From Acidobacteriota bacterium (GTDB lineage: Bacteria; Acidobacteriota; UBA890; WLXD01), in NCBI GenBank assembly GCA_963666055.2, contig CAXWPH010000015.1:2016001-2080000 (forward strand): a stretch of DNA of 64,000 nt, given 5' to 3'. The translations under genes and the position numbers were made by a program. The notes under the pieces were generated by a model. The model saw only the letters and a program-made list of their open reading frames with translations, ran no database searches and was not told where the DNA came from. Shown here piece by piece: positions 1 to 64,000 of this stretch; within the stretch, counting starts at the first letter, position 1; every line of letters starts with the position of its first letter.

Positions 1-239
1 ACCTGCTGGAGCGCGGCGAGAACAAGATACTGCTCGACCTCGCCGGCGTCCGCTACATGGACAGCTCCGGTACCGGGGAGCTGGTCTCCTCATACACTTC
101 GTGCGCCAACCGCGGCGCCCAACTCAAGCTACTGAACCTCAGCTCCAAGGTGCGCGACTTGCTGATGTTTACGCAGCTCATCAGCATCTTCGAGGATTTC
201 GACGACGTCGCCGAGGCGGTCCACAGCTTCTCGGAATAG
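1..239 (+). CDS. STAS-domain anti-sigma factor antagonist (5' partial)
   Basis: Frame open from the window edge: LLERGENKILLDLAGVRYMDSSGTGELVSSYTS...QLKLLNL...IFE, the SpoIIAA/RsbV-type DSSG motif. Confidence 0.9.
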   Translation, partial: LLERGENKILLDLAGVRYMDSSGTGELVSSYTSCANRGAQLKLLNLSSKVRDLLMFTQLISIFEDFDDVAEAVHSFSE

Positions 240-332
240 GCTTCTCCCGGAGTAGGCGTCCGTCGCGCTCCAATCACCGGTTCGATTTGCCGTGCACTCC
301 AGCAAGTGTTCTCATACGTCGCGGGAGGGGCG

Positions 333-1579
333 GTGATCGGTCGGAGTGGTAGCTTGTTCGACAACGAGCGCCCCGCCGTGTTGGCTCTCGCCGACGGCAC
401 CCTCTTTCGAGGAATCGGCTTCGGGGCATCGTGCGTTCGTTGCGGCGAGGTGTGCTTCAACACCAGCATGACGGGCTACCAGGAGATCCTCAGCGATCCC
501 TCGTACGCCGGTCAGATCGTCGCCATGACGTACCCGCAAATTGGCAACGTCGGTGCCAACGCTGCCGACTCCGAGTCGCAGAGACCGGCGCTCGCCGGGT
601 TCGTCGTGCGGGAGGTATTCGACGAACCCAGCAACTGGCGCGCTGAGGAACCGCTCGGTGCGTACCTCAGCCGTCACGGTGTGCCTGGAATCTCCGACAT
701 CGATACCCGCGCACTGGTGCGGCGCATCCGTGACCGAGGCTGCCAGAACGGCGTGCTCTCAACCGATCCAGACCGACAAGACGGCGAAGCGCTAGCAGAA
801 ATCGCGCGTCGTGCGGCACCGATGGATGGCCTCGACCTGGTGGCGGAGGTGACCTGTTCCGAGCCCTACAACTGGGATGTTGGCGGCTGGCCCGGCATCG
901 ACGGGCAGCTGCCGCAACCGACCGTACCGGATGATCGATTGCAGCTGGTGGTCTTCGATTTTGGCATCAAGCACAACATCCTGCGGCTTCTAGTCGATCA
1001 TGGTTTCGAGGTCACCGTCGTACCGGCGCACACCACAGCGGACCAGGTGGCGGAGCTCGAACCGGACGCCGTCTTCCTGTCCAATGGCCCTGGCGATCCG
1101 GCAGCCGTGCGCGGGGTGCCCGACACGGTGCGACAGCTCGCCGATCGATATCCCATCTTCGGCATCTGTCTCGGCCATCAGATCCTCGGCCTGGCATTGG
1201 GCGGGTCGACCACCAAGCTGAAGTTCGGACACCATGGCGGCAACCAGCCCGGACGTGATGTCCACAGCGGTCGAGTGGCGATTTGTGCGGAGAATCATGG
1301 CTTCGCGGTCGAGCCCGAGTCCTTACGGCAAGCCGGAGAACCGGTCGAGATAACGCACATCAACCTCAACGACGGCACCGTGGAAGGGCTGGCGCACCTG
1401 ACGCGGCCGATCTTCTCGGTCCAGTACCACCCGGAGGCGTCGCCGGGCCCGCACGACGCGCGGTATTTCTTCCAGCGATTCCGGGACATGGTGCTGCGCC
1501 ACCGAGCTGGCGAAGTTGTTACGGGTGCCGACGTAGCGCGCGGCTCGGACCGTGGGCTCGGTGCTGCGGGCACCGCCTG

Positions 1580-1580
<1 letters not shown>
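333..1580 (+). CDS. carA: Carbamoyl-phosphate synthase small subunit
   Basis: [53 protein letters not shown]; GTG at 333 after GGAGG (start approximate). Confidence 0.98.
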
Positions 1581-4816
<3,236 letters not shown>

Positions 4817-4829
4817 CCGGACCGGAGCG

Positions 4830-5828
4830 ATGGCTGCGCGCGCCGCCCTCCACGCTCTCTCTGTCGCCGCCGGGGTGACCGTGGTCGTCGGCACGTCGGT
4901 TCTGCAAGATCCGGCCCCGGGCGACGTGGCTGGCGAGACGATTCCGGGCACGCAGGTCGCGTTCGAGATGGCGTTCGTTCCCGGCGGTGTGTTCGAGCTC
5001 GGCAGCCCTGTCGACGAGACTGGCCGCGACGATGACGAGGGTCCGGTCCGCCGGGTTCGCATCGAGCCTTTCTGGATGGGTGTACACGAGATCACCCATG
5101 ATGAGTTCGCGGTCTTCCGTTATCGGCGGCTGGACGATCATGCGAGTGCGGCGGCCGATCTACCGTTCGATGCCGATGCCGTGAGCCGACCGAGCCCGCC
5201 ATACGAGGACCCCGCCCACGGTATGAGCAAGGATGGGCACCCAGCCGTAGGCATGACGCGCCGGGCCGCTTTGCAGTACGCCCGCTGGCTGTCAACCAAG
5301 ACCGGAAGGCTGTACCGATTGCCCACTGAGGCCGAGTGGGAGTATGCCTGTCAGGCTGGCGAAGATCGCGCGTACGGATTCGACGGCGCTTCCGGCGAGC
5401 TTGGTGCACACGCCTGGCTGGCCAACAACAGCCGCGCGACGTACCAGGCGGTCGGTCTGAAGGCACCGAACGTCTGGCGCCTGCGTGATATGCACGGCAA
5501 CGTCGCCGAGTGGGTGGCCGATCGCTACGATGCGGCGTTCTACGCCAGCCTTCCGGATGGCGAGCCGGCGGCGGGTCCGATCTCCGGGCTGCCGGGTCGC
5601 GGCCAAGGTGTGGTTCGAGGTGGTTCTTACGTCGATGGGCCGGCCGACGCGCGCTGTGCGGCGCGTTTCCCCGAAACGCCATACTGGAAACGTCGCGACC
5701 GCCAGATTCCGAAGAGTCGCTGGTGGAACACTGATTCGGAGCACGTCGGATTTCGGATCGTCCGTCCGGCGCGCGACGTCGGGATCGACGAGATTCAGGC
5801 GTACTGGAACGCCGTATTGGGAGCGTAG
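4830..5828 (+). CDS. FGE/SUMF1-fold (formylglycine-generating enzyme family) exported protein
   Basis: RLPTEAEWEYAC, DMHGNVAEWV, RGGSY, GFRIVR motifs; hydrophobic N-terminus. Confidence 0.88.
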   Translation: MAARAALHALSVAAGVTVVVGTSVLQDPAPGDVAGETIPGTQVAFEMAFVPGGVFELGSPVDETGRDDDEGPVRRVRIEPFWMGVHEITHDEFAVFRYRRLDDHASAAADLPFDADAVSRPSPPYEDPAHGMSKDGHPAVGMTRRAALQYARWLSTKTGRLYRLPTEAEWEYACQAGEDRAYGFDGASGELGAHAWLANNSRATYQAVGLKAPNVWRLRDMHGNVAEWVADRYDAAFYASLPDGEPAAGPISGLPGRGQGVVRGGSYVDGPADARCAARFPETPYWKRRDRQIPKSRWWNTDSEHVGFRIVRPARDVGIDEIQAYWNAVLGA

Positions 5829-5840
5829 TACGGTGCTCGC

Positions 5841-5858
5841 CTAGCAGGCCATGGTGAA
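5841..5858 (+). repeat. Solo end of the CTAG-bounded repeat family
   Basis: CTAGCAGGCCATGGTGAA vs CTAGCAGGCCGTGGTGAA of the 38395-38757 element (17/18). Confidence 0.6.
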
Positions 5859-5888
5859 GCATGGCCCGCTGGCCATTGAGGAGGAACG

Positions 5889-7158
5889 ATGAACAGACGC
5901 GATTTCGTAATGACGAGCACAGCCGGCGACCGCCGACGCGATTCGGATCGGGCTGATTGGTTGTGGCGGGCGCGGCACAGGCGCGACGGTACAGGCGCTG
6001 AGCACCACGCAAGACGTCAAGCTCGTGGCGATGGCAGATGCGTTCGACGACAAGGTGCAGGCGAGCTACGAGACGATCACGTCGATTGAACGCGACGATT
6101 GGCTCGGTGGTAGCGCTGATCTGCGGGCTCGTATCGAAGTGCCTCCGGAGCGGCGTTTCTCGGGATTCGATGCCTACAAGCAGGTGATTCCGCTGGTCGA
6201 TGTGGTCATCTTGGCCACGCCTCCCGGTTTCCGTCCAACCCATTTCGAGGCGGCGGTCGAGGCCGGCAAGCACGTGTTCATGGAGAAGCCGGTGGCCACC
6301 GACGCACCCGGTGTGAGGCGCGTGGTTGAGGCCGGAAAGCGTGCCCGAGCGAACCAGATCAACGTCGTGGTCGGGCTGCAGCGACATTACCAGCGGATGT
6401 ATCGCGACTGGGTCGAGCGCATTCACGCTGGCATGATCGGCGACGTGATCCTCGGCCGTGTCTACTGGAACGGCGCCGGTGTGTGGGAAAGGCCGCGCCA
6501 GCCGCAGCAGACCGAGATGGAGTACCAGATGCGCAACTGGTACTACTTCAACTGGCTGTGTGGCGACCACATCGTCGAGCAGCACATCCACAACATCGAT
6601 GTCGGCAATTGGGTGATGGATGGGCACCCGGTACGAGCGCAGGGGCAGGGTGGCCGCCTGGTTCGAAAAGGCAAGGACCACGGCGAGATCTTCGATCATC
6701 ACTTCGTCGAGTACGAGTACGAAAACGGCAGCCGAGTGCTCAGCCAGTGTCGCCATATGCCTGACTGCATGGACCGGGTGTCCGAGGCTTTTCACGGCAC
6801 CAACGGCACCGCGCCCCGCCCCGGGGTGATACTCTCGAAGACGGGCAAGACGCTGTTCGAGTACGACGACAGCGCCGACCCGAACCCTTACCAGGTGGAG
6901 CACGACGAGTTGTTCGCGGCGGTGGCCGCAGGCGAGTTCACCTTCGCCGACACCGAGCGGGGCGTGGTGGCGACGATGACCGCGATCCTGGGTCGGATGG
7001 CGACGTACTCCGGACAGGTCGTTGAATGGGATCAGGCGGTGGCGTCGGACCTTGACCTAATGCCGGCTCGGCTCGCCTGGGATGCGCCTTCGCGGGTGCT
7101 CCCCAACGCACATGGTCGCTACCCGATCCCCACCCCCGGCGTCACGCGAGCCTTCTGA
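5889..7158 (+). pseudogene. Tat-exported Gfo/Idh/MocA oxidoreductase with a frameshift/deletion in the signal peptide (real lesion or assembly error)
   Basis: GAGGAGG RBS then MNRRDFV (Tat motif) in one frame; RAQPATADAIRIGLIGCGGRGTGA...ATPPGFRP...FMEKP...EQHIHNID in another frame; the h-region is missing. Confidence 0.8.
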
Positions 7159-7168
7159 GGCGAGTTCG

Positions 7169-8068
7169 GTGAGGCGCCGCGACTTCATGGGCATGTTGGC
7201 GGGCGTCGGCGCCGCTGCGGCCTGGGGAAGCTCCGCGGCGGGCGCCCAAGCGCAGTTCGGGCTCGACTACGCTCCGCACTTCGGGATGTTCCGCCACAAC
7301 GGCGGCGAAGACCCGATCGACCAGCTGCGATTCATGGCGGCGCAGGGTTTCGGCTCGGTCGAGGACAATGGGATGCGCCAGCGACCGGCTGCAGAGCAAG
7401 AACGCATCGCCAGGGAGATGTCGCGTCTCGAGTTGCGCATGGGGGTGTTCGTTGCTCACACCATCTACTGGCGCGAACCTAATCTCGCCAGCGGCGACGA
7501 GAACAAGCGGGCCGAGTTTCTCTCCGAGATGCGCTCCGCGGTCGAGGTGGCCAAGCGCGTTCATGCCACTTGGATGACGGTGGTTCCCGGTCACGTGGAC
7601 CTCGCTGTTCACCCGGATTACCAGACAGCCAACGTCGTCGAGGCCCTGAAACGGGCTGCGGCAATACTCGAGCCGCACAGCCTGACCATGGTGCTCGAGC
7701 CGTTGAACCCACGCGACCACCCCGGCCTCTTCCTCAAGGGGATTCCGCAGGCCTTCCAGCTCTGCAAGGCGGTCGACAGCCCGGCGTGCAAGATCCTCGA
7801 CGACCTCTACCACCAGCAGATCAGCGAGGGGAACCTCATTCCCAACATCGACGCGGCGTGGGACGAGATCGCCTACTTTCAGATCGGCGATAATCCAGGG
7901 CGCAACGAGCCCACCACCGGCGAGATCAACTACCGTAACGTCTTCCGCCACATTCACGACAAGGGCTTCGACGGAATTCTGGGAATGGAGCACGGCAATT
8001 CACAGCCCGGAGGTTCCGGGGAGCTGGCGGTTATCGATGCCTACCGCCGCGTCGATGTCCGACGCTAG
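7169..8068 (+). CDS. Tat-exported hydroxypyruvate isomerase (Hyi)/xylose-isomerase-like TIM barrel
   Basis: RRRDFMG twin-arginine leader; LEPLN, DLYHQQISEGN, QIGDNPGRNEPTTGEINY, GMEH. Confidence 0.88.
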   Translation: MRRRDFMGMLAGVGAAAAWGSSAAGAQAQFGLDYAPHFGMFRHNGGEDPIDQLRFMAAQGFGSVEDNGMRQRPAAEQERIAREMSRLELRMGVFVAHTIYWREPNLASGDENKRAEFLSEMRSAVEVAKRVHATWMTVVPGHVDLAVHPDYQTANVVEALKRAAAILEPHSLTMVLEPLNPRDHPGLFLKGIPQAFQLCKAVDSPACKILDDLYHQQISEGNLIPNIDAAWDEIAYFQIGDNPGRNEPTTGEINYRNVFRHIHDKGFDGILGMEHGNSQPGGSGELAVIDAYRRVDVRR

Positions 8069-8107
8069 CCAGCCGTGGTGGAAGTGTGGCGCGCCTGGCG
8101 GCAGGGT
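8065..8107 (+). repeat. Solo end of the CTAG-bounded repeat family overlapping a TAG stop codon
   Basis: CTAGCCAGCCGTGGTGGAAGTGTGGCGCGCCTGGCGGCAGGGT aligns with CTAGCAGGCCGTGGCGAAAGTGTGGTGGGTCTGGCGACAGGGT at 38395. Confidence 0.8.
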
Positions 8108-8137
8108 CTTGACAATGTCGACTACCCGGAGAGGATC

Positions 8138-9718
8138 ATGCGACGCTCGACGGTGATCTGCTGCTTGGCGCTCTCTGCCATCATGGCGATGGCCACGCCC
8201 ATCAACTCGCAGCAGCGCAGCGTCGCCCTGCGAGGCGGTGGGACCGGCGTGTTTCTCGATGGTTTCGCGGATCACACCATGATCCTGCGTCCGGCGGGCG
8301 ACGGCGGCTGGCGACTCGAATGTATCCGGGGCGACCGTCACGACGCCGCGGCTCTCCTCCGATCCGGTGATCGCGTCGCACCGCCGGCGAGCAACCTCGA
8401 CGGGCGCGACGATAATGGGCGCCTGGCGCGGGCCGCGGTCACCGCGGGCATGCGGTTTGATCCAGACGCCCCGACGGGCGTCGACGATGCGGGCCGCGTG
8501 CTGCTGTACATGCCAAAGCCGATCGAGCCGGGGTCGAGCGGGTCGCACTTTGACCGCACCGCCAGCCCTGACCTGCTCATGGAGCCAATTATTTCGCCTG
8601 ACTTGTTGTTCGACGAGGTCGACCTGACGGATGAGGCACTGCGCGATATGGGATGGCGTCCGGGGCAGTTCCGCTCGGAGCTGCGCTTCACGGACGACGC
8701 CGACAGCGGCTTCAACCACCCCGTCTTGGGGCCGGCGCGCCGCGCCGCCCAGCGGTTCATGCTCCGCGTCTGGGGACGGCTGCTTGGCAGCGCCTCGAAG
8801 GTCACGGTGGACGCGGGGTTCGCGGACCTGTCGTGCTCGGCCACGGAGGGAGCAACGCTGGCGCAAGCGGGTCCACTGTTCGTGTTCGCGGACTTCGCTG
8901 GCGGCTTGCCGGGCGTGTGGTATCCGGGACCGACGGCGGAGTCGATCGTCCGCGCCGACCTGAGTGAGTCCGACGAAGCCGACCTCGCGATCACCTTCAA
9001 CGCCGCGGTCGATGACGGATGCATGGGACCGGGCACCGGCTGGTACTACGGGCTCGACAACAACGTTCCGCCGGCGCAGGTGGCGTTCCTCCCGGTGGCC
9101 CTGCACGAGATGGCACATGGATTGGGGTTCGTCGGGCTGACGAACCTGGATACGGGAGCGTTCTTCCGGAATCTTCCTGACATCCTGGCGACGATGACGT
9201 TCGACAACCGGCGCAACAGAACCTGGGACGAGCTCTCTCGCGGGGGGCGCCGCAAGTCCGCGGTGCGCGACGGCGAGGTCGCCTTCACCGGCGCTAAGAG
9301 CCGGCGAGACGCGCAGCCGCTCCTGCGCGGGGCCCACGTGATTCAGATCACCGCCCCCGACAACCTGGCGGGAACCCACCTGGTCGGCCGGGCGCTCTTC
9401 GGCCCGGCGCTCGACGAAACCGGTCTGGCCGCCGACCTGGCGCTCGCCGATGATGGCACCACCACGCCGACGCTCGCCTGTGGGCGGCTCGCCAATGGCG
9501 GCGAGATTGCCGGCAAGATCGCGGTGATCGACCGTGGCGAGTGCCGCTTCGATGCTAAGGTGCAAGCGGCGCAAGACGCTGGTGCCGTAGGCGTGGTCGT
9601 GGTCAACAACGTCGGCGGTGCCGCGGTGGATATGGCCGGCGAAGACGCGTCGATCGTGATTCCCGCCGTTATGGTGGACATGCAGCTTGGCAAGAAGATC
9701 ACGCGACGCCTGAGGTAA
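8138..9718 (+). CDS. Secreted PA-domain zinc metallopeptidase (HExxH), apparently circularly permuted
   Basis: Signal peptide after GGAGAGG; GSSGSHFD and LLMEP; LHEMAHGLGF; C-terminal PA domain (GKIAVIDRGECRFDAKVQAAQDAGAVGVVVVNN). Confidence 0.85.
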   Translation: MRRSTVICCLALSAIMAMATPINSQQRSVALRGGGTGVFLDGFADHTMILRPAGDGGWRLECIRGDRHDAAALLRSGDRVAPPASNLDGRDDNGRLARAAVTAGMRFDPDAPTGVDDAGRVLLYMPKPIEPGSSGSHFDRTASPDLLMEPIISPDLLFDEVDLTDEALRDMGWRPGQFRSELRFTDDADSGFNHPVLGPARRAAQRFMLRVWGRLLGSASKVTVDAGFADLSCSATEGATLAQAGPLFVFADFAGGLPGVWYPGPTAESIVRADLSESDEADLAITFNAAVDDGCMGPGTGWYYGLDNNVPPAQVAFLPVALHEMAHGLGFVGLTNLDTGAFFRNLPDILATMTFDNRRNRTWDELSRGGRRKSAVRDGEVAFTGAKSRRDAQPLLRGAHVIQITAPDNLAGTHLVGRALFGPALDETGLAADLALADDGTTTPTLACGRLANGGEIAGKIAVIDRGECRFDAKVQAAQDAGAVGVVVVNNVGGAAVDMAGEDASIVIPAVMVDMQLGKKITRRLR

Positions 9719-9762
9719 TAGATGGTCCGATCGGTGCTTGCTACGGTCGTGCAGGTGCTCAC

Positions 9763-10893
9763 GTGAACCAAGACCGGCCGCCGCTCGTCGAGGACGTCTC
9801 CCACGACGGTGATTGGCTCACAGTCCGGTGGCGCGGCGGGCAACAGGCTCACTTCCCGGCAATCTGGCTGCGCGACAACATCCCCAGCGGTCGCCATACG
9901 CCGGAAGGGCAACGACTATTCGACATCGCCCAGCTGCCGGCTCGCATCACCCTGAGCGCCGCAACGCTTACTGCTGCCGGTAGCGTGGCCGTTACCTTCG
10001 ACCCAGAGGGAATTGACGACACCTTCGAAGCCGCCTGGTTGCAGCGCCATGCGCTCGACTCCGATGCCCGAGTAGCGCGACGCGCGCACCCGATCCGTTG
10101 GTCCGGGGAGCGACAGGAGCAGATGGAGTTCGTCGACTACGCACGCGTCAGCAGCGGAGCTGCCGAGCTCACCGCCTGGCTCCGCACCGTGCGCGACTAT
10201 GGCTTTGGTCTGCTGCGCAACGTCCCGACCGTCCCCGACACCGTGCTCGAGGTCGTTGGGCTCTTCGGCTTCGTGCGCGAGACGAGCTACGGTCGGCTGT
10301 TCGACGTGATCACCAAGCCCGATGCCGCGAACCTTGCCTATACCTCGATGACGGTCGGGGCGCATACCGACAACCCGTACCGCGATCCGGTGCCTGGCCT
10401 GCAGCTCCTGCACTGCCTGGTGTCCGAGGTCGAGGGCGGCGAGTCGGTGCTGGTTGACGGGTTCCAGGCCGCCGAACGCCTGCGATGCGACGCGCCGCAC
10501 CAGTTCGAGCTGCTGATCGAGCATCCGGTGGGCTTTCGCTACACCGAGCCGGGGTCCGTCGACCTGCGCAGCGAAGCCCCGCTAATCCAGACGAACCCGT
10601 CGGGAGAGGTGGTGGCGGTGCGCTACAACAGTCGTTCAGCGGCCCCGCTCGACATGCCGTCGGAGGTGCTTCCTGACTTCTACGACGCCTATCGCCACTT
10701 CGGCCGGCTGCTCGAGGACCCGGCCGCAGGGGTGTCGTTCAAGCTCGGCCCGGGAGACCTCATGATGTTCGACAACCATCGGGTGCTTCACGCCCGCAAG
10801 GGCTTCGCGGGCAACAAGCGGCACCTGCAGGGGTGCTACGCCGACAAGGACGGCTTGTACAGTACGTTGCGAATCCTCGAGGGTCGCACGTGA
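9763..10893 (+). CDS. Gamma-butyrobetaine hydroxylase-like Fe(II)/2-oxoglutarate dioxygenase, TmpA-like
   Basis: N-terminal WLRDN domain; NLAYT, HTDNPYRDP (HxD), FDNHRVLHAR, RHLQGCYAD; coupled to an HD protein. Confidence 0.85.
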   Translation: MNQDRPPLVEDVSHDGDWLTVRWRGGQQAHFPAIWLRDNIPSGRHTPEGQRLFDIAQLPARITLSAATLTAAGSVAVTFDPEGIDDTFEAAWLQRHALDSDARVARRAHPIRWSGERQEQMEFVDYARVSSGAAELTAWLRTVRDYGFGLLRNVPTVPDTVLEVVGLFGFVRETSYGRLFDVITKPDAANLAYTSMTVGAHTDNPYRDPVPGLQLLHCLVSEVEGGESVLVDGFQAAERLRCDAPHQFELLIEHPVGFRYTEPGSVDLRSEAPLIQTNPSGEVVAVRYNSRSAAPLDMPSEVLPDFYDAYRHFGRLLEDPAAGVSFKLGPGDLMMFDNHRVLHARKGFAGNKRHLQGCYADKDGLYSTLRILEGRT

Positions 10894-11447
10894 GCTCGAT
10901 TGTTGATGAGATCGAAGAGCTGTACGCTCGCCGCGGGCACGAGAGCTACGGCGAAGGCGTCACCATGCTCGAGCACTCGCTGTTGACCGCTCAGGCCGCC
11001 GAGCAGGCCGGTGCGCCAGACGCCTTGGTGGCAGCATGTCTGCTGCACGACATCGGTCATTTCCTCGAGGAAGCCGACGACGCCTATGGTGTTCACGACC
11101 ACGGCGACGCATCGGGTGACTATCTGGCACGCTTCTTCCCTGCCAGCGTCAGCGAGCCGGCTCGGCTTCACGTCGCGGCCAAGCGTTACTTGTGTGCAGC
11201 CGATACCGAATATGTCAACGCGCTTTCGGATGCCTCGCGATACACGCTCGAGAAACAGGGTGGGCCGATGTCACCTGTGGAGCGTCGCGAGTTCGAGGCC
11301 AATCCGTACCACCGCGACGGGGTGCGCTTGCGCAAATGGGAAGACTCGCGGGGCAAGCACACCGGCAAGCAGCCGCCCGACTGGTCGCACTTCCGCTCGC
11401 TGCTGGAGCACCTCGCAGCGTCGCCGGCACAGGCCACTAGCGCCTAG
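10890..11447 (+). CDS. HD-domain diiron oxygenase, PhnZ/TmpB-like
   Basis: YGEGVTMLEH, LLHDIGH, LHVAAKRYLC, LSDASRYTLEKQGGPM; GTG overlaps the upstream stop (GTGA). Confidence 0.85.
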   Translation: MSSIVDEIEELYARRGHESYGEGVTMLEHSLLTAQAAEQAGAPDALVAACLLHDIGHFLEEADDAYGVHDHGDASGDYLARFFPASVSEPARLHVAAKRYLCAADTEYVNALSDASRYTLEKQGGPMSPVERREFEANPYHRDGVRLRKWEDSRGKHTGKQPPDWSHFRSLLEHLAASPAQATSA

Positions 11448-11763
11448 GCTCTCAGGGGCTGTTGGCCTCGAACGAGCTCGCGGCGCTTCGGATGCGCCTC
11501 GAATCGGGCCTGGTCGCGCGGACCCAACGTAGCGCCTTGCTCGAAGGTAGACACACGTTGGCGACGCGGCGCGACATGGGCGGATTCGATTGACTAATAA
11601 TGTGTTCCGCTGGTCGTCGCGAACTCTGACGCGTCTACAGGATCCCCACCAGTGACGCGCCGTCGCCGCGTTGGGTCACGTCCGGACCTGACACCGGGGA
11701 TCGGCGACAGGTGGCAAGACCCGGGCGACAGAAATGCGCATAGGTTGCATGCCAGCCGCGACG

Positions 11764-13182
11764 TCACTCCCTCTTGAACTCGGCGACCAGCGCGGCGACC
11801 GACGTCTTGGCGTCGCCAAGCAGCATGCGCGTGTTCTCTCGGAAGAACAGCGAGTTGTCGATGCCAGCGTAGCCGGCCCCGAGCGAGCGCTTGAGCACGA
11901 AGGTGATTCGGGCGCGGTCGGCATCGATGATCGGCATCCCGTAGATAGGGCTGTCCTCGTCTTCCCTGGCGGCGGGGTTCACCACATCGTTGGCACCGAT
12001 GACCATGCAGACGTCCACGGCCGCCATCTTCGGGTTGACGTCGTCCGGTTCGACGAGTTGGTCGTACGGCACGCTCGCCTCGGCGAGCAACACGTTCATG
12101 TGGCCGGGCATACGACCAGCTACCGGATGAATCGCGTAGCGTACCTCGCAGCCGTTTTCTTCGAGCCGGTCGGCGAGCTCGCGGACGGCGTGCTGAGCCT
12201 GTGCCACTGCCATTCCGTACCCTGGCACGAACACCACGCTGCTTGATGCCTCGAGGATCAAGAAAGCGTCTGCCGTGTTGATCACCCTGGCCTCGCCTGG
12301 GGCGCCCTTGGTGGCCTGTTTCGACGTAGAGCCGAAGCCTGAGAACAACACGTTGGCCAGCGATCGGTTCATTGCCTTGCACATGATCATGGTCAGGACC
12401 AGCCCGCTCGCACCCACCAAGGCCCCGGATACGATGAGTACCTTGTTGACGATAATGAACCCGGTCGCACAAGCTGCCAGGCCCGAATAACTGTTGAGCA
12501 GAGCAACTACCACAGGCATGTCGGCGCCGCCGATCGAGAGGACGCTGAGGATTCCGAGCATCAGGCTGATGCCGACCAAGGTCAGGTAGGCTGCGTACTT
12601 CGCTTCCATCAGCGCGCCGGGCTCGCCGACCATCGCGAACACGCCGCCGGCGGCGAGCGCGCCGATCAGCAGCAGAGCATTGACGATCTGCTGGCCGGGA
12701 AAGAGCATAGGCGCTCCCCGGACCGTTCCAGCCAACTTGCCCCACGCGATGATGCTGCCGGTGAAGGTCACGCCGCCGATCAGCGATGCGATACCGATAG
12801 AGCCGAGCGTGAAGGCGCTGAATCCGGCGCCCGCGGCCGTGCTGATTCCGATCTGCGTCTGGTGGTACTCGGCCCAGCCGACAAGCAACGATGCGAGCCC
12901 GCCACAGCCGTTGAACAGCGCCACCATCTCGGGCATGCCGGTCATCGCCACCGTGCGCGCTGCGAAGGCGCCGACGGTGCCGCCGACGATGACGCCGAGA
13001 ACGATCCACTGGTAGTCGAGCCCGCCGTACGCCACCGTGGCGACCGCCGCGACGAGCATGCCGACCGCCGAGATCCGATTCCCGCGCCGCGCCGACTCGG
13101 CCCGCTGCAGTCCCTTCAGGCCATAGACGAACAGGACCGCGGCGGCGATGTACGCCAGGTCGATCACCAACGCGCGGCTCAT
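11764..13182 (-). CDS. pntB: NAD(P) transhydrogenase subunit beta
   Basis: MPEMVALFNG, IGGADMPVV, VPGYGMAVAQAQH, IHPVAGRMPGHMNVLLAEA, GANDVVNPAA. Confidence 0.98.
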   Translation of the reverse strand: MSRALVIDLAYIAAAVLFVYGLKGLQRAESARRGNRISAVGMLVAAVATVAYGGLDYQWIVLGVIVGGTVGAFAARTVAMTGMPEMVALFNGCGGLASLLVGWAEYHQTQIGISTAAGAGFSAFTLGSIGIASLIGGVTFTGSIIAWGKLAGTVRGAPMLFPGQQIVNALLLIGALAAGGVFAMVGEPGALMEAKYAAYLTLVGISLMLGILSVLSIGGADMPVVVALLNSYSGLAACATGFIIVNKVLIVSGALVGASGLVLTMIMCKAMNRSLANVLFSGFGSTSKQATKGAPGEARVINTADAFLILEASSSVVFVPGYGMAVAQAQHAVRELADRLEENGCEVRYAIHPVAGRMPGHMNVLLAEASVPYDQLVEPDDVNPKMAAVDVCMVIGANDVVNPAAREDEDSPIYGMPIIDADRARITFVLKRSLGAGYAGIDNSLFFRENTRMLLGDAKTSVAALVAEFKRE

Positions 13183-13183
13183 C

Positions 13184-13483
13184 TCAGCCTTCTCCCTGGC
13201 CCCTCTTGCGGAACATCGCGAACATGCGATCGGTCACCAGATAGCCTCCGACGACGTTGATCGTGGCGCACGCTACGGCCAGCGTTCCGAGAATAATCGT
13301 GACGCTCTCGCTGCTGCCGCGGAGCGACAGCAGCGCCCCGACAATGGTGATTCCGGAGATCGCGTTGGAGCCACTCATCAGCGGAGTGTGGAGTTGCGAC
13401 GGCACTCGCGAGATGAGCTCGAACCCGAGAAAGATGGCGAGCATCAAGATGAACAACAGGAATACGATCGTCTGAACGTCCAT
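13184..13483 (-). CDS. pntAB: NAD(P) transhydrogenase alpha-2 (membrane part)
   Basis: VPSQLHTPLMSGSNAISG, INVVGGYLVTDRMFAMF. Confidence 0.95.
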   Translation of the reverse strand: MDVQTIVFLLFILMLAIFLGFELISRVPSQLHTPLMSGSNAISGITIVGALLSLRGSSESVTIILGTLAVACATINVVGGYLVTDRMFAMFRKRGQGEG

Positions 13484-13522
13484 TGGGATTCAGCTTTGCC
13501 TCGGTAGATTGTTGGCTCGGCG

Positions 13523-14665
13523 TTACTCGCCGGCGTAATGCTTGTTCAGTCTCTCGCTGATGATCTGGCCGCCGCAGGTGATGAGTGCGCCGGCCATGAT
13601 CTCGTCGTCTCGATCCAGCCTCATGCTCTTGGCTTCGTCGTCCCAGAAATGGGTGAGGAAGTTGACCAGGTTGTTGGAGTACATCTGGCTGGCGTGAGCG
13701 GCGACACGACCCGGCAGGTTGTCGAGACCAATGATTCGTACCCCGCCGACTTCGACCTCTTCGTTGAATCGGGTTCCAGCGACGTTGCCGCCGTGCTCGC
13801 TCGCAGCCATATCCACGATTACGCTCCCTGGCCTCATCTTGGCGACGGTGTCCGCGTCGATGATCAACGGCGGCTTGCGGCCGAAGAGCTTCGCCGTGGT
13901 GATGACTACATCCGCCGCCGCGCAGACCTTGGCCATCCCTTGGCGCTGCATCTCGAGCTGCTCGGCGGTCAACTCCCTGGCGTAGCCGCCCTCCGTCTGG
14001 CCGGTGTCACCAAGGTTGATCTTGACGAATTTGGCACCGAGCGACTTGACCTGTTCTTCCACCACCGGGCGCGTATCGAAGGCGTTGACGCGAGCGCCCA
14101 TACGCTTGGCCGTGGCGATAGCCTGCAGGCCCGCCACGCCGGCGCCGATCACGAAGACGCGCGAGGGCCTCAGGGTACCTGCAGGTGTCATCATCATCGG
14201 GTAGGTCTTGGCGAGCCGCTCGGCGGCCAGCACCACGGCGACATAGCCTGCCAGGCTCGCTTGCGAGCTCAGCGCGTCCATCTTCTGCGCCAACGTCGTG
14301 CGTGGGATCAGCTCGATACACACGGCGTTGACTTGGCGTGCGGCCAAGGCTCTTACCAGTTCTTGGTTGAAGAACGGGTCGAGGTGGCTGATGTGAACGG
14401 TGCCCGCCGCGAGCATCTCCACTTCCTCAGTTGGAGGAGGGTTGAGGCGCAGCACCACCTCGGCGTCGCCAAGAAGGGTGGCGCGATCGCCGACAACGCT
14501 GGCGCCGGCTTCCTCGTAACTCGAGTCGAGGGCGTTCACCGTTTCGCCCACACCGGCCTCGACGCCAACCTCGGCGCCCATCTGCACGAGCATTGCTACG
14601 CCCTCAGGAACCACGGGTACGCGGGGCTCGTTCACCTTCGCTTCGCGCGGGACGGCGATCTTCAT
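13523..14665 (-). CDS. pntAA: NAD(P) transhydrogenase alpha-1 (soluble domain I)
   Basis: AQKMDALSSQASLAGY, PMMMTPAGT, GAGVAGLQAIATAKRMGA. Confidence 0.96.
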   Translation of the reverse strand: MKIAVPREAKVNEPRVPVVPEGVAMLVQMGAEVGVEAGVGETVNALDSSYEEAGASVVGDRATLLGDAEVVLRLNPPPTEEVEMLAAGTVHISHLDPFFNQELVRALAARQVNAVCIELIPRTTLAQKMDALSSQASLAGYVAVVLAAERLAKTYPMMMTPAGTLRPSRVFVIGAGVAGLQAIATAKRMGARVNAFDTRPVVEEQVKSLGAKFVKINLGDTGQTEGGYARELTAEQLEMQRQGMAKVCAAADVVITTAKLFGRKPPLIIDADTVAKMRPGSVIVDMAASEHGGNVAGTRFNEEVEVGGVRIIGLDNLPGRVAAHASQMYSNNLVNFLTHFWDDEAKSMRLDRDDEIMAGALITCGGQIISERLNKHYAGE

Positions 14666-14805
14666 GCGTAGCTTTTCCTGTGCTCGGGATCGGGGCGTGA
14701 ATGGGTCCGCGGCAGCGACGTCTCAGAGAGTGCGGCGACAGGCTGATTGTCCTAGACCGGCGGCGAGCCCGCAAACACGCCGGGGCCGAGCGGGTGCGCG
14801 ATCTG

Positions 14806-14817
14806 ACGGCCTGCTAG
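14806..14817 (-). repeat. Short end of the CTAG repeat family on the E1 gene stop codon
   Basis: Minus strand reads CTAGCAGGCCGT (12/12 to the TIR); its TAG is the stop of 14814..17015. Confidence 0.5.
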
Positions 14818-17015
14818 CCTTCGTAGTAGCGCCGCGGCATCCAGGCGAAGCCTCGACTGCCGCGGCTGGCCGTGCCCTGGGCCGAGGTGACCTCGTTGCA
14901 GGCCTGCACAATATCGTCGGCGGAGAGTACGCTGAGCTTCTCGAGAACCGGCGATATCGCCACGCCCGGCAGGTTCTTTTGTCCGACGGCGCGCGAAGGT
15001 AGGCCGGGGAAGCGCTCCACGGCGTGCCCCTGGATGGAGCGCACAAACCCGGCGAATGGCCGGTCCTCGGCGGCCACCACCAAACGCCCGGTGCGGCCGA
15101 CGCTCTCGTAGACCGAGTCGAGGTCGGGTGGCACCAGGGTACGTAGGTCGATGACCTCCGCCTCGACTTTATTCTCGGCCAGCGTGTCGGCGGCATCGAG
15201 CGCCTTGTAGACGGCGCGTCCCCACGCCACGATGGTCACGTCGCTGCCGGGACGCCGGACTGCCGCTTTGGAGAACGGCACGCGTAGACTGGGATCGACG
15301 TGCGGGACTTCGCCTCGCATGATGTTGCGCTTCATCCGCGCGATCTCGTCCTCGTCCGTCGGCTCGCCCGGAAGGGCCGGTCCAAGCGCCCGGCGGTACG
15401 CGAACTTGGGTTCGAGAACCACCACCGGTCCGCCGTACTCGGCAGCCGTCAGCAACAGACCATAGGCATCGAAGCTAGTTGACGGCATCACCAGGACAAG
15501 CCCCGGGATGGAGGCGAAATAGCCTTCGCAGCTCATCGAATGGTAGACGGCGCCGCCGCCGAACGGATCCGTCGGCATGCGCAGGATGACGCTCGCCGAC
15601 GCCTTTCCGTTGGAGGCCCAATGGAAGTTGCCCAGATGGACGAGCCAATGGAAAGCGTTGAACGAATAGTCGCCGAACTGGAACTCGGGTAGCGCCACGA
15701 GGTCGGAATGGAGGCTCAATCCCATCGCGGTTCCGACGATCAAGGGCTCGTTCAGCGGCGCGTCGAGCACGCGGTCGGGATGGCGGTCCTTGAGGCCGGC
15801 GGTGGCTTGCATGACACCGCCGAGCCGCGCCACGTCCTGACCCCAGAGCACGCCGCCATGGCGATCGATGATGTGATCGAGAGCACTCCGAACGGCGCCT
15901 GCATAGCTGATGTTCGTGCTACCGGACGCGGCGGGTTCGGTGACCTGGGGAAACGGCCGATAGACGTGTTCGAACAATGAGTCGGGCGACGGGTCGGGTT
16001 CCGCACGAACGCGCTTCATCAGCGCACGGACATCCTCGATCTCGGCATCCATGATGCCACCGGGCTCATGATGCGCGAAGAAATCGCGCCCCTCGCCCTT
16101 CTTGCGCTGCAGGATGTCCGGCTGCTCAAGAATACCGCGCTCGACAAGCTGCTCGCCGAACTCGATCAACGGATCGTCCTGTGACAGATCGAAGGTGAGG
16201 TCGGCGGCGGAACTGTGGCCGTTAAAACGCGGCAGGTGTTTGACGTGCAACACCACGCCGCTCTGGGTGTCTCGAACATGGCCGGCGACGTCGATCGTTG
16301 TGTTGTAGACGTCCCAGAAATCGCGCCCGTCACACTCGAAGTGCTCGAGACCGAAAGCCTTGGCGTAGGCCGCGTAGTCCTTGATTCCCTGCCCCTCCTC
16401 GGGGAGGGTGCTGATCGCGACATCGTTGTCAGCCACCATGATGATCAGCGGCAGCTGCCAAACGCTGGCCGCATTCATGGCTTCGTGTAAGTCGCTCTCA
16501 GCAGTGGTTCCGTCGCCGATGATCGCCATGGCAACGCAGTGTTGCTGGCCCTTGATCTTGTAGCCCATGGCGTAGCCGGCGGCCTTGCCGAGCTGCATAC
16601 CCACTGGGCTCTGGAGCGGAAGGATGCCCATGTCCGGGTAGTAAAGATGGTTGGGCATCTGCCGGGCGCGGCTCAGCTGGTCGGTGTCGCGCGCGAACTG
16701 TTGCCGCATGAGGTCAGTGAGAAAGGTCTTGTGGCCCTGCAGCTCCATCCACATCGACACCAGCGCGTAGGACCGGTAGTGCGGCACGAAGCCGAAGTTG
16801 TCGCGCCCCAGGGCGTGTGCCAGAGCCAAAGCGGTAGCGACGCCGTGAACCTCTTCGCCAGTACCCCAGATAGCGAACTTCACCTCGCCGCGGGTTACGA
16901 ACCGGACGATGAACTCCTCCGCGGCGCGCGAGCGCACGGCAACGCGATAGGCGTGCCGAAGCTCATCTGCAGTCGGCTCGACCTGGGCTCGGGCGTCGGT
17001 CTTGGCCTGCTCCAT
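14814..17015 (-). CDS. Fused E1alpha+E1beta TPP-dependent 2-oxoacid dehydrogenase
   Basis: GDG...N TPP motif (IIGDGTTAESDLHEAMNAA...ADN), GHSSA loop, beta part GQDV...GGV...DAPLNE, EVIDLRTLVP. Confidence 0.9.
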   Translation of the reverse strand: MEQAKTDARAQVEPTADELRHAYRVAVRSRAAEEFIVRFVTRGEVKFAIWGTGEEVHGVATALALAHALGRDNFGFVPHYRSYALVSMWMELQGHKTFLTDLMRQQFARDTDQLSRARQMPNHLYYPDMGILPLQSPVGMQLGKAAGYAMGYKIKGQQHCVAMAIIGDGTTAESDLHEAMNAASVWQLPLIIMVADNDVAISTLPEEGQGIKDYAAYAKAFGLEHFECDGRDFWDVYNTTIDVAGHVRDTQSGVVLHVKHLPRFNGHSSAADLTFDLSQDDPLIEFGEQLVERGILEQPDILQRKKGEGRDFFAHHEPGGIMDAEIEDVRALMKRVRAEPDPSPDSLFEHVYRPFPQVTEPAASGSTNISYAGAVRSALDHIIDRHGGVLWGQDVARLGGVMQATAGLKDRHPDRVLDAPLNEPLIVGTAMGLSLHSDLVALPEFQFGDYSFNAFHWLVHLGNFHWASNGKASASVILRMPTDPFGGGAVYHSMSCEGYFASIPGLVLVMPSTSFDAYGLLLTAAEYGGPVVVLEPKFAYRRALGPALPGEPTDEDEIARMKRNIMRGEVPHVDPSLRVPFSKAAVRRPGSDVTIVAWGRAVYKALDAADTLAENKVEAEVIDLRTLVPPDLDSVYESVGRTGRLVVAAEDRPFAGFVRSIQGHAVERFPGLPSRAVGQKNLPGVAISPVLEKLSVLSADDIVQACNEVTSAQGTASRGSRGFAWMPRRYYEG

Positions 17016-17256
17016 CCAGTTCTCCCTGCAACAAGGCGATGCCGGCAGGGCCGTGCTCGCCTAGCCGGGACCACGACACGCACCGCGGCCGATTGGTGCG
17101 GCATTCGCGACAGCGTGATTCCATCCGGGGCGGGGGCTGGCTGAAACCGCCTCGTCACAGCTGTCTCGGCCTTTGTTCCCAGCGGAAGCTGGTCGCGAGC
17201 ACCCCATTATACCAAGACAGACGCACGGCTCATCAATCAGCGCCAACGAACGAGAA

Positions 17257-17288
17257 CCGGCCCGCGCCAGGGAGGTGGCGCGGGCCGG
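17257..17288 (-). terminator. Probable intrinsic terminator downstream of the GWxTD gene
   Basis: Perfect 13-bp stem CCGGCCCGCGCCA/TGGCGCGGGCCGG with 6-nt loop, followed on the minus strand by TTCTCGTTCGTT. Confidence 0.65.
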
Positions 17289-17313
17289 CGGTGAGCCTGG
17301 TTGCAGGAGGGAC

Positions 17314-17967
17314 TCAGTCGCTCCTGACGACGGCCGCCTCCTTGGCGTAATGAAGCGCATCCCGGATGTAGAACGGGACGAATCCGGGTCCGCCGAAGCC
17401 GCCGTAGATTCGGTAGCTACTGCGCGCCGGGTTTCTGACAAACGCGATCGCAACCTGCCCCGCGACGCCACTGAAGGGCCGCTTCGAGCCCTCCTTGCCG
17501 GTTGTGAAGTAGGTCCACACGGCAGCGTCGGAGTATCCGAATATGGGCCGGATGTAGTCTGGACGGCCGAGCACGATGTGGATGAAGCCACGATCCGACT
17601 TCCAGCCTCGCGGGAAATCGTGATAGCGGTCGTTTGCCATCGCCACCCGTTCGTAGAACAGCCGCTTGAACTGGTTGCCGGCGATCTTCGGATTCTCATC
17701 GCGGAGATCCCAGAACTCGGCAATGAAGTCAGCACGTCCCAGGGTTGTGGAGAGGCTCTTGAAGACCTTTCGCTCGTCGTCGAGGATGATGTAGTCGACC
17801 GGACCATCCAACCAGGTATCGGGGTTGGCCTCGAAATACGCCATGGCCGCGTCACCCGTCTTCGGGAGCTCGCCGAGCGATGATGCGGCAGTCGCTGCTA
17901 CTGGCAGTAAGGCGACGGCACTGGCAACGGCGAAAAGGCTCGTGAGTCGGCGGTTTCGAGCTCGCAT
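17314..17967 (-). CDS. GWxTD-domain exported protein
   Basis: Signal peptide; WLDGPVDYII, FIAEFW..RD, GWKSDRGFIHIVLGRPD; AGGAGG RBS. Confidence 0.9.
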   Translation of the reverse strand: MRARNRRLTSLFAVASAVALLPVAATAASSLGELPKTGDAAMAYFEANPDTWLDGPVDYIILDDERKVFKSLSTTLGRADFIAEFWDLRDENPKIAGNQFKRLFYERVAMANDRYHDFPRGWKSDRGFIHIVLGRPDYIRPIFGYSDAAVWTYFTTGKEGSKRPFSGVAGQVAIAFVRNPARSSYRIYGGFGGPGFVPFYIRDALHYAKEAAVVRSD

Positions 17968-18184
17968 GTCATTCCTCCTTTGTGATGCCGCGTTGGACAA
18001 CACGGCCTCGTTGTTACGATCCTGGCGACTTGCGGTCGGTGCCGGGCGCCTAGGGCGCCGACCGCCGGGAACGGCCTGGGTCGCACCGACCTACTTTTGC
18101 AGGCTCCGTGCCAGAAGATGCTCAGCGCCCCGCTCGGCCGTGAGTCGACCATGGTCAGGGCCGGGAAATGCCTGAGAATAAAGG

Positions 18185-18204
18185 CTTTCACCACGACCTG
18201 TTGG
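18185..18204 (-). repeat. Degenerate end of the CTAG repeat family
   Basis: Minus strand CCAACAGGTCGTGGTGAAAG vs CTAGCAGGCCGTGGTGAAAG (17/20). Confidence 0.5.
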
Positions 18205-18448
18205 GCGAGCCCTGTCCTGTGACGAGCGCGGGCGATGATAGGAACAGCCAGAGACGACCGTCGCCGCGCGTCCGCAGGCCGACGATGACCCCATAAAGTC
18301 ATTCGGCGACGACGGCATGCCGACACTTGGGCGGCCAAAGTGGGCCCTGGCGGTGCTGGTCGAGCACGTCGCCCCGATCCCGACCACTGGCGGGCAGGGC
18401 GCGACGTAAACCGCCTGCGGCGCGCTCGACCGGCGCACGTCCTTCCCA

Positions 18449-18685
18449 TAGCAGGGTGCTGAAGAATCCCGTTGGGTCTGGTTACGGCGTCGTGGGGCCA
18501 GATGAAAGGCGGCGCGAGGTAGGCGATGCTTGTTGTATCGTCCAGTAGGGCCAACGTTGCAGATGGCCCCGCGGACGCCACGAACCCTTCGGGCACGTGG
18601 GGGTTGTCGGCGATCTCAGTGTCAGAGCTCCTCGACGATGCGCCCCGGCATCACCATCCTCATCGCGCCTTGAGCTTGCCCCTAT
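18449..18685 (+). mobile_element. Diverged copy of the structured MITE/ERIC-like repeat (opposite orientation to the 38395 copy)
   Basis: Shares blocks GGGTCTGGTTACGGCG, GGGGCCAGATG.AAGGCGGC, GGCGATG, GGCCAACG.TGCAGATGGCCC, AACCCTTCGGGC in the same order as the reverse complement of 38395-38757. Confidence 0.8.
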
Positions 18686-18699
18686 CTCGGCCCAGCAAT

Positions 18700-21600
18700 A
18701 TGCAACCCAACGGCTCCGTCGTCTACTCCGACAGCGCCGCGCGGCGGCTTGAACACGCGCGAGGCTGGCTCCGCCGCGCCGCGGCGCCCGGGCCGGTCCT
18801 CGTCGTGTCGGCCACGCGCGGAGCGGCGGATGACTTTGTGCGCTCGCTCCTGGGGCCAGGCGAGGGCCTGTTTGGTGTTCACCGTATGACCCCCCCCCTC
18901 GTCTGGCCGCCGACCTCGCAATGGCGGCGCTAGCGCGACGCGACCTCGCACCGGTGACCGGGCTCGGCATGGAAGCGCTGGCGGCGCGCGCATCGGAACG
19001 CTGCAGCCAGGAGGGATTGCAGTACTTCGGGCCGGTGGCCGACTATCCCGGCTTCCCGCGGGCGCTGCGGCGCACCCTGACCGAGCTGCGTCTGGCCGGT
19101 GTGGCGACGGAGCAACTCGTCGAGCTGGGTGTTGCCGGCATAGACCTGCAACGGCTGGCCGACGCGTACGCCGGTGAGATCGAGCGCTGGGGGCTCGCTG
19201 ACCCGTCCATGCTTTGGCGCCTGGCCGCGGAGGCCGTCGAGACGGACCAGCATCTCCGTGTCGGTGTGCCGCTGCTGCTGCTCGATCTGTCGCCGGCCAG
19301 TGCACTGGAACAGGAGGCGTGGCGGCGCCTGGTTGCCCGTGCGCCAACCGCGCTGGCGACGGTGATCGGTAACGATCGGCGGGCTCTCGAGGGGCTTGCC
19401 TTGGCGTTTGGCACCAGCCCAACGGAACTCGACGAGGTGGCCGATTCGGGCGCGACACGGCTGGCACGACTTCGGCGCGGAGTGTTTGGCGAGGCAGAAC
19501 CGAGCGATGTAGCTCCCGATGACACGCTGGAGATCGTCGCGGCTCCGGGGGAGGGCCGCGAGGCGGTCGAGGTAGCGCGGCGCATCCACGCCTTGGCGCG
19601 CCAAGGCGTGCCTTTCGACCGCATCGCGATCTTGCTGCGGGACCCGGATGCTTACCTCGGGCTTGTCGAGGAGGCGATGCGGCGCGCCCGGATTCCGGCC
19701 TGGTACACGCGTGGCACGGTACGGCCCGATCCCGCCGGACGCGCCTTCCTGGCACTGTTGGCCTGCGCCGCCGATGACCTTTCGGCGTCGCGCTTCGCGG
19801 AGTATCTGTCTCTGGGGCAGTCGCCACGCGTCGAGGTTGCAGAGGCGCGTACGATCGAGGTGCCGTGGGTCGAGCCCGCCGGCGCTCAGTTGGTCTTCAA
19901 GACCTTCGTTCCGGACGCCGCCACCCTCGAGATCGAGGACGAGGAGCTCGACGGCCCAGTTGTCGCCGGGACCGTGCGGACGCCACAGCGGTGGGAACAG
20001 CTTCTCGTGGACGCCGCGGTGGTGGGCGGGCGCGACCGCTGGCAGCGTCGACTCGCCGGCGTACGCGCCGAGCTCGAGGAACGACGTCGGGCCCTCGACG
20101 ATCTCGACGAGCCACACAGCGAGCACTTGCGAAAGCAAATCGATACGCTCGCCCATCTCGAACGGTTCGCGCTACCGATCATCGACATGCTCGCCGCACT
20201 ACCCCAAAAGGCGCCCTGGGGCGACTGGTTGGCCTCGCTGCGTCAGCTTGCCGCGGCAACGCTGCGACGGCCGGCGCGAGTGCTCGCCGTTCTCGGTGGT
20301 CTGGAGCCGATGGAAAGCGTCGGGCCGGTGGATCTGGCGGAGGTACGCCGGGTCCTCGACGAACGCCTCGCATTCCTGCGCTATGAACCCATTGGGCGCC
20401 GCTACGGCAAGGTCTTCGTCGCTACGATCGACGAAGCGCGAGGCCGCAGTTTCGATGTGGTGTTTCTTCCTGGCTTGGCTGAGGGAATCTTTCCGCGGCG
20501 AGCCAGCGAGGACCCTTTGCTGTTGGACGAGCTGCGACGAATCATCGAAGCGCCCCTGATGACTCAGGACGAACGCTTCGAGAACGAGCGAATGTTGCTG
20601 CGCATCGCCGTCGGGGCGGCGTCACGCCGGTTAGTCGTGTCGTACCCGACACAAGACGTGTTGCAGGGCCGAGCGCGAGTGGCTTCCTTCTACGCGCTCG
20701 ATATCATTCGCGCCGCCGAGGGCCAACTTCCCGACACCCGCACGCTCGAGGCCCGCGCTGCGTCCGGATCGGCGTCGCTGCTCGGCTGGCCGGCGCCGCG
20801 CGACAGGCGCGCGGCCATTGACGCCGCCGAGTTTGCCGTTTCCTATCTGGAGCCCATCCTGACGCGGGCTGAGGGCGACGTAACCGGCCGGGCTCGTTTC
20901 CTTCTGGACACCAACGAGCACCTGGCGCGCTCGCTACGCGCTCGTGCCCGCAGGTGGCGCCCGGGATTCTTCGCCGCCGACGGTCTGGTGCAGCCTAGTG
21001 ACGCGGCGCGTGTTGTCCTCGACGGCCATCGTCTGCGGGCGCGCAGCTATTCGCCCACCGCGCTGCAGCGGTACGCGGTTTGCCCATACCAGTTCTTTCT
21101 CCATGCCATACAGCGCTTGCGGCCACGCGAGGAGCCCGTGGCATTGGAGCAGATGGATCCGCTGACGCGTGGGAGCTTGTTTCACAAAGTGCAGTACGTG
21201 CTCCTTCAACGCCTGCGCGAGGGCGACAACCTGCCGATCACGGCCGCCAATCGTGCCGCCGCGACTGCCGAGGCTGACGCGGCCCTCGACGAGCTGGCGG
21301 CGAGTTACGCGGAGCGGCTCGCGCCGGCCATTCCGCGCGTTTGGGACGACGAGGTCGAGGGCGTGCGAACCGATCTGCGCGGTTGGATTCGCGAGGTCGC
21401 CGAGGCCAACGATGGCTGGGAGCCGGCTTTCTTCGAGTTCTCCTTCGGTCTCGGACACGAAGCCGGTCGCGATCCGCTCAGCCATCGCGATGAGGCCCTG
21501 ACCGCCGATGGCTATCGCCTGCGTGGCGCCATCGATCTCGTCGAGCGCGATCCGGCCCGAAACGCCTGGCGCGTCACCGATCACAAGACGGGTCGCGCGC

Positions 21601-21962
21601 TGCGCGCCCGTTACGTGACGATCGGTGGCGGCGAGGTGTTACAGCCACTGCTCTATGCCATTCGGGCGCAGCACCACCTAGAGGGCGACGTCGTGGCCGG
21701 CCGTCTGTTCTACTGCACGCGGCGCGGAGAGTTCCAGGACCGCGAAGTGGCGCTCAACGCCGATACGCGGATGAAGGTCTCTCAGGCGCTGGGGATTATC
21801 GACGCTGCCATCGCCGATGGCTTCCTGCCCGCCGCACCGCGCGAACGTGCTTGTAACTGGTGCGACTTCCGCGCCGTGTGTGGGCCCTACGAGGAGCTCC
21901 GAGTTCGGCGTAAGGACCCGGCACCGCTCGCCAGCCTGCGACTCCTGCGAGGTGCTCGATGA
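18700..21962 (+). CDS. addB: AddB-like PD-(D/E)xK nuclease subunit; frameshift at a C9 tract (18890-18898)
   Basis: Degenerate helicase region; YSPTALQRYAVCPYQFF, LRGAIDLVE, VTDHKTG, QPLLY, CNWCDFRAVC (Fe-S staple); N-terminal MQPNGS...HRMTP lies in a different frame. Confidence 0.85.
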
Positions 21963-24900
21963 GCGCCATCGCCGCCGACAGGTCTGCCCGCGGGCGCATC
22001 CGCGATGACCTTACGCGTAGCTTCCTGGTCGAAGCGGCGGCCGGTACCGGCAAGACGACGATTTTGGTGGGGCGCCTGGTGAACGCCCTCGCCGCGGGGG
22101 CACCGATCGAGGCCGTGGTTGCGGTGACCTTCACGCGCAAGGCGGCCGGCGAGCTCAAGCTACGACTGCGCCAGGAGCTGGACCGAGCCCGAGCGAGCGA
22201 GACTGACCCCGACCGCCGCGATTGCCTCGCTGATGCGATCGCTCGTTTGGAGGAGGCCAGTATCGGCACCATCCATTCGTTTTGCGCCGAGATTCTGCGT
22301 CAGCGACCGGTGGAGGCGAAGATCGACCCGGCTTTCGGGGAGATCGACAACGAGCAGGCCGCGACGATTTACCGACGAGCTTTCCGCACGTGGATCGAGC
22401 GTCGGCTGGGTGAGATGCCCGAGGGCTTGAGGCGTGCGTTCAGTCGCTTGGCGGTGCGCCCCTCTTTCGATGGATCCACGCCCATGGAGCGGCTGCGCGA
22501 AGCCGGCCAGCAGTTGCTCGAATGGCGGGACTACCCGGCGAAGTGGGAGCGGCGACCCTACGATCGTGAGGCGATGATCGACATCGAGATCGAGCGCGTC
22601 GCCGAACTAGCGACCCTGTATCAAGACTGCCGGAAGACCGATGACCCGCTCCGTAAGGCGATTGCTCCGGCCGAGCAACTTGACACCTGGATCCGTCGCT
22701 CGGAAGACGTCGAGCCGAGCCGCGACTACGATGCGCTCGAGGCTCGCCTGCTGGACACGCTACGCGAGCTGCGGCGCAGCCGGCGGCAGAAAGGCAGAGG
22801 CACTTGGGCAGCCGATAGCATCTCGCGCGCCGAGGTTGCGAGGCAGCGCGACACACTGATCGCCAGCCTCGAAGAGTTCGAACGATACGCCGACGCTGAC
22901 CTCGCGGCTCTATTACGCGGCGAGCTGGACGAGGTCGTCGACGCGTATGGTCGCCTCAAGCGCGACGCCGGACAGCTCGACTTTCTCGACTTGTTGATCC
23001 GTACACGCGATCTGATTCGCGACAACGCCGAGGTGCGCCGCTACCTGCAGGGCCGGTTCCGACACATCTTCGTCGACGAGTTTCAGGACACAGATCCGTT
23101 GCCGGTCGAGATACTCCTCCTGCTCGCCGCCGCCGATCCGGAGGTCGCAGACTGGCGGTGTGCGGCCCCGGCACCCGGAAAGCTCTTCCTGGTAGGCGAC
23201 CCCAAGCAGTCCATCTACCGATTTCGCCGTGCCGACGTGGTGCTCTACGAACAAATCAAGGAAACGCTGCAGCGACAGGGCGTCGCATTCGAGAAGCTGA
23301 CCCGCAGCTGGCGATCGGTGCAGCCTCTGCAGGAGAGCGTCAACCGCGCCTTCAGCAGGCTGATGACCGGAGATCGCCAGTCGGGCCAGCCTGACTACGT
23401 ACCGCTGGCCAACCATCGCCCCGCCATCGTCAACCAGCCTGCCGTGGTGGCGTTGCCCGTTCCCGAGCCCTATGGTCGCTATCGCATCACCAAATGGGAG
23501 GTGGATCGCGGCCTTCCTGAAGTGATCGCGGCGTGGATCTCCTGGCTGCTCACCGACAGCGATTGGAAGGTCGACGACCCCGATCACCCGGGCGAGTTGG
23601 TCGCCATCCGGCCGCGTCATATCACCATCTTGTTCCGCCGCTTTCTTTCCTGGCGGAGCGACGTTACCCGGCCCTACCTGGCGGCGCTGGAGGCGCGCGG
23701 CATTCCTCACCTGCTGTCCGGCGGCCGCTCGTTCCACCAGCGCGAGGAAGTGGAAACATTGCGTGCGGCGCTGAGCGCAGTGGAGTGGCCTGACGACGAG
23801 CTGTCGGTCTTCGCCACTCTCAAGGGCGGCCTGTTCGCGATTTCCGATGCCGCGCTGCTGCGGTTTCGCCAGGAGATCGGCGGGTTGTATCCATTCCGGC
23901 GAGACGATCGCGAGCTCGACACCGAGCTCGCGCCGATCGGTGTTGCGCTATCGCTGCTAGCGGAGCTGCACCGCAGGCGCAATCGAGTACCGATTGCACA
24001 GACGATTCTCGAGTTGCTGGAGCCGACGCGCGCGCATGCCGGATTCGCCATGCGCCCGGCGGGCAACCAGGTGCTGGCAAATGTCCAGCGCGTCTGCGAC
24101 CTGGCGCGAGCATTCGAGCTCCGCGGTGGTATCTCGTTCCGTGGATTTGTTCGCCGGCTCAACGACGAGGCGGAGCGAGCTGGCTCGACCGAGTCGCCGG
24201 TGCTCGAGGAGGGCGCCGAGGGGGTACGCGTGATGACGGTGCACGGTGCCAAGGGTCTGGAGTTTCCAGTGGTCATCTTCGCGGACATCACCGCTAACCT
24301 GACACACGCGACGCCCTCGACCCACATCGACCCCGAGCGTCAGCTGAGTGCGACACGACTCTTGGGCTGTTCGCCCTGGGAGTTGACGGAGAACGCCGAC
24401 CGCGAGCGGGCTCGCGACGCTGCCGAGGCGGTTCGAGTCGCTTACGTAGCAGCCACCCGGGCTCGCGACCTTCTCGTGATCCCGACAATCGGCGACCATG
24501 CCTGGGAGGATGGCTGGACCTCGCCGCTCAACCCTGTCGTTTACCCACCGCGCGAACGCTACCGGCGTAGCGAGCTCGCGCCGGGGTGCCCGGCGTTCGG
24601 GGAGCGCACCGTCCTCAGCCGGCCGCACGCCGTGCCGGGAGAAGCCGAGATCTCGGTGCGCCCTGGCCTGCACCTGTCCGAGTGCGACACCCCGGTAGTT
24701 TGGTGGGATCCGGCACTGCTCGCGGTGAACGTGCCCAGGACCTTTGGTTTGCATCAGGAGCTCTTGCTTGCCAATGATGGGGCCGCCGGTGGTGCGGCAG
24801 CGGCAGCCGGTGCGGCCCAGCATGATGAGTGGCGACAGCGTCTCGACGACTCGATCGACCGCGGGTCACAGCCAGAGCGCACGGTGGTGCTCGTCTCGGA

Positions 24901-25386
24901 AGTCGACACTCCGCCGGATGTCGAGGCCGAGGTTGTAGTCGAGCATGTCGAGCGGGTGGCCGAGCGGCCCGGCGGCCGACGCTTCGGCACCCTGGTACAC
25001 ACGGTGCTACGGGATGTCCCATACGAGGCCGACGAGGCCACGGTCGCCGGCTTCGTTCGCGTCCACGGCCGCACCCTCGGGGCCGTGCTCCCAGAGATGG
25101 AAGCAGCCGCCGAAGCGGTTTGCCGGGCTCTCCGGCACCCGCTCTTGAGCACCGCCGCGGGGTCGCCTCGGTGCTACCGCGAGGTGCCGTTCACCGTGTG
25201 TCCGCAGGCGGGGCAGATCGTGGAGGGGGTGATCGATCTGATCTTCGACGACGGCGATGGCTGGACCATCGTCGATTTCAAGACGACGATCTTCTGGAAC
25301 GCTATCGTGCACAGGCGCTGTGGTACGTGCACGCCGCCCGATTGCTCTTGGACGGTGCCGCCCGAGCGGTGCTGCTGAGCGTGTAG
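21959..25386 (+). CDS. addA: AddA-like UvrD helicase/nuclease; frameshift near 25283
   Basis: EAAAGTGKT, VTFTRKAAGEL, VDEFQDTD, VGDPKQSIYRFRRAD, MTVHGAKGLEFP, YVAATRARD, EGVIDL, IVDFKT; continues DDLLERYRAQALWY in a shifted frame to TAG 25386. Confidence 0.9.
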
Positions 25387-25462
25387 CACAAGTCGGCACA
25401 GCACCGCGTCGGAGGCAGAGGTAACGCCGACAACGTGCGAAGATGCCGCGTCGGAGGCATCC

Positions 25463-26446
25463 ATGGGTCACCACCACGACAGCAGAAATCTCCTTGCCAA
25501 CCTGGCGCTCGCGGTGGGCAGCCTGCTCGCGGTGCTGCTCGCCGCCGAGTTGGCGCTGCGTTTCGTCCTGCTCCGCAACCTCAACCCATTTCAGCCCGAC
25601 TCGACCATTGGCTACCGGCTGAAGCCGTCATTCGACGGTGCGTATCCGCACGTCCGAGTGCGCACCGATGCCAACGGGCACCGGGTGCCGACGACCCAGG
25701 ACGTCGATTCGACCGGTCGCTATCTGTTCGTCGGTGACTCGGTGACGTTCGGTTTTAGCGTTCGCGCCGAGGAAGCGTTTCCCTATCTTCTCGGCACGCG
25801 TCTCGGCGATCCGGTCGCCGCGACCAACGCCGGCGTGCCGGGATACAACCTAGAGCAGGCGCTGACCTTGCTGGGGGAGAATCTGCAGCGCGTTCTCCCT
25901 GATTTCGTCGTCTACGGGTTGGTAGTCAACGACGTCGGAAGCGCTGCGGGCAGGATGCGCTACGAGGACATCGATCCGCACGCCGCCCGCTCGGGCCGAG
26001 GCGGTCTGTTTGCTCGCTCGATGCTGATAGCGTTCGTGGAGCGGCGCTGGCGTCGCCTGGTGAGCCGCTTCGATGCACCCGAGCCGGAGCAAACTGGCGC
26101 CAACATCGTGCGCGACTACGAGGAGACATTCGAGGTCGCAGCGCGCCGGGCATTCGATCGTCAGTGGGCGGCGCTCGAGGCCATCCAGCGGGCGTTCGAC
26201 GTTGACGTGTACGTGTTGATCTGTCCCTTCAGCTATCAGGTGCACGAGGACCAGGAGCTCAACGCTCTCCAGGAATTTGTTCAGTCGCGATGCGAGAGCA
26301 GCGAGCTGATGTGCCTCGACCCACTGGAGCTTTTCCGTCGCCACAACGACGAAGCACTCTTTACACCCGGCAGTAGCTATCATTTCAGCCGGCGCGGGCA
26401 TGCCGTGCTGGCCGACTGGCTGTACCCGCGTCTCGCCGGCAAGTAG
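25463..26446 (+). CDS. Membrane-anchored SGNH/GDSL hydrolase or acyltransferase
   Basis: N-terminal TM, VGDSVTFG, NAGVPGY, VVND, C-terminal YHFSRRGH. Confidence 0.82.
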   Translation: MGHHHDSRNLLANLALAVGSLLAVLLAAELALRFVLLRNLNPFQPDSTIGYRLKPSFDGAYPHVRVRTDANGHRVPTTQDVDSTGRYLFVGDSVTFGFSVRAEEAFPYLLGTRLGDPVAATNAGVPGYNLEQALTLLGENLQRVLPDFVVYGLVVNDVGSAAGRMRYEDIDPHAARSGRGGLFARSMLIAFVERRWRRLVSRFDAPEPEQTGANIVRDYEETFEVAARRAFDRQWAALEAIQRAFDVDVYVLICPFSYQVHEDQELNALQEFVQSRCESSELMCLDPLELFRRHNDEALFTPGSSYHFSRRGHAVLADWLYPRLAGK

Positions 26447-26458
26447 CCGAAGTGCCGG

Positions 26459-27331
<873 letters not shown>

Positions 27332-27507
27332 CGCTGCTTGCGTCCCGTGCTGGTCGGAGACGACGGTCCGCGGGTATGCTCCGCGCCGACCGTCTTCAAT
27401 CAGTGCGCCATTATACCGGCGCCAGCGTCGGTCCCGTTTTGTATGATGGGGCGCGCCACCTCCGGGACTGGGAGATTGGCAGCCGTGACCGATCGACGGA
27501 GACGTCC

Positions 27508-28434
27508 ATGGAAGAAGGGACCCTGACCGCCGCGTTGGAGACGCACCGATCCGAAGCAGACGAGCAACGTCTGAGCCTCACGGTGGTCGTTCCGGTCTAC
27601 AACGAGGGAGCGAGCGTTGGCGGCGTGCTCGACGAGCTGCTTCCGGTTGTCGAGGCGCGCGGCTGGTCGCTGATAGTGGTTGACGACGGCTCCGACGATG
27701 GCACGTCAGCGGCGCTGGCCGAGGCATGCTCCCCGTGCCTTCGCGTTATACGGCACGCCCGCAACCGCGGCTATGGCGCGGCGCTCAAGACCGGTATCCG
27801 CTCCGCTTCGACCGATCTGGTTGCCTGCATGGATGCCGATGGACAGCATGCGGTGAGCGAGCTGCTCAAGGTCGCGGCGAGCGCTTCTGACCAGGCAATG
27901 GTTATCGGGCAACGGAAGGGACTAACCGAAAGCCCACTTTGGCGCGTGCCCGGGAAGTGGCTGCTGACCTTCATGGCACGTCTCCTTCGGGGTCGCCAGA
28001 TTCCCGATCTCAACTCCGGCCTGCGCGTGTTCCGGACCGATGTCATCCGTCGGTACCTCCACCTGTGCCCGGACGGGTTCTCGTTCAGCACCACCAGCAC
28101 TTTCGTGCTCATGCACCGGGGCTATGCGGTGAGCTACGTTCCCATCGATGTGGCGCCACGCGGCGGCAAGAGCGCGGTAACCGTCGGCACAGGCTTCCAG
28201 GCACTCTTGCTGGTCGTTCGCCTGGCGATGCTGTTGTCGCCCTTGCGGATCTTCCTGCCGATCGCGGCTGCGTCGATCTTCGGCGGCCTGTTGTGGACGA
28301 TTCCCTACCTGATGGCGCGCCGCGGCGTGACTGTGGCGGCGGTGCTACTCATTCTGAACGGTGTGCTGGTGCTGCTGTTCGGGCTGCTCGCCGACCAGAT
28401 CGCGGCTCTACGTAAGGAGCGGTTCGAAAACTAG
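27508..28434 (+). CDS. Family 2 glycosyltransferase (DPM/DPG-synthase-like) with two C-terminal TM helices
   Basis: [43 protein letters not shown]. Confidence 0.92.
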
Positions 28435-29573
28435 TATCCGCGCGCCGCGTCCCAGATGCCCGCCTCGAGTAGGGATCGAGCCAGCCCACGCGCAGCGTAC
28501 GCTGCCCCGGCGATGTTGAAGTGGACGTCGTCGAAGAACAGATCGAGCGACTTGGGCGCCTCGGCGGCAAGATCGTAGAGGATCAGCCCGCGCTCGTCGG
28601 CCAACTGTCGGATCACGCCGTTGTATCGCTCGAGCGCCGCGTCCATGACCTCTTCGCCGTAGACGACGTCGTTGCGGTAGCGCATCCAATGCCAATTCTG
28701 CGCTTCGGGGTCGACGCGACTGTTCCACGTCGAGGCTTGGGTCATCAACGCCAGATCAAAGCCATGCGCCTCGGATAGAGCCGCGATCGTCGTCATGTTG
28801 GTCTCGAAGTGCCCGAGATCGGTCTTCGGTAGGTCGTCGGTTGTCGGCTTCGAGCGTTGCAGCGCCGCCTTTTCCCGGTAGTTTGTTTGCCAACCGATCT
28901 CCTCGAGCACGGCGCGGTCGCCGCGCCGTACGCTCCGCGCCAGCGCATGCAGCCGTCGGGGGATCTGAAACTCGGTCGCGAGCAGCGGAATCGACTGCCG
29001 GAGTGAGAATCGGCGTCCACCGGGGTGGAGGTAATCGTAGCCAAGCATGGCGCCCAGGAGATCGTTGACCCCGGCGAACACCATCACGACGTCCGGCTGC
29101 AAGTGCACGATGCGCTGGGTCAGTATGGCGATGTGGTCGGGGCTTCGATCGCCGGATTTGCCGGCGTTGTATACGCGCACGTCAAGACCGGACGGGGCGT
29201 GATCTGCCAAGGCGACCTGCAGGAGATGGCCGATCGATTCGTCATCACCGATACCGAGGCACTCGATGGTGCTACCACCGACCAGAAAGACGCGATACTC
29301 GCCGGCCGGCTTGAGTATCGACAGCGGCTCCCCCTTGAACCCCACGTTGTTGGTGGTGAAGCTGTTGGTGCCGGAGAGGCCGGGGAGGCCATCCTCGATC
29401 TGGATCTGCAACGTCGTGTTCGGCTGATGCGCTGAAGGGATGAAGTCGTTGTCGATCTTCGACCCGGCATAGGGATCGGGAAAGGGCAGGAACCAGCCCA
29501 GCAGCAACTCCGCCGCCACCATCGCCAGCAGTGCGGCGAGGCCCACGAGCAGAAGATTTGGGAGCTTGCTCAT
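28431..29573 (-). CDS. Membrane-anchored SGNH/GDSL hydrolase or acyltransferase
   Basis: N-terminal TM, TNNVGFKG, VGGSTIE, NAGKSG, AGVND, DDVHFN (DxxH). Confidence 0.85.
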   Translation of the reverse strand: MSKLPNLLLVGLAALLAMVAAELLLGWFLPFPDPYAGSKIDNDFIPSAHQPNTTLQIQIEDGLPGLSGTNSFTTNNVGFKGEPLSILKPAGEYRVFLVGGSTIECLGIGDDESIGHLLQVALADHAPSGLDVRVYNAGKSGDRSPDHIAILTQRIVHLQPDVVMVFAGVNDLLGAMLGYDYLHPGGRRFSLRQSIPLLATEFQIPRRLHALARSVRRGDRAVLEEIGWQTNYREKAALQRSKPTTDDLPKTDLGHFETNMTTIAALSEAHGFDLALMTQASTWNSRVDPEAQNWHWMRYRNDVVYGEEVMDAALERYNGVIRQLADERGLILYDLAAEAPKSLDLFFDDVHFNIAGAAYAARGLARSLLEAGIWDAARGY

Positions 29574-29603
29574 CAGATCCTCAGAGCCGGAGCACGACGG
29601 CGA

Positions 29604-30386
29604 TCAATCAGCGACCTCGTCGTAGAATTTCTTCTCGTACGGGAGGGTCCAGTGCCGGATCCGGCGCCGCAGCAATGCTGGCACCCAATAATAGAGGCGG
29701 ATGAGCAACCTGCGGGCAAAGATGTTCTTGCTGGTCTGGAACTGTAGCTCGCCGAAATCGAAACGGTTGCGACCGATCAGCGCTTCGCCCTGGCGTTTGC
29801 GTGGCCGCGGCTTTACCCGATGCCGATAGAACCCGAAGGTGACGAGTGCGATGGTGTCGAAGCGCGAGTCGATCCCAAACATGCGGCGGATCTCGCCGCG
29901 GTTCGGAACATGACCGATCCAGCAGCTTCCGATTCCTGTCGCGTGCGCCAGGAGCGAGAACGTGGTGATGAAAGCGGCGCCCGACTGCACGTGGTCGCTG
30001 TATTTCAGATTGTCGGTGCGGTTGTTGTAGAGAACCAGGAACGCCTGCTTGGTCTTGCGGAGGAAGGCCGCGGACCCACGCAGGTAGAGGTCGTCGAGGA
30101 TCTCGCGATCGTCGATGTAGATGATCTTCCAGCGCTGCTCGTTGCACGCCGACGGTGCGTGAGCCGCGAGATTCACGAGGCTCTCAAACAGCTCGAACGG
30201 TACCGGCTCCTCGGCATAGCTGCGCGCCGTTCGGCGGGTGATGATCGCATCGAGCACCGACATGTCGGGCGATGGAGCGGCGGCGATCTCGGCGGGAAAA
30301 AGATACTTGCCGTCGAAGCGCACCGAGGTCTGGGTCTCGACGTTGCGGGCGCGCAGGATCTGGACGGTTTCGTCCCGGTCGCTCAT
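29604..30386 (-). CDS. Nitroreductase-family flavoprotein
   Basis: RRTARSY, AAHAPSACNEQRW, LLAHATGIGSCWIG. Confidence 0.88.
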   Translation of the reverse strand: MSDRDETVQILRARNVETQTSVRFDGKYLFPAEIAAAPSPDMSVLDAIITRRTARSYAEEPVPFELFESLVNLAAHAPSACNEQRWKIIYIDDREILDDLYLRGSAAFLRKTKQAFLVLYNNRTDNLKYSDHVQSGAAFITTFSLLAHATGIGSCWIGHVPNRGEIRRMFGIDSRFDTIALVTFGFYRHRVKPRPRKRQGEALIGRNRFDFGELQFQTSKNIFARRLLIRLYYWVPALLRRRIRHWTLPYEKKFYDEVAD

Positions 30387-30390
30387 TGGG

Positions 30391-31116
30391 CTATCCGGCG
30401 GGGCGGGCGTGGAAGAACTGTCGGATGCCGAGATCCGAAAGCCCGAGGCGGTTGAGCGGCTGCTCGACATGTCGGTCGATCCACTGCAGGGCACGGTTCT
30501 TGAACGGCAGAAATAGCGTGCCACGATGGTCGAGCAACTCGAAGCCGCCTTGCCGCAGCAGCCGCTTGACGATTCGCGATGACAGGAACCGGTGTGGTCC
30601 CTCGCCGTGGTTGAAAGCGAATGTCTCGTAGACGCGAAGCACCGCCTCCGCGAATGCCGGTGGACAACTCAGAATCAGAGCTCCCTGCGGCTTCAGAACT
30701 CGATGGATCTCTCCGATAAACCGCACCGGATCCGGGCAGTGCTCGAGCGTCTCCAGCGACAGGACGAGGTCGACAGACCGGCTGCGTACCGGCAGGTCAG
30801 TGAGATCGGTCTGAGCGTAGCGGCCGTGCCGCCCACGTGCCCGTGCGATGTTAATGAGGGGCAACGAGACCTCGAGGTTGATCACCGTGCTCGCCAGCCG
30901 CTGGGCGCGCAGGAATTCCACTGCCTCGCCGGTGCGTGACCAGATGTTCAGGATCGTGGCCGGTGCCGCTGCCGGAAAGTAGGTGAAGCTCTCGCGGTAG
31001 CGTTGATCGTGGGCGTCGCGCACCTGATCGTTGGCGCGGTCGTAAATATCGGCCACGCCGTCCCAGAACTCGCGCACGTCGGCAGAGGAGAAGTCGTTCC
31101 TGGCGGCGATGTCCAT
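30391..31116 (-). CDS. Class I SAM-dependent methyltransferase-like protein
   Basis: VREFWD, DLTDLPV..SVDLVLSLETLEHCPDP...EIHRVLKPQG; motif I is atypical (ILNIWSRTG). Confidence 0.8.
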   Translation of the reverse strand: MDIAARNDFSSADVREFWDGVADIYDRANDQVRDAHDQRYRESFTYFPAAAPATILNIWSRTGEAVEFLRAQRLASTVINLEVSLPLINIARARGRHGRYAQTDLTDLPVRSRSVDLVLSLETLEHCPDPVRFIGEIHRVLKPQGALILSCPPAFAEAVLRVYETFAFNHGEGPHRFLSSRIVKRLLRQGGFELLDHRGTLFLPFKNRALQWIDRHVEQPLNRLGLSDLGIRQFFHARPAG

Positions 31117-31210
31117 GGCGGGAATCAGTGGCGCTGGTTCATTGGTGGCTCAGCAACGCCATATGTCTACGAACCCATCCCGCGAGGATACACCGAGGTG
31201 CCTGGCCGGC

Positions 31211-33070
31211 TCAGGGCCAGACGGCCCTGAGCACTTGGCTTCGTTCCTTGGTCAGCACCGGTACGTGACCTGGCCAAGCGAGCGCCGACACGAATATATA
31301 GACGACCTCACCGGACTTCGGCGTCCAGCTGGTGAGCGGCGCAAACTTCACATGCGACTTCATCTGCGTGGCGACCGTCGTGGCCGGTGGATTGGAACCC
31401 AAGCTCTTGCATATGCCGCCAGGCACTTGCCACTCGAAGATGGCCGCGTACCAGGTGCCGTTGACGTTGGCGATGACCCAGGTGTTGGCCTCTACTATGA
31501 CGCCGCTGCCGGTCTCTGCCGTCGTCGGCCACTGGCCGGCCTTGGTATGCGGCATGCAGATCTCACCGGCTGAGATCGACACGCCGGTGAGCGTGGAGGT
31601 GATCGGCCAGTCGCTGATGTTGTGGTTCAGGAAGACGACCTGCGACAGGTCGATCTCGTCCTGGGAGTTGCCACCGCCGCCGCCACCACCACCGCCGCCG
31701 CCGCCACCACCGTCGCCGCCGTCGCCGCTGTCGCCGCCACCTTCGTCCTCGGTCTTAACAACTACCTTCAGCTCGGCGGACGCGGTGCGGCCGGCATCGT
31801 CCTCGAAGTTGATCCGTGCCGCGTAGGTTCCCTCGTTCACGTAGGTGTGCGTCGCTTCGGCCGAGCCGCCGGTGACCGGCCCGGTGGCGGCCGCTCCGTC
31901 ACCGTAATCAAGCGTTGCGGTCCCGTTCGGTGTGGCACCGTTGCTCAGCCTGGCCGCAACGGTGAAGACCGTCGGTTCCCCAACGAGACCAACGTCGGCA
32001 GTCAGATCGAGGTCCACAGTCAAGCGAGGCTCGACTCGGATACGTACATCCGACCGACCGCTCTTGCCGTTCGGAGCGGTCACGGAAGCGACCACCCGGT
32101 AGTTGCCGGGATCCCGGAACGTGTGCTCAACAGAGCTCGGCCCCGTGACCTCGCCGACATTCGTGCTGCGTCCGTCGCCCCAATCGATGCGCACGTTGCC
32201 GCTTGCTTGTGGGAGTCGCGCACGATCTAGCGCGACTCTGAAGCTCAGAGGCTCGCGCGCGTAGGTCTCGAGGGCGGCTGCGGTCAACGAGATGACAATT
32301 TCGGCGGTGTCTTTGACGTGCAGCGACGTCGTCTTGCTGCTCACCTCGCCGCCGCCGGTGAAGAGCGATGTCACGACGTTGAAGAAAGACGCTTCTCGAT
32401 AGCTGTGCTCGACCGTCGCGCGACGCCTGAAGTCGGGAATACGCGTCGCCTTGCCGTCGCCGAACTCGACCTTCAGCGCTCCCTCCGCGGCGCTACCGTC
32501 TTCGTTGGTGGCGATCACTTTGATTCGCACCGGTTTGTTGAGCTCGGCTGGTCTGGGCGTGAACTCGATCTCGAACTTCACCTTGCCGGTAGGCACCACC
32601 TCGTCGCCTACCTCTAGGCGGCCAGGGGTCGACTCCGTCAACACGATTCCGGCCGCCTTGATGGCGGCAGTTACCTCGGTGGTTGCGGTGGTGCGCAGCG
32701 TCACACGCGCTTTGCCGTCGGCGTCGGTGTTGGCTGTGTCCCCGCTTGGGAAGTCCCCCGTGGTAGCCGAAAAGGTGACCAGGATTTCGGATTCGGGCGC
32801 ATCGGCTACCAGCACCGTAGCCTCGACCACGACGTCACCACCGCCTTCGGGCAGCGAGCTGGGGGTCATCGACAGCGTGATGGAGCGCTGCAGGGCGCCG
32901 GTCGCCGGCTCGGTGAGGCTCTCTAGGATCTGGCATGCGGACAGGGCCATCGCCAGTGTGCCGAACAGGAGCAGCCGAAACGGGACCCCGCAGAAAAGGG
33001 CCTGTCGTCGCGTTTGGTTTAGAGAGCCCACAACTACGATCCCCCAGCCTCCCCGTGATATGAAAAGCAC
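31211..33070 (-). CDS. Surface lipoprotein: Ig-like domain, 3 PKD-like domains, poly-Gly linker and an uncharacterised C-terminal domain (start uncertain)
   Basis: LSAC lipobox; TDADGKARVTL; three FGDG/WGDG/YGDG...H(S/T)(Y/F) repeats; Gly run. Confidence 0.8.
   Translation of the reverse strand: MLFISRGGWGIVVVGSLNQTRRQALFCGVPFRLLLFGTLAMALSACQILESLTEPATGALQRSITLSMTPSSLPEGGGDVVVEATVLVADAPESEILVTFSATTGDFPSGDTANTDADGKARVTLRTTATTEVTAAIKAAGIVLTESTPGRLEVGDEVVPTGKVKFEIEFTPRPAELNKPVRIKVIATNEDGSAAEGALKVEFGDGKATRIPDFRRRATVEHSYREASFFNVVTSLFTGGGEVSSKTTSLHVKDTAEIVISLTAAALETYAREPLSFRVALDRARLPQASGNVRIDWGDGRSTNVGEVTGPSSVEHTFRDPGNYRVVASVTAPNGKSGRSDVRIRVEPRLTVDLDLTADVGLVGEPTVFTVAARLSNGATPNGTATLDYGDGAAATGPVTGGSAEATHTYVNEGTYAARINFEDDAGRTASAELKVVVKTEDEGGGDSGDGGDGGGGGGGGGGGGGGNSQDEIDLSQVVFLNHNISDWPITSTLTGVSISAGEICMPHTKAGQWPTTAETGSGVIVEANTWVIANVNGTWYAAIFEWQVPGGICKSLGSNPPATTVATQMKSHVKFAPLTSWTPKSGEVVYIFVSALAWPGHVPVLTKERSQVLRAVWP
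31670..31740. repeat. (CCG/CCA)n trinucleotide tract encoding a poly-Gly linker
   Basis: ccaccgccgccgccaccaccaccgccgccg...; the minus strand encodes GGGDSGDGGDGGGGGGGGGGGGGG. Confidence 0.85.
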
Positions 33071-33133
33071 TTTGAAACATAACCAGCCCCTTACTTAGCA
33101 TAACAAATCAGTATTAGTTAGTATCAAGTATCT

Positions 33134-33155
33134 GTTGATATCCGACGATATCAAC
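33134..33155. promoter_or_regulatory. Perfect inverted repeat (candidate operator) in an AT-rich divergent promoter region
   Basis: GTTGATATC-CGAC-GATATCAAC; 33060-33135 is strongly AT-rich relative to the window. Confidence 0.55.
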
Positions 33156-33385
33156 GAGAGTCAGGGGTGCCCGGCAGCGTCCAAATGGGACCTGAGCAGC
33201 ACGACTCTGGCGCCTCGCCCGGGCGTCGCCGTCGGGAAGTGCGGGCCGTCGGTGCCCTGGTTGCCGGTGAGGCACTGCCACCCGCGCAGCCGACGCGAGC
33301 GCCCGACTGGTAGGATTCTTGCGCTCACCTACTCGCGTTTGGCCGGGCGCGAGGCGTTACCGACCACGATCCCGCTGGCTCGCCG

Positions 33386-34489
33386 ATGTCCGCACGAAGA
33401 CTTCTCGTCACCGGAGGCGCCGGGTTCATCGGCGCCAATTTCGTGCATCGCTGGTGTGCCCGGCATCCCGACGATCGTGTCGTGGTGGTGGACGCGCTCA
33501 CCTACGCCGGCAATCGCGCCACCCTGAAGTCCCTCGACGACAACCCCGGCTTTCGCTTCGTCCAGGCTGACATCACCGAGCTGACGACGATGCGAGAGAT
33601 CCTGCGTCAGGAGTCGATCGATACTCTGGTGCATTTCGCTGCCGAATCGCATGTGGATCGATCGATCGAGGGTCCGGGAGAGTTCGTCCGCACAAACCTC
33701 GTCGGCACCTGGACGCTCCTGGAGGCGGCGCGGAGCGAGTGGATCAAAGCGCAGCCGCGCGCCCATCGGTTCCACCACGTATCTACCGACGAGGTGTACG
33801 GCAGCCTCGGCAGCGATGACCCGGCGTTCAGCGAGGCCAACCGGTACGAGCCCAACTCCCCCTATGCGGCTAGCAAGGCGGGCTCAGATCATTTGGTGCG
33901 AGCCTACTTCCATACGTACGGGCTCCAGGTCACCACCAGCAACTGCTCCAACAACTACGGTCCCTACCAGTTCCCCGAGAAGCTCATTCCGTTGATGATC
34001 GTCAACCTGCTAGCCGGCAAGGAGCTGCCGGTGTACGGCGACGGCATGAACGTGCGCGACTGGCTACACGTGGACGATCATTGTGCTGGCATCGAGTGCA
34101 TCCTCGAGCGCGGGCGGGTTGGGGAGACCTACAACATCGGCGGCGGCAACGAGTGGCGGAACATCGACCTCGTGCAGTTGGTTTGCCATTTGATGGACGA
34201 GGAGCTTGCGTCCGACGCGGCGCTAGCGCGACAGTTCCCCGATTGCGCGCCGGCGAGCGGCGGCAGCTGTGCGGACAGCATTCGTTTCGTGCGCGATCGC
34301 CCCGGGCACGATCGGCGCTACGCGATCGACGGCTCGAAGCTTGACCGAGAGCTTGCGTTCACGGCTTCTACGCTCTTCGAGGATGGGCTCCGCGCCACCC
34401 TTCGCTGGTACCTCGACAACGAGGAATGGTGGAGGGCGATCCTCGACGGTAGCTACCGTGAGTGGGTCGCCAAGCAATACCAGGAATGA
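33386..34489 (+). CDS. rfbB: dTDP-glucose 4,6-dehydratase
   Basis: VTGGAGFIG, DALTYAGN, HFAAESHVDRSI, HVSTDEVYG, YAASK, NCSNNYGPYQFPEKLIP, DRPGHDRRY. Confidence 0.97.
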   Translation: MSARRLLVTGGAGFIGANFVHRWCARHPDDRVVVVDALTYAGNRATLKSLDDNPGFRFVQADITELTTMREILRQESIDTLVHFAAESHVDRSIEGPGEFVRTNLVGTWTLLEAARSEWIKAQPRAHRFHHVSTDEVYGSLGSDDPAFSEANRYEPNSPYAASKAGSDHLVRAYFHTYGLQVTTSNCSNNYGPYQFPEKLIPLMIVNLLAGKELPVYGDGMNVRDWLHVDDHCAGIECILERGRVGETYNIGGGNEWRNIDLVQLVCHLMDEELASDAALARQFPDCAPASGGSCADSIRFVRDRPGHDRRYAIDGSKLDRELAFTASTLFEDGLRATLRWYLDNEEWWRAILDGSYREWVAKQYQE

Positions 34490-36198
34490 AACGCTGCCCG
34501 ACCGAGCTGCAAGCGCGCCAGTACGACGTTCTGATCGTCGGTGCCGGCATCACCGGCGCCTGTCTTGCGTTCGATGCAGCCCTGCGGGGGCTGACGGTCG
34601 CTCTTATCGACAAGGGCGACTTCGGTGCCGCTACCTCGGCGTCGTCGTCCAAGCTCCTTCACGGTGGCCTGCGCTACCTTCAGCAGCTGCGCTTCGACAA
34701 GGTGCGGGAGTCGGCACAGGAGCGAATCTACTTTCAGAACCTGGCGCCGCACTTGACGCACTACGTCCCCTTCGTCGTGCCGACATACCGCAGCGTCTCC
34801 AAGAGCAAGACGCTGCTGAACGCCGGGATGCTGCTGTATACGATCGTGTGCGCCGGCCAGCGCCGCCTGCTTCGTGATCCGGGCAAGCGTGTGCCGGCGG
34901 GTCGCGGGCTGCGGCCCGCGCAAGTCCTGGCGAGGATTCCGGGTCTCTCGCCTGCGGGTCTCACCGGCGGTCGCTTGTTTTACGAGAGCCACATGTGTAG
35001 CTCAGAGCGCATGACCCTGGCCTTCGTCGACAGCGCCTCCCGCGCCGGGGCCGTCGTGGTCAACTACATTGCCGCAGATCGCTTTCTGGTGGTCGGCGAC
35101 AGGGTTTGCGGCGTCGAGGCAACCGATCGCATGGGCAGCAGCTTCGGCGACGGCAGCGGCGATACGTTCGAGATTCGCGCCAGCGTAGTAGTGAACGCCG
35201 CCGGACCGTGGATCCGGCGGCTGAACGCTCAGCTCGAGAGCCGCTCGGTCACCGCGATACTGACCGGGATGTCGAAGGGCACTCACATCGTCACCCGACC
35301 GCTGACCGACGGTTGCGCGGTGGCGCTCCCGACGCGCCGACCGAGTCAGTCGGTAATCGATCGAGGTGGGCGCCACGTGTTCATTATCCCGTGGCGCGGA
35401 CACTCGCTCATCGGCACGACGTACGGGCCCTACCACGGCGACCTCGACGACCTGCAGCCCACCGTCGACGACGCCCAGGAGCTAATCGAAGAGATCAACT
35501 CGGCACTGGGGCGTGGCACGCTGTCGCTGTCCGACGTGCGATATGCGTTCGCGGGCTTGTACCCGTTGGTCGATGAACAGATCCGACCCGCCGTCTACCA
35601 GGGTACCGGCGAGTACCGCGTCGTCGACCACGAGGAGACCGACGGCGTCGCGGGGTTGTTCTCCGTTTTCGGCGCCAAGTACACCACTGCTCGGCTGCTG
35701 GCGGAGCGTGCCGTTGACCGCATTGTCGCCAGTCTGGGCAAAGGCGCTGCGTGCGGGCGAACGCGCCAGGTGAGCCTGGCGTCGGGAGACATTCCGGATC
35801 TGGCGCAGTTCCGCGAGCGTCAACGCAGGCGCCACGCGATGTTACCGGAGGCGACCGTAGATTACTTGGTGAACAGCTACGGCACCGCCTGTGGTGCGGT
35901 GGTGTCACTGGTTGAATCGGTCGCTGGGCTCGGCGAATCCCTCGCCGCGGGTGGCGACGCGATCGCCGCGGAGGCCGTCTGGGCGGCGCGTTCGGAGATG
36001 GCCTGCCACCTTGACGACTTCGTCTTTCGGCGTTCCGGTCTCGGTACGCTCGGTCATCCTGGCTCGGAGGCACTCGATCGGGCAGCATCGCTCATGGGTG
36101 CCGAGCTGGGATGGGACCCAGTGCGCCGATCGGCAGAGGTCGAGCATGTGGTGCGACAATTCCCCGACTATCGGGGTCTGGAACGCGGCGCTCAATGA
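34486..36198 (+). CDS. GlpD/GlpA-like FAD-dependent glycerol-3-phosphate dehydrogenase/oxidase family protein
   Basis: DVLIVGAGITG, DFGAATSASSSKLLHGGLRYL, VVNAAGPW, AGLYPL, GAKYTTAR. Confidence 0.9.
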   Translation: MKRCPTELQARQYDVLIVGAGITGACLAFDAALRGLTVALIDKGDFGAATSASSSKLLHGGLRYLQQLRFDKVRESAQERIYFQNLAPHLTHYVPFVVPTYRSVSKSKTLLNAGMLLYTIVCAGQRRLLRDPGKRVPAGRGLRPAQVLARIPGLSPAGLTGGRLFYESHMCSSERMTLAFVDSASRAGAVVVNYIAADRFLVVGDRVCGVEATDRMGSSFGDGSGDTFEIRASVVVNAAGPWIRRLNAQLESRSVTAILTGMSKGTHIVTRPLTDGCAVALPTRRPSQSVIDRGGRHVFIIPWRGHSLIGTTYGPYHGDLDDLQPTVDDAQELIEEINSALGRGTLSLSDVRYAFAGLYPLVDEQIRPAVYQGTGEYRVVDHEETDGVAGLFSVFGAKYTTARLLAERAVDRIVASLGKGAACGRTRQVSLASGDIPDLAQFRERQRRRHAMLPEATVDYLVNSYGTACGAVVSLVESVAGLGESLAAGGDAIAAEAVWAARSEMACHLDDFVFRRSGLGTLGHPGSEALDRAASLMGAELGWDPVRRSAEVEHVVRQFPDYRGLERGAQ

Positions 36199-37409
36199 GA
36201 TCCGCAGACGGCCACCCGACCACCCCCCGGATGCGCGTCCTGCACATCGGCCCGACGCCTTTCTTTTCCGACCGCGGCTGTCACATCCGTATCCACGGCC
36301 TGATCCGCGCGCTGCAGCGCAGCGGCCTGGAATGCTGGCTATGTACGTACCAGCACGGTCGCGACGTGGAGGGAATCGACACCGAGCGCATACCGCGAGT
36401 TCCCGGATACAACCACGTCGACGCGGGTCCGTCGCCGTTCAAGTACGTCGCCGATGTGATGCTGTTCTTCAAGGTGTGCGGTTCGATTGCGCGCCGTCGG
36501 CCCGACGTGCTGCACGGTCACCTCCACGAAGGCGCCTTGATCGGGTGGGCCGCCCGGACGGTGTTCTTCTGGCGCCGTCTGCCTTTGGTCTTCGATATGC
36601 AGGGCAGCCTGACGGGCGAGCTCGAGGCGTACGGTTATTTCAATCGCCTGCAGCTGCTGCGCTGGCTGTTCGAGCGCGCCGAATGGCTCATCGATCGGCT
36701 TCCGGAGCACATCGTCTGCTCTTCCCCGAGCAGCCTTGAGATCACCCGCGATCGCTTTGGCGTGCCCGCCGGGCGCCTGCATCTCGTTGCCGACGGGGTC
36801 GACGTGCAGGCGCCGTCCGCGGCGTCCGTGGATCGGTTGCGCGACGAGCTGGGGCTGCCCGCAGGGCTGCCGGTGATCGTCTACTCCGGATCCCTGCTGG
36901 CGGTGAAAGGAGTTGAGGCTCTGCACGCCGCAATCTTACGCTCCGCGGAGCGCGACCTGCCGGTGCATTTCCTCGTCGTCGGTTATCCGACGAGCGAGAC
37001 TGCGGCATTTCTTCGATCGCGGGGACTCGAGTCCCGCTGCACGATTACTGGGCGCGTTCCGTTCGACACCATCGGCAAATACCTGGCGCTCGCCAGTGCG
37101 GCGCTCGAGCCCAAGGAGAACGATAGCGGTGAAGCCAGCGGCAAGCTGCTCAACTACATGGCAGCCGGGCTGCCGGTGGCTTGTTTCGACACCCCCAACA
37201 ACCGGATCATTCTGGCAGATAGTGGCTGCTATGCTTCCTCGGGTTCAGTCGACCAGCTTGTCGACTGCATCGAAACCCTGACCACATCGCCCGAAGTCGC
37301 CAGCGAGCTGGGCGAGCGTGGTCGGGCGCGAGCGCGAGCCGAGTTCTCCTGGGACGCCTCCGCTGCAGCTCTGCAGCGCATCTACGGCGCCCAACGCATC
37401 GAGATCTGA
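36195..37409 (+). CDS. Family 4 glycosyltransferase
   Basis: PTPFFSDRGCHIRI, DVLHGHLHEG, KLLNYMAAGLPV, FSWD. Confidence 0.9.
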   Translation: MRSADGHPTTPRMRVLHIGPTPFFSDRGCHIRIHGLIRALQRSGLECWLCTYQHGRDVEGIDTERIPRVPGYNHVDAGPSPFKYVADVMLFFKVCGSIARRRPDVLHGHLHEGALIGWAARTVFFWRRLPLVFDMQGSLTGELEAYGYFNRLQLLRWLFERAEWLIDRLPEHIVCSSPSSLEITRDRFGVPAGRLHLVADGVDVQAPSAASVDRLRDELGLPAGLPVIVYSGSLLAVKGVEALHAAILRSAERDLPVHFLVVGYPTSETAAFLRSRGLESRCTITGRVPFDTIGKYLALASAALEPKENDSGEASGKLLNYMAAGLPVACFDTPNNRIILADSGCYASSGSVDQLVDCIETLTTSPEVASELGERGRARARAEFSWDASAAALQRIYGAQRIEI

Positions 37410-37414
37410 CGACG

Positions 37415-38398
37415 ATGAAAATCCTGGTCACCGGTGGCACCGGGTTCACCGGCAAGGCACTCGTCAAGCGGCTACTCGACGACGGTCACCAGGTGGTGGC
37501 GCTCGACTACAAAGAAGGCGTCAAGACGCAAGAGCTGCGCGACTGGGGTGCCGAGGTGGTGATCGGTAGCGTGACCGACGCAGAGGTAGTGGCGCGCTGC
37601 ACCGAAGGCGTCGACGTTGTCCACCATCTGGCGGCGGCCTTCCGCGAGCTCGACGTGCCGAACAGCTACTACGACGAGGTCAACGTCGGAGGCACGCGCA
37701 CCGTACTCGAGGCGTCGCTGCGGCACGGCGTCAAGAAGCTGATCTACTGCAGCACGTGCGGCGTACACGGCAACGTAGACCACCCTCCCGCCACCGAGGA
37801 CGCGCCGATCAACGCTGCCGACTACTACCAGCAGACTAAGTACGACGCTGAGCCCGTTGTGCTCGAGTATCCGTCGCGCGGGCTGCCGACCGTCGTCTTG
37901 CGACCGGCGGCGATCTACGGCCCGGGCGACCCGGAACGCTTCTTCATGATCTTCCGCCGGGTCAGCAACGGCTCCTTTCCGATGTTCGGCGGCGGCCGCA
38001 CCCTCTACCATCCGTTGTACATAGACAGCCTGGTCGACGCCTTGGTGTTGGCAGAGGAGCCGGGTAGGGGCGATGGTGAGGCCTACCTGATCGCCGACGC
38101 AGAGTACGTATCGATCGAGGATCTCGTACGTGCGGTGGGTGAGGCCATGGACGTCGATGTGAAGATTCGCCACTTCCCGGTCTGGCCGCTGGTGATCGCC
38201 GGCCACGTTTTCGAGAAGGTCTGCAAGCCGCTCCGCATCGCCCCGCCGATCTTCCCCCGGCGCGTCGACTGGTACCGCCAGAATCGTGCCTTCGATATCT
38301 CCAAGGCGCGCCGCGATCTCGGTTACGCTCCGAGTGTAGGTCTCGATGAGGGCTTGCGCCGAACCGCCGACTGGTACCGGGACGAGGGATATCTCTAG
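37415..38398 (+). CDS. NAD-dependent epimerase/dehydratase (extended SDR)
   Basis: MKILVTGGTGFTG, HLAA, CSTCGVHG, YQQTK, LRPAAIYGPGD. Confidence 0.93.
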   Translation: MKILVTGGTGFTGKALVKRLLDDGHQVVALDYKEGVKTQELRDWGAEVVIGSVTDAEVVARCTEGVDVVHHLAAAFRELDVPNSYYDEVNVGGTRTVLEASLRHGVKKLIYCSTCGVHGNVDHPPATEDAPINAADYYQQTKYDAEPVVLEYPSRGLPTVVLRPAAIYGPGDPERFFMIFRRVSNGSFPMFGGGRTLYHPLYIDSLVDALVLAEEPGRGDGEAYLIADAEYVSIEDLVRAVGEAMDVDVKIRHFPVWPLVIAGHVFEKVCKPLRIAPPIFPRRVDWYRQNRAFDISKARRDLGYAPSVGLDEGLRRTADWYRDEGYL

Positions 38399-38757
38399 CA
38401 GGCCGTGGCGAAAGTGTGGTGGGTCTGGCGACAGGGTGTTGCGAAGTGGAGGCAAGGAGAAGAGGAGGAGGCGATGGTTGCCCCATCGTTGACGAGGAAC
38501 GACGCAGCATACGCGCGCAACCCCCTGTCGCCCGAAGGGTTACGGTGATTTGGGGCCATCTGCAGCGTTGGCCTTCCTCGACGATGGCCGGGGCATCGCC
38601 CGTGTCAGGCCGCCTTCCATCTGGCCCCAACTCGCCGCAACCAGGCCCGCCACACTTCCACCACGGCCTGCTAGGGCATCGCCTGTGTCAGGCTGCCTTG
38701 CATCTGGCCCCAACTCGCCGTAACCAGACCCACCACACTTTCACCACGGCCTGCTAG
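38395..38757. mobile_element. Non-coding MITE-like element with 34-bp terminal inverted repeats, CTAG ends and an 83-bp tandem duplication of the right end
   Basis: 38395-38428 vs reverse complement of 38724-38757 match 33/34; direct repeats 38591-38674 and 38674-38757; internal hairpins. Confidence 0.88.
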
Positions 38758-38761
38758 CGCG

Positions 38762-40714
38762 ATGTGCGGCATCACCGGCATCCTGACCCGCGATCACCAC
38801 GATGTGGTGGGACCGATGACAGAGGCGCTGTCGCATCGAGGGCCCGACGGTGACGGCTTCTTCCGCGACGCATCGATGGCGTTGGGCCACCGGCGCCTGA
38901 GCATCATCGATGTCGCCGGCGGTGCGCAGCCGATCGCCAACGAGGACGACAGCATCCAAATGGTGTCCAACGGCGAGATCTACAACTCGCCGGCGCTGCG
39001 ACAGCAACTCGAGGCTGCGGGGCATGTATTCCGCACCCGTACGGACGTGGAGACCATCCTCCACCTGTATGAAGACCATGGTCCCGACTGCGTCAAGCAT
39101 CTGCGCGGTCAGTTCGCGTTCGCGATCTGGGATAGCCCCCGACGCCGGCTCGTGCTGGCCCGCGACCACATGGGCCAGAAGCCGCTTTTCTTTGCTCAGG
39201 TCGACGGCCAGCTGTTGTTTGCCAGCGAGATCAAGGCGTTGCTCGCCTCGGGACTGGTCGATCGGCGACCGGATCTGAACGCGCTCTGGCACTATACGTC
39301 GCTGCGTTTCATCCCTGACCGGTACTCGCTCTTCGAGGGCATCCAGAAACTGCCCGCAGCGTCGCGGTTGATCTGGCAAGACGGCAAGGTCGAGATCGAC
39401 CGGTACTGGAGCTTCGACTTCAACGACAAGCTCGAAGCGAGCGAGTCGGAAGTGGCCGACCGCCTCGAGGCGCTGCTGCTCGAGACCGTTCAGATGCACA
39501 TGCTCAGCGACGTGCCGGTCGGCGCGTTCCTGAGCGGTGGGATCGACTCGAGCCTGATCGCGGCGATGATGTCGCGGGTGGGGAATGCCCCCATTCCTAC
39601 CTTCTCCATCGGCGTGCAGGAGCAGGACTACAACGAGCTGCCGTACGCGCGCATGGTGAACGAGCAGTACGGGCTCGCCGCCAACGAGCGCATCGTCAAA
39701 GCCGATCTGATCCACTTGATGCCGAAGATGGTCTACCACCTCGATGAGCCGTCCGATCCCTTCGGCGTTGGCGTCTACCTCGTTTCCGAGGTGGCAGCCG
39801 AGCAGGTAAAGGTGGTGCTCTCGGGTGACGGCGGCGACGAGAACTTCGCCGGCTACGATCGCTTCGCTGGCCAGCGCTTGGTCGACCTCTACTGCCTGCT
39901 GCCGGACTTCCTGCGCCGCCAGGTCATGCGGCGCCTCGTCCGACTTGTCCCCGAGTCGTTCGGCTACAAGAGCCTGGCGCAGAAGTTGATGTGGGTAAAT
40001 GAGATGTCCTTCTACAAAAGCGGCGCGCGTTACGCGCATGCGATGAGCTTCCTGCGCTTTACGCGGGAAGCCAAGGAGCAGCTGTTTACCGCCGAAGCTC
40101 GCGCCCAGATCGACGACGACGACTCAGTAGCGAAGATCCTGCGGTGGTTCGACGCCGAAGGCGTGGATGATCTTGTCGATCGCATGCTCTACACCGACCT
40201 CAACACGCGCATGCCCGACCACCTGCTACCGATCGTCGATCGGATGTCGATGGCGCACTCGCTGGAGGCGCGTCCGCCGCTGATTGACTACAAGGTGGTC
40301 GAGTTTGCCGCATCGATCCCCGGCGCCATGAAGCTCCAGGGTCGCAACCTCAAGCACATCCTGAAGGTAGTGGCGGCGCGCTACCTGCCGCGCGAGCTCA
40401 TCGACCGTCAGAAACAGGGCTTCGGTTTTCCGCTCGGCCGCTGGATGCGCACCGACTTGCAGCCATTCATACGCAACCTGTTCGCCGAATCACGCTTCAT
40501 CGATCAAGGTATCTTCGACGCCGGCCACGTGCACGGAATCATCGACGAGCACATGGCCGGCGGCGCCAACCACGACTACCGGCTGTGGATCCTGATCAAT
40601 CTCGAGTTCTGGCATCGGCTCTACTTCGAGAACGAGAGCGTCGATTCACTGCTCGAGCTCACCGACCGCTTGTCGGGCACGGCGCCCCATGGCTTCGCCA
40701 GGGCGACGGCATAG
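38762..40714 (+). CDS. asnB: Asparagine synthase (glutamine-hydrolysing) family amidotransferase
   Basis: MCGI, HRGPDG, LGHRRLSIID, NGEIYN, LSGGIDSS, SGDGGDE, DRMSMAHSLEAR, KQGF. Confidence 0.93.
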   Translation: MCGITGILTRDHHDVVGPMTEALSHRGPDGDGFFRDASMALGHRRLSIIDVAGGAQPIANEDDSIQMVSNGEIYNSPALRQQLEAAGHVFRTRTDVETILHLYEDHGPDCVKHLRGQFAFAIWDSPRRRLVLARDHMGQKPLFFAQVDGQLLFASEIKALLASGLVDRRPDLNALWHYTSLRFIPDRYSLFEGIQKLPAASRLIWQDGKVEIDRYWSFDFNDKLEASESEVADRLEALLLETVQMHMLSDVPVGAFLSGGIDSSLIAAMMSRVGNAPIPTFSIGVQEQDYNELPYARMVNEQYGLAANERIVKADLIHLMPKMVYHLDEPSDPFGVGVYLVSEVAAEQVKVVLSGDGGDENFAGYDRFAGQRLVDLYCLLPDFLRRQVMRRLVRLVPESFGYKSLAQKLMWVNEMSFYKSGARYAHAMSFLRFTREAKEQLFTAEARAQIDDDDSVAKILRWFDAEGVDDLVDRMLYTDLNTRMPDHLLPIVDRMSMAHSLEARPPLIDYKVVEFAASIPGAMKLQGRNLKHILKVVAARYLPRELIDRQKQGFGFPLGRWMRTDLQPFIRNLFAESRFIDQGIFDAGHVHGIIDEHMAGGANHDYRLWILINLEFWHRLYFENESVDSLLELTDRLSGTAPHGFARATA

Positions 40715-40787
40715 GGATTTGCGGGGAGTAAGCGGAGCGCTTCTCCGCGTGACCCCCAGCGACAGGGTCCGTTAGGGTGTTAGACAC

Positions 40788-41582
40788 ATGGCCAAACAGA
40801 CGAAGACGCAGACGACCATCACGGAGGGCGGGTCGGCGTTGCAGCGCTACCGTCGCGTGATCGTCGGGCAGCCCGGCTGGGGCGGGCTCGTCTATTTCGA
40901 GATCTGTGCCTGGCTAGCGATCATTCCGGGCGCGCTGGGGCTGTTCCTGCGCAAGAGCCTGTGGCCGGGGCTGCTCGGCAACTGCGGCAAGGGGGTGGTG
41001 TTCGGGGCCAACGTGATTCTGCGCCATCCGCACCGCATCCATCTGGGCAACCGGGTGGTGGTGAGCGATGGCTGTATTCTCGACGCTCGCAACGAGGATG
41101 CCGCCAAGGCGATCGACATCAGCGACGACGTGATCCTGGCCAACAACGTGACGCTCTCGTGCAAAGGAGGGACCGTGCGGATCGGTGCGGGCTCCGGGAT
41201 TGGCACCCAGACCGTCATCCACGCGGTCAACGGCTGCCGCGTCGAGCTCGGAGCCGATCAGATCATCGGGCCGGGTTGTTACATCGCCGGGGGCGGTAAC
41301 TACGATATCGATCGCCTCGATCTATCGATGGCCCAACAGGGACTGCGCGAGTCGGAAGAGGGGGTGATCCTCGAGGGCGACAACTGGCTCGGGGCGAAGG
41401 TCTCGATTCTTCCGGGAGTGACCATGGGCCGCGGTAGCGTCGCTGCGGCGGGCGCCGTGGTGACGACCTCGGTGCCGCCGATGGCGGTTTGCGGCGGGGT
41501 GCCCGCCAGAGTCATTCGCACTCGCGGAGGCGCCGCCGATGCCAAGCGGCCCCCGGTTAGCTCGGCTGACGCGAGCGAGTGA
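40788..41582 (+). CDS. Hexapeptide-repeat (LbH) acyltransferase
   Basis: Repeated hexapeptides; WLGAKVSILPGVTMGRGSVAAAGAVVT...GGVPARVI. Confidence 0.9.
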   Translation: MAKQTKTQTTITEGGSALQRYRRVIVGQPGWGGLVYFEICAWLAIIPGALGLFLRKSLWPGLLGNCGKGVVFGANVILRHPHRIHLGNRVVVSDGCILDARNEDAAKAIDISDDVILANNVTLSCKGGTVRIGAGSGIGTQTVIHAVNGCRVELGADQIIGPGCYIAGGGNYDIDRLDLSMAQQGLRESEEGVILEGDNWLGAKVSILPGVTMGRGSVAAAGAVVTTSVPPMAVCGGVPARVIRTRGGAADAKRPPVSSADASE

Positions 41583-42541
41583 GGAAACGCCGATCGGGGC
41601 TGGCTCGCTTCGTCGTCTCGATCGTTATCGCGGTCGTGCTGGTCTGGTGGCTGCTGGGCGATCTGGGTATCGGGGCGGTTATCGAGACGATTCGCGGCGC
41701 CTGGTTGCCGGGGCTGGCCCTGGGGGTGGCGGTCTTCTGGCTGATGATCGCCTTTCGGGTCATGCGCTATCGCGCCCTGCTGCAGGAACGCGTGCCGCTC
41801 GGGGCGCTGACGTTGATCACGGTAGTCCGCGGCATGGTCGCCGACCTTCTGCCGGCGCGCATCGGCACGCTGGTCTACGTCTGGCTGGTTACGACGCGCG
41901 CCCGCGTACCGCTGCCCGATGCGCTCAGCTCGTTCTTTCTGGCGCTGGTGCTCGATATGGTGGTCATCGCACCGATGCTGCTGCTGGCGCTGGCGGTGGT
42001 CGGCTTCGGCGTCGAAGCCGGTGGCACGTTGGCGGGGCTCGCCGGGATTCTTCTCGCCGTCTCGGTGGTATCGCTGGCGCTTCTGGCGCCTGGGCTACGC
42101 CTGGCCGGTCGAATCCTCCGAGCGCCGATCCTCACCGAGACCGCGGCCCAGGTTGTCCACGTCCACCGTCGCGGTGACCTGATACCGGCTGTCCTACTGT
42201 CCTGTGGTGTCCGCGTTACCAAGTTCGGCGCCCACTACCTGATTCTGCAATCGGTGCTCGTGCCCTTGGGCATTCCGTGGGGCTCGCTGGGCTTTTTCGA
42301 GTCGTTCCTGGGCGTCGCCGGCGCCGAGCTCTCGGCAATGCTTCCGGTCAGCGGCCTGGGTGCGTTCGGGACCTGGGAGGCCGCCTTCGCCCTCGGCTTC
42401 ACGCAGCTAGGCCTGACGCGAGATCAGGCGGTGCTCGCCGGGTTCGCCACCCACGTGCTCACGCAGCTACACGACTATGGTTTGGGTGCGTTGTCCCTGC
42501 TCGCGCTGATGCGACCCCGGCGAGGCTCGCCGACGGTGTGA
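41579..42541 (+). CDS. Lysylphosphatidylglycerol-synthase TM domain (UPF0104) flippase-like membrane protein
   Basis: Multi-TM; LLPARIG, LPVSGLGAFGTWEAAF. Confidence 0.82.
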   Translation: MRKRRSGLARFVVSIVIAVVLVWWLLGDLGIGAVIETIRGAWLPGLALGVAVFWLMIAFRVMRYRALLQERVPLGALTLITVVRGMVADLLPARIGTLVYVWLVTTRARVPLPDALSSFFLALVLDMVVIAPMLLLALAVVGFGVEAGGTLAGLAGILLAVSVVSLALLAPGLRLAGRILRAPILTETAAQVVHVHRRGDLIPAVLLSCGVRVTKFGAHYLILQSVLVPLGIPWGSLGFFESFLGVAGAELSAMLPVSGLGAFGTWEAAFALGFTQLGLTRDQAVLAGFATHVLTQLHDYGLGALSLLALMRPRRGSPTV

Positions 42542-42603
42542 TGACATGCGGACGCGGAGTGAATGCTCGCAGCGGGCCCGCTCGGAACCTGATGCGGGCG
42601 AGC

Positions 42604-43284
42604 TCAGCCGTCGTCCAACCGGGCGAGGAAAACATCCGCTTCGGGCAGGTGTTCGACTGCCCACCAGGGCTCGTGTTGGGCTAGCTCGTCGGCGCTGAAC
42701 GGGCCTGTTCCTACCGCTATGGTTCGTGCTTCGATCGCCTTGCCGCAATCAACGTCGTGGTGTGTATCACCGATTACGTAGAGCGCTTCGATGGTGTCGC
42801 CGTGTCGTGCCTCGGCCTGCCGTCGCGCGTGTCGAGCGATGTCGCGTCGCTTGATGCCGTGGTCAGCGAACGCACCCCACTCGAAGTACTCCAGGATCCC
42901 GTGGTGCCCCAGCTTCAACCGGGCACCAGCCTCGATGTTGCCGGTCAGGAGGGCGTTCTCGACGTCGACGCGCTCGGCGACAGCTTCCAGGATGGCGCGC
43001 ACGTTGGGGTGGATGAAGCCGTTCGTACGGCGTTCCAACCAGTCCGGCAACAGCTCGACGTAGCGGTCGAGCAACGAAGCGGCGAGCTCGTCGGAGTACT
43101 CACGGCAAAGCACGTCGGTAATGGCGTCTTTCGCTATCCCGCCGTCGGTCATGCCGGCCGGGCTCATGCTGCTCACGTCTACCGGGCTACCGTACTCCTC
43201 GCCAAGCGACTGCACCCAGGCGTACATACCGGCGCGGTCGGTGTTCAACAGCGTTCCGTCGATGTCCCACAGGAGGATCTTCAT
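42604..43284 (-). CDS. HAD-superfamily hydrolase
   Basis: WDIDGTLL, LLTGN, VIGDTHHDV. Confidence 0.9.
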   Translation of the reverse strand: MKILLWDIDGTLLNTDRAGMYAWVQSLGEEYGSPVDVSSMSPAGMTDGGIAKDAITDVLCREYSDELAASLLDRYVELLPDWLERRTNGFIHPNVRAILEAVAERVDVENALLTGNIEAGARLKLGHHGILEYFEWGAFADHGIKRRDIARHARRQAEARHGDTIEALYVIGDTHHDVDCGKAIEARTIAVGTGPFSADELAQHEPWWAVEHLPEADVFLARLDDG

Positions 43285-43378
43285 CAGCTAACTCAGAGGG
43301 GAGCTACCGCTCGTGTGTTCCGAGGGTTCAGACGCACCCACCCAGGCCGCGTCGCCACCCGCCTGCCAGACGCAGCGC

Positions 43379-45517
43379 TTACCGGTGCGACGCGTCCTCG
43401 TCCGCGGCGTCGGTGGCCGCCGGTGTTTCCTTCGCCGGGCGTTCGGCCGGACTCCAATCTTGCCCGAGAACGTGCTTTTGCATCCAGCGGATCTCCTCGG
43501 CGTCGCGGCGCCGTTGGTGGCGCGGCTCACGGAACCCGTGCGGCTCGCGCGGGAAGCGCAGGTACCGGACGGGCGCTTTGGCGATGTCCTTCAGCGCCGT
43601 GAAGAACATCATGCTCTGTTGCTCGGTATCGGTGCGGTCGTTCATCCCGTGGATGAGCAGTGTCGGCGTAGTCACGTTGGTGGCGTAGGTGAGCGCAGAC
43701 TGGTTACGCCATGCCTCGGGGTTTTCCCAAGGCGTTCCGCCTATGTGCCACAACCGCACGTCGTTGTTGAAGCCGGGCCCGTACTCGGAGGTCCAGTCGT
43801 AGACACCGGCGCCGATGCTGGCCGCCTTGAAGCGATCGGTGTGAGTGATCGTCCAACCGCCGAGGATGCCTCCGTAGCTCCAGCCGCGTACCCCCATACG
43901 CTCCGGATCGACGATTCCCTGCTCAATCAGGGCGTCGACTCCGGTCATCAGGTCCTGAAAATCACCGAAGCCGATGCCATCCCCTCGCTCGAACGTGTTC
44001 CCTTCACGCAGGTAGTCGTCGTAGCAGCACGACCCGCGTACGTTGGGCGATAGCGATGCCCAGCCGAGCCCACCGTAGATGTGGTACATGGCGCGGAAGC
44101 TGTTCGAGAAAGCACCGGCTGGGCCCCCGTGGATGTTGAGCATCAACGGAACCGGCGTGCCGTCGATATGACCGGGCGGCAGATGTAGCAGCCCTTCGAT
44201 CTTCATGCCGTCGCTACTCTCCCACTGAAAGAGCTTCATGTCGGCCAGCGCCAGATCGTCGAGCTGCGGGTTGGCGTCGGTCACCTGCAGGGGCTCGAAA
44301 TTCTCGACCGTTCCGACGAACAGGTCGGTGGGTGAGTCGAAGTCGGTGTAGCCGTATACGAAGTGCCTGCGATCAGCCGAGAACGACAGGCTTCCGACAA
44401 CGCCGTCGAGGTTCGTGATGCGCTCCACATCCCCCGACTCGACATCGAGCCGGAAAATGTTCCAGCGTGTGCCTTCGGTGCCCGCGAAGAGGACGTATCG
44501 ACCATCGGGAGTCCACGCTGGGCTGCGGAGCTCGCCGTCGAAGGAGCCCGAGATCTTGCGGTGCTCGGCGAGCTCCGCGTCCATCAGCCACAGCTTGGTG
44601 TTGCGATTCAGCCAACTACTGTCGTCGGCAGCCACGTAGAGGAACTGCGAGCTGTTGGGTGCCCAGAGAACGCCGCCCTCGGGGGCCTGATTCTCGGTCA
44701 GGCGCGTCTTTTCGCCGCTGGTAAGGTCGAGCAGGAACAGCTCCGTCTTGTCGGCGTCATTGCGTCGATTGACGTAGCGAGCCGCGAGGGCGGCCCACCT
44801 CCCATCCGGAGATGGATCGAAGCTACTGATCAGGAAGCGCTCTTCGGTGAGCTGTTCTTCCTCCCGAGACTTCAGATCGAAGGCCCAGAGGTTCGACCAT
44901 TGGCCGCGGTTCTGGCCGTTGGGCCCCTCGTCGACGAAGATCGCGTCCGCACCCTTGTCGATCTCTTTGCGATCGTCCTCGGGCCGCTCGTCGTCGGCGA
45001 CGAAGAAGATGCGCTTCGAATCGTGCGACCAGAAATAGGTGCCTACGGACGTAGCGTGATCGGTGAGGGCAACCGCTTCCCCGCCGCGGGTGCGCATGAT
45101 GAAGAGCTGTTGTGTGGCGCCACTGCCGCCGGAACCGCCAGCAGCCGGGCCATCGCCGCCCGGAGCGCTGGCTGCCGAGCCATCGCTGCTGCTGCGCTTG
45201 AAGGTCAGGTACTCGCCGTCGGGCGAGAACTTGAAGTCGCTGCCCCCGCCTTCGCCGACATACTGGAACGCCTCGCCGCCAGTCGACGGCACCATGTACA
45301 CCTTGGTCTCGTACTTGTTGTCGTCCCAGGTGAGCGTTCGCTGTGTGTACAGCACCCACTCACCGTCGGGCGACATGATGCCGTTGGCGACATTGACCAG
45401 GTCGAGCGCGTCGTCCACGGTCATCGGGCGCGGTTCATGGGCGGCGTCGGTGTCCTGCGCAGCGGCGCCAGCGGCTGCGAGCAGTACCACGAGTACAGCA
45501 AAGAGAGTCTTGCGCAT
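43379..45517 (-). CDS. S9 family (acylaminoacyl/dipeptidyl) peptidase, exported
   Basis: Signal peptide, SPDG propeller repeats, IHGGP, GWSYGG, D and FPREPHG catalytic motifs. Confidence 0.93.
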   Translation of the reverse strand: MRKTLFAVLVVLLAAAGAAAQDTDAAHEPRPMTVDDALDLVNVANGIMSPDGEWVLYTQRTLTWDDNKYETKVYMVPSTGGEAFQYVGEGGGSDFKFSPDGEYLTFKRSSSDGSAASAPGGDGPAAGGSGGSGATQQLFIMRTRGGEAVALTDHATSVGTYFWSHDSKRIFFVADDERPEDDRKEIDKGADAIFVDEGPNGQNRGQWSNLWAFDLKSREEEQLTEERFLISSFDPSPDGRWAALAARYVNRRNDADKTELFLLDLTSGEKTRLTENQAPEGGVLWAPNSSQFLYVAADDSSWLNRNTKLWLMDAELAEHRKISGSFDGELRSPAWTPDGRYVLFAGTEGTRWNIFRLDVESGDVERITNLDGVVGSLSFSADRRHFVYGYTDFDSPTDLFVGTVENFEPLQVTDANPQLDDLALADMKLFQWESSDGMKIEGLLHLPPGHIDGTPVPLMLNIHGGPAGAFSNSFRAMYHIYGGLGWASLSPNVRGSCCYDDYLREGNTFERGDGIGFGDFQDLMTGVDALIEQGIVDPERMGVRGWSYGGILGGWTITHTDRFKAASIGAGVYDWTSEYGPGFNNDVRLWHIGGTPWENPEAWRNQSALTYATNVTTPTLLIHGMNDRTDTEQQSMMFFTALKDIAKAPVRYLRFPREPHGFREPRHQRRRDAEEIRWMQKHVLGQDWSPAERPAKETPAATDAADEDASHR

Positions 45518-45691
45518 GATCTTGCCGTTGGGTTGAAGTAGAGAGGCTCGACAACGAGCGGTGGCGGACCCAAAGTTATCATCGCGGGGAGGTAAGCTTC
45601 CGGGTCAACCGGTCACAAAATGCGAAACTGTGCGGTCTGAGCAGACGCTCACGGGATGCCGCCGCAGGCTTGAAATAAAGTGAGGGCAGTC

Positions 45692-47413
45692 ATGCAACGA
45701 CGCACATCGACGGGATTGTTGCTTGCGGCGCTGGCGGTACTCGGTACCGGCGGATCGGCTTCCTCCGCTCAGTCGACTGCCGACGTGGTGCTGCGGGGCG
45801 GTAGGGTCGCCACCGTCGACGCCGACTTCAGCTTCGCGGCGGCGATCGCCGTCCGTGGGCACCAGATTCTGGCCACCGGGAGCAACCAGGCGATCACCGC
45901 GTACATCGATACAAACACCGAGGTGATCGAGCTCGACGGACGGCTGGCAATCCCGGGATTCATCGAGGGCCACGGACACTACCTCAGCCTGGGGCGCTCG
46001 AAGATGATCCTCGACCTGACCACGGTGACCTCGTGGCAGGAGATCATCACCATGGTCGAAGCGGCAGCGCGCCTGGTCGATCCGGGGGAATGGATCTTCG
46101 GCCGCGGCTGGCACCAGGAGAAGTGGGACTCGACGCCGACGCCGAATGTCGATGGTGTGCCACTACACGACGGGCTTTCCGAGGTCACGCCGAGCAACCC
46201 GGTCGTTTTAGAGCACGCCAGCGGCCACGCAGCATTCGCGAACGAGCTGGCGATGACGTTGGCGGGCATCGACAGTGCCACGGGCGACCCCGACGGCGGC
46301 ACGATTGTGCGCGACGCTCAGGGCCGCGCCACCGGGTTGCTGCGAGAACGAGCTCAAGGACTAGTGAACGGTGTCTCGCGAGCGGCCGATGCGGAGCGCA
46401 CCGATGCCGAACGCGAGGCGGAGTTCCGCCGCCAGGTAGAGCTAGCCGGCGCCGAAGCGCTTAGCAACGGGGTAACCAGCTTCCACGACGCCGGCGCCGG
46501 GTTTGCCTCCATCGATCGCTTCAGGGCCATGGCGGCCGCCGGCCACCTACCGGTCCGTCTTTACGTGATGGTGCGCGGCCACTCCAACGAGGAGATGGAT
46601 CGGATGCTGCCGCAGTACCGGATCATCCCCGAGGGCAACGACTTCCTTGCGGTGCGCTCCATCAAGCGCCAGATCGACGGGGCGCTCGGCTCTCACGGCG
46701 CCTGGTTGCTAGAGAACTACGTGGACATGGACAGCCCCGGCTTGGTGCTGGAGCCGGTGGAGGATATCGAAGGCACGGCGGTGGTCGCTGCCAAGCATGG
46801 CTTTCAGGTGAACACACACGCCATCGGCGACCGTGCGAATCGCGAGGTCCTCGACCTATACGCGCGCACTTTCGAGGCGGCCGGCGTCGATGGACACGAG
46901 CTGCGGTGGCGCATCGAGCACGCGCAGCATATTCACCCCGATGACGTGCCGCGCTTCGGCAACCTCGGCATCATCGCCGCTATGCAAGGCGTGCACTGTA
47001 CCTCTGACGCGCCATGGATTCCGCTGCGGTTGGGTGACGAGCGCGCCGAGACGGAGACCTACGTGTGGCGCGACCTGATCGACTCCGGCGCCGTTGTCAC
47101 CAACGGCAGCGACGTGCCGGTCGAGCGCATTGATCCGATCGCCAGCTACTACGCGTCGGTAACCCGCATCACCGCCGACGGCACGGCCTTCTACCCGGCA
47201 CAGCGGATGACGCGCGAGGAGGCGCTGCGGTCGTACACGATCAACAATGCCTACGCCGCCTTCGAAGAGCACCTGAAGGGGTCGCTCGAGCCTGGCAAGC
47301 TGGCCGACATCACCGTCCTGTCGCAGGATATTCTGGAAGTTCCGGCGGATCGGATCCTCGCTACCCGCGTCGACCTGACCATCCTGGGCGGCGAGGTGCG
47401 CTATCGACGCTAA
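45692..47413 (+). CDS. Amidohydrolase 3 (YtcJ-like), exported
   Basis: PGFIEGHGH, DGALGS, HAIGDRAN, RIEHAQ, GSDVP, GSLEPGKLAD. Confidence 0.92.
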   Translation: MQRRTSTGLLLAALAVLGTGGSASSAQSTADVVLRGGRVATVDADFSFAAAIAVRGHQILATGSNQAITAYIDTNTEVIELDGRLAIPGFIEGHGHYLSLGRSKMILDLTTVTSWQEIITMVEAAARLVDPGEWIFGRGWHQEKWDSTPTPNVDGVPLHDGLSEVTPSNPVVLEHASGHAAFANELAMTLAGIDSATGDPDGGTIVRDAQGRATGLLRERAQGLVNGVSRAADAERTDAEREAEFRRQVELAGAEALSNGVTSFHDAGAGFASIDRFRAMAAAGHLPVRLYVMVRGHSNEEMDRMLPQYRIIPEGNDFLAVRSIKRQIDGALGSHGAWLLENYVDMDSPGLVLEPVEDIEGTAVVAAKHGFQVNTHAIGDRANREVLDLYARTFEAAGVDGHELRWRIEHAQHIHPDDVPRFGNLGIIAAMQGVHCTSDAPWIPLRLGDERAETETYVWRDLIDSGAVVTNGSDVPVERIDPIASYYASVTRITADGTAFYPAQRMTREEALRSYTINNAYAAFEEHLKGSLEPGKLADITVLSQDILEVPADRILATRVDLTILGGEVRYRR

Positions 47414-47427
47414 CGGCCATACATCCA

Positions 47428-47489
47428 CCACCGCCTTAGCCTCCCCACCGGCGCTCAGGCCAGGGGGTGGGATATCGCTCTGGCGGTGG
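47428..47489. terminator. Stem-loop between convergent genes (possible bidirectional terminator)
   Basis: CCACCGCC...GGCGGTGG outer stem with an inner CCCCACC/GGTGGG pairing; no clear U-tract. Confidence 0.4.
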
Positions 47490-47494
47490 GCTGC

Positions 47495-47929
47495 TCACTG
47501 CTCGGGTGCGCGGCGCGATGACCAATGCACATGGATGATCTGCCATCCGGCATCACGCCGCTGCAGCACCATCGTCTCTACGCCAAGCGAGTCGATCTGG
47601 CGCTCGCGGAGGGCACCGGTGGTTCGCGACCGGGTCAGCACGTAGGCAAGTTCACCGCTGATGACGGACGACTGCTCGAGGATCTCGTGGTCGGTGGCGG
47701 CGGCGAACTGGAGGTCGCCACCGAGGTGATGAGAAGCGTATTCGTCGCGAGACATCTCCGCTCCGCCCGACTCGAAGATGACTACATCAGAAGCCAACTG
47801 TGCCAGCACCGCATCCCCATCGCCGTTCGCCATGGCAGCGTGCAGAGCGTTTACGACCTCGGCGGGTGCCAGCGCCGCTTGCGGTGCGAACACTGGCGCT
47901 ATCAGCAGCATCACGGACATTCGATTCAC
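47495..47929 (-). CDS. NTF2-like (SnoaL/DUF4440) exported protein
   Basis: GTG after AGGAGG; signal peptide; FESGG, YASHHL, ETMVL, WQIIHVHWSSR. Confidence 0.8.
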   Translation of the reverse strand: MNRMSVMLLIAPVFAPQAALAPAEVVNALHAAMANGDGDAVLAQLASDVVIFESGGAEMSRDEYASHHLGGDLQFAAATDHEILEQSSVISGELAYVLTRSRTTGALRERQIDSLGVETMVLQRRDAGWQIIHVHWSSRRAPEQ

Positions 47930-48075
47930 GCGCGCCCTCCTTTTCTGCAGCCGTTGCGACGGGACGTTGCCGTTGCCGGGTGCTCCCAGTTGACTCTTCG
48001 ACACGCTGCGAGTGACGATGCGCGTATCCTGACCAGCTTATCCGCGTATTCCGGCCAGCATATCGAGGAACAGTT

Positions 48076-49362
48076 GTGAGAGTTGCCATATCCAAGTGCG
48101 GGCGCACGGCAGGCTTTGGCCTGGCTGCGATGATTTTGGTCGCCACGGCGGGGTGCGCCGTATCATCCGGTAACTCGGGCGATGTTGTTCTGGTGCTCGA
48201 GGCGCCACGATCTCTGGCGGTTCCGGAAGTGCTTCCCGGGAGCGGCGAGGCGAATCTCTTCGCCGCTGACGGACAGCTGCATATGAGCTGGCTGGAGCCG
48301 GGGCCGGACGACGAGTGGGCGTTGCGTTTCTCGACGCTGACCGGCGAGTCATGGTCGCAAGCGCGTACGGTGGCGAGCAGCCGGGGCTTCTTCGTCAACT
48401 GGGCCGACTTCCCCTCGGTCATTGCGACGCCGGGTGGAGGATTGGTGGCTCACTGGCTGGAGCGCAGCGGTGAGGGGACCTATGCATACGACGTGCGGCT
48501 GAGTCGCTCGCGGGATGGCGGCGTGACTTGGTCGGAGTCGTTCCGCCCGCACGACGACGGCACCCAGACCGAGCATGGCTTCGTTTCTCTGGTCCCGGAG
48601 TCAGACAGTGGCTTCACGGCGGTCTGGCTCGATGGCCGCAACTCTGCGTCAGCTTCCGACCCCTCCGACGCGGAGATGACGCTGCGGTCACGCCGTTACG
48701 GCGGTGATGGCCAGGCGGCTGCCGAACAACTGCTCGATGCACGGATCTGCGATTGTTGCCAAACCTCGGCAGCGTTCGTAGGCGACACGCTCATGGTCGC
48801 CTATCGCGACCGTTCCTCCGAGGAGATTCGTGACGTCCTCGTAGTCACGCGTGATTCGAGTGGCTGGAGCGAGCCAGTCGCCGTCGGCGACGACCAGTGG
48901 ATGATCCCCGGCTGTCCGGTCAACGGGCCCTCGGTAGCTGCGCAAGGCGATCTGGGGGCCGTCGCATGGTTCGGGCTGGTTGCCGGCACACCGGAAGTGA
49001 AGGTGGCCTTCACCGACGACTATGGAACGAGCTTCAGTCCGCCGGTGCTAGTGGAGCGCGGCACGACCGAAGCGGCCACGCTTGGCCGTGTCGATCTGGA
49101 GTGGATCAGTACCGATACCGTTCTGGTCTCGTGGCTCACTGCCCTCGGTGCCGCCGCCGAGATCCGTTATCGAACCGTCGAACTCGACGGTGGGATGGGG
49201 GCCGTCAAGGTGCTTGCCAAGACCAGCCCCAGCCGGTCCAGTGGTTTCCCGAGAATGGCTCGAGCAGGCGAGCGCGTGGTCTTCGTGTGGAGGCAACTGG
49301 ACGAGCCAGCGATGCTTCAGATGGCCACCGTTGCTCTGCGTTCACCAGCCCTTGGTGACTAA
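48076..49362 (+). CDS. BNR/sialidase-like beta-propeller lipoprotein with a CDCC motif
   Basis: TAGC lipobox; SRDGGVTWS and TDDYGTSFS Asp-boxes; FFVNWADFP, ICDCCQT, GCPVNGP. Confidence 0.85.
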   Translation: MRVAISKCGRTAGFGLAAMILVATAGCAVSSGNSGDVVLVLEAPRSLAVPEVLPGSGEANLFAADGQLHMSWLEPGPDDEWALRFSTLTGESWSQARTVASSRGFFVNWADFPSVIATPGGGLVAHWLERSGEGTYAYDVRLSRSRDGGVTWSESFRPHDDGTQTEHGFVSLVPESDSGFTAVWLDGRNSASASDPSDAEMTLRSRRYGGDGQAAAEQLLDARICDCCQTSAAFVGDTLMVAYRDRSSEEIRDVLVVTRDSSGWSEPVAVGDDQWMIPGCPVNGPSVAAQGDLGAVAWFGLVAGTPEVKVAFTDDYGTSFSPPVLVERGTTEAATLGRVDLEWISTDTVLVSWLTALGAAAEIRYRTVELDGGMGAVKVLAKTSPSRSSGFPRMARAGERVVFVWRQLDEPAMLQMATVALRSPALGD

Positions 49363-49510
49363 TGCTGCTGATCGTAAGCACGGTGAGGTTTTGAGGCGAG
49401 CGCCACGGGAGACCCGCATCTCGCTTCTGCAATCGTCACCGCACCTGCGATCAGCATCCTGCAAGCTGTCGACTTGCCGGCCGCCACGCCAAAGGGCGAC
49501 AATCAACACC

Positions 49511-49897
49511 ATGCTCCGGCTCCTGGTTATCGCAGCAATTTCTCTGGCACCGGGCGCGACCGCATCATCCCCATGCTTGATGGGCGTATCGGATGATGGG
49601 GATCGGTCTCGGATACACTCGCATCGCGAGTCTGGCGTGATCCACCATTCGAGCCAGCAGAGCATCGTGGCGGACACCAACGCTGCAGCGGTCGGGGATG
49701 TTAGCCGGTCTCCCGAGAGTGAAGATCACGGACATTCCGGAGTCGGGGCCTGTGTGGCCGACTGTGCTACACACTTCCAGATCCCGACGGTGGACGCGAT
49801 TGCACCTACCATCGCGAGCAGCGCCAGGACGCTGCTCGCGTCGGCGACAGCACCCAGCGCGCCCACGACGGCGATCGAGCATGTGCCGCTCATCTGA
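49511..49897 (+). CDS. Small His/Cys-rich exported or leader protein (DUF2946/CopL-like)
   Basis: Hydrophobic N-terminus, HSH, HH, HGH, CVADC, Ala/Pro-rich spacer, C-terminal IEHVPL; directly upstream of the copper oxidase. Confidence 0.55.
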   Translation: MLRLLVIAAISLAPGATASSPCLMGVSDDGDRSRIHSHRESGVIHHSSQQSIVADTNAAAVGDVSRSPESEDHGHSGVGACVADCATHFQIPTVDAIAPTIASSARTLLASATAPSAPTTAIEHVPLI

Positions 49898-50068
49898 GCG
49901 TCGGCTCTCTGCAGCTCGGATCGACTAGCGGATAGGCGCGGGCGACGACCGCGCCACCCCCGGGCTCATCTGGACCGACCAGTTCTCCAGGTCAATCGTC
50001 GGCCGTCAGTTTTTCCGGCTTCCGTCCGTCCGTTCTCCCGCCTGGCTCAGGCCAAGACGAGTACCGAC

Positions 50069-51514
50069 ATGACCGAACACAATCGCCGATCGTTCATCGC
50101 AGGCGGGGCGCTCTCCGCAGCTGGAGTGCTCTCTGCCCGCCAGGCTCTCGGTAGACCCGAGAATCCGACCACAACGGGGCCGCTCGCAGGTTTGCGCGCT
50201 GACCTCGGCCCCCCCCGATCCAATGATCTCGAGCTATCTACTCGCGTGCACTCGCCAGACGTTGGCAAGTTGCCGTTCATACGCGAAGGCGACGTGAAGG
50301 TCTTCCGCATGGTCGCCGAGGTGTGCCAGCGATCGTTTCTTCCAGGCTGGCGCTTCGACACCTGGGGCTACAACGGCTCAACGCCCGGACCGACGATCGA
50401 GGTCGACGAAGGCGATCGGTTGCGCATCGTGGTGGAGAATCGACTCCCCGAGATCACCTCGATGCACTGGCATGGTCTCGAGGTTCCGATCGACATGGAC
50501 GGCGTTCCGGGGGTGACCCAGGATCCGATCGCTCCGGGCGAGACGTTTATCTACGAGTTCGAGGTGCACCAACACGGCACCTTCTTCTACCACTCGCACA
50601 TGGCCATGCAGGAGATGATGGGCATGGTGGGGCTGTTCATCATCCACCCGCGGCAGCCGTACGCTCCCCCCGTGGATCGCGATTTCGGCTTCGTCCTGCA
50701 GGAGTGGGCGATTCTCCCCGACAACTCCGTGCCGAACTCGCTTGCCATGGAGTTCAACTGGCTGACCCTGAACGGGCGCTCCGGGCCGCATACCACCCCG
50801 CTGATCGTTCGCCGGGGGGACCGGGTGCGGCTCCGCTTCGTCAACCTGGGCATGGACCATCATCCGATGCACCTGCACGGACACACCTGGGTTACGACCG
50901 GCACCGAGGGCGGGCGGATTCCAGAGACCGCATGGATACCAGGCAACACCGAGCTCGTCGGGGTGGCGCAGGCGCGTGACGTGGAATTCGTCGCCGACAA
51001 CCCCGGCGACTGGATGCTTCACTGCCACCTGCCGCACCACATGATGAACCACATGGTGTCGATGGTCGGTCCTATGCGTGCGATGGGTGGAATGGCGCCG
51101 GGCGGCGACATGGACGCTGGAATGGGCATCTCGGGCGGGGCGGCGTTATCGGCGGAGAACGGCCCCTCGATGGGCCGCGCTATCGGGCTCGGCGCCATGC
51201 GTGATCGCCCGGTCAACAACCTGCCGATGCACCGCGGTGCGCAGGGGCGTTCGGTGCCGGAGATGCAGCATGGCGCCAGCACCGCGGATGCCGGTCAGGT
51301 GCCCGGCTTCCCGCAGGACCACTTCATGGCCATGGATGCGATGGTCGCCAAGCCCGAGACCCATGGCATGCGGCCGACTTGGTCCGGGGGCTCGATGGGC
51401 ATGATGACGATCCTCCGGGTTCTCGAGGCCGATCTCTACGACGAGGTCGAGGCGTTGCGGACGCGGGCCGACCGGGCTTCCGGCCCGCACTCGCTGCACG
51501 GAGGCTCACGATGA
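50069..51514 (+). CDS. Tat-exported two-domain multicopper oxidase with a Met-rich tail
   Basis: NRRSFI Tat motif; HWHG, YHSH, HPMHLHGH, HCHLPHHM. Confidence 0.93.
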   Translation: MTEHNRRSFIAGGALSAAGVLSARQALGRPENPTTTGPLAGLRADLGPPRSNDLELSTRVHSPDVGKLPFIREGDVKVFRMVAEVCQRSFLPGWRFDTWGYNGSTPGPTIEVDEGDRLRIVVENRLPEITSMHWHGLEVPIDMDGVPGVTQDPIAPGETFIYEFEVHQHGTFFYHSHMAMQEMMGMVGLFIIHPRQPYAPPVDRDFGFVLQEWAILPDNSVPNSLAMEFNWLTLNGRSGPHTTPLIVRRGDRVRLRFVNLGMDHHPMHLHGHTWVTTGTEGGRIPETAWIPGNTELVGVAQARDVEFVADNPGDWMLHCHLPHHMMNHMVSMVGPMRAMGGMAPGGDMDAGMGISGGAALSAENGPSMGRAIGLGAMRDRPVNNLPMHRGAQGRSVPEMQHGASTADAGQVPGFPQDHFMAMDAMVAKPETHGMRPTWSGGSMGMMTILRVLEADLYDEVEALRTRADRASGPHSLHGGSR

Positions 51515-52923
51515 GCGGCTGGTCGAGGCGTTTCACTGCCGCAGCGTTTGTCTGCGTCGCGTCGCAGAGCTTTCTCGTCAGCCCGGTGGCGGCCCAACAA
51601 GTCTCGCAATCAGGCGAACGGGTCGATGGGGTGTCGGCCAGACAGGCCGCCAGCAGGTCGGAGCGCGCTAGCGTCCAGGTGTTCAGCCTCGAGCGCCTCG
51701 AAGAGCTGGCGGCGGCCAACAACCCGACGCTCGTACAGGCGAAGGCCGGCATCGCTGCTGCCATCGGGCACCGCGACCAGGCGGGTCGCTATCCCAACCC
51801 ACAGATCGCATACGTCGGTGAGGAGATCTCGTTCAAGCGTCCGGGCGACGGCAGCCAGCACATGCTGCTTCTCGAGCAACCTATCCTGCTCGGAGGGAAG
51901 CGCCGCTATCGCATCGAGCTGGCAGCCCGCTCGGAGGATCAGGCCCGCATCGAGGCCGAGGCGCAACTGCAGCGGGTGCTAACCGATGTGCGGTTGCTCT
52001 TCTACCGCGTGCTTGCAGCCGACGAGCTCCTGCGGCTCCGTGGTCAGCTGGCCGACATCGCCACCGAAGCGGTCGAGATCACCCGCCAGCTGGTCAACGT
52101 TGGCGCCGCCGCGCGGCCGGATCTTCTCGAATCGACCGTCGAGGCACGCCGCGCCACCGTCGCGCTGTTTCGGGCGCGGACCCAGGTCGCGGCAGCACGG
52201 CGGCGGCTTGCGGCCGTCGTCGGACACCAGGAGGTGGAGATCGGGCGACTCGAGGGAGCCTTGGCGCACGAGGCCCCCGAGCTTACCTACGAGAGCGTCC
52301 TCGCCGATCTCTACAACCGCAGCCCGGAGCTGGCGTTCGCGCGTATGGAGATCCTTCGCGCCGAGGCTCTGGTGCGCAGTGCGCAGGCCGAGGGCAAGCC
52401 AGACCTGTCCTTGATGGCGGGCGTTGGCTGGAACACCGACCGCTTCGAAGCCGGCCTCGAGATGCGGGGATGGCAGGGTCAGGTCGGTATCAGCCTCGAG
52501 CTGCCAGTCTCCGATCGCAACCAGGGCGAGATTGCCGCGGCGTTGGCGTTCAAGGATTTCGCCGCTTCCGCACTGCGCCGAATCGAGCTGTCAATTCGCT
52601 CCAGGGTGGCGAGTGTGTTCGCCGACTACGACAATGCCCGTACCGTCGTCCAGGTGTACCAGGCCGAGATCATCCCTACCGCCGCGGAGGCGCATGCCTT
52701 GTACCGCAGCAGCTACGAGCGCATGGCGGCTTCGTATCCACAGGTGCTGATCGCCCAGCGCAGCCTTTTCGAGGCACGCGCCGAGCATGTCGAGGGGCTG
52801 GACGCACTTTGGCACGCGGCGGTGACGATGCAGGGTCTTCTGCTGACGGACGGGCTTTCGGAGCCCGGAACGATCAGCGCGCCGGCGATGACGACCCCAG
52901 CTGGTGTAGGCCACGAACAATGA
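51511..52923 (+). CDS. TolC/CzcC-family outer-membrane efflux protein
   Basis: NNPTL, YPNP, EQPILLGGKR, LPVSDRNQG; ATGA-coupled to the oxidase. Confidence 0.9.
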   Translation: MSGWSRRFTAAAFVCVASQSFLVSPVAAQQVSQSGERVDGVSARQAASRSERASVQVFSLERLEELAAANNPTLVQAKAGIAAAIGHRDQAGRYPNPQIAYVGEEISFKRPGDGSQHMLLLEQPILLGGKRRYRIELAARSEDQARIEAEAQLQRVLTDVRLLFYRVLAADELLRLRGQLADIATEAVEITRQLVNVGAAARPDLLESTVEARRATVALFRARTQVAAARRRLAAVVGHQEVEIGRLEGALAHEAPELTYESVLADLYNRSPELAFARMEILRAEALVRSAQAEGKPDLSLMAGVGWNTDRFEAGLEMRGWQGQVGISLELPVSDRNQGEIAAALAFKDFAASALRRIELSIRSRVASVFADYDNARTVVQVYQAEIIPTAAEAHALYRSSYERMAASYPQVLIAQRSLFEARAEHVEGLDALWHAAVTMQGLLLTDGLSEPGTISAPAMTTPAGVGHEQ

Positions 52924-52963
52924 AGAAACGGGTCCAGCGTCGTGGCACGAGGCTTCGGGGCCC

Positions 52964-55126
52964 CTAACGAGTGCCGAAGAGCGTCGCCAGCGGGTTCTCC
53001 AGCATCCAGATCTCGGTGCGGTGTCGACCGGCGGAGAACACCAGTCGGTCGTCGTTCGGGTACAGCCGGATATCTCGCAGATCGCGTGGTAGCTCGTCCA
53101 CCAGAATGCGGGTTGCCCCATCCCTACCTGCCCATCCTAGTGAATGTCGGTCGGCATCGGCGCGCACGTATAGGGCGCCACTACCATCGTTGGTCCAGCC
53201 GATGATATCGACGCCCTGCGAGCTCGTACCCAGCGTGGTGATGTCATGTCGCTCGCCGGTTGTCAGGCTGATGAACTCGAGGATCCAGCTGGCCGGCTGG
53301 CCTGGGTCGTCGCGCCGAGTCGCGGTGGCCAGCATCGTGCCGTCGGGGGCGAACGAAAGGGCGCGTACGTCCGCCGGCGAAGCCCCCATCATCAGCACCG
53401 TCTCCTCGCGACTGTCGATGTTTCGCAGCACCAGATCGCCCTTGCCTTCTCGCTGTTGCGGGCGGTAGTACGCTAAGAAGCGACCGTCCGGCGACAGCGC
53501 CGGAGCGGCGGCGCAACCGCAGCTCGGGCGGTCCCAGGTGACCATCGGTTCCACCGCGGCGGTGTCTGCATCGATGGCATAGATACCCCAGCGACTGTCC
53601 TGATCGAGGGCCTCGACCACCAGGTGTGTGCCGTCCGGATGCCAGCGCGGAGCCAGCACCTTACGTAGGTCCGGCGCTGGGGAGTGCTCTGCGCCCGTCC
53701 GCAGATCGCGGACAACCAGAATCGTGGGCCCGAGGCCAGCAGGCAGCATGCCCCGGTCGGATAGGTAGACCATGCGCCGACCGTCGGCAGATAGGGCAGG
53801 CGATCGATTGACCCCGACGAACCGGCCGCCGATCGCTACACGCTCGCCGATGGCGCCGGTTTGCGGATCGATGGTAGCGGTGTAGATGTCGTTGAGGCTG
53901 ATCTGCTGCGCGTAGACCAGCGCCCCGTGATCGGCGAAACCCAGCGGGATGCTGCGCGCGAAGTCCGGCTTGACGAGCTGCGGCTCGTTGCGCCTGCGGC
54001 CATCGCGACCGACCTCGACGACCCATGCCGCCAGTGTCCCCGTACGGTCGCTGACGAACAACACGTGCCGTCCGTCTGTGGTCCAGATCGGCAGCAGATC
54101 GTTGGCGGGGTGATCCACGAGCTTGGTGGTTACCGAGCCGTCGCTGGCGATCAGCAGGATATCGTGGGTACCGTCGTCGTTGAGATGGTGGTATGCAATC
54201 CAGTGCCCGTCGGGCGACAGCCGCGCGGTTACGGACGCCGTCGGACCGAGCTCGGCCACCACGCGCACGCTGCCATCTTCGATGGAGATCAGCGCTAGCT
54301 CGTGGGTGGTGTCGTCGACGTCCACCACGGCCAACAGATCATCGCCGTCGGTTGACCAACTCTCGAGCTGGACTTGACGAGGTCGCATCCATCCGGCGAG
54401 CACCGAGTGCTCCTCGGATCCGTCCGCCGAGATGATGCGAATCTCGTAGCCAGCCTCGGGCGAGCGCCGCGTATAGGCGACGCTTCGGCCGTCGGGTGAT
54501 ACGACGCTCGAGCGCCACATGTTGCTGTCCAGGGCGCTACCGAGATCGGTCACGGCGCGTTGGAAACCTCGGTCCAGGTCGTGGATCGCGAGGCTACCGG
54601 AGGCGGAGTCGATGAACGAAATAAAGCTCCCATCAGGCGACAGCGCGCCGAACGCATAGGCTTCCGACCCTTCCAGGAGTCGCCGCGCGACCATCGAGTT
54701 GCCCCCGCCGATGCGTAGCTCGTCGCCCAGCACGGCTCGCGCCAGGCGCACGAGCTCGCTGAGTCGCGGATCCATGGCGTAGTTGGTGACGATCCGCCGG
54801 TGGTGCGCCAACGCCTCCTCGACGCGACCGACTCGCGAAAGCAGCACCGCAAGACGAAACTCAGCAACCGCCGCCAGCGGTGCATCGGCATCCGGCGCGG
54901 CCAGCGCCCGCTCGTAGGAAGCAATGGCCGCCTCGGGATCGCCTACCGCCTCTTCGAGATGGATGGCTCGCTGCAGAAGCTGACGCGCCGAGTCGGGTGT
55001 CTGTGGAATCGTGGCGCCGGCGCTGTTGCCATTGGTCACGAGCATGGTGCCGCAAAGCGCGACGGCCACGCCGACGATCGTTGCCCATCGGGAGCGAGAG
55101 GCAGTTAGACCGATGCCAGGGGTCAT
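52964..55126 (-). CDS. Exported TPR plus PD40/TolB-like beta-propeller protein
   Basis: Signal peptide; LEEAVGDPEAAIASYERAL TPR-like segment; many SPDG/WxxDG repeats. Confidence 0.85.
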   Translation of the reverse strand: MTPGIGLTASRSRWATIVGVAVALCGTMLVTNGNSAGATIPQTPDSARQLLQRAIHLEEAVGDPEAAIASYERALAAPDADAPLAAVAEFRLAVLLSRVGRVEEALAHHRRIVTNYAMDPRLSELVRLARAVLGDELRIGGGNSMVARRLLEGSEAYAFGALSPDGSFISFIDSASGSLAIHDLDRGFQRAVTDLGSALDSNMWRSSVVSPDGRSVAYTRRSPEAGYEIRIISADGSEEHSVLAGWMRPRQVQLESWSTDGDDLLAVVDVDDTTHELALISIEDGSVRVVAELGPTASVTARLSPDGHWIAYHHLNDDGTHDILLIASDGSVTTKLVDHPANDLLPIWTTDGRHVLFVSDRTGTLAAWVVEVGRDGRRRNEPQLVKPDFARSIPLGFADHGALVYAQQISLNDIYTATIDPQTGAIGERVAIGGRFVGVNRSPALSADGRRMVYLSDRGMLPAGLGPTILVVRDLRTGAEHSPAPDLRKVLAPRWHPDGTHLVVEALDQDSRWGIYAIDADTAAVEPMVTWDRPSCGCAAAPALSPDGRFLAYYRPQQREGKGDLVLRNIDSREETVLMMGASPADVRALSFAPDGTMLATATRRDDPGQPASWILEFISLTTGERHDITTLGTSSQGVDIIGWTNDGSGALYVRADADRHSLGWAGRDGATRILVDELPRDLRDIRLYPNDDRLVFSAGRHRTEIWMLENPLATLFGTR

Positions 55127-55815
55127 GGGATGAACTTGTAGCCGGCGCCGCGCACCGTCAACAGGTGACGTGGGTTCTGCGAGTCGGCCTCGAGCTTCTG
55201 CCGCAGGCGATACATGAATGTGTCGATCGTGCGCGTCGTCGGGTAGGCGTTGAGCCCCCACACGTCATCGAGGAGCCGATCGCGGGTGATCACCTCGTGC
55301 GGATGCTCGATCATCAACCGCAGCATGGCCACCTCACGGTCGGTCAGGTCGTACTGCTCGGAGCCCTTGAAAACCACGTATTGCCCGAAATCGACCACCG
55401 CATCGCCGATCTTTATCCGTTCGGCGCTGCCGTTGTCATCGGCGGCACGACGCAGGTGAGCCCGCACGCGCGCCAGTAACTCCTTCACGCTGAACGGCTT
55501 GGTGACGTAGTCATCCGCGCCGGTATCCAGCCCCACGACCTTGTCCCCCTCCTGCGACTTCGCTGTGAGCATGATTATCGGGGTGCGGATACCCCTTTGG
55601 CGCAGCTCGCGACACACCTGAATACCGTCGAGCTTGGGCAACATCACGTCGAGAAGAATCAGGTCCGCGCGACCGGTCAATGCCAGCTCGATGCCGGCCT
55701 CGCCGTCGGCCGCCACCAGCGCCGCGAATCCGTTGTGCTCGAGCGCGTCGCGGAGCCCGCTGACCAGGTGAGGCTCATCCTCGATTATCAGGATTGTCGA
55801 TCGGTTCTCACTCAA
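55123..55815 (-). CDS. OmpR-family response regulator
   Basis: ILIIEDE, LLDVMLP, GADDYVTKPF, TRTID...LRQKLE, TVRGAGY; TTG start estimated. Confidence 0.95.
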   Translation of the reverse strand: MSENRSTILIIEDEPHLVSGLRDALEHNGFAALVAADGEAGIELALTGRADLILLDVMLPKLDGIQVCRELRQRGIRTPIIMLTAKSQEGDKVVGLDTGADDYVTKPFSVKELLARVRAHLRRAADDNGSAERIKIGDAVVDFGQYVVFKGSEQYDLTDREVAMLRLMIEHPHEVITRDRLLDDVWGLNAYPTTRTIDTFMYRLRQKLEADSQNPRHLLTVRGAGYKFIP

Positions 55816-56821
55816 GAGGATCCTTCCCGCTCGGTTGTTCGTCGAACTCCAGGCTCGTCGTGCGGCGCCGCTGTTTCGCTTCGGGGTCGCGCGGCAGCAC
55901 GACGGTGAAGGTCGTACCGTGGTTCGGCGTGCTGTCGACGTCGATGGAACCGCGATGGGCATCAACAATATGGCGCACGATGGTCAGCCCGATGCCGCTG
56001 CCGGCGACGGATCGGAGCTCGGGATTATCAATGCGGCAGAACGGATCGAAGATCTGCTCGACGGCCTCGTCGGTCATACCGACTCCAGTGTCTGAGACCT
56101 CGATCCGCACTCCGTCGTCTTCGGCTGCAAGGGTCACGGCAACGTGCTTGTCGCCCTCGCCGATGTACTTGGAGGCATTCGACAACAGGTTCACAAGCAC
56201 CTGAGCGATGCCGTCACGATCGATCCGCACTACCACGGGTTCGGTCGGAAGGTCGACCTCGAGTTCGATGCCAGCGGTTTCAAACGAGTATCGGTAACGC
56301 TCGATGATGTCGGCAATCAGGCGATTCAGATCGTCGGGCCGGAAGCGGAAATCGCGGCGGCCCGACTCGATGCGCGAGAAATCCAGCACATTCTCTATGA
56401 CGCCGGAAAGTCGCTCGCTCTCGTCCAGCATCACCTGGTAGTACTCGGGCTTCTTGGACTCTGGGAGCCATCCGGCCCGGAGGTTCTCGGCGAACATGCG
56501 AATCAGCGATAGCGGTGTCTTGAGCTCGTGTGAGACATTCGACACGAAGTCCGAGCGGGCTCGCGCCAGTGCCACCTCACGCGAGATGGTGCGGGTGGCG
56601 AGCACCAGCCCTCCTACCACGGCCAGGAACGCGGCCAACAGCAGCACAGCGTAGTCCATCACGTCGCGTTGCCCCACCGCCGCCAAGGTGCCGGCGCTTG
56701 GGAAGGCGGCGATGTGCCACCCGGGCAACGCTACCAGGGCGATCCGGGCAGTCACCTTGTCCTTCGGGGGGTCGCTCGTCGTTGCCGACACGATCTCTGT
56801 GGCGGATCTGCGTCGTCGCTG
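55808..56821 (-). pseudogene. Sensor histidine kinase, 5'-truncated (second TM, HisKA and HATPase intact)
   Basis: SHELKTPL, NLLSNA, DTGVG, GSGIGL; only ~55 aa precede the TM before an in-frame stop near 56822; no first TM or RBS. Confidence 0.75.
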
Positions 56822-57175
56822 CTACGTCGCCTACGTCGGCATTGCGAGAAGGTTGAAGCGTCGTGTCGACGAGCATTTGATTGGAAGAGACAGCAGCGTC
56901 GCTGTTGGAACGTCGGCGACCGGGATCAATCCCGAGTACGTAACGGAGGTCCGCTGGTGGCAGAACGGTGCTTTCAGGGGGAAGCAGGCGCTGGCGGCCG
57001 CCGAGGTTTCTGGCAACAGAGATCTTGCAACCCGTTCTCCGCAGTAGAGCCAGGACTCCGCTGGCAACAACAAAGAAGATCCACGATCCAGCATTCCGAG
57101 AGCGGATGGACGCCTTGTTCAAGGGCGAGCCCACCGGGAAAGTGCCTGTGCCGAACCTCGCCAGCCTGGCACGGA
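56810..57175 (+). pseudogene. Fragment of a GIY-YIG-like protein, frameshifted
   Basis: YVAYVGIARRLKRRVDEHL...WW...AAAE, then FLATEILQPVLRSR... in another frame; no start codon or N-terminus. Confidence 0.5.
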
Positions 57176-57269
57176 CGCCGGGCTGCAGTAGCGGAACCTC
57201 GGCCGGGTCCACGTACTTGAACCACTCACGCTTGAACAGCCCGCCTCCGAAGGGCCGCGGGCTGTCTAC

Positions 57270-57305
57270 GCGAGTTGAAAAATCTCTGCGCGAGTTGAAA
57301 AAATC
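57270..57305 (+). repeat. Tandem direct repeat GCGAGTTGAAAAA(A)TC, 20-bp period
   Basis: gcgagttgaaaaatctctgc-gcgagttgaaaaaatc. Confidence 0.6.
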
Positions 57306-57473
57306 AAGGACGCGTGGCCGGAGCTGCCCAGACGGTCACCGGGGCGCTGCTACTCTTGCCGTCGCCGCCGGCGACCGCGCCGTCGCCACTGCGCCTCGTG
57401 TAATAGCCGTCAGCGCCCGTGTGTCGGGCCCCAGTGAACAATCGATCCGCTTAGAGCTCGGAGCTTTAACAAC

Positions 57474-58526
57474 ATGGCAAATAAGGCCAGTCTGACAGAA
57501 CTAGATGAGGCCATTAAGGCGCTTGAGTCGGTCGACATCGATCGGCTGAAAAGACCATCTCTAGGCGATGAATCACTCGCTAAAGACATCGTCAGTCGGC
57601 TAACGCCGATTGGGAAACTCGCAGACCTAGCCAAGCGCTACGCCCCGCTTGTTCATTACAATCTCGTTGGAGAGGTTCGAAACACCATTGCGACGATCAC
57701 CCAGGCCATGAATGCCCATGCTGCGCTCGAACCATCCCAATATATCGACCAAAAAGTGGCGTTCCTCCAAGACCTCGACGATCGGATCGAGGAATCCAAA
57801 AACTGGCAGCCGACACTCGCTGCGGCAGCGGTACTCGATCGCGGCCTTCTCGACGATGAAGGCGTCAAGCGCGCGAGCGACCTGGCGCTGGAGAACCTAA
57901 AAGAGACGGCTGCCGAAACGCTTGCAACGATCAAAGTCGAAGCCGATAAGGCCATCCAAGGAGCTCAGGATCTGGCCGAGGAGATCGAGGCTAGAGCCCG
58001 CCGTACGGCGTCACAGATCTCCGTTGAGGAGGCACAGAATCAGTTTAAAGAAGCGGCTAAAGGTGACGAGAAGAGTGTCCGCCGTTGGTGGTGGACAGCT
58101 ATTGGCTCGGTCGGCCTCTTAGTTATTTTCCCGCTGCTGTTTATGCTATGGGAACTCCCAGCCGGCGAGTGGCCAGTGGCGCTGTATCACACGTTGCTTA
58201 GGATACTCGTGCTGAGCGCCATAGCTGGCACGGCGGCGTTCACATTCAGGATGCTCAGAGCGCATCTCCACCTAGCTGAGAAGAACAAGCATCGCGTGAG
58301 AGTGGCGAACAGCGTCGCGGATCGTCTGAAAGAACCTCGAGGCCGCCGAGGTGTCGTCGCCGACGTGCGGTACCAGCTGGAGCAGCGCTTCGGTTACCAG
58401 CTCCGGCGTCAGCTCCGCGGCGAAGCCCTCCGGCCACGGGTGCGGAAAGCTCGGCAGCCGCGCCAGCACTGCCCGCGGCAGCACGGCGCACAGGCCGCCC
58501 GTGAGCTCTGGGTGCTGGTGCTCTAG
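57474..58526 (+). pseudogene. Lower-GC coiled-coil plus 2-TM hypothetical protein; native C-terminus probably replaced after ~58320
   Basis: Helical heptad-rich region, two TMs, HLAEKNKHRVRVANSV, then an abrupt shift to GC-rich Arg-rich sequence. Confidence 0.6.
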
Positions 58527-58675
58527 GTTGCGTAGGCGCCGGTAGCGCGTCGGCAGCCGCGATGGCCAGCGCGGAGACAAACCCACCGCGGGGTTGTCGA
58601 TCGCTGCGGCGGCGCCAGGATTCTCATTACGGCTTGGTGTCCAGCATGACCACGATCCAGTCGTTCCTAAACTGG

Positions 58676-58782
58676 GTCTCTGGTACCCATGAGTTCTTGT
58701 CTGGTATTGTGTCTGTAATTGTATGCACCTTGAGATCGTGTCTTGGTATCTTGTTTCATTGCAACGACTTAGAGAAAATAAG
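58676..58782. mobile_element. Attachment-site scar next to the tRNA-Ser 3' end with arm-type-like direct repeats
   Basis: AT-rich; TGTCTGGTATTG, TGTCTGTAATTG, TGTCTTGGTATC, GTCTCTGGTAC; CAACGACTTA near the tRNA end. Confidence 0.6.
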
Positions 58783-58874
58783 TGGCGGAGGGGGTGGGAT
58801 TCGAACCCACGGCACGGAATGAACCGTGCAACGGCTTAGCAGGCCGCCCTATTCGTCCGCTCTAGCACCCCTCC
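58783..58874 (-). tRNA. tRNA-Ser(GCT)
   Basis: GGAGGGG acceptor stem, GCGGC-CTGCTAA-GCCGT anticodon arm, long variable arm, GTTCGAATC, GCCA end. Confidence 0.96.
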
Positions 58875-58907
58875 AACGGGACGTGATCTCCATGCGCCGG
58901 CGACTGA

Positions 58908-59002
58908 GGCGGAGGCAGAAGGATTCGAACCTTCGGACCGCCTTTGAAAGCGGTCAACGGTTTTCAAGACCGCCGCATTCAGCCGGACTCTGCCATGCCT
59001 CC
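58908..59002 (-). tRNA. tRNA-Ser(TGA), CCA not fully encoded
   Basis: GGAGGCA acceptor stem, GCGGT-CTTGAAA-ACCGT anticodon arm, long variable arm, GTTCGAATC, ends G-CC-T. Confidence 0.95.
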
Positions 59003-59051
59003 GGATGAGCGGTAGGTTACCAAGACCAAGCGTGCGAGGTAGCCCCTGTGG

Positions 59052-60341
59052 CTAACCGCCGGGGCGGTTGATTGGGTCGATGCGCTCGATATCGGCCAGG
59101 TATGGACGCAAGGCCTTCGGCACCCGCACTGTCCCATCGGCTTGCTGCTGGTTCTCCAGGAGTGCTACGAGGGCGCGACCGACCGCAATCCCCGAGCCGT
59201 TCAGGGTGTGAGTCAGCCGCGTCTTTCCATCACCCTCGGGCCGGTAACGAATGTCGGCGCGTCGCGCTTGGAAGTCGGTGCAGTTGCTGCATGACGAGAT
59301 CTCTCGATAACGACCCTGTGAGGGTAGCCAAACCTCCAGGTCGTAGGTCTTGGCGGCAGCGAAGCCCATGTCGCCCGTCGACAGCGTGATCACACGATAA
59401 GGCAACTCCAGACCCTGCAGGATGCGCTCGGCGTCGGCGGTGAGCGTCTCTAGCGCCTCGAAAGAGGATTCCGCGTCGGTGATCCAGACGAGCTCGACCT
59501 TGTTGAACTGGTGCATGCGTATGAGCCCGCGAGTGTCGCGACCGTAAGAGCCCGCTTCACGACGGAAGCACGACGTATGGGCGCAGTACTTCACCGGAAG
59601 ATCTGTTGCAGCGAGGATCTCGGCGCTGTGGAGGTTTACCAGCGGCACTTCGGAGGTCGGAATCAGGTAAAGATCGTCGCCGCCCACGAAGAAGGCGTCA
59701 TCGGCGAACTTTGGCAACTGGCCGCTTCCCTGCATGGCCTGCGGTGTTACCAGCAGCGGCGTGAGCACCTCCAGGTAGCCGTGGCTTGTGTGTACATCCA
59801 GCATGAAGGCAGCGAGTGCCCGCTCGAGCCTTGCGCCGGCGCCGAATTGCACCGAAAAGCGTGCTCCAGAGAGTTTTGCCGCACGCGCGAAGTCGAAGAT
59901 GCCGAGCGACTCACCGAGCTCGACGTGATCGCGGGGCTCGAAGTCGAACTCTGTCGGCTGACCCCAAGTGCGCTCAGTGCGGTTGGACGCCTCGTCCTCG
60001 CCAATCGGCACGCTCTCATGCGGCAGGTTTGGCACGCACAGCATATCGTCGCGAATCGCTGCTTCGACGCCCTTGAGCTCGCCCTCGAGCTCCTTGATGC
60101 GATCGCCTACACTCCGCATGCTCGACATGATCTCGCTGGCGTCGGCACCGCTGCGCTTGAGCTCGCCGATCCGTTTGCTGGTTTCGTTACGCTCTGCCTG
60201 CAGCCCCTCGACCTCACCGATGAGCGCACGTCGCTGTTTGTCGCGGGCCATCAGCGCTTCGATGTCTACATCCGAGTGGCGCTGCGCCAGCGCGTTGCGC
60301 ACTTGGTCGGGGTGTCGACGGATGATGCTGAAGTCGAGCAT
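59052..60341 (-). CDS. serS: Serine--tRNA ligase
   Basis: [58 protein letters not shown]. Confidence 0.99.
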
Positions 60342-60460
60342 TCGGGAGACCTGGGTGGCGAAGTACGGGGACTCTGCCCAGAGGATATCGGGGTCACCGA
60401 TGGCGCACGAGTACGCGTGGTAGCTTCGAGCGTTCCAGTTGTCGACAGCACAGGATCACC

Positions 60461-61321
60461 ATGAGCTTCCGCACGACGGTCATTCCGGTTGCGGGCCTCG
60501 GCACGCGCTTCCTGCCCGCCACCAAGGCGACCCCCAAGGAAATGCTCCCGGTGTTCGATCGGCCGCTGCTGCAGTACGCCGTCGAGGAGTCGGTGGCCGC
60601 TGGCGGCAGCCGAATCGTCTTGATTACCGCACCCGGCAAGACCTCTGTGCTGAAGCACTTCGCCGCCGATCCGGGGCTCGAAGCCACCCTCCGCGAACGC
60701 GGTAAGAACGCGATGCTCCAGGTGGTCCAGTCGGTAACCAGCCTCGCCCGGGTAGAGGCGGTGGAGCAACGGAAGCCCTGCGGTGTGGGGCACGCGATCT
60801 TGCAGGCGCGCGAGGCGGTAGGCGACGAGTGCTTCGCGGTGATGTTTCCGGACGACTTCCTGCTGGCGAAGGTTCCCGTCCTCGAACAACTCCGACGCGT
60901 TCACGTCCAACACGGAGGCATCGTGGTGGCGGTCGAGCGAGTACCGCACGAGCACGTCGATCGGTACGGCGTGATCAGCGGCGAACGTGTTGCCGCCAAC
61001 GTCTATCGCGTCACCGACATGGTGGAAAAGCCTTCGATCGACGAGGCGCCCACGGATCTGGCGATCGTCGGTCGCTACGTGCTTCCGCCGAAAATCTTCA
61101 GGATCCTTGGCGAGACCGGTGCCGGCGTCGGCGGCGAGCTCCAGCTAACGGACGCGCTGAGGTCCGCGCTAAGCGAGGAACCCTGTCATGCGGTGGAGTT
61201 CGAGGGGGTCCGCTACGACTGCGGCAGCCGCTTCGGGCTTTTGCAGGCGACCGTCGAGGTGGCACGACGTCATCCCGAAGTCGGGGGCAGATTTCGTCGC
61301 TACCTGAGCGAGCTGGACTGA
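60461..61321 (+). CDS. galU: UTP--glucose-1-phosphate uridylyltransferase
   Basis: VIPVAGLGTRFLPATKATPKEMLP, VEKP, GRYVL, GELQLTDA, RYDCG. Confidence 0.96.
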   Translation: MSFRTTVIPVAGLGTRFLPATKATPKEMLPVFDRPLLQYAVEESVAAGGSRIVLITAPGKTSVLKHFAADPGLEATLRERGKNAMLQVVQSVTSLARVEAVEQRKPCGVGHAILQAREAVGDECFAVMFPDDFLLAKVPVLEQLRRVHVQHGGIVVAVERVPHEHVDRYGVISGERVAANVYRVTDMVEKPSIDEAPTDLAIVGRYVLPPKIFRILGETGAGVGGELQLTDALRSALSEEPCHAVEFEGVRYDCGSRFGLLQATVEVARRHPEVGGRFRRYLSELD

Positions 61322-61357
61322 CGCGGGGCGACTATCGCTAGTGAGCCACAGGAGACG

Positions 61358-61684
61358 CTAATCGCTCTTCTTATCGGGTTTCTTCGAAGTCTTGTCGCTC
61401 GTCGACTTGGCGGCCGTATCAGAGTTCTTCTTCTCCGACCCCTTCTGGCCCTCGCCCTTGCTGCCTTCGGCAGATTCCTTGCTGTCCGATGCCGGCTTCT
61501 TGCCCTTGTCGGAGTAGTCGGTGACGTACCAACCGGTGCCCTTGAACTGGATCGCTGGAGCATGCACGAGTCGATCGACACGCCCCTTGCACTCCGGACA
61601 AGTGCGCACAACGCGATCCGAGAATTTCTGTATGCGTTCGAAGCGATGGCCGCATTTGCGGCACTCGTACTCGTAGATTGGCAT
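61358..61684 (-). CDS. FmdB-family zinc-ribbon protein
   Basis: MPIYEYECRKCGH...CPEC...FKGTGWYVTDY and a K/S-rich tail. Confidence 0.93.
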   Translation of the reverse strand: MPIYEYECRKCGHRFERIQKFSDRVVRTCPECKGRVDRLVHAPAIQFKGTGWYVTDYSDKGKKPASDSKESAEGSKGEGQKGSEKKNSDTAAKSTSDKTSKKPDKKSD

Positions 61685-61831
61685 CGGGGGCGCCGGGTTG
61701 CGCAACAGCGGCTTGGAAAGTTACCACCCCCAATATACCAACGTCGGGCGTGCGGCGGAGACGATACGTATCCGCGTCGAGCAACTTCGCCAGCACCGCA
61801 TTCGCTGGGGCGCCGACGCACCCAGGTCACT

Positions 61832-64000
61832 TCACCCTTTGGCGTCCATCCAGTTGGCCCCGACCCTGATTTCAACCAGCAGCGGTACGTCGAGCTCGAT
61901 GGCGCCCTCCATTTCCTGTTTCACTACTTCCGTTACTCGATCGACCTCCGGCTCGGGCACTTCGATCACCAGCTCGTCGTGCACCTGGATGAGCATCCCG
62001 GATCTCAGCCCTAGCTTGGCGAGGCGGGCATGCAGATTGACCATGGCCAGCTTGATCAGGTCGGCGGCGGTTCCCTGAAGCGGTGTGTTCACGGCGATGC
62101 GCTCGCCGAAAGAGCGCACCATCGGGCGGCCGCTCTGTAGCTCGGGGAGGTGGCGTACGCGTCCCAGCAAGGTGGTTACGAAACCTTCCGCTCGGGCTCG
62201 GTCGATCGTCGCTTCGAGGTAGTCGCGCACCCTCGGGTAGGCGCTCAAGTAACGCTGGATGAAGTCCTTGGCCTCCGCCAGGGAGACGTTGAACTCGCGC
62301 GCTAGGCGCTGCGGGCCCATCCCGTAGAGCACGCCGAAGTTGATTACCTTGGCCCGGTCACGTTGCTCGTAGCTAACGTCCTGAGGTTCAACATGGAAAA
62401 TCTGGGCGGCGGTGGCACGGTGGATGTCGATGCCGTCGAGGAAAGCCTGCTGCAGCGCCGGGTCGGCCGATAGATGCGCCATAATGCGCAGTTCGATCTG
62501 CGAGTAGTCGGCCGTCATCAGCAGGCACCCGTCGGCGGGAATAAAAGCGCGGCGAATCTGCCGTCCGGTCGACTTGCGGATGGGAATATTCTGCAGGTTC
62601 GGGTTGCTGCTCGACAGGCGTCCGGTCGCAGCCACCGCCTGATCGAAGGATCCGTGAACGCGGCCGGTATCGGGCAGCACGTAGCCCGGCAGTGCGTCGA
62701 CGTACGTACTCTTGAGCTTCGAGAGCTCGCGATACTCCAGAATCTGGCTGACGATCGGGTAGTCGGGGGCCAGCGCTTCGAGTATCTCGGCCTTGGTGGA
62801 GCGACTGCCCTTGGCGGTCTTGCCGCCGGCGGGCAGCCCGAGCCGGTCGAACAGTACTTCCGCGAGCTGTTTCGGCGAGTTGAGGTTGAACGGTTCTCCG
62901 GCGATTTCGTAGATCTGCGCTTGTAGGGTCTCGATCCGCTCCCCGAACTGGGAGGACATCTCCGCCAGGTACCCGGTATCGATACGTATGCCGCGCAGCT
63001 CCATCGCCGCCAGCACTTGCATCAACGGCATCTCGAGGTCGGCGAGCAGCGCGCCCAAGCCTGGTTGTGCCTCGAGCTCCGAGTCGAAAACGATTGCCAA
63101 TCGCAGGGTCAGGTCGGCGCGCTCGGCAACGTAGCGCGTCGCTTCGGCTATCGGGATGGCGTCAAATGTGGCCTTGCGGTCGGGCAGTATCTCTTTGAGC
63201 TGGGTCGTGCGGACGTGGAGCAGGTCGCTCGCCAGCGCCGACAGGCGGTGACTCTGACGTGTCGGATGTAACACGTATGACGCCAGCATGATGTCGAGCT
63301 GTGGCTGGACCCCGACTACTTCGTGGCGCGCCAGCGTGATCAGATCGCGCTTGAGATCGTAGCCAACGATGTCGACGTCACCGTCGACGAGCAATGGCGA
63401 CAACAAGCGCAGGCACTCGTCGGTGCGCATCGCGTTGGTGGCTCCGAGGCCCTGATGTGCAAGCGGGACATACACACCGCCGCCGGGCTCCCAGCTCATC
63501 CCCACACCGACGATCTGGGCGCGCATCGGTTGCCTGGCGTCCACCTGCAGCTTGATGGCCACACGTCCCGCCTCACGGATCGTGATGATGGCCTCCTCGA
63601 GTTCCGCAGAGTTAGCGACGGTGCGGTAATCGCCCTCTGCTCGCTCGGGCTCCACGACGTAGTCGTCTAGCAGCCGACGGAACTCCAGCTCCGTGAAGAT
63701 TTCTCGGCATGTGGCGACATCGGGCTGGCCAACCCCCATCGCTTCGAGCGGCAGGTCAATGGGAAGATCCGTGTGAATGGTGGCGAGCCGCTTCGACAGG
63801 TGGGCCTGCTCGGCATACTCGGCCAGGTTGCGACCGTACTTGTACTTCGCCAGGTCGCCGGCGTGGTCGACTGCGTTCTCCAGCGAGCCATATGTCTGTA
63901 GCAACTCGCGAGCGCGCTTCGGACCGATTCCCGGGACCCCCGGGATGTCGTCAACGCTGTCTCCCATCAGTCCGAGCAGATCGGTCATCAGTCGAGGAGG
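61832..64000 (-). CDS. polA: DNA polymerase I (5' partial)
   Basis: GDSVDDIPGVPGIG (5' exonuclease), TGRLSSSNPNLQNIP, DYSQIELR, KVINFGVLYG, QVHDEL. Confidence 0.99.
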   Translation of the reverse strand, partial: PPRLMTDLLGLMGDSVDDIPGVPGIGPKRARELLQTYGSLENAVDHAGDLAKYKYGRNLAEYAEQAHLSKRLATIHTDLPIDLPLEAMGVGQPDVATCREIFTELEFRRLLDDYVVEPERAEGDYRTVANSAELEEAIITIREAGRVAIKLQVDARQPMRAQIVGVGMSWEPGGGVYVPLAHQGLGATNAMRTDECLRLLSPLLVDGDVDIVGYDLKRDLITLARHEVVGVQPQLDIMLASYVLHPTRQSHRLSALASDLLHVRTTQLKEILPDRKATFDAIPIAEATRYVAERADLTLRLAIVFDSELEAQPGLGALLADLEMPLMQVLAAMELRGIRIDTGYLAEMSSQFGERIETLQAQIYEIAGEPFNLNSPKQLAEVLFDRLGLPAGGKTAKGSRSTKAEILEALAPDYPIVSQILEYRELSKLKSTYVDALPGYVLPDTGRVHGSFDQAVAATGRLSSSNPNLQNIPIRKSTGRQIRRAFIPADGCLLMTADYSQIELRIMAHLSADPALQQAFLDGIDIHRATAAQIFHVEPQDVSYEQRDRAKVINFGVLYGMGPQRLAREFNVSLAEAKDFIQRYLSAYPRVRDYLEATIDRARAEGFVTTLLGRVRHLPELQSGRPMVRSFGERIAVNTPLQGTAADLIKLAMVNLHARLAKLGLRSGMLIQVHDELVIEVPEPEVDRVTEVVKQEMEGAIELDVPLLVEIRVGANWMDAKG

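Follow-up and report, generated by a model that had tools for sequence, protein, structure and literature searches.

The gene at 8138-9718 of the window (the whole 64,000-nucleotide stretch of DNA analysed) almost certainly encodes a naturally circularly permuted protease, as judged from sequence: the last 73 residues of the normal-order enzyme, including the likely third zinc ligand, come first in the enzyme part of the window protein. This protein was assigned to an unnamed family of bacterial proteins, predicted to be secreted zinc endopeptidases that combine a leishmanolysin-like (metzincin) core with a PA-domain insert, and for this explanation as a whole we estimate a probability of about 0.8. 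The rearrangement is not unique to the window gene and is common to a large group of homologs.

The open reading frame was stop-free and translated to 526 aa on the forward strand (Table 1), in the order signal peptide, small module, segment A (SH..LLMEP..DMGW), segment B (HExxH), and PA domain. Motifs were located at aa 33 (GGGTGVF), aa 58 (WRLEC), aa 101 (VTAGMRF), aa 132 (GSSGSHFD, nt 8531), aa 146 (LLMEP), aa 162 (DLTDEALRDMGW), aa 189 (DSGFN), and aa 323 (HEMAHGLGF, nt 9104); every motif quoted in an earlier note on this DNA was found at its place and in the order given there. The signal-peptide region of the window model formed a helix at aa 3-18. PA was the sole Pfam domain recognised in the protein (PF02225 on aa 444-521, E 3.7e-17, 62.7 bits against a cut-off of 23.9). 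A profile search of the genome (5.7 Mb, 15 contigs) returned one family copy and no normal-order paralog.

Table 1. Features of the permuted peptidase gene, in window coordinates unless given as residues
Feature	Position	Strand	Basis or remark
Ribosome-binding-like site GGAGAGG	8128-8134	+	Sequence; 3 bases 5' of ATG
Whole gene, 526 aa	8138-9718	+	ORF; sole family copy found in genome
Predicted Sec signal peptide, aa 1 to ~24 (MRR, hydrophobic core)	8138-8209	+	Sequence; cleavage site by eye
Fused post-PEP-CTERM-1-like module, N-terminally truncated, aa 25-75	8210-8362	+	Homology, model
Cys62 of fused module	8321-8323	+	Sequence
Linker, aa 76-100, candidate processing site	8363-8437	+	pLDDT 42-62
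Former last PA strand, now enzyme N-terminus, aa 101-108, VNATL-type	8438-8461	+	Models, alignment
Former C-terminal catalytic subdomain, aa 109-173, including final helix and GW	8462-8656	+	Alignment
His137, likely third zinc ligand	8546-8548	+	Invariant in 77/77 permuted rows
Met148, likely Met-turn	8579-8581	+	Invariant in 77/77 permuted rows
Join of old C- and N-termini, RPGQ, aa 174-177	8657-8668	+	Alignment, model
Former N-terminal catalytic subdomain, aa 178-397	8669-9328	+	Alignment; fold match to leishmanolysin 105-313
HEMAH, aa 323-327	9104-9118	+	Sequence
Cys233 and Cys295, likely disulfide	Within aa 178-397	+	Sequence
PA domain without last strand, aa 398-526, ending at last helix	9329-9715	+	Pfam, model
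Cys448 and Cys469, likely disulfide	Within PA domain	+	Sequence

In order to compare domain order, segment A (aa 98-174) and segment B with the PA domain (aa 178-526) were searched separately against the best 120 of 550 homologs. The earlier note had proposed a circular permutation and had predicted that such searches would return the C- and N-terminal parts, respectively, of the same homologs. This was the outcome: within a 121-protein set, segment A matched the region after B in 40 of 40 full normal-order proteins (E 1e-14 to 1e-22), and the two segments are thus homologous to opposite ends of the same relatives, as in natural permutants. Segment A preceded B in 79 of the 120 homologs, which share the order of the window protein; 40 had the order B-PA-A, which is the normal order that the note had given (HExxH, PA insert, then SH..LMEP), and one was a fragment (P0041). 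The homologs are therefore not all colinear with the window protein. Given that the samples were ranked by likeness to a permuted query, order counts are not frequencies in nature: the best 80 of 540 loci in species genomes (11 of 64 collection parts) comprised 5 permuted and 75 normal loci, 30 loci in a 301-genome sample of Acidobacteriota comprised 8 permuted and 22 normal loci, and the best 150 cluster representatives, retrieved with a profile spanning the join, comprised 34 permuted proteins, 87 normal proteins with PA, 18 normal proteins without PA, and 11 tandem multi-domain proteins. Of the permuted loci in the species genomes, four out of five were from Acidobacteriota (three of them Thermoanaerobaculia), and normal-order loci were from Pseudomonadota, Eisenbacteria, Krumholzibacteriota, Verrucomicrobiota, Chloroflexota, Fibrobacterota, and Acidobacteriota. 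The eight permuted loci of the Acidobacteriota sample were the window gene, six of the same family, and one divergent locus (L097).

The cut and join sites were located from alignments and structural models. In the normal-order chain, the last PA helix is followed by a loop, the VNATL strand, and then G.D..G, LY.P, GSS.SH, LMEP, DLT, and D.GW. The loop between helix and strand was 1-3 residues long in 79 of 114 normal-order rows, and in the normal-order model (P0119, pLDDT 87.5) the helix spanned residues 370-378 and the strand 384-389. Permuted proteins have the VNATL strand straight after the signal peptide or module, and their chain stops, or an accessory domain begins, directly after the PA helix. 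The helix and strand positions together with this row anatomy place the break in a PA-domain loop, one strand short of the end of the domain. The chain was therefore cut in the loop that connects the final PA helix to the final PA strand, outside the active site; there, the zinc ligands now occur in a different order along the chain. The proposal that the chain was reopened at the PA insert thus stands, whereas its placement through the active site and at the very end of the insert does not: in the alignment and in both models the cut precedes the last PA strand, which became the new N-terminus. In the window model (overall pLDDT 87) the moved strand occupied residues 102-108 (pLDDT 95) and the join block residues 171-180 (pLDDT 91), with lower values (76-86) in the loop around His137-Met148. 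The suggested junction near DMGW-RPGQ was recovered, with a linker of ~4 residues after GW leading into the old first strand in permuted rows. The distance from GW to GFxD was 17 in 66 of 74 scored permuted rows, and Gly was present at +3 from GW in 97 of 103 permuted rows versus 16 of 168 normal-order rows. The short linker at the old ends and the position of the new ends at a surface loop are as found in natural permutants.

The ancestral order was taken to be B-PA-A, given that PA-less relatives carry B then A uninterrupted (L123, L124; 18 of 150 single-domain proteins), that leishmanolysin has this order as well, and that in other PA domains the last strand follows the helix. The direction of change was thus read from colinearity with the metzincins and from the PA domain being intact, with no root behind it; PA-less relatives were considered as an outgroup and rejected, as they did not fall on one side of a branch. 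The permuted order could most simply have arisen if the gene was duplicated in tandem and in frame and then lost the first B-PA and the last A, a route on which the signal peptide would stay at the start and an accessory domain, where present, at the C-terminus. Tandem gene copies are found in the family (G176:C6, G216:C155), and no duplicated intermediate with a short join was detected among the 150 cluster representatives. Tandem multi-domain proteins had spacers of ~100 to 1250 residues and no PA, and the giant ones (P0124-P0131, P0142, P0152) were ruled out as intermediates by the missing PA and long spacers. These giants are 3,500-5,260 aa long and hold 3-5 tandem PA-less peptidase copies with spacers of ~270-1250 residues; in some, B segments are split by an insert of ~130-260 residues.

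Trees were built after leaving out rows P0021, P0024, P0041, P0053, P0122, and L076. In close samples the permuted rows formed one branch, with 82/82 rows in the concatenated and B-only trees, 79/82 in the PA-only tree, and 80/82 in the A-only tree; its SH-aLRT support was 99, or 73 when L097 was added. A FastTree run gave two changes of order. A single origin of the permutation is favoured, and it is argued for by these narrower samples, by the common cut and join sites with their shared Gly, and by an AU test in which a single permuted clade was not rejected (p 0.292). Against this stands an appreciable, if lesser, chance that the permutation arose repeatedly at this one loop, or that certain lineages reverted, in which case the permuted proteins would not form a single clade. 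When sampling was widened, the unconstrained trees gave 3-4 changes of order (four in a 50-row tree). In a 334-row tree, 111 of 112 permuted rows grouped with one normal-order row (P0232) among them, a group of 98 rows that includes the window protein was well supported (99), and permuted P0218 lay outside; in the 50-row tree P0218 paired with normal-order P0186 (SH-aLRT 96), and the starred branches forced at least two changes. P0218 is accordingly a candidate second permutation and P0232 a candidate reversal.

Two further observations concern the permuted relatives. Several close ones are frameshifted (L087/L122 of G039, P0024, P0053, P0122), by sequencing error or as pseudogenes. One locus (L111, 2251-3251 in G069:C9) holds a 1,001-base stretch, cut at both ends, that is identical to an internal part of a second permuted gene (L112) in this genome; the genome also holds two full permuted paralogs, and the stretch is followed by a reading frame that looks recombinase-like by its motif.

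The N-terminal module of the window protein had been linked in the earlier note to small proteins encoded upstream of such peptidases, and this link was borne out: of 80 loci, 76 had a small homologous gene directly 5' of the peptidase gene and 2 had it fused, and the two loci without a partner started within 250 bases of a contig end. The module profile was seeded with 11 fused modules, including that of the window protein (P0001), and iterated on the loci; it gave 0 matches on reversed ORFs. Of 12 stand-alone partners tested, 11 scored over the 28-bit cut-off of NF047450 (post-PEP-CTERM-1), and all 11 NF047450 matches in 151 genomes were upstream of or fused to the peptidase, one being cut by a contig end. 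The fused modules of P0070 (33.6 bits) and G039 also passed this cut-off, and those of close relatives scored 16-19 bits. The window copy gave no NF047450 match at the cut-off; its aa 26-66 matched P0070 and P0061 (E 6e-4 and 2e-4 among 121 proteins), which ties it to post-PEP-CTERM-1 through intermediates. By sequence homology, the module reads as a truncated post-PEP-CTERM-1 domain, modelled as a four-strand meander plus helix (pLDDT 57-72), with the C-terminal meander kept and the DPxTGxLRxPT half missing. A search for short stand-alone relatives with aa 24-72 gave one match, a frameshifted fragment, this query being too weak.

Module fusions occupied the propeptide position in separate branches: two permuted branches had them, as did some normal-order proteins (L005; 7 of 150 representatives) and some PA-less ones (L124; 2 of 150). 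Two PA-less relatives of normal order are L123 (1339-3238) and L124 (1297-3198); the latter has a fused signal-module-linker-enzyme arrangement, the layout of a prepro-enzyme. In the divergent locus L097 no module match was obtained, and the ORF upstream has a similar Gly/Cys pattern at its end. In the divergent permuted proteins P0145, P0147, P0157, P0158, and P0205, the signal peptide is separated from segment A by 50-130 additional residues, which look like eroded or different fused modules and gave no score. At L034 a second post-PEP-CTERM-1-like gene (4373-4867) lies 3' of the peptidase, perhaps heading another tandem unit.

Of 88 module rows, 70 carried Cys in the Cys62 column, 11 carried His, and 1 carried Phe, while 6 were gapped there, and several stand-alone partners had neither Cys nor His at this position. 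In 88 of 90 permuted rows the enzyme part contained four Cys and no more, likely as two disulfides; with these paired, Cys62 would stay free. A free Cys62 in a Cys/His column suggests a cysteine-switch-like propeptide or inhibitor that acts in trans and is sometimes fused, and on balance we lean slightly toward the post-PEP-CTERM-1 module being the propeptide or inhibitor of this family. It is possible, with less confidence, that the module is instead a chaperone for folding or secretion, or else a partner in surface anchoring or assembly, and completes an enzyme sheet without capping the zinc. The near-absolute gene link would suit such a partner, as would the Gly-rich beta-meander of the conserved core and the replacement or loss of the Cys in about one-fifth of rows; yet His accounts for 11 of 12 non-gap substitutions, which fits a metal ligand, and the fusions place the module where propeptides usually sit.

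In order to assess fold, models were compared with solved chains. Against 48,161 of these, the best non-PA match of the normal-order model was leishmanolysin 1LML (Z 15.3, rmsd 3.7, 206 aligned, 18% identity), with model residues 22-461 aligned to 106-377 of the chain, in line with the leishmanolysin-like core that had been suggested from sequence; matches to other metzincins were at Z 8.7-9.5 (MMPs), 7.4 (serralysin), and ~6-7 (ADAMs). In chain order the window model matched 1LML only over residues 174-397 to 105-313 (Z 7.0, 148 aligned), which stops short of the third zinc histidine, and its segment B gave metzincin-fold matches at Z 7.0-7.2. The fold match of its PA domain was at Z 14.8 and rmsd 1.8, and the PA match to VSR1 ended at 164 with the window model versus 181 with the normal-order model. 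Both the leishmanolysin and the VSR1 matches of the window model are truncated as a permutation predicts.

The HExxH motif and catalytic fold of metzincins are thus present, the fold being seen through the normal-order model and segment B of the window model. The likely third ligand follows HExxH in the chain of the normal-order sisters but not in that of the window protein, and to our knowledge this ligand order departs from that of all known metzincins. HExxHG was found in 81 of 82 permuted rows and L[LM]MEP in all 82, and the spacing from His to Met was 11 in 82 of 82 permuted rows as well as in all 110 normal rows scored. Zinc would be bound by H323, H327, and H137, and an active zinc endopeptidase is the probable product. 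That the permuted protein is no longer a protease, having become a binding protein or acquired a changed zinc site, is improbable: the one permuted row without HExxHG would agree with it, but 77 of 77 permuted proteins, spanning 39-90% identity, keep H137, M148, H323, and E324, H327 is conserved in more than 90% of permuted rows, and the genome holds no normal-order copy to do the job instead.

Sequence comparisons placed the protein in no named peptidase family. Pfam M8 (PF01457) gave no match for the window protein or for 54 segment-B rows, and 1LML was reached by sequence search only at E 0.068 and 0.56. Sequence searches of solved structures returned only PA domains, or zincins at E >0.02, and Foldseek with the normal-order model returned PA-domain matches only, among the matches listed. 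In the ESM Atlas the hits were unnamed clusters with leads below 0.9 (M10 in 18% and M8 in 13% of cluster members). Without M8 membership by sequence, the proteins were classed as an unnamed family with an M8-like fold.

We propose that the permuted protein would fold to the same shape as the normal-order enzyme, with the moved strand slotting back into the PA sheet. His323, His327, and His137 would hold the zinc, with Glu324 as general base and Met148 in the Met-turn, and the PA domain may serve as a lid or substrate-binding domain. The module would be the propeptide of the family, as a rule secreted as a protein of its own but fused in the window protein. Its Cys, which is His in certain relatives, would cap the zinc and keep the enzyme latent until the linker is cut.

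An assembly artefact can be dismissed even though frameshifts in several close relatives (P0024, P0053, L087) indicate that such assemblies are not error-free, since the same order and conserved join recur in 79 homologs, which already refute it, and single contigs from two studies span the gene unchanged. The latter contigs, from runs X1 and X2, covered 7900-9900 with 0 differences and no joints (either run is possibly the source of the window), and so gave no sign of the misassembly that had been flagged for checking; in runs X4 and X5 the region was in pieces, of which one from X4 (7924-9117) crosses the join.

The peptidase gene is preceded on the same strand by genes for a formylglycine-generating-enzyme-like (FGE-sulfatase-like) protein, a Gfo/Idh/MocA oxidoreductase, and a hydroxypyruvate-isomerase-like protein (4797-8068, +), the last with a twin-arginine-like start (RRRDF). 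Downstream (9763-11447, +) are a TmpA-like dioxygenase, over its NCBIfam cut-off, and a TmpB/PhnZ-like HD oxygenase, likely a pair for 2-trimethylaminoethylphosphonate breakdown. A functional link to these sugar-isomerase and phosphonate genes was rejected, as they recur only within the same genus among the loci compared.

Natural circular permutations are known in many protein families. A search of open-access full text found no description of this family, its permutation, or its partner, and no natural circular permutation of a metzincin. The results allow the family to be viewed, tentatively and with the odds against it, as a split zymogen in which a cysteine-switch propeptide is the separate secreted post-PEP-CTERM-1 product, fused back several times, and the catalytic domain was permuted at one PA loop, possibly repeatedly. 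If so, this would be the first natural permuted metzincin with living normal-order sisters, and a propeptide as its own gene would be an unusual form of protease control. Both orders survive at ~40% identity with the same partner gene, so that the effects of reordering the zinc ligands and of untethering the PA lid on one side can be asked directly for folding, latency, and specificity. A fold is now given to a large family known in databases only by its PA domain, and orphan post-PEP-CTERM-1 proteins gain a partner and a testable role.

Among known systems, M36 peptidases are a different zincin class, and their likeness to the window protein lies in the PA domain alone, where NCBIfam M36 models matched far under their cut-offs (885-1700 bits). 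NF038122 (metallo_LGF) shows a weak likeness around HExxHGLGF (27.4 bits versus a cut-off of 80). Stand-alone partners pass the cut-off of NF047450, for which no function was found in the open-access literature, whereas the window copy, being the C-terminal meander only, falls below it. Small partners that control metzincins include the cysteine-switch propeptides of MMPs and ADAMs and co-encoded serralysin inhibitors. Like these, the module is a small N-terminal or co-operonic partner, here with a candidate unpaired Cys; unlike them, it is in most cases encoded separately, complete with a signal peptide, and fusions are the less usual arrangement.

The normal-order sisters (e.g. P0119, a 'PA domain-containing protein' of Marinicella meishanensis, and loci of Massilia, Telluria, Luteibacter, and Eisenbacteria) are named in databases by the PA domain alone. 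They resemble the window protein at 36-42% identity over B-PA and ~50% over segment A and share its motifs, four conserved Cys, and upstream partner gene; they differ in having the order B-PA-A, an intact PA domain, and accessory domains after the catalytic subdomain and not after the PA helix. In leishmanolysin (GP63, M8, 1LML), Met345 is the Met-turn. Residues at its site are His264, Glu265, Leu344, Met345, Ala346, and Pro347 (PMC9368959), and an insert of 62 residues separates Gly271 from His334, the third ligand (PMC9321319). Both proteins have HExxH with a distant third His, a His-Met spacing of 11 (His334-Met345 in leishmanolysin), and L-M-x-P at the Met (LMEP here, Leu344-Met345-Ala346-Pro347 there), whereas the insert before the third His is ~230 residues here, PA included, against 62 in leishmanolysin. 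The window protein further differs in being bacterial and having no GPI anchor, in leaving the C-terminal domain of leishmanolysin unmatched (the alignment ends at residue 377), and in carrying its third His and Met before HExxH.
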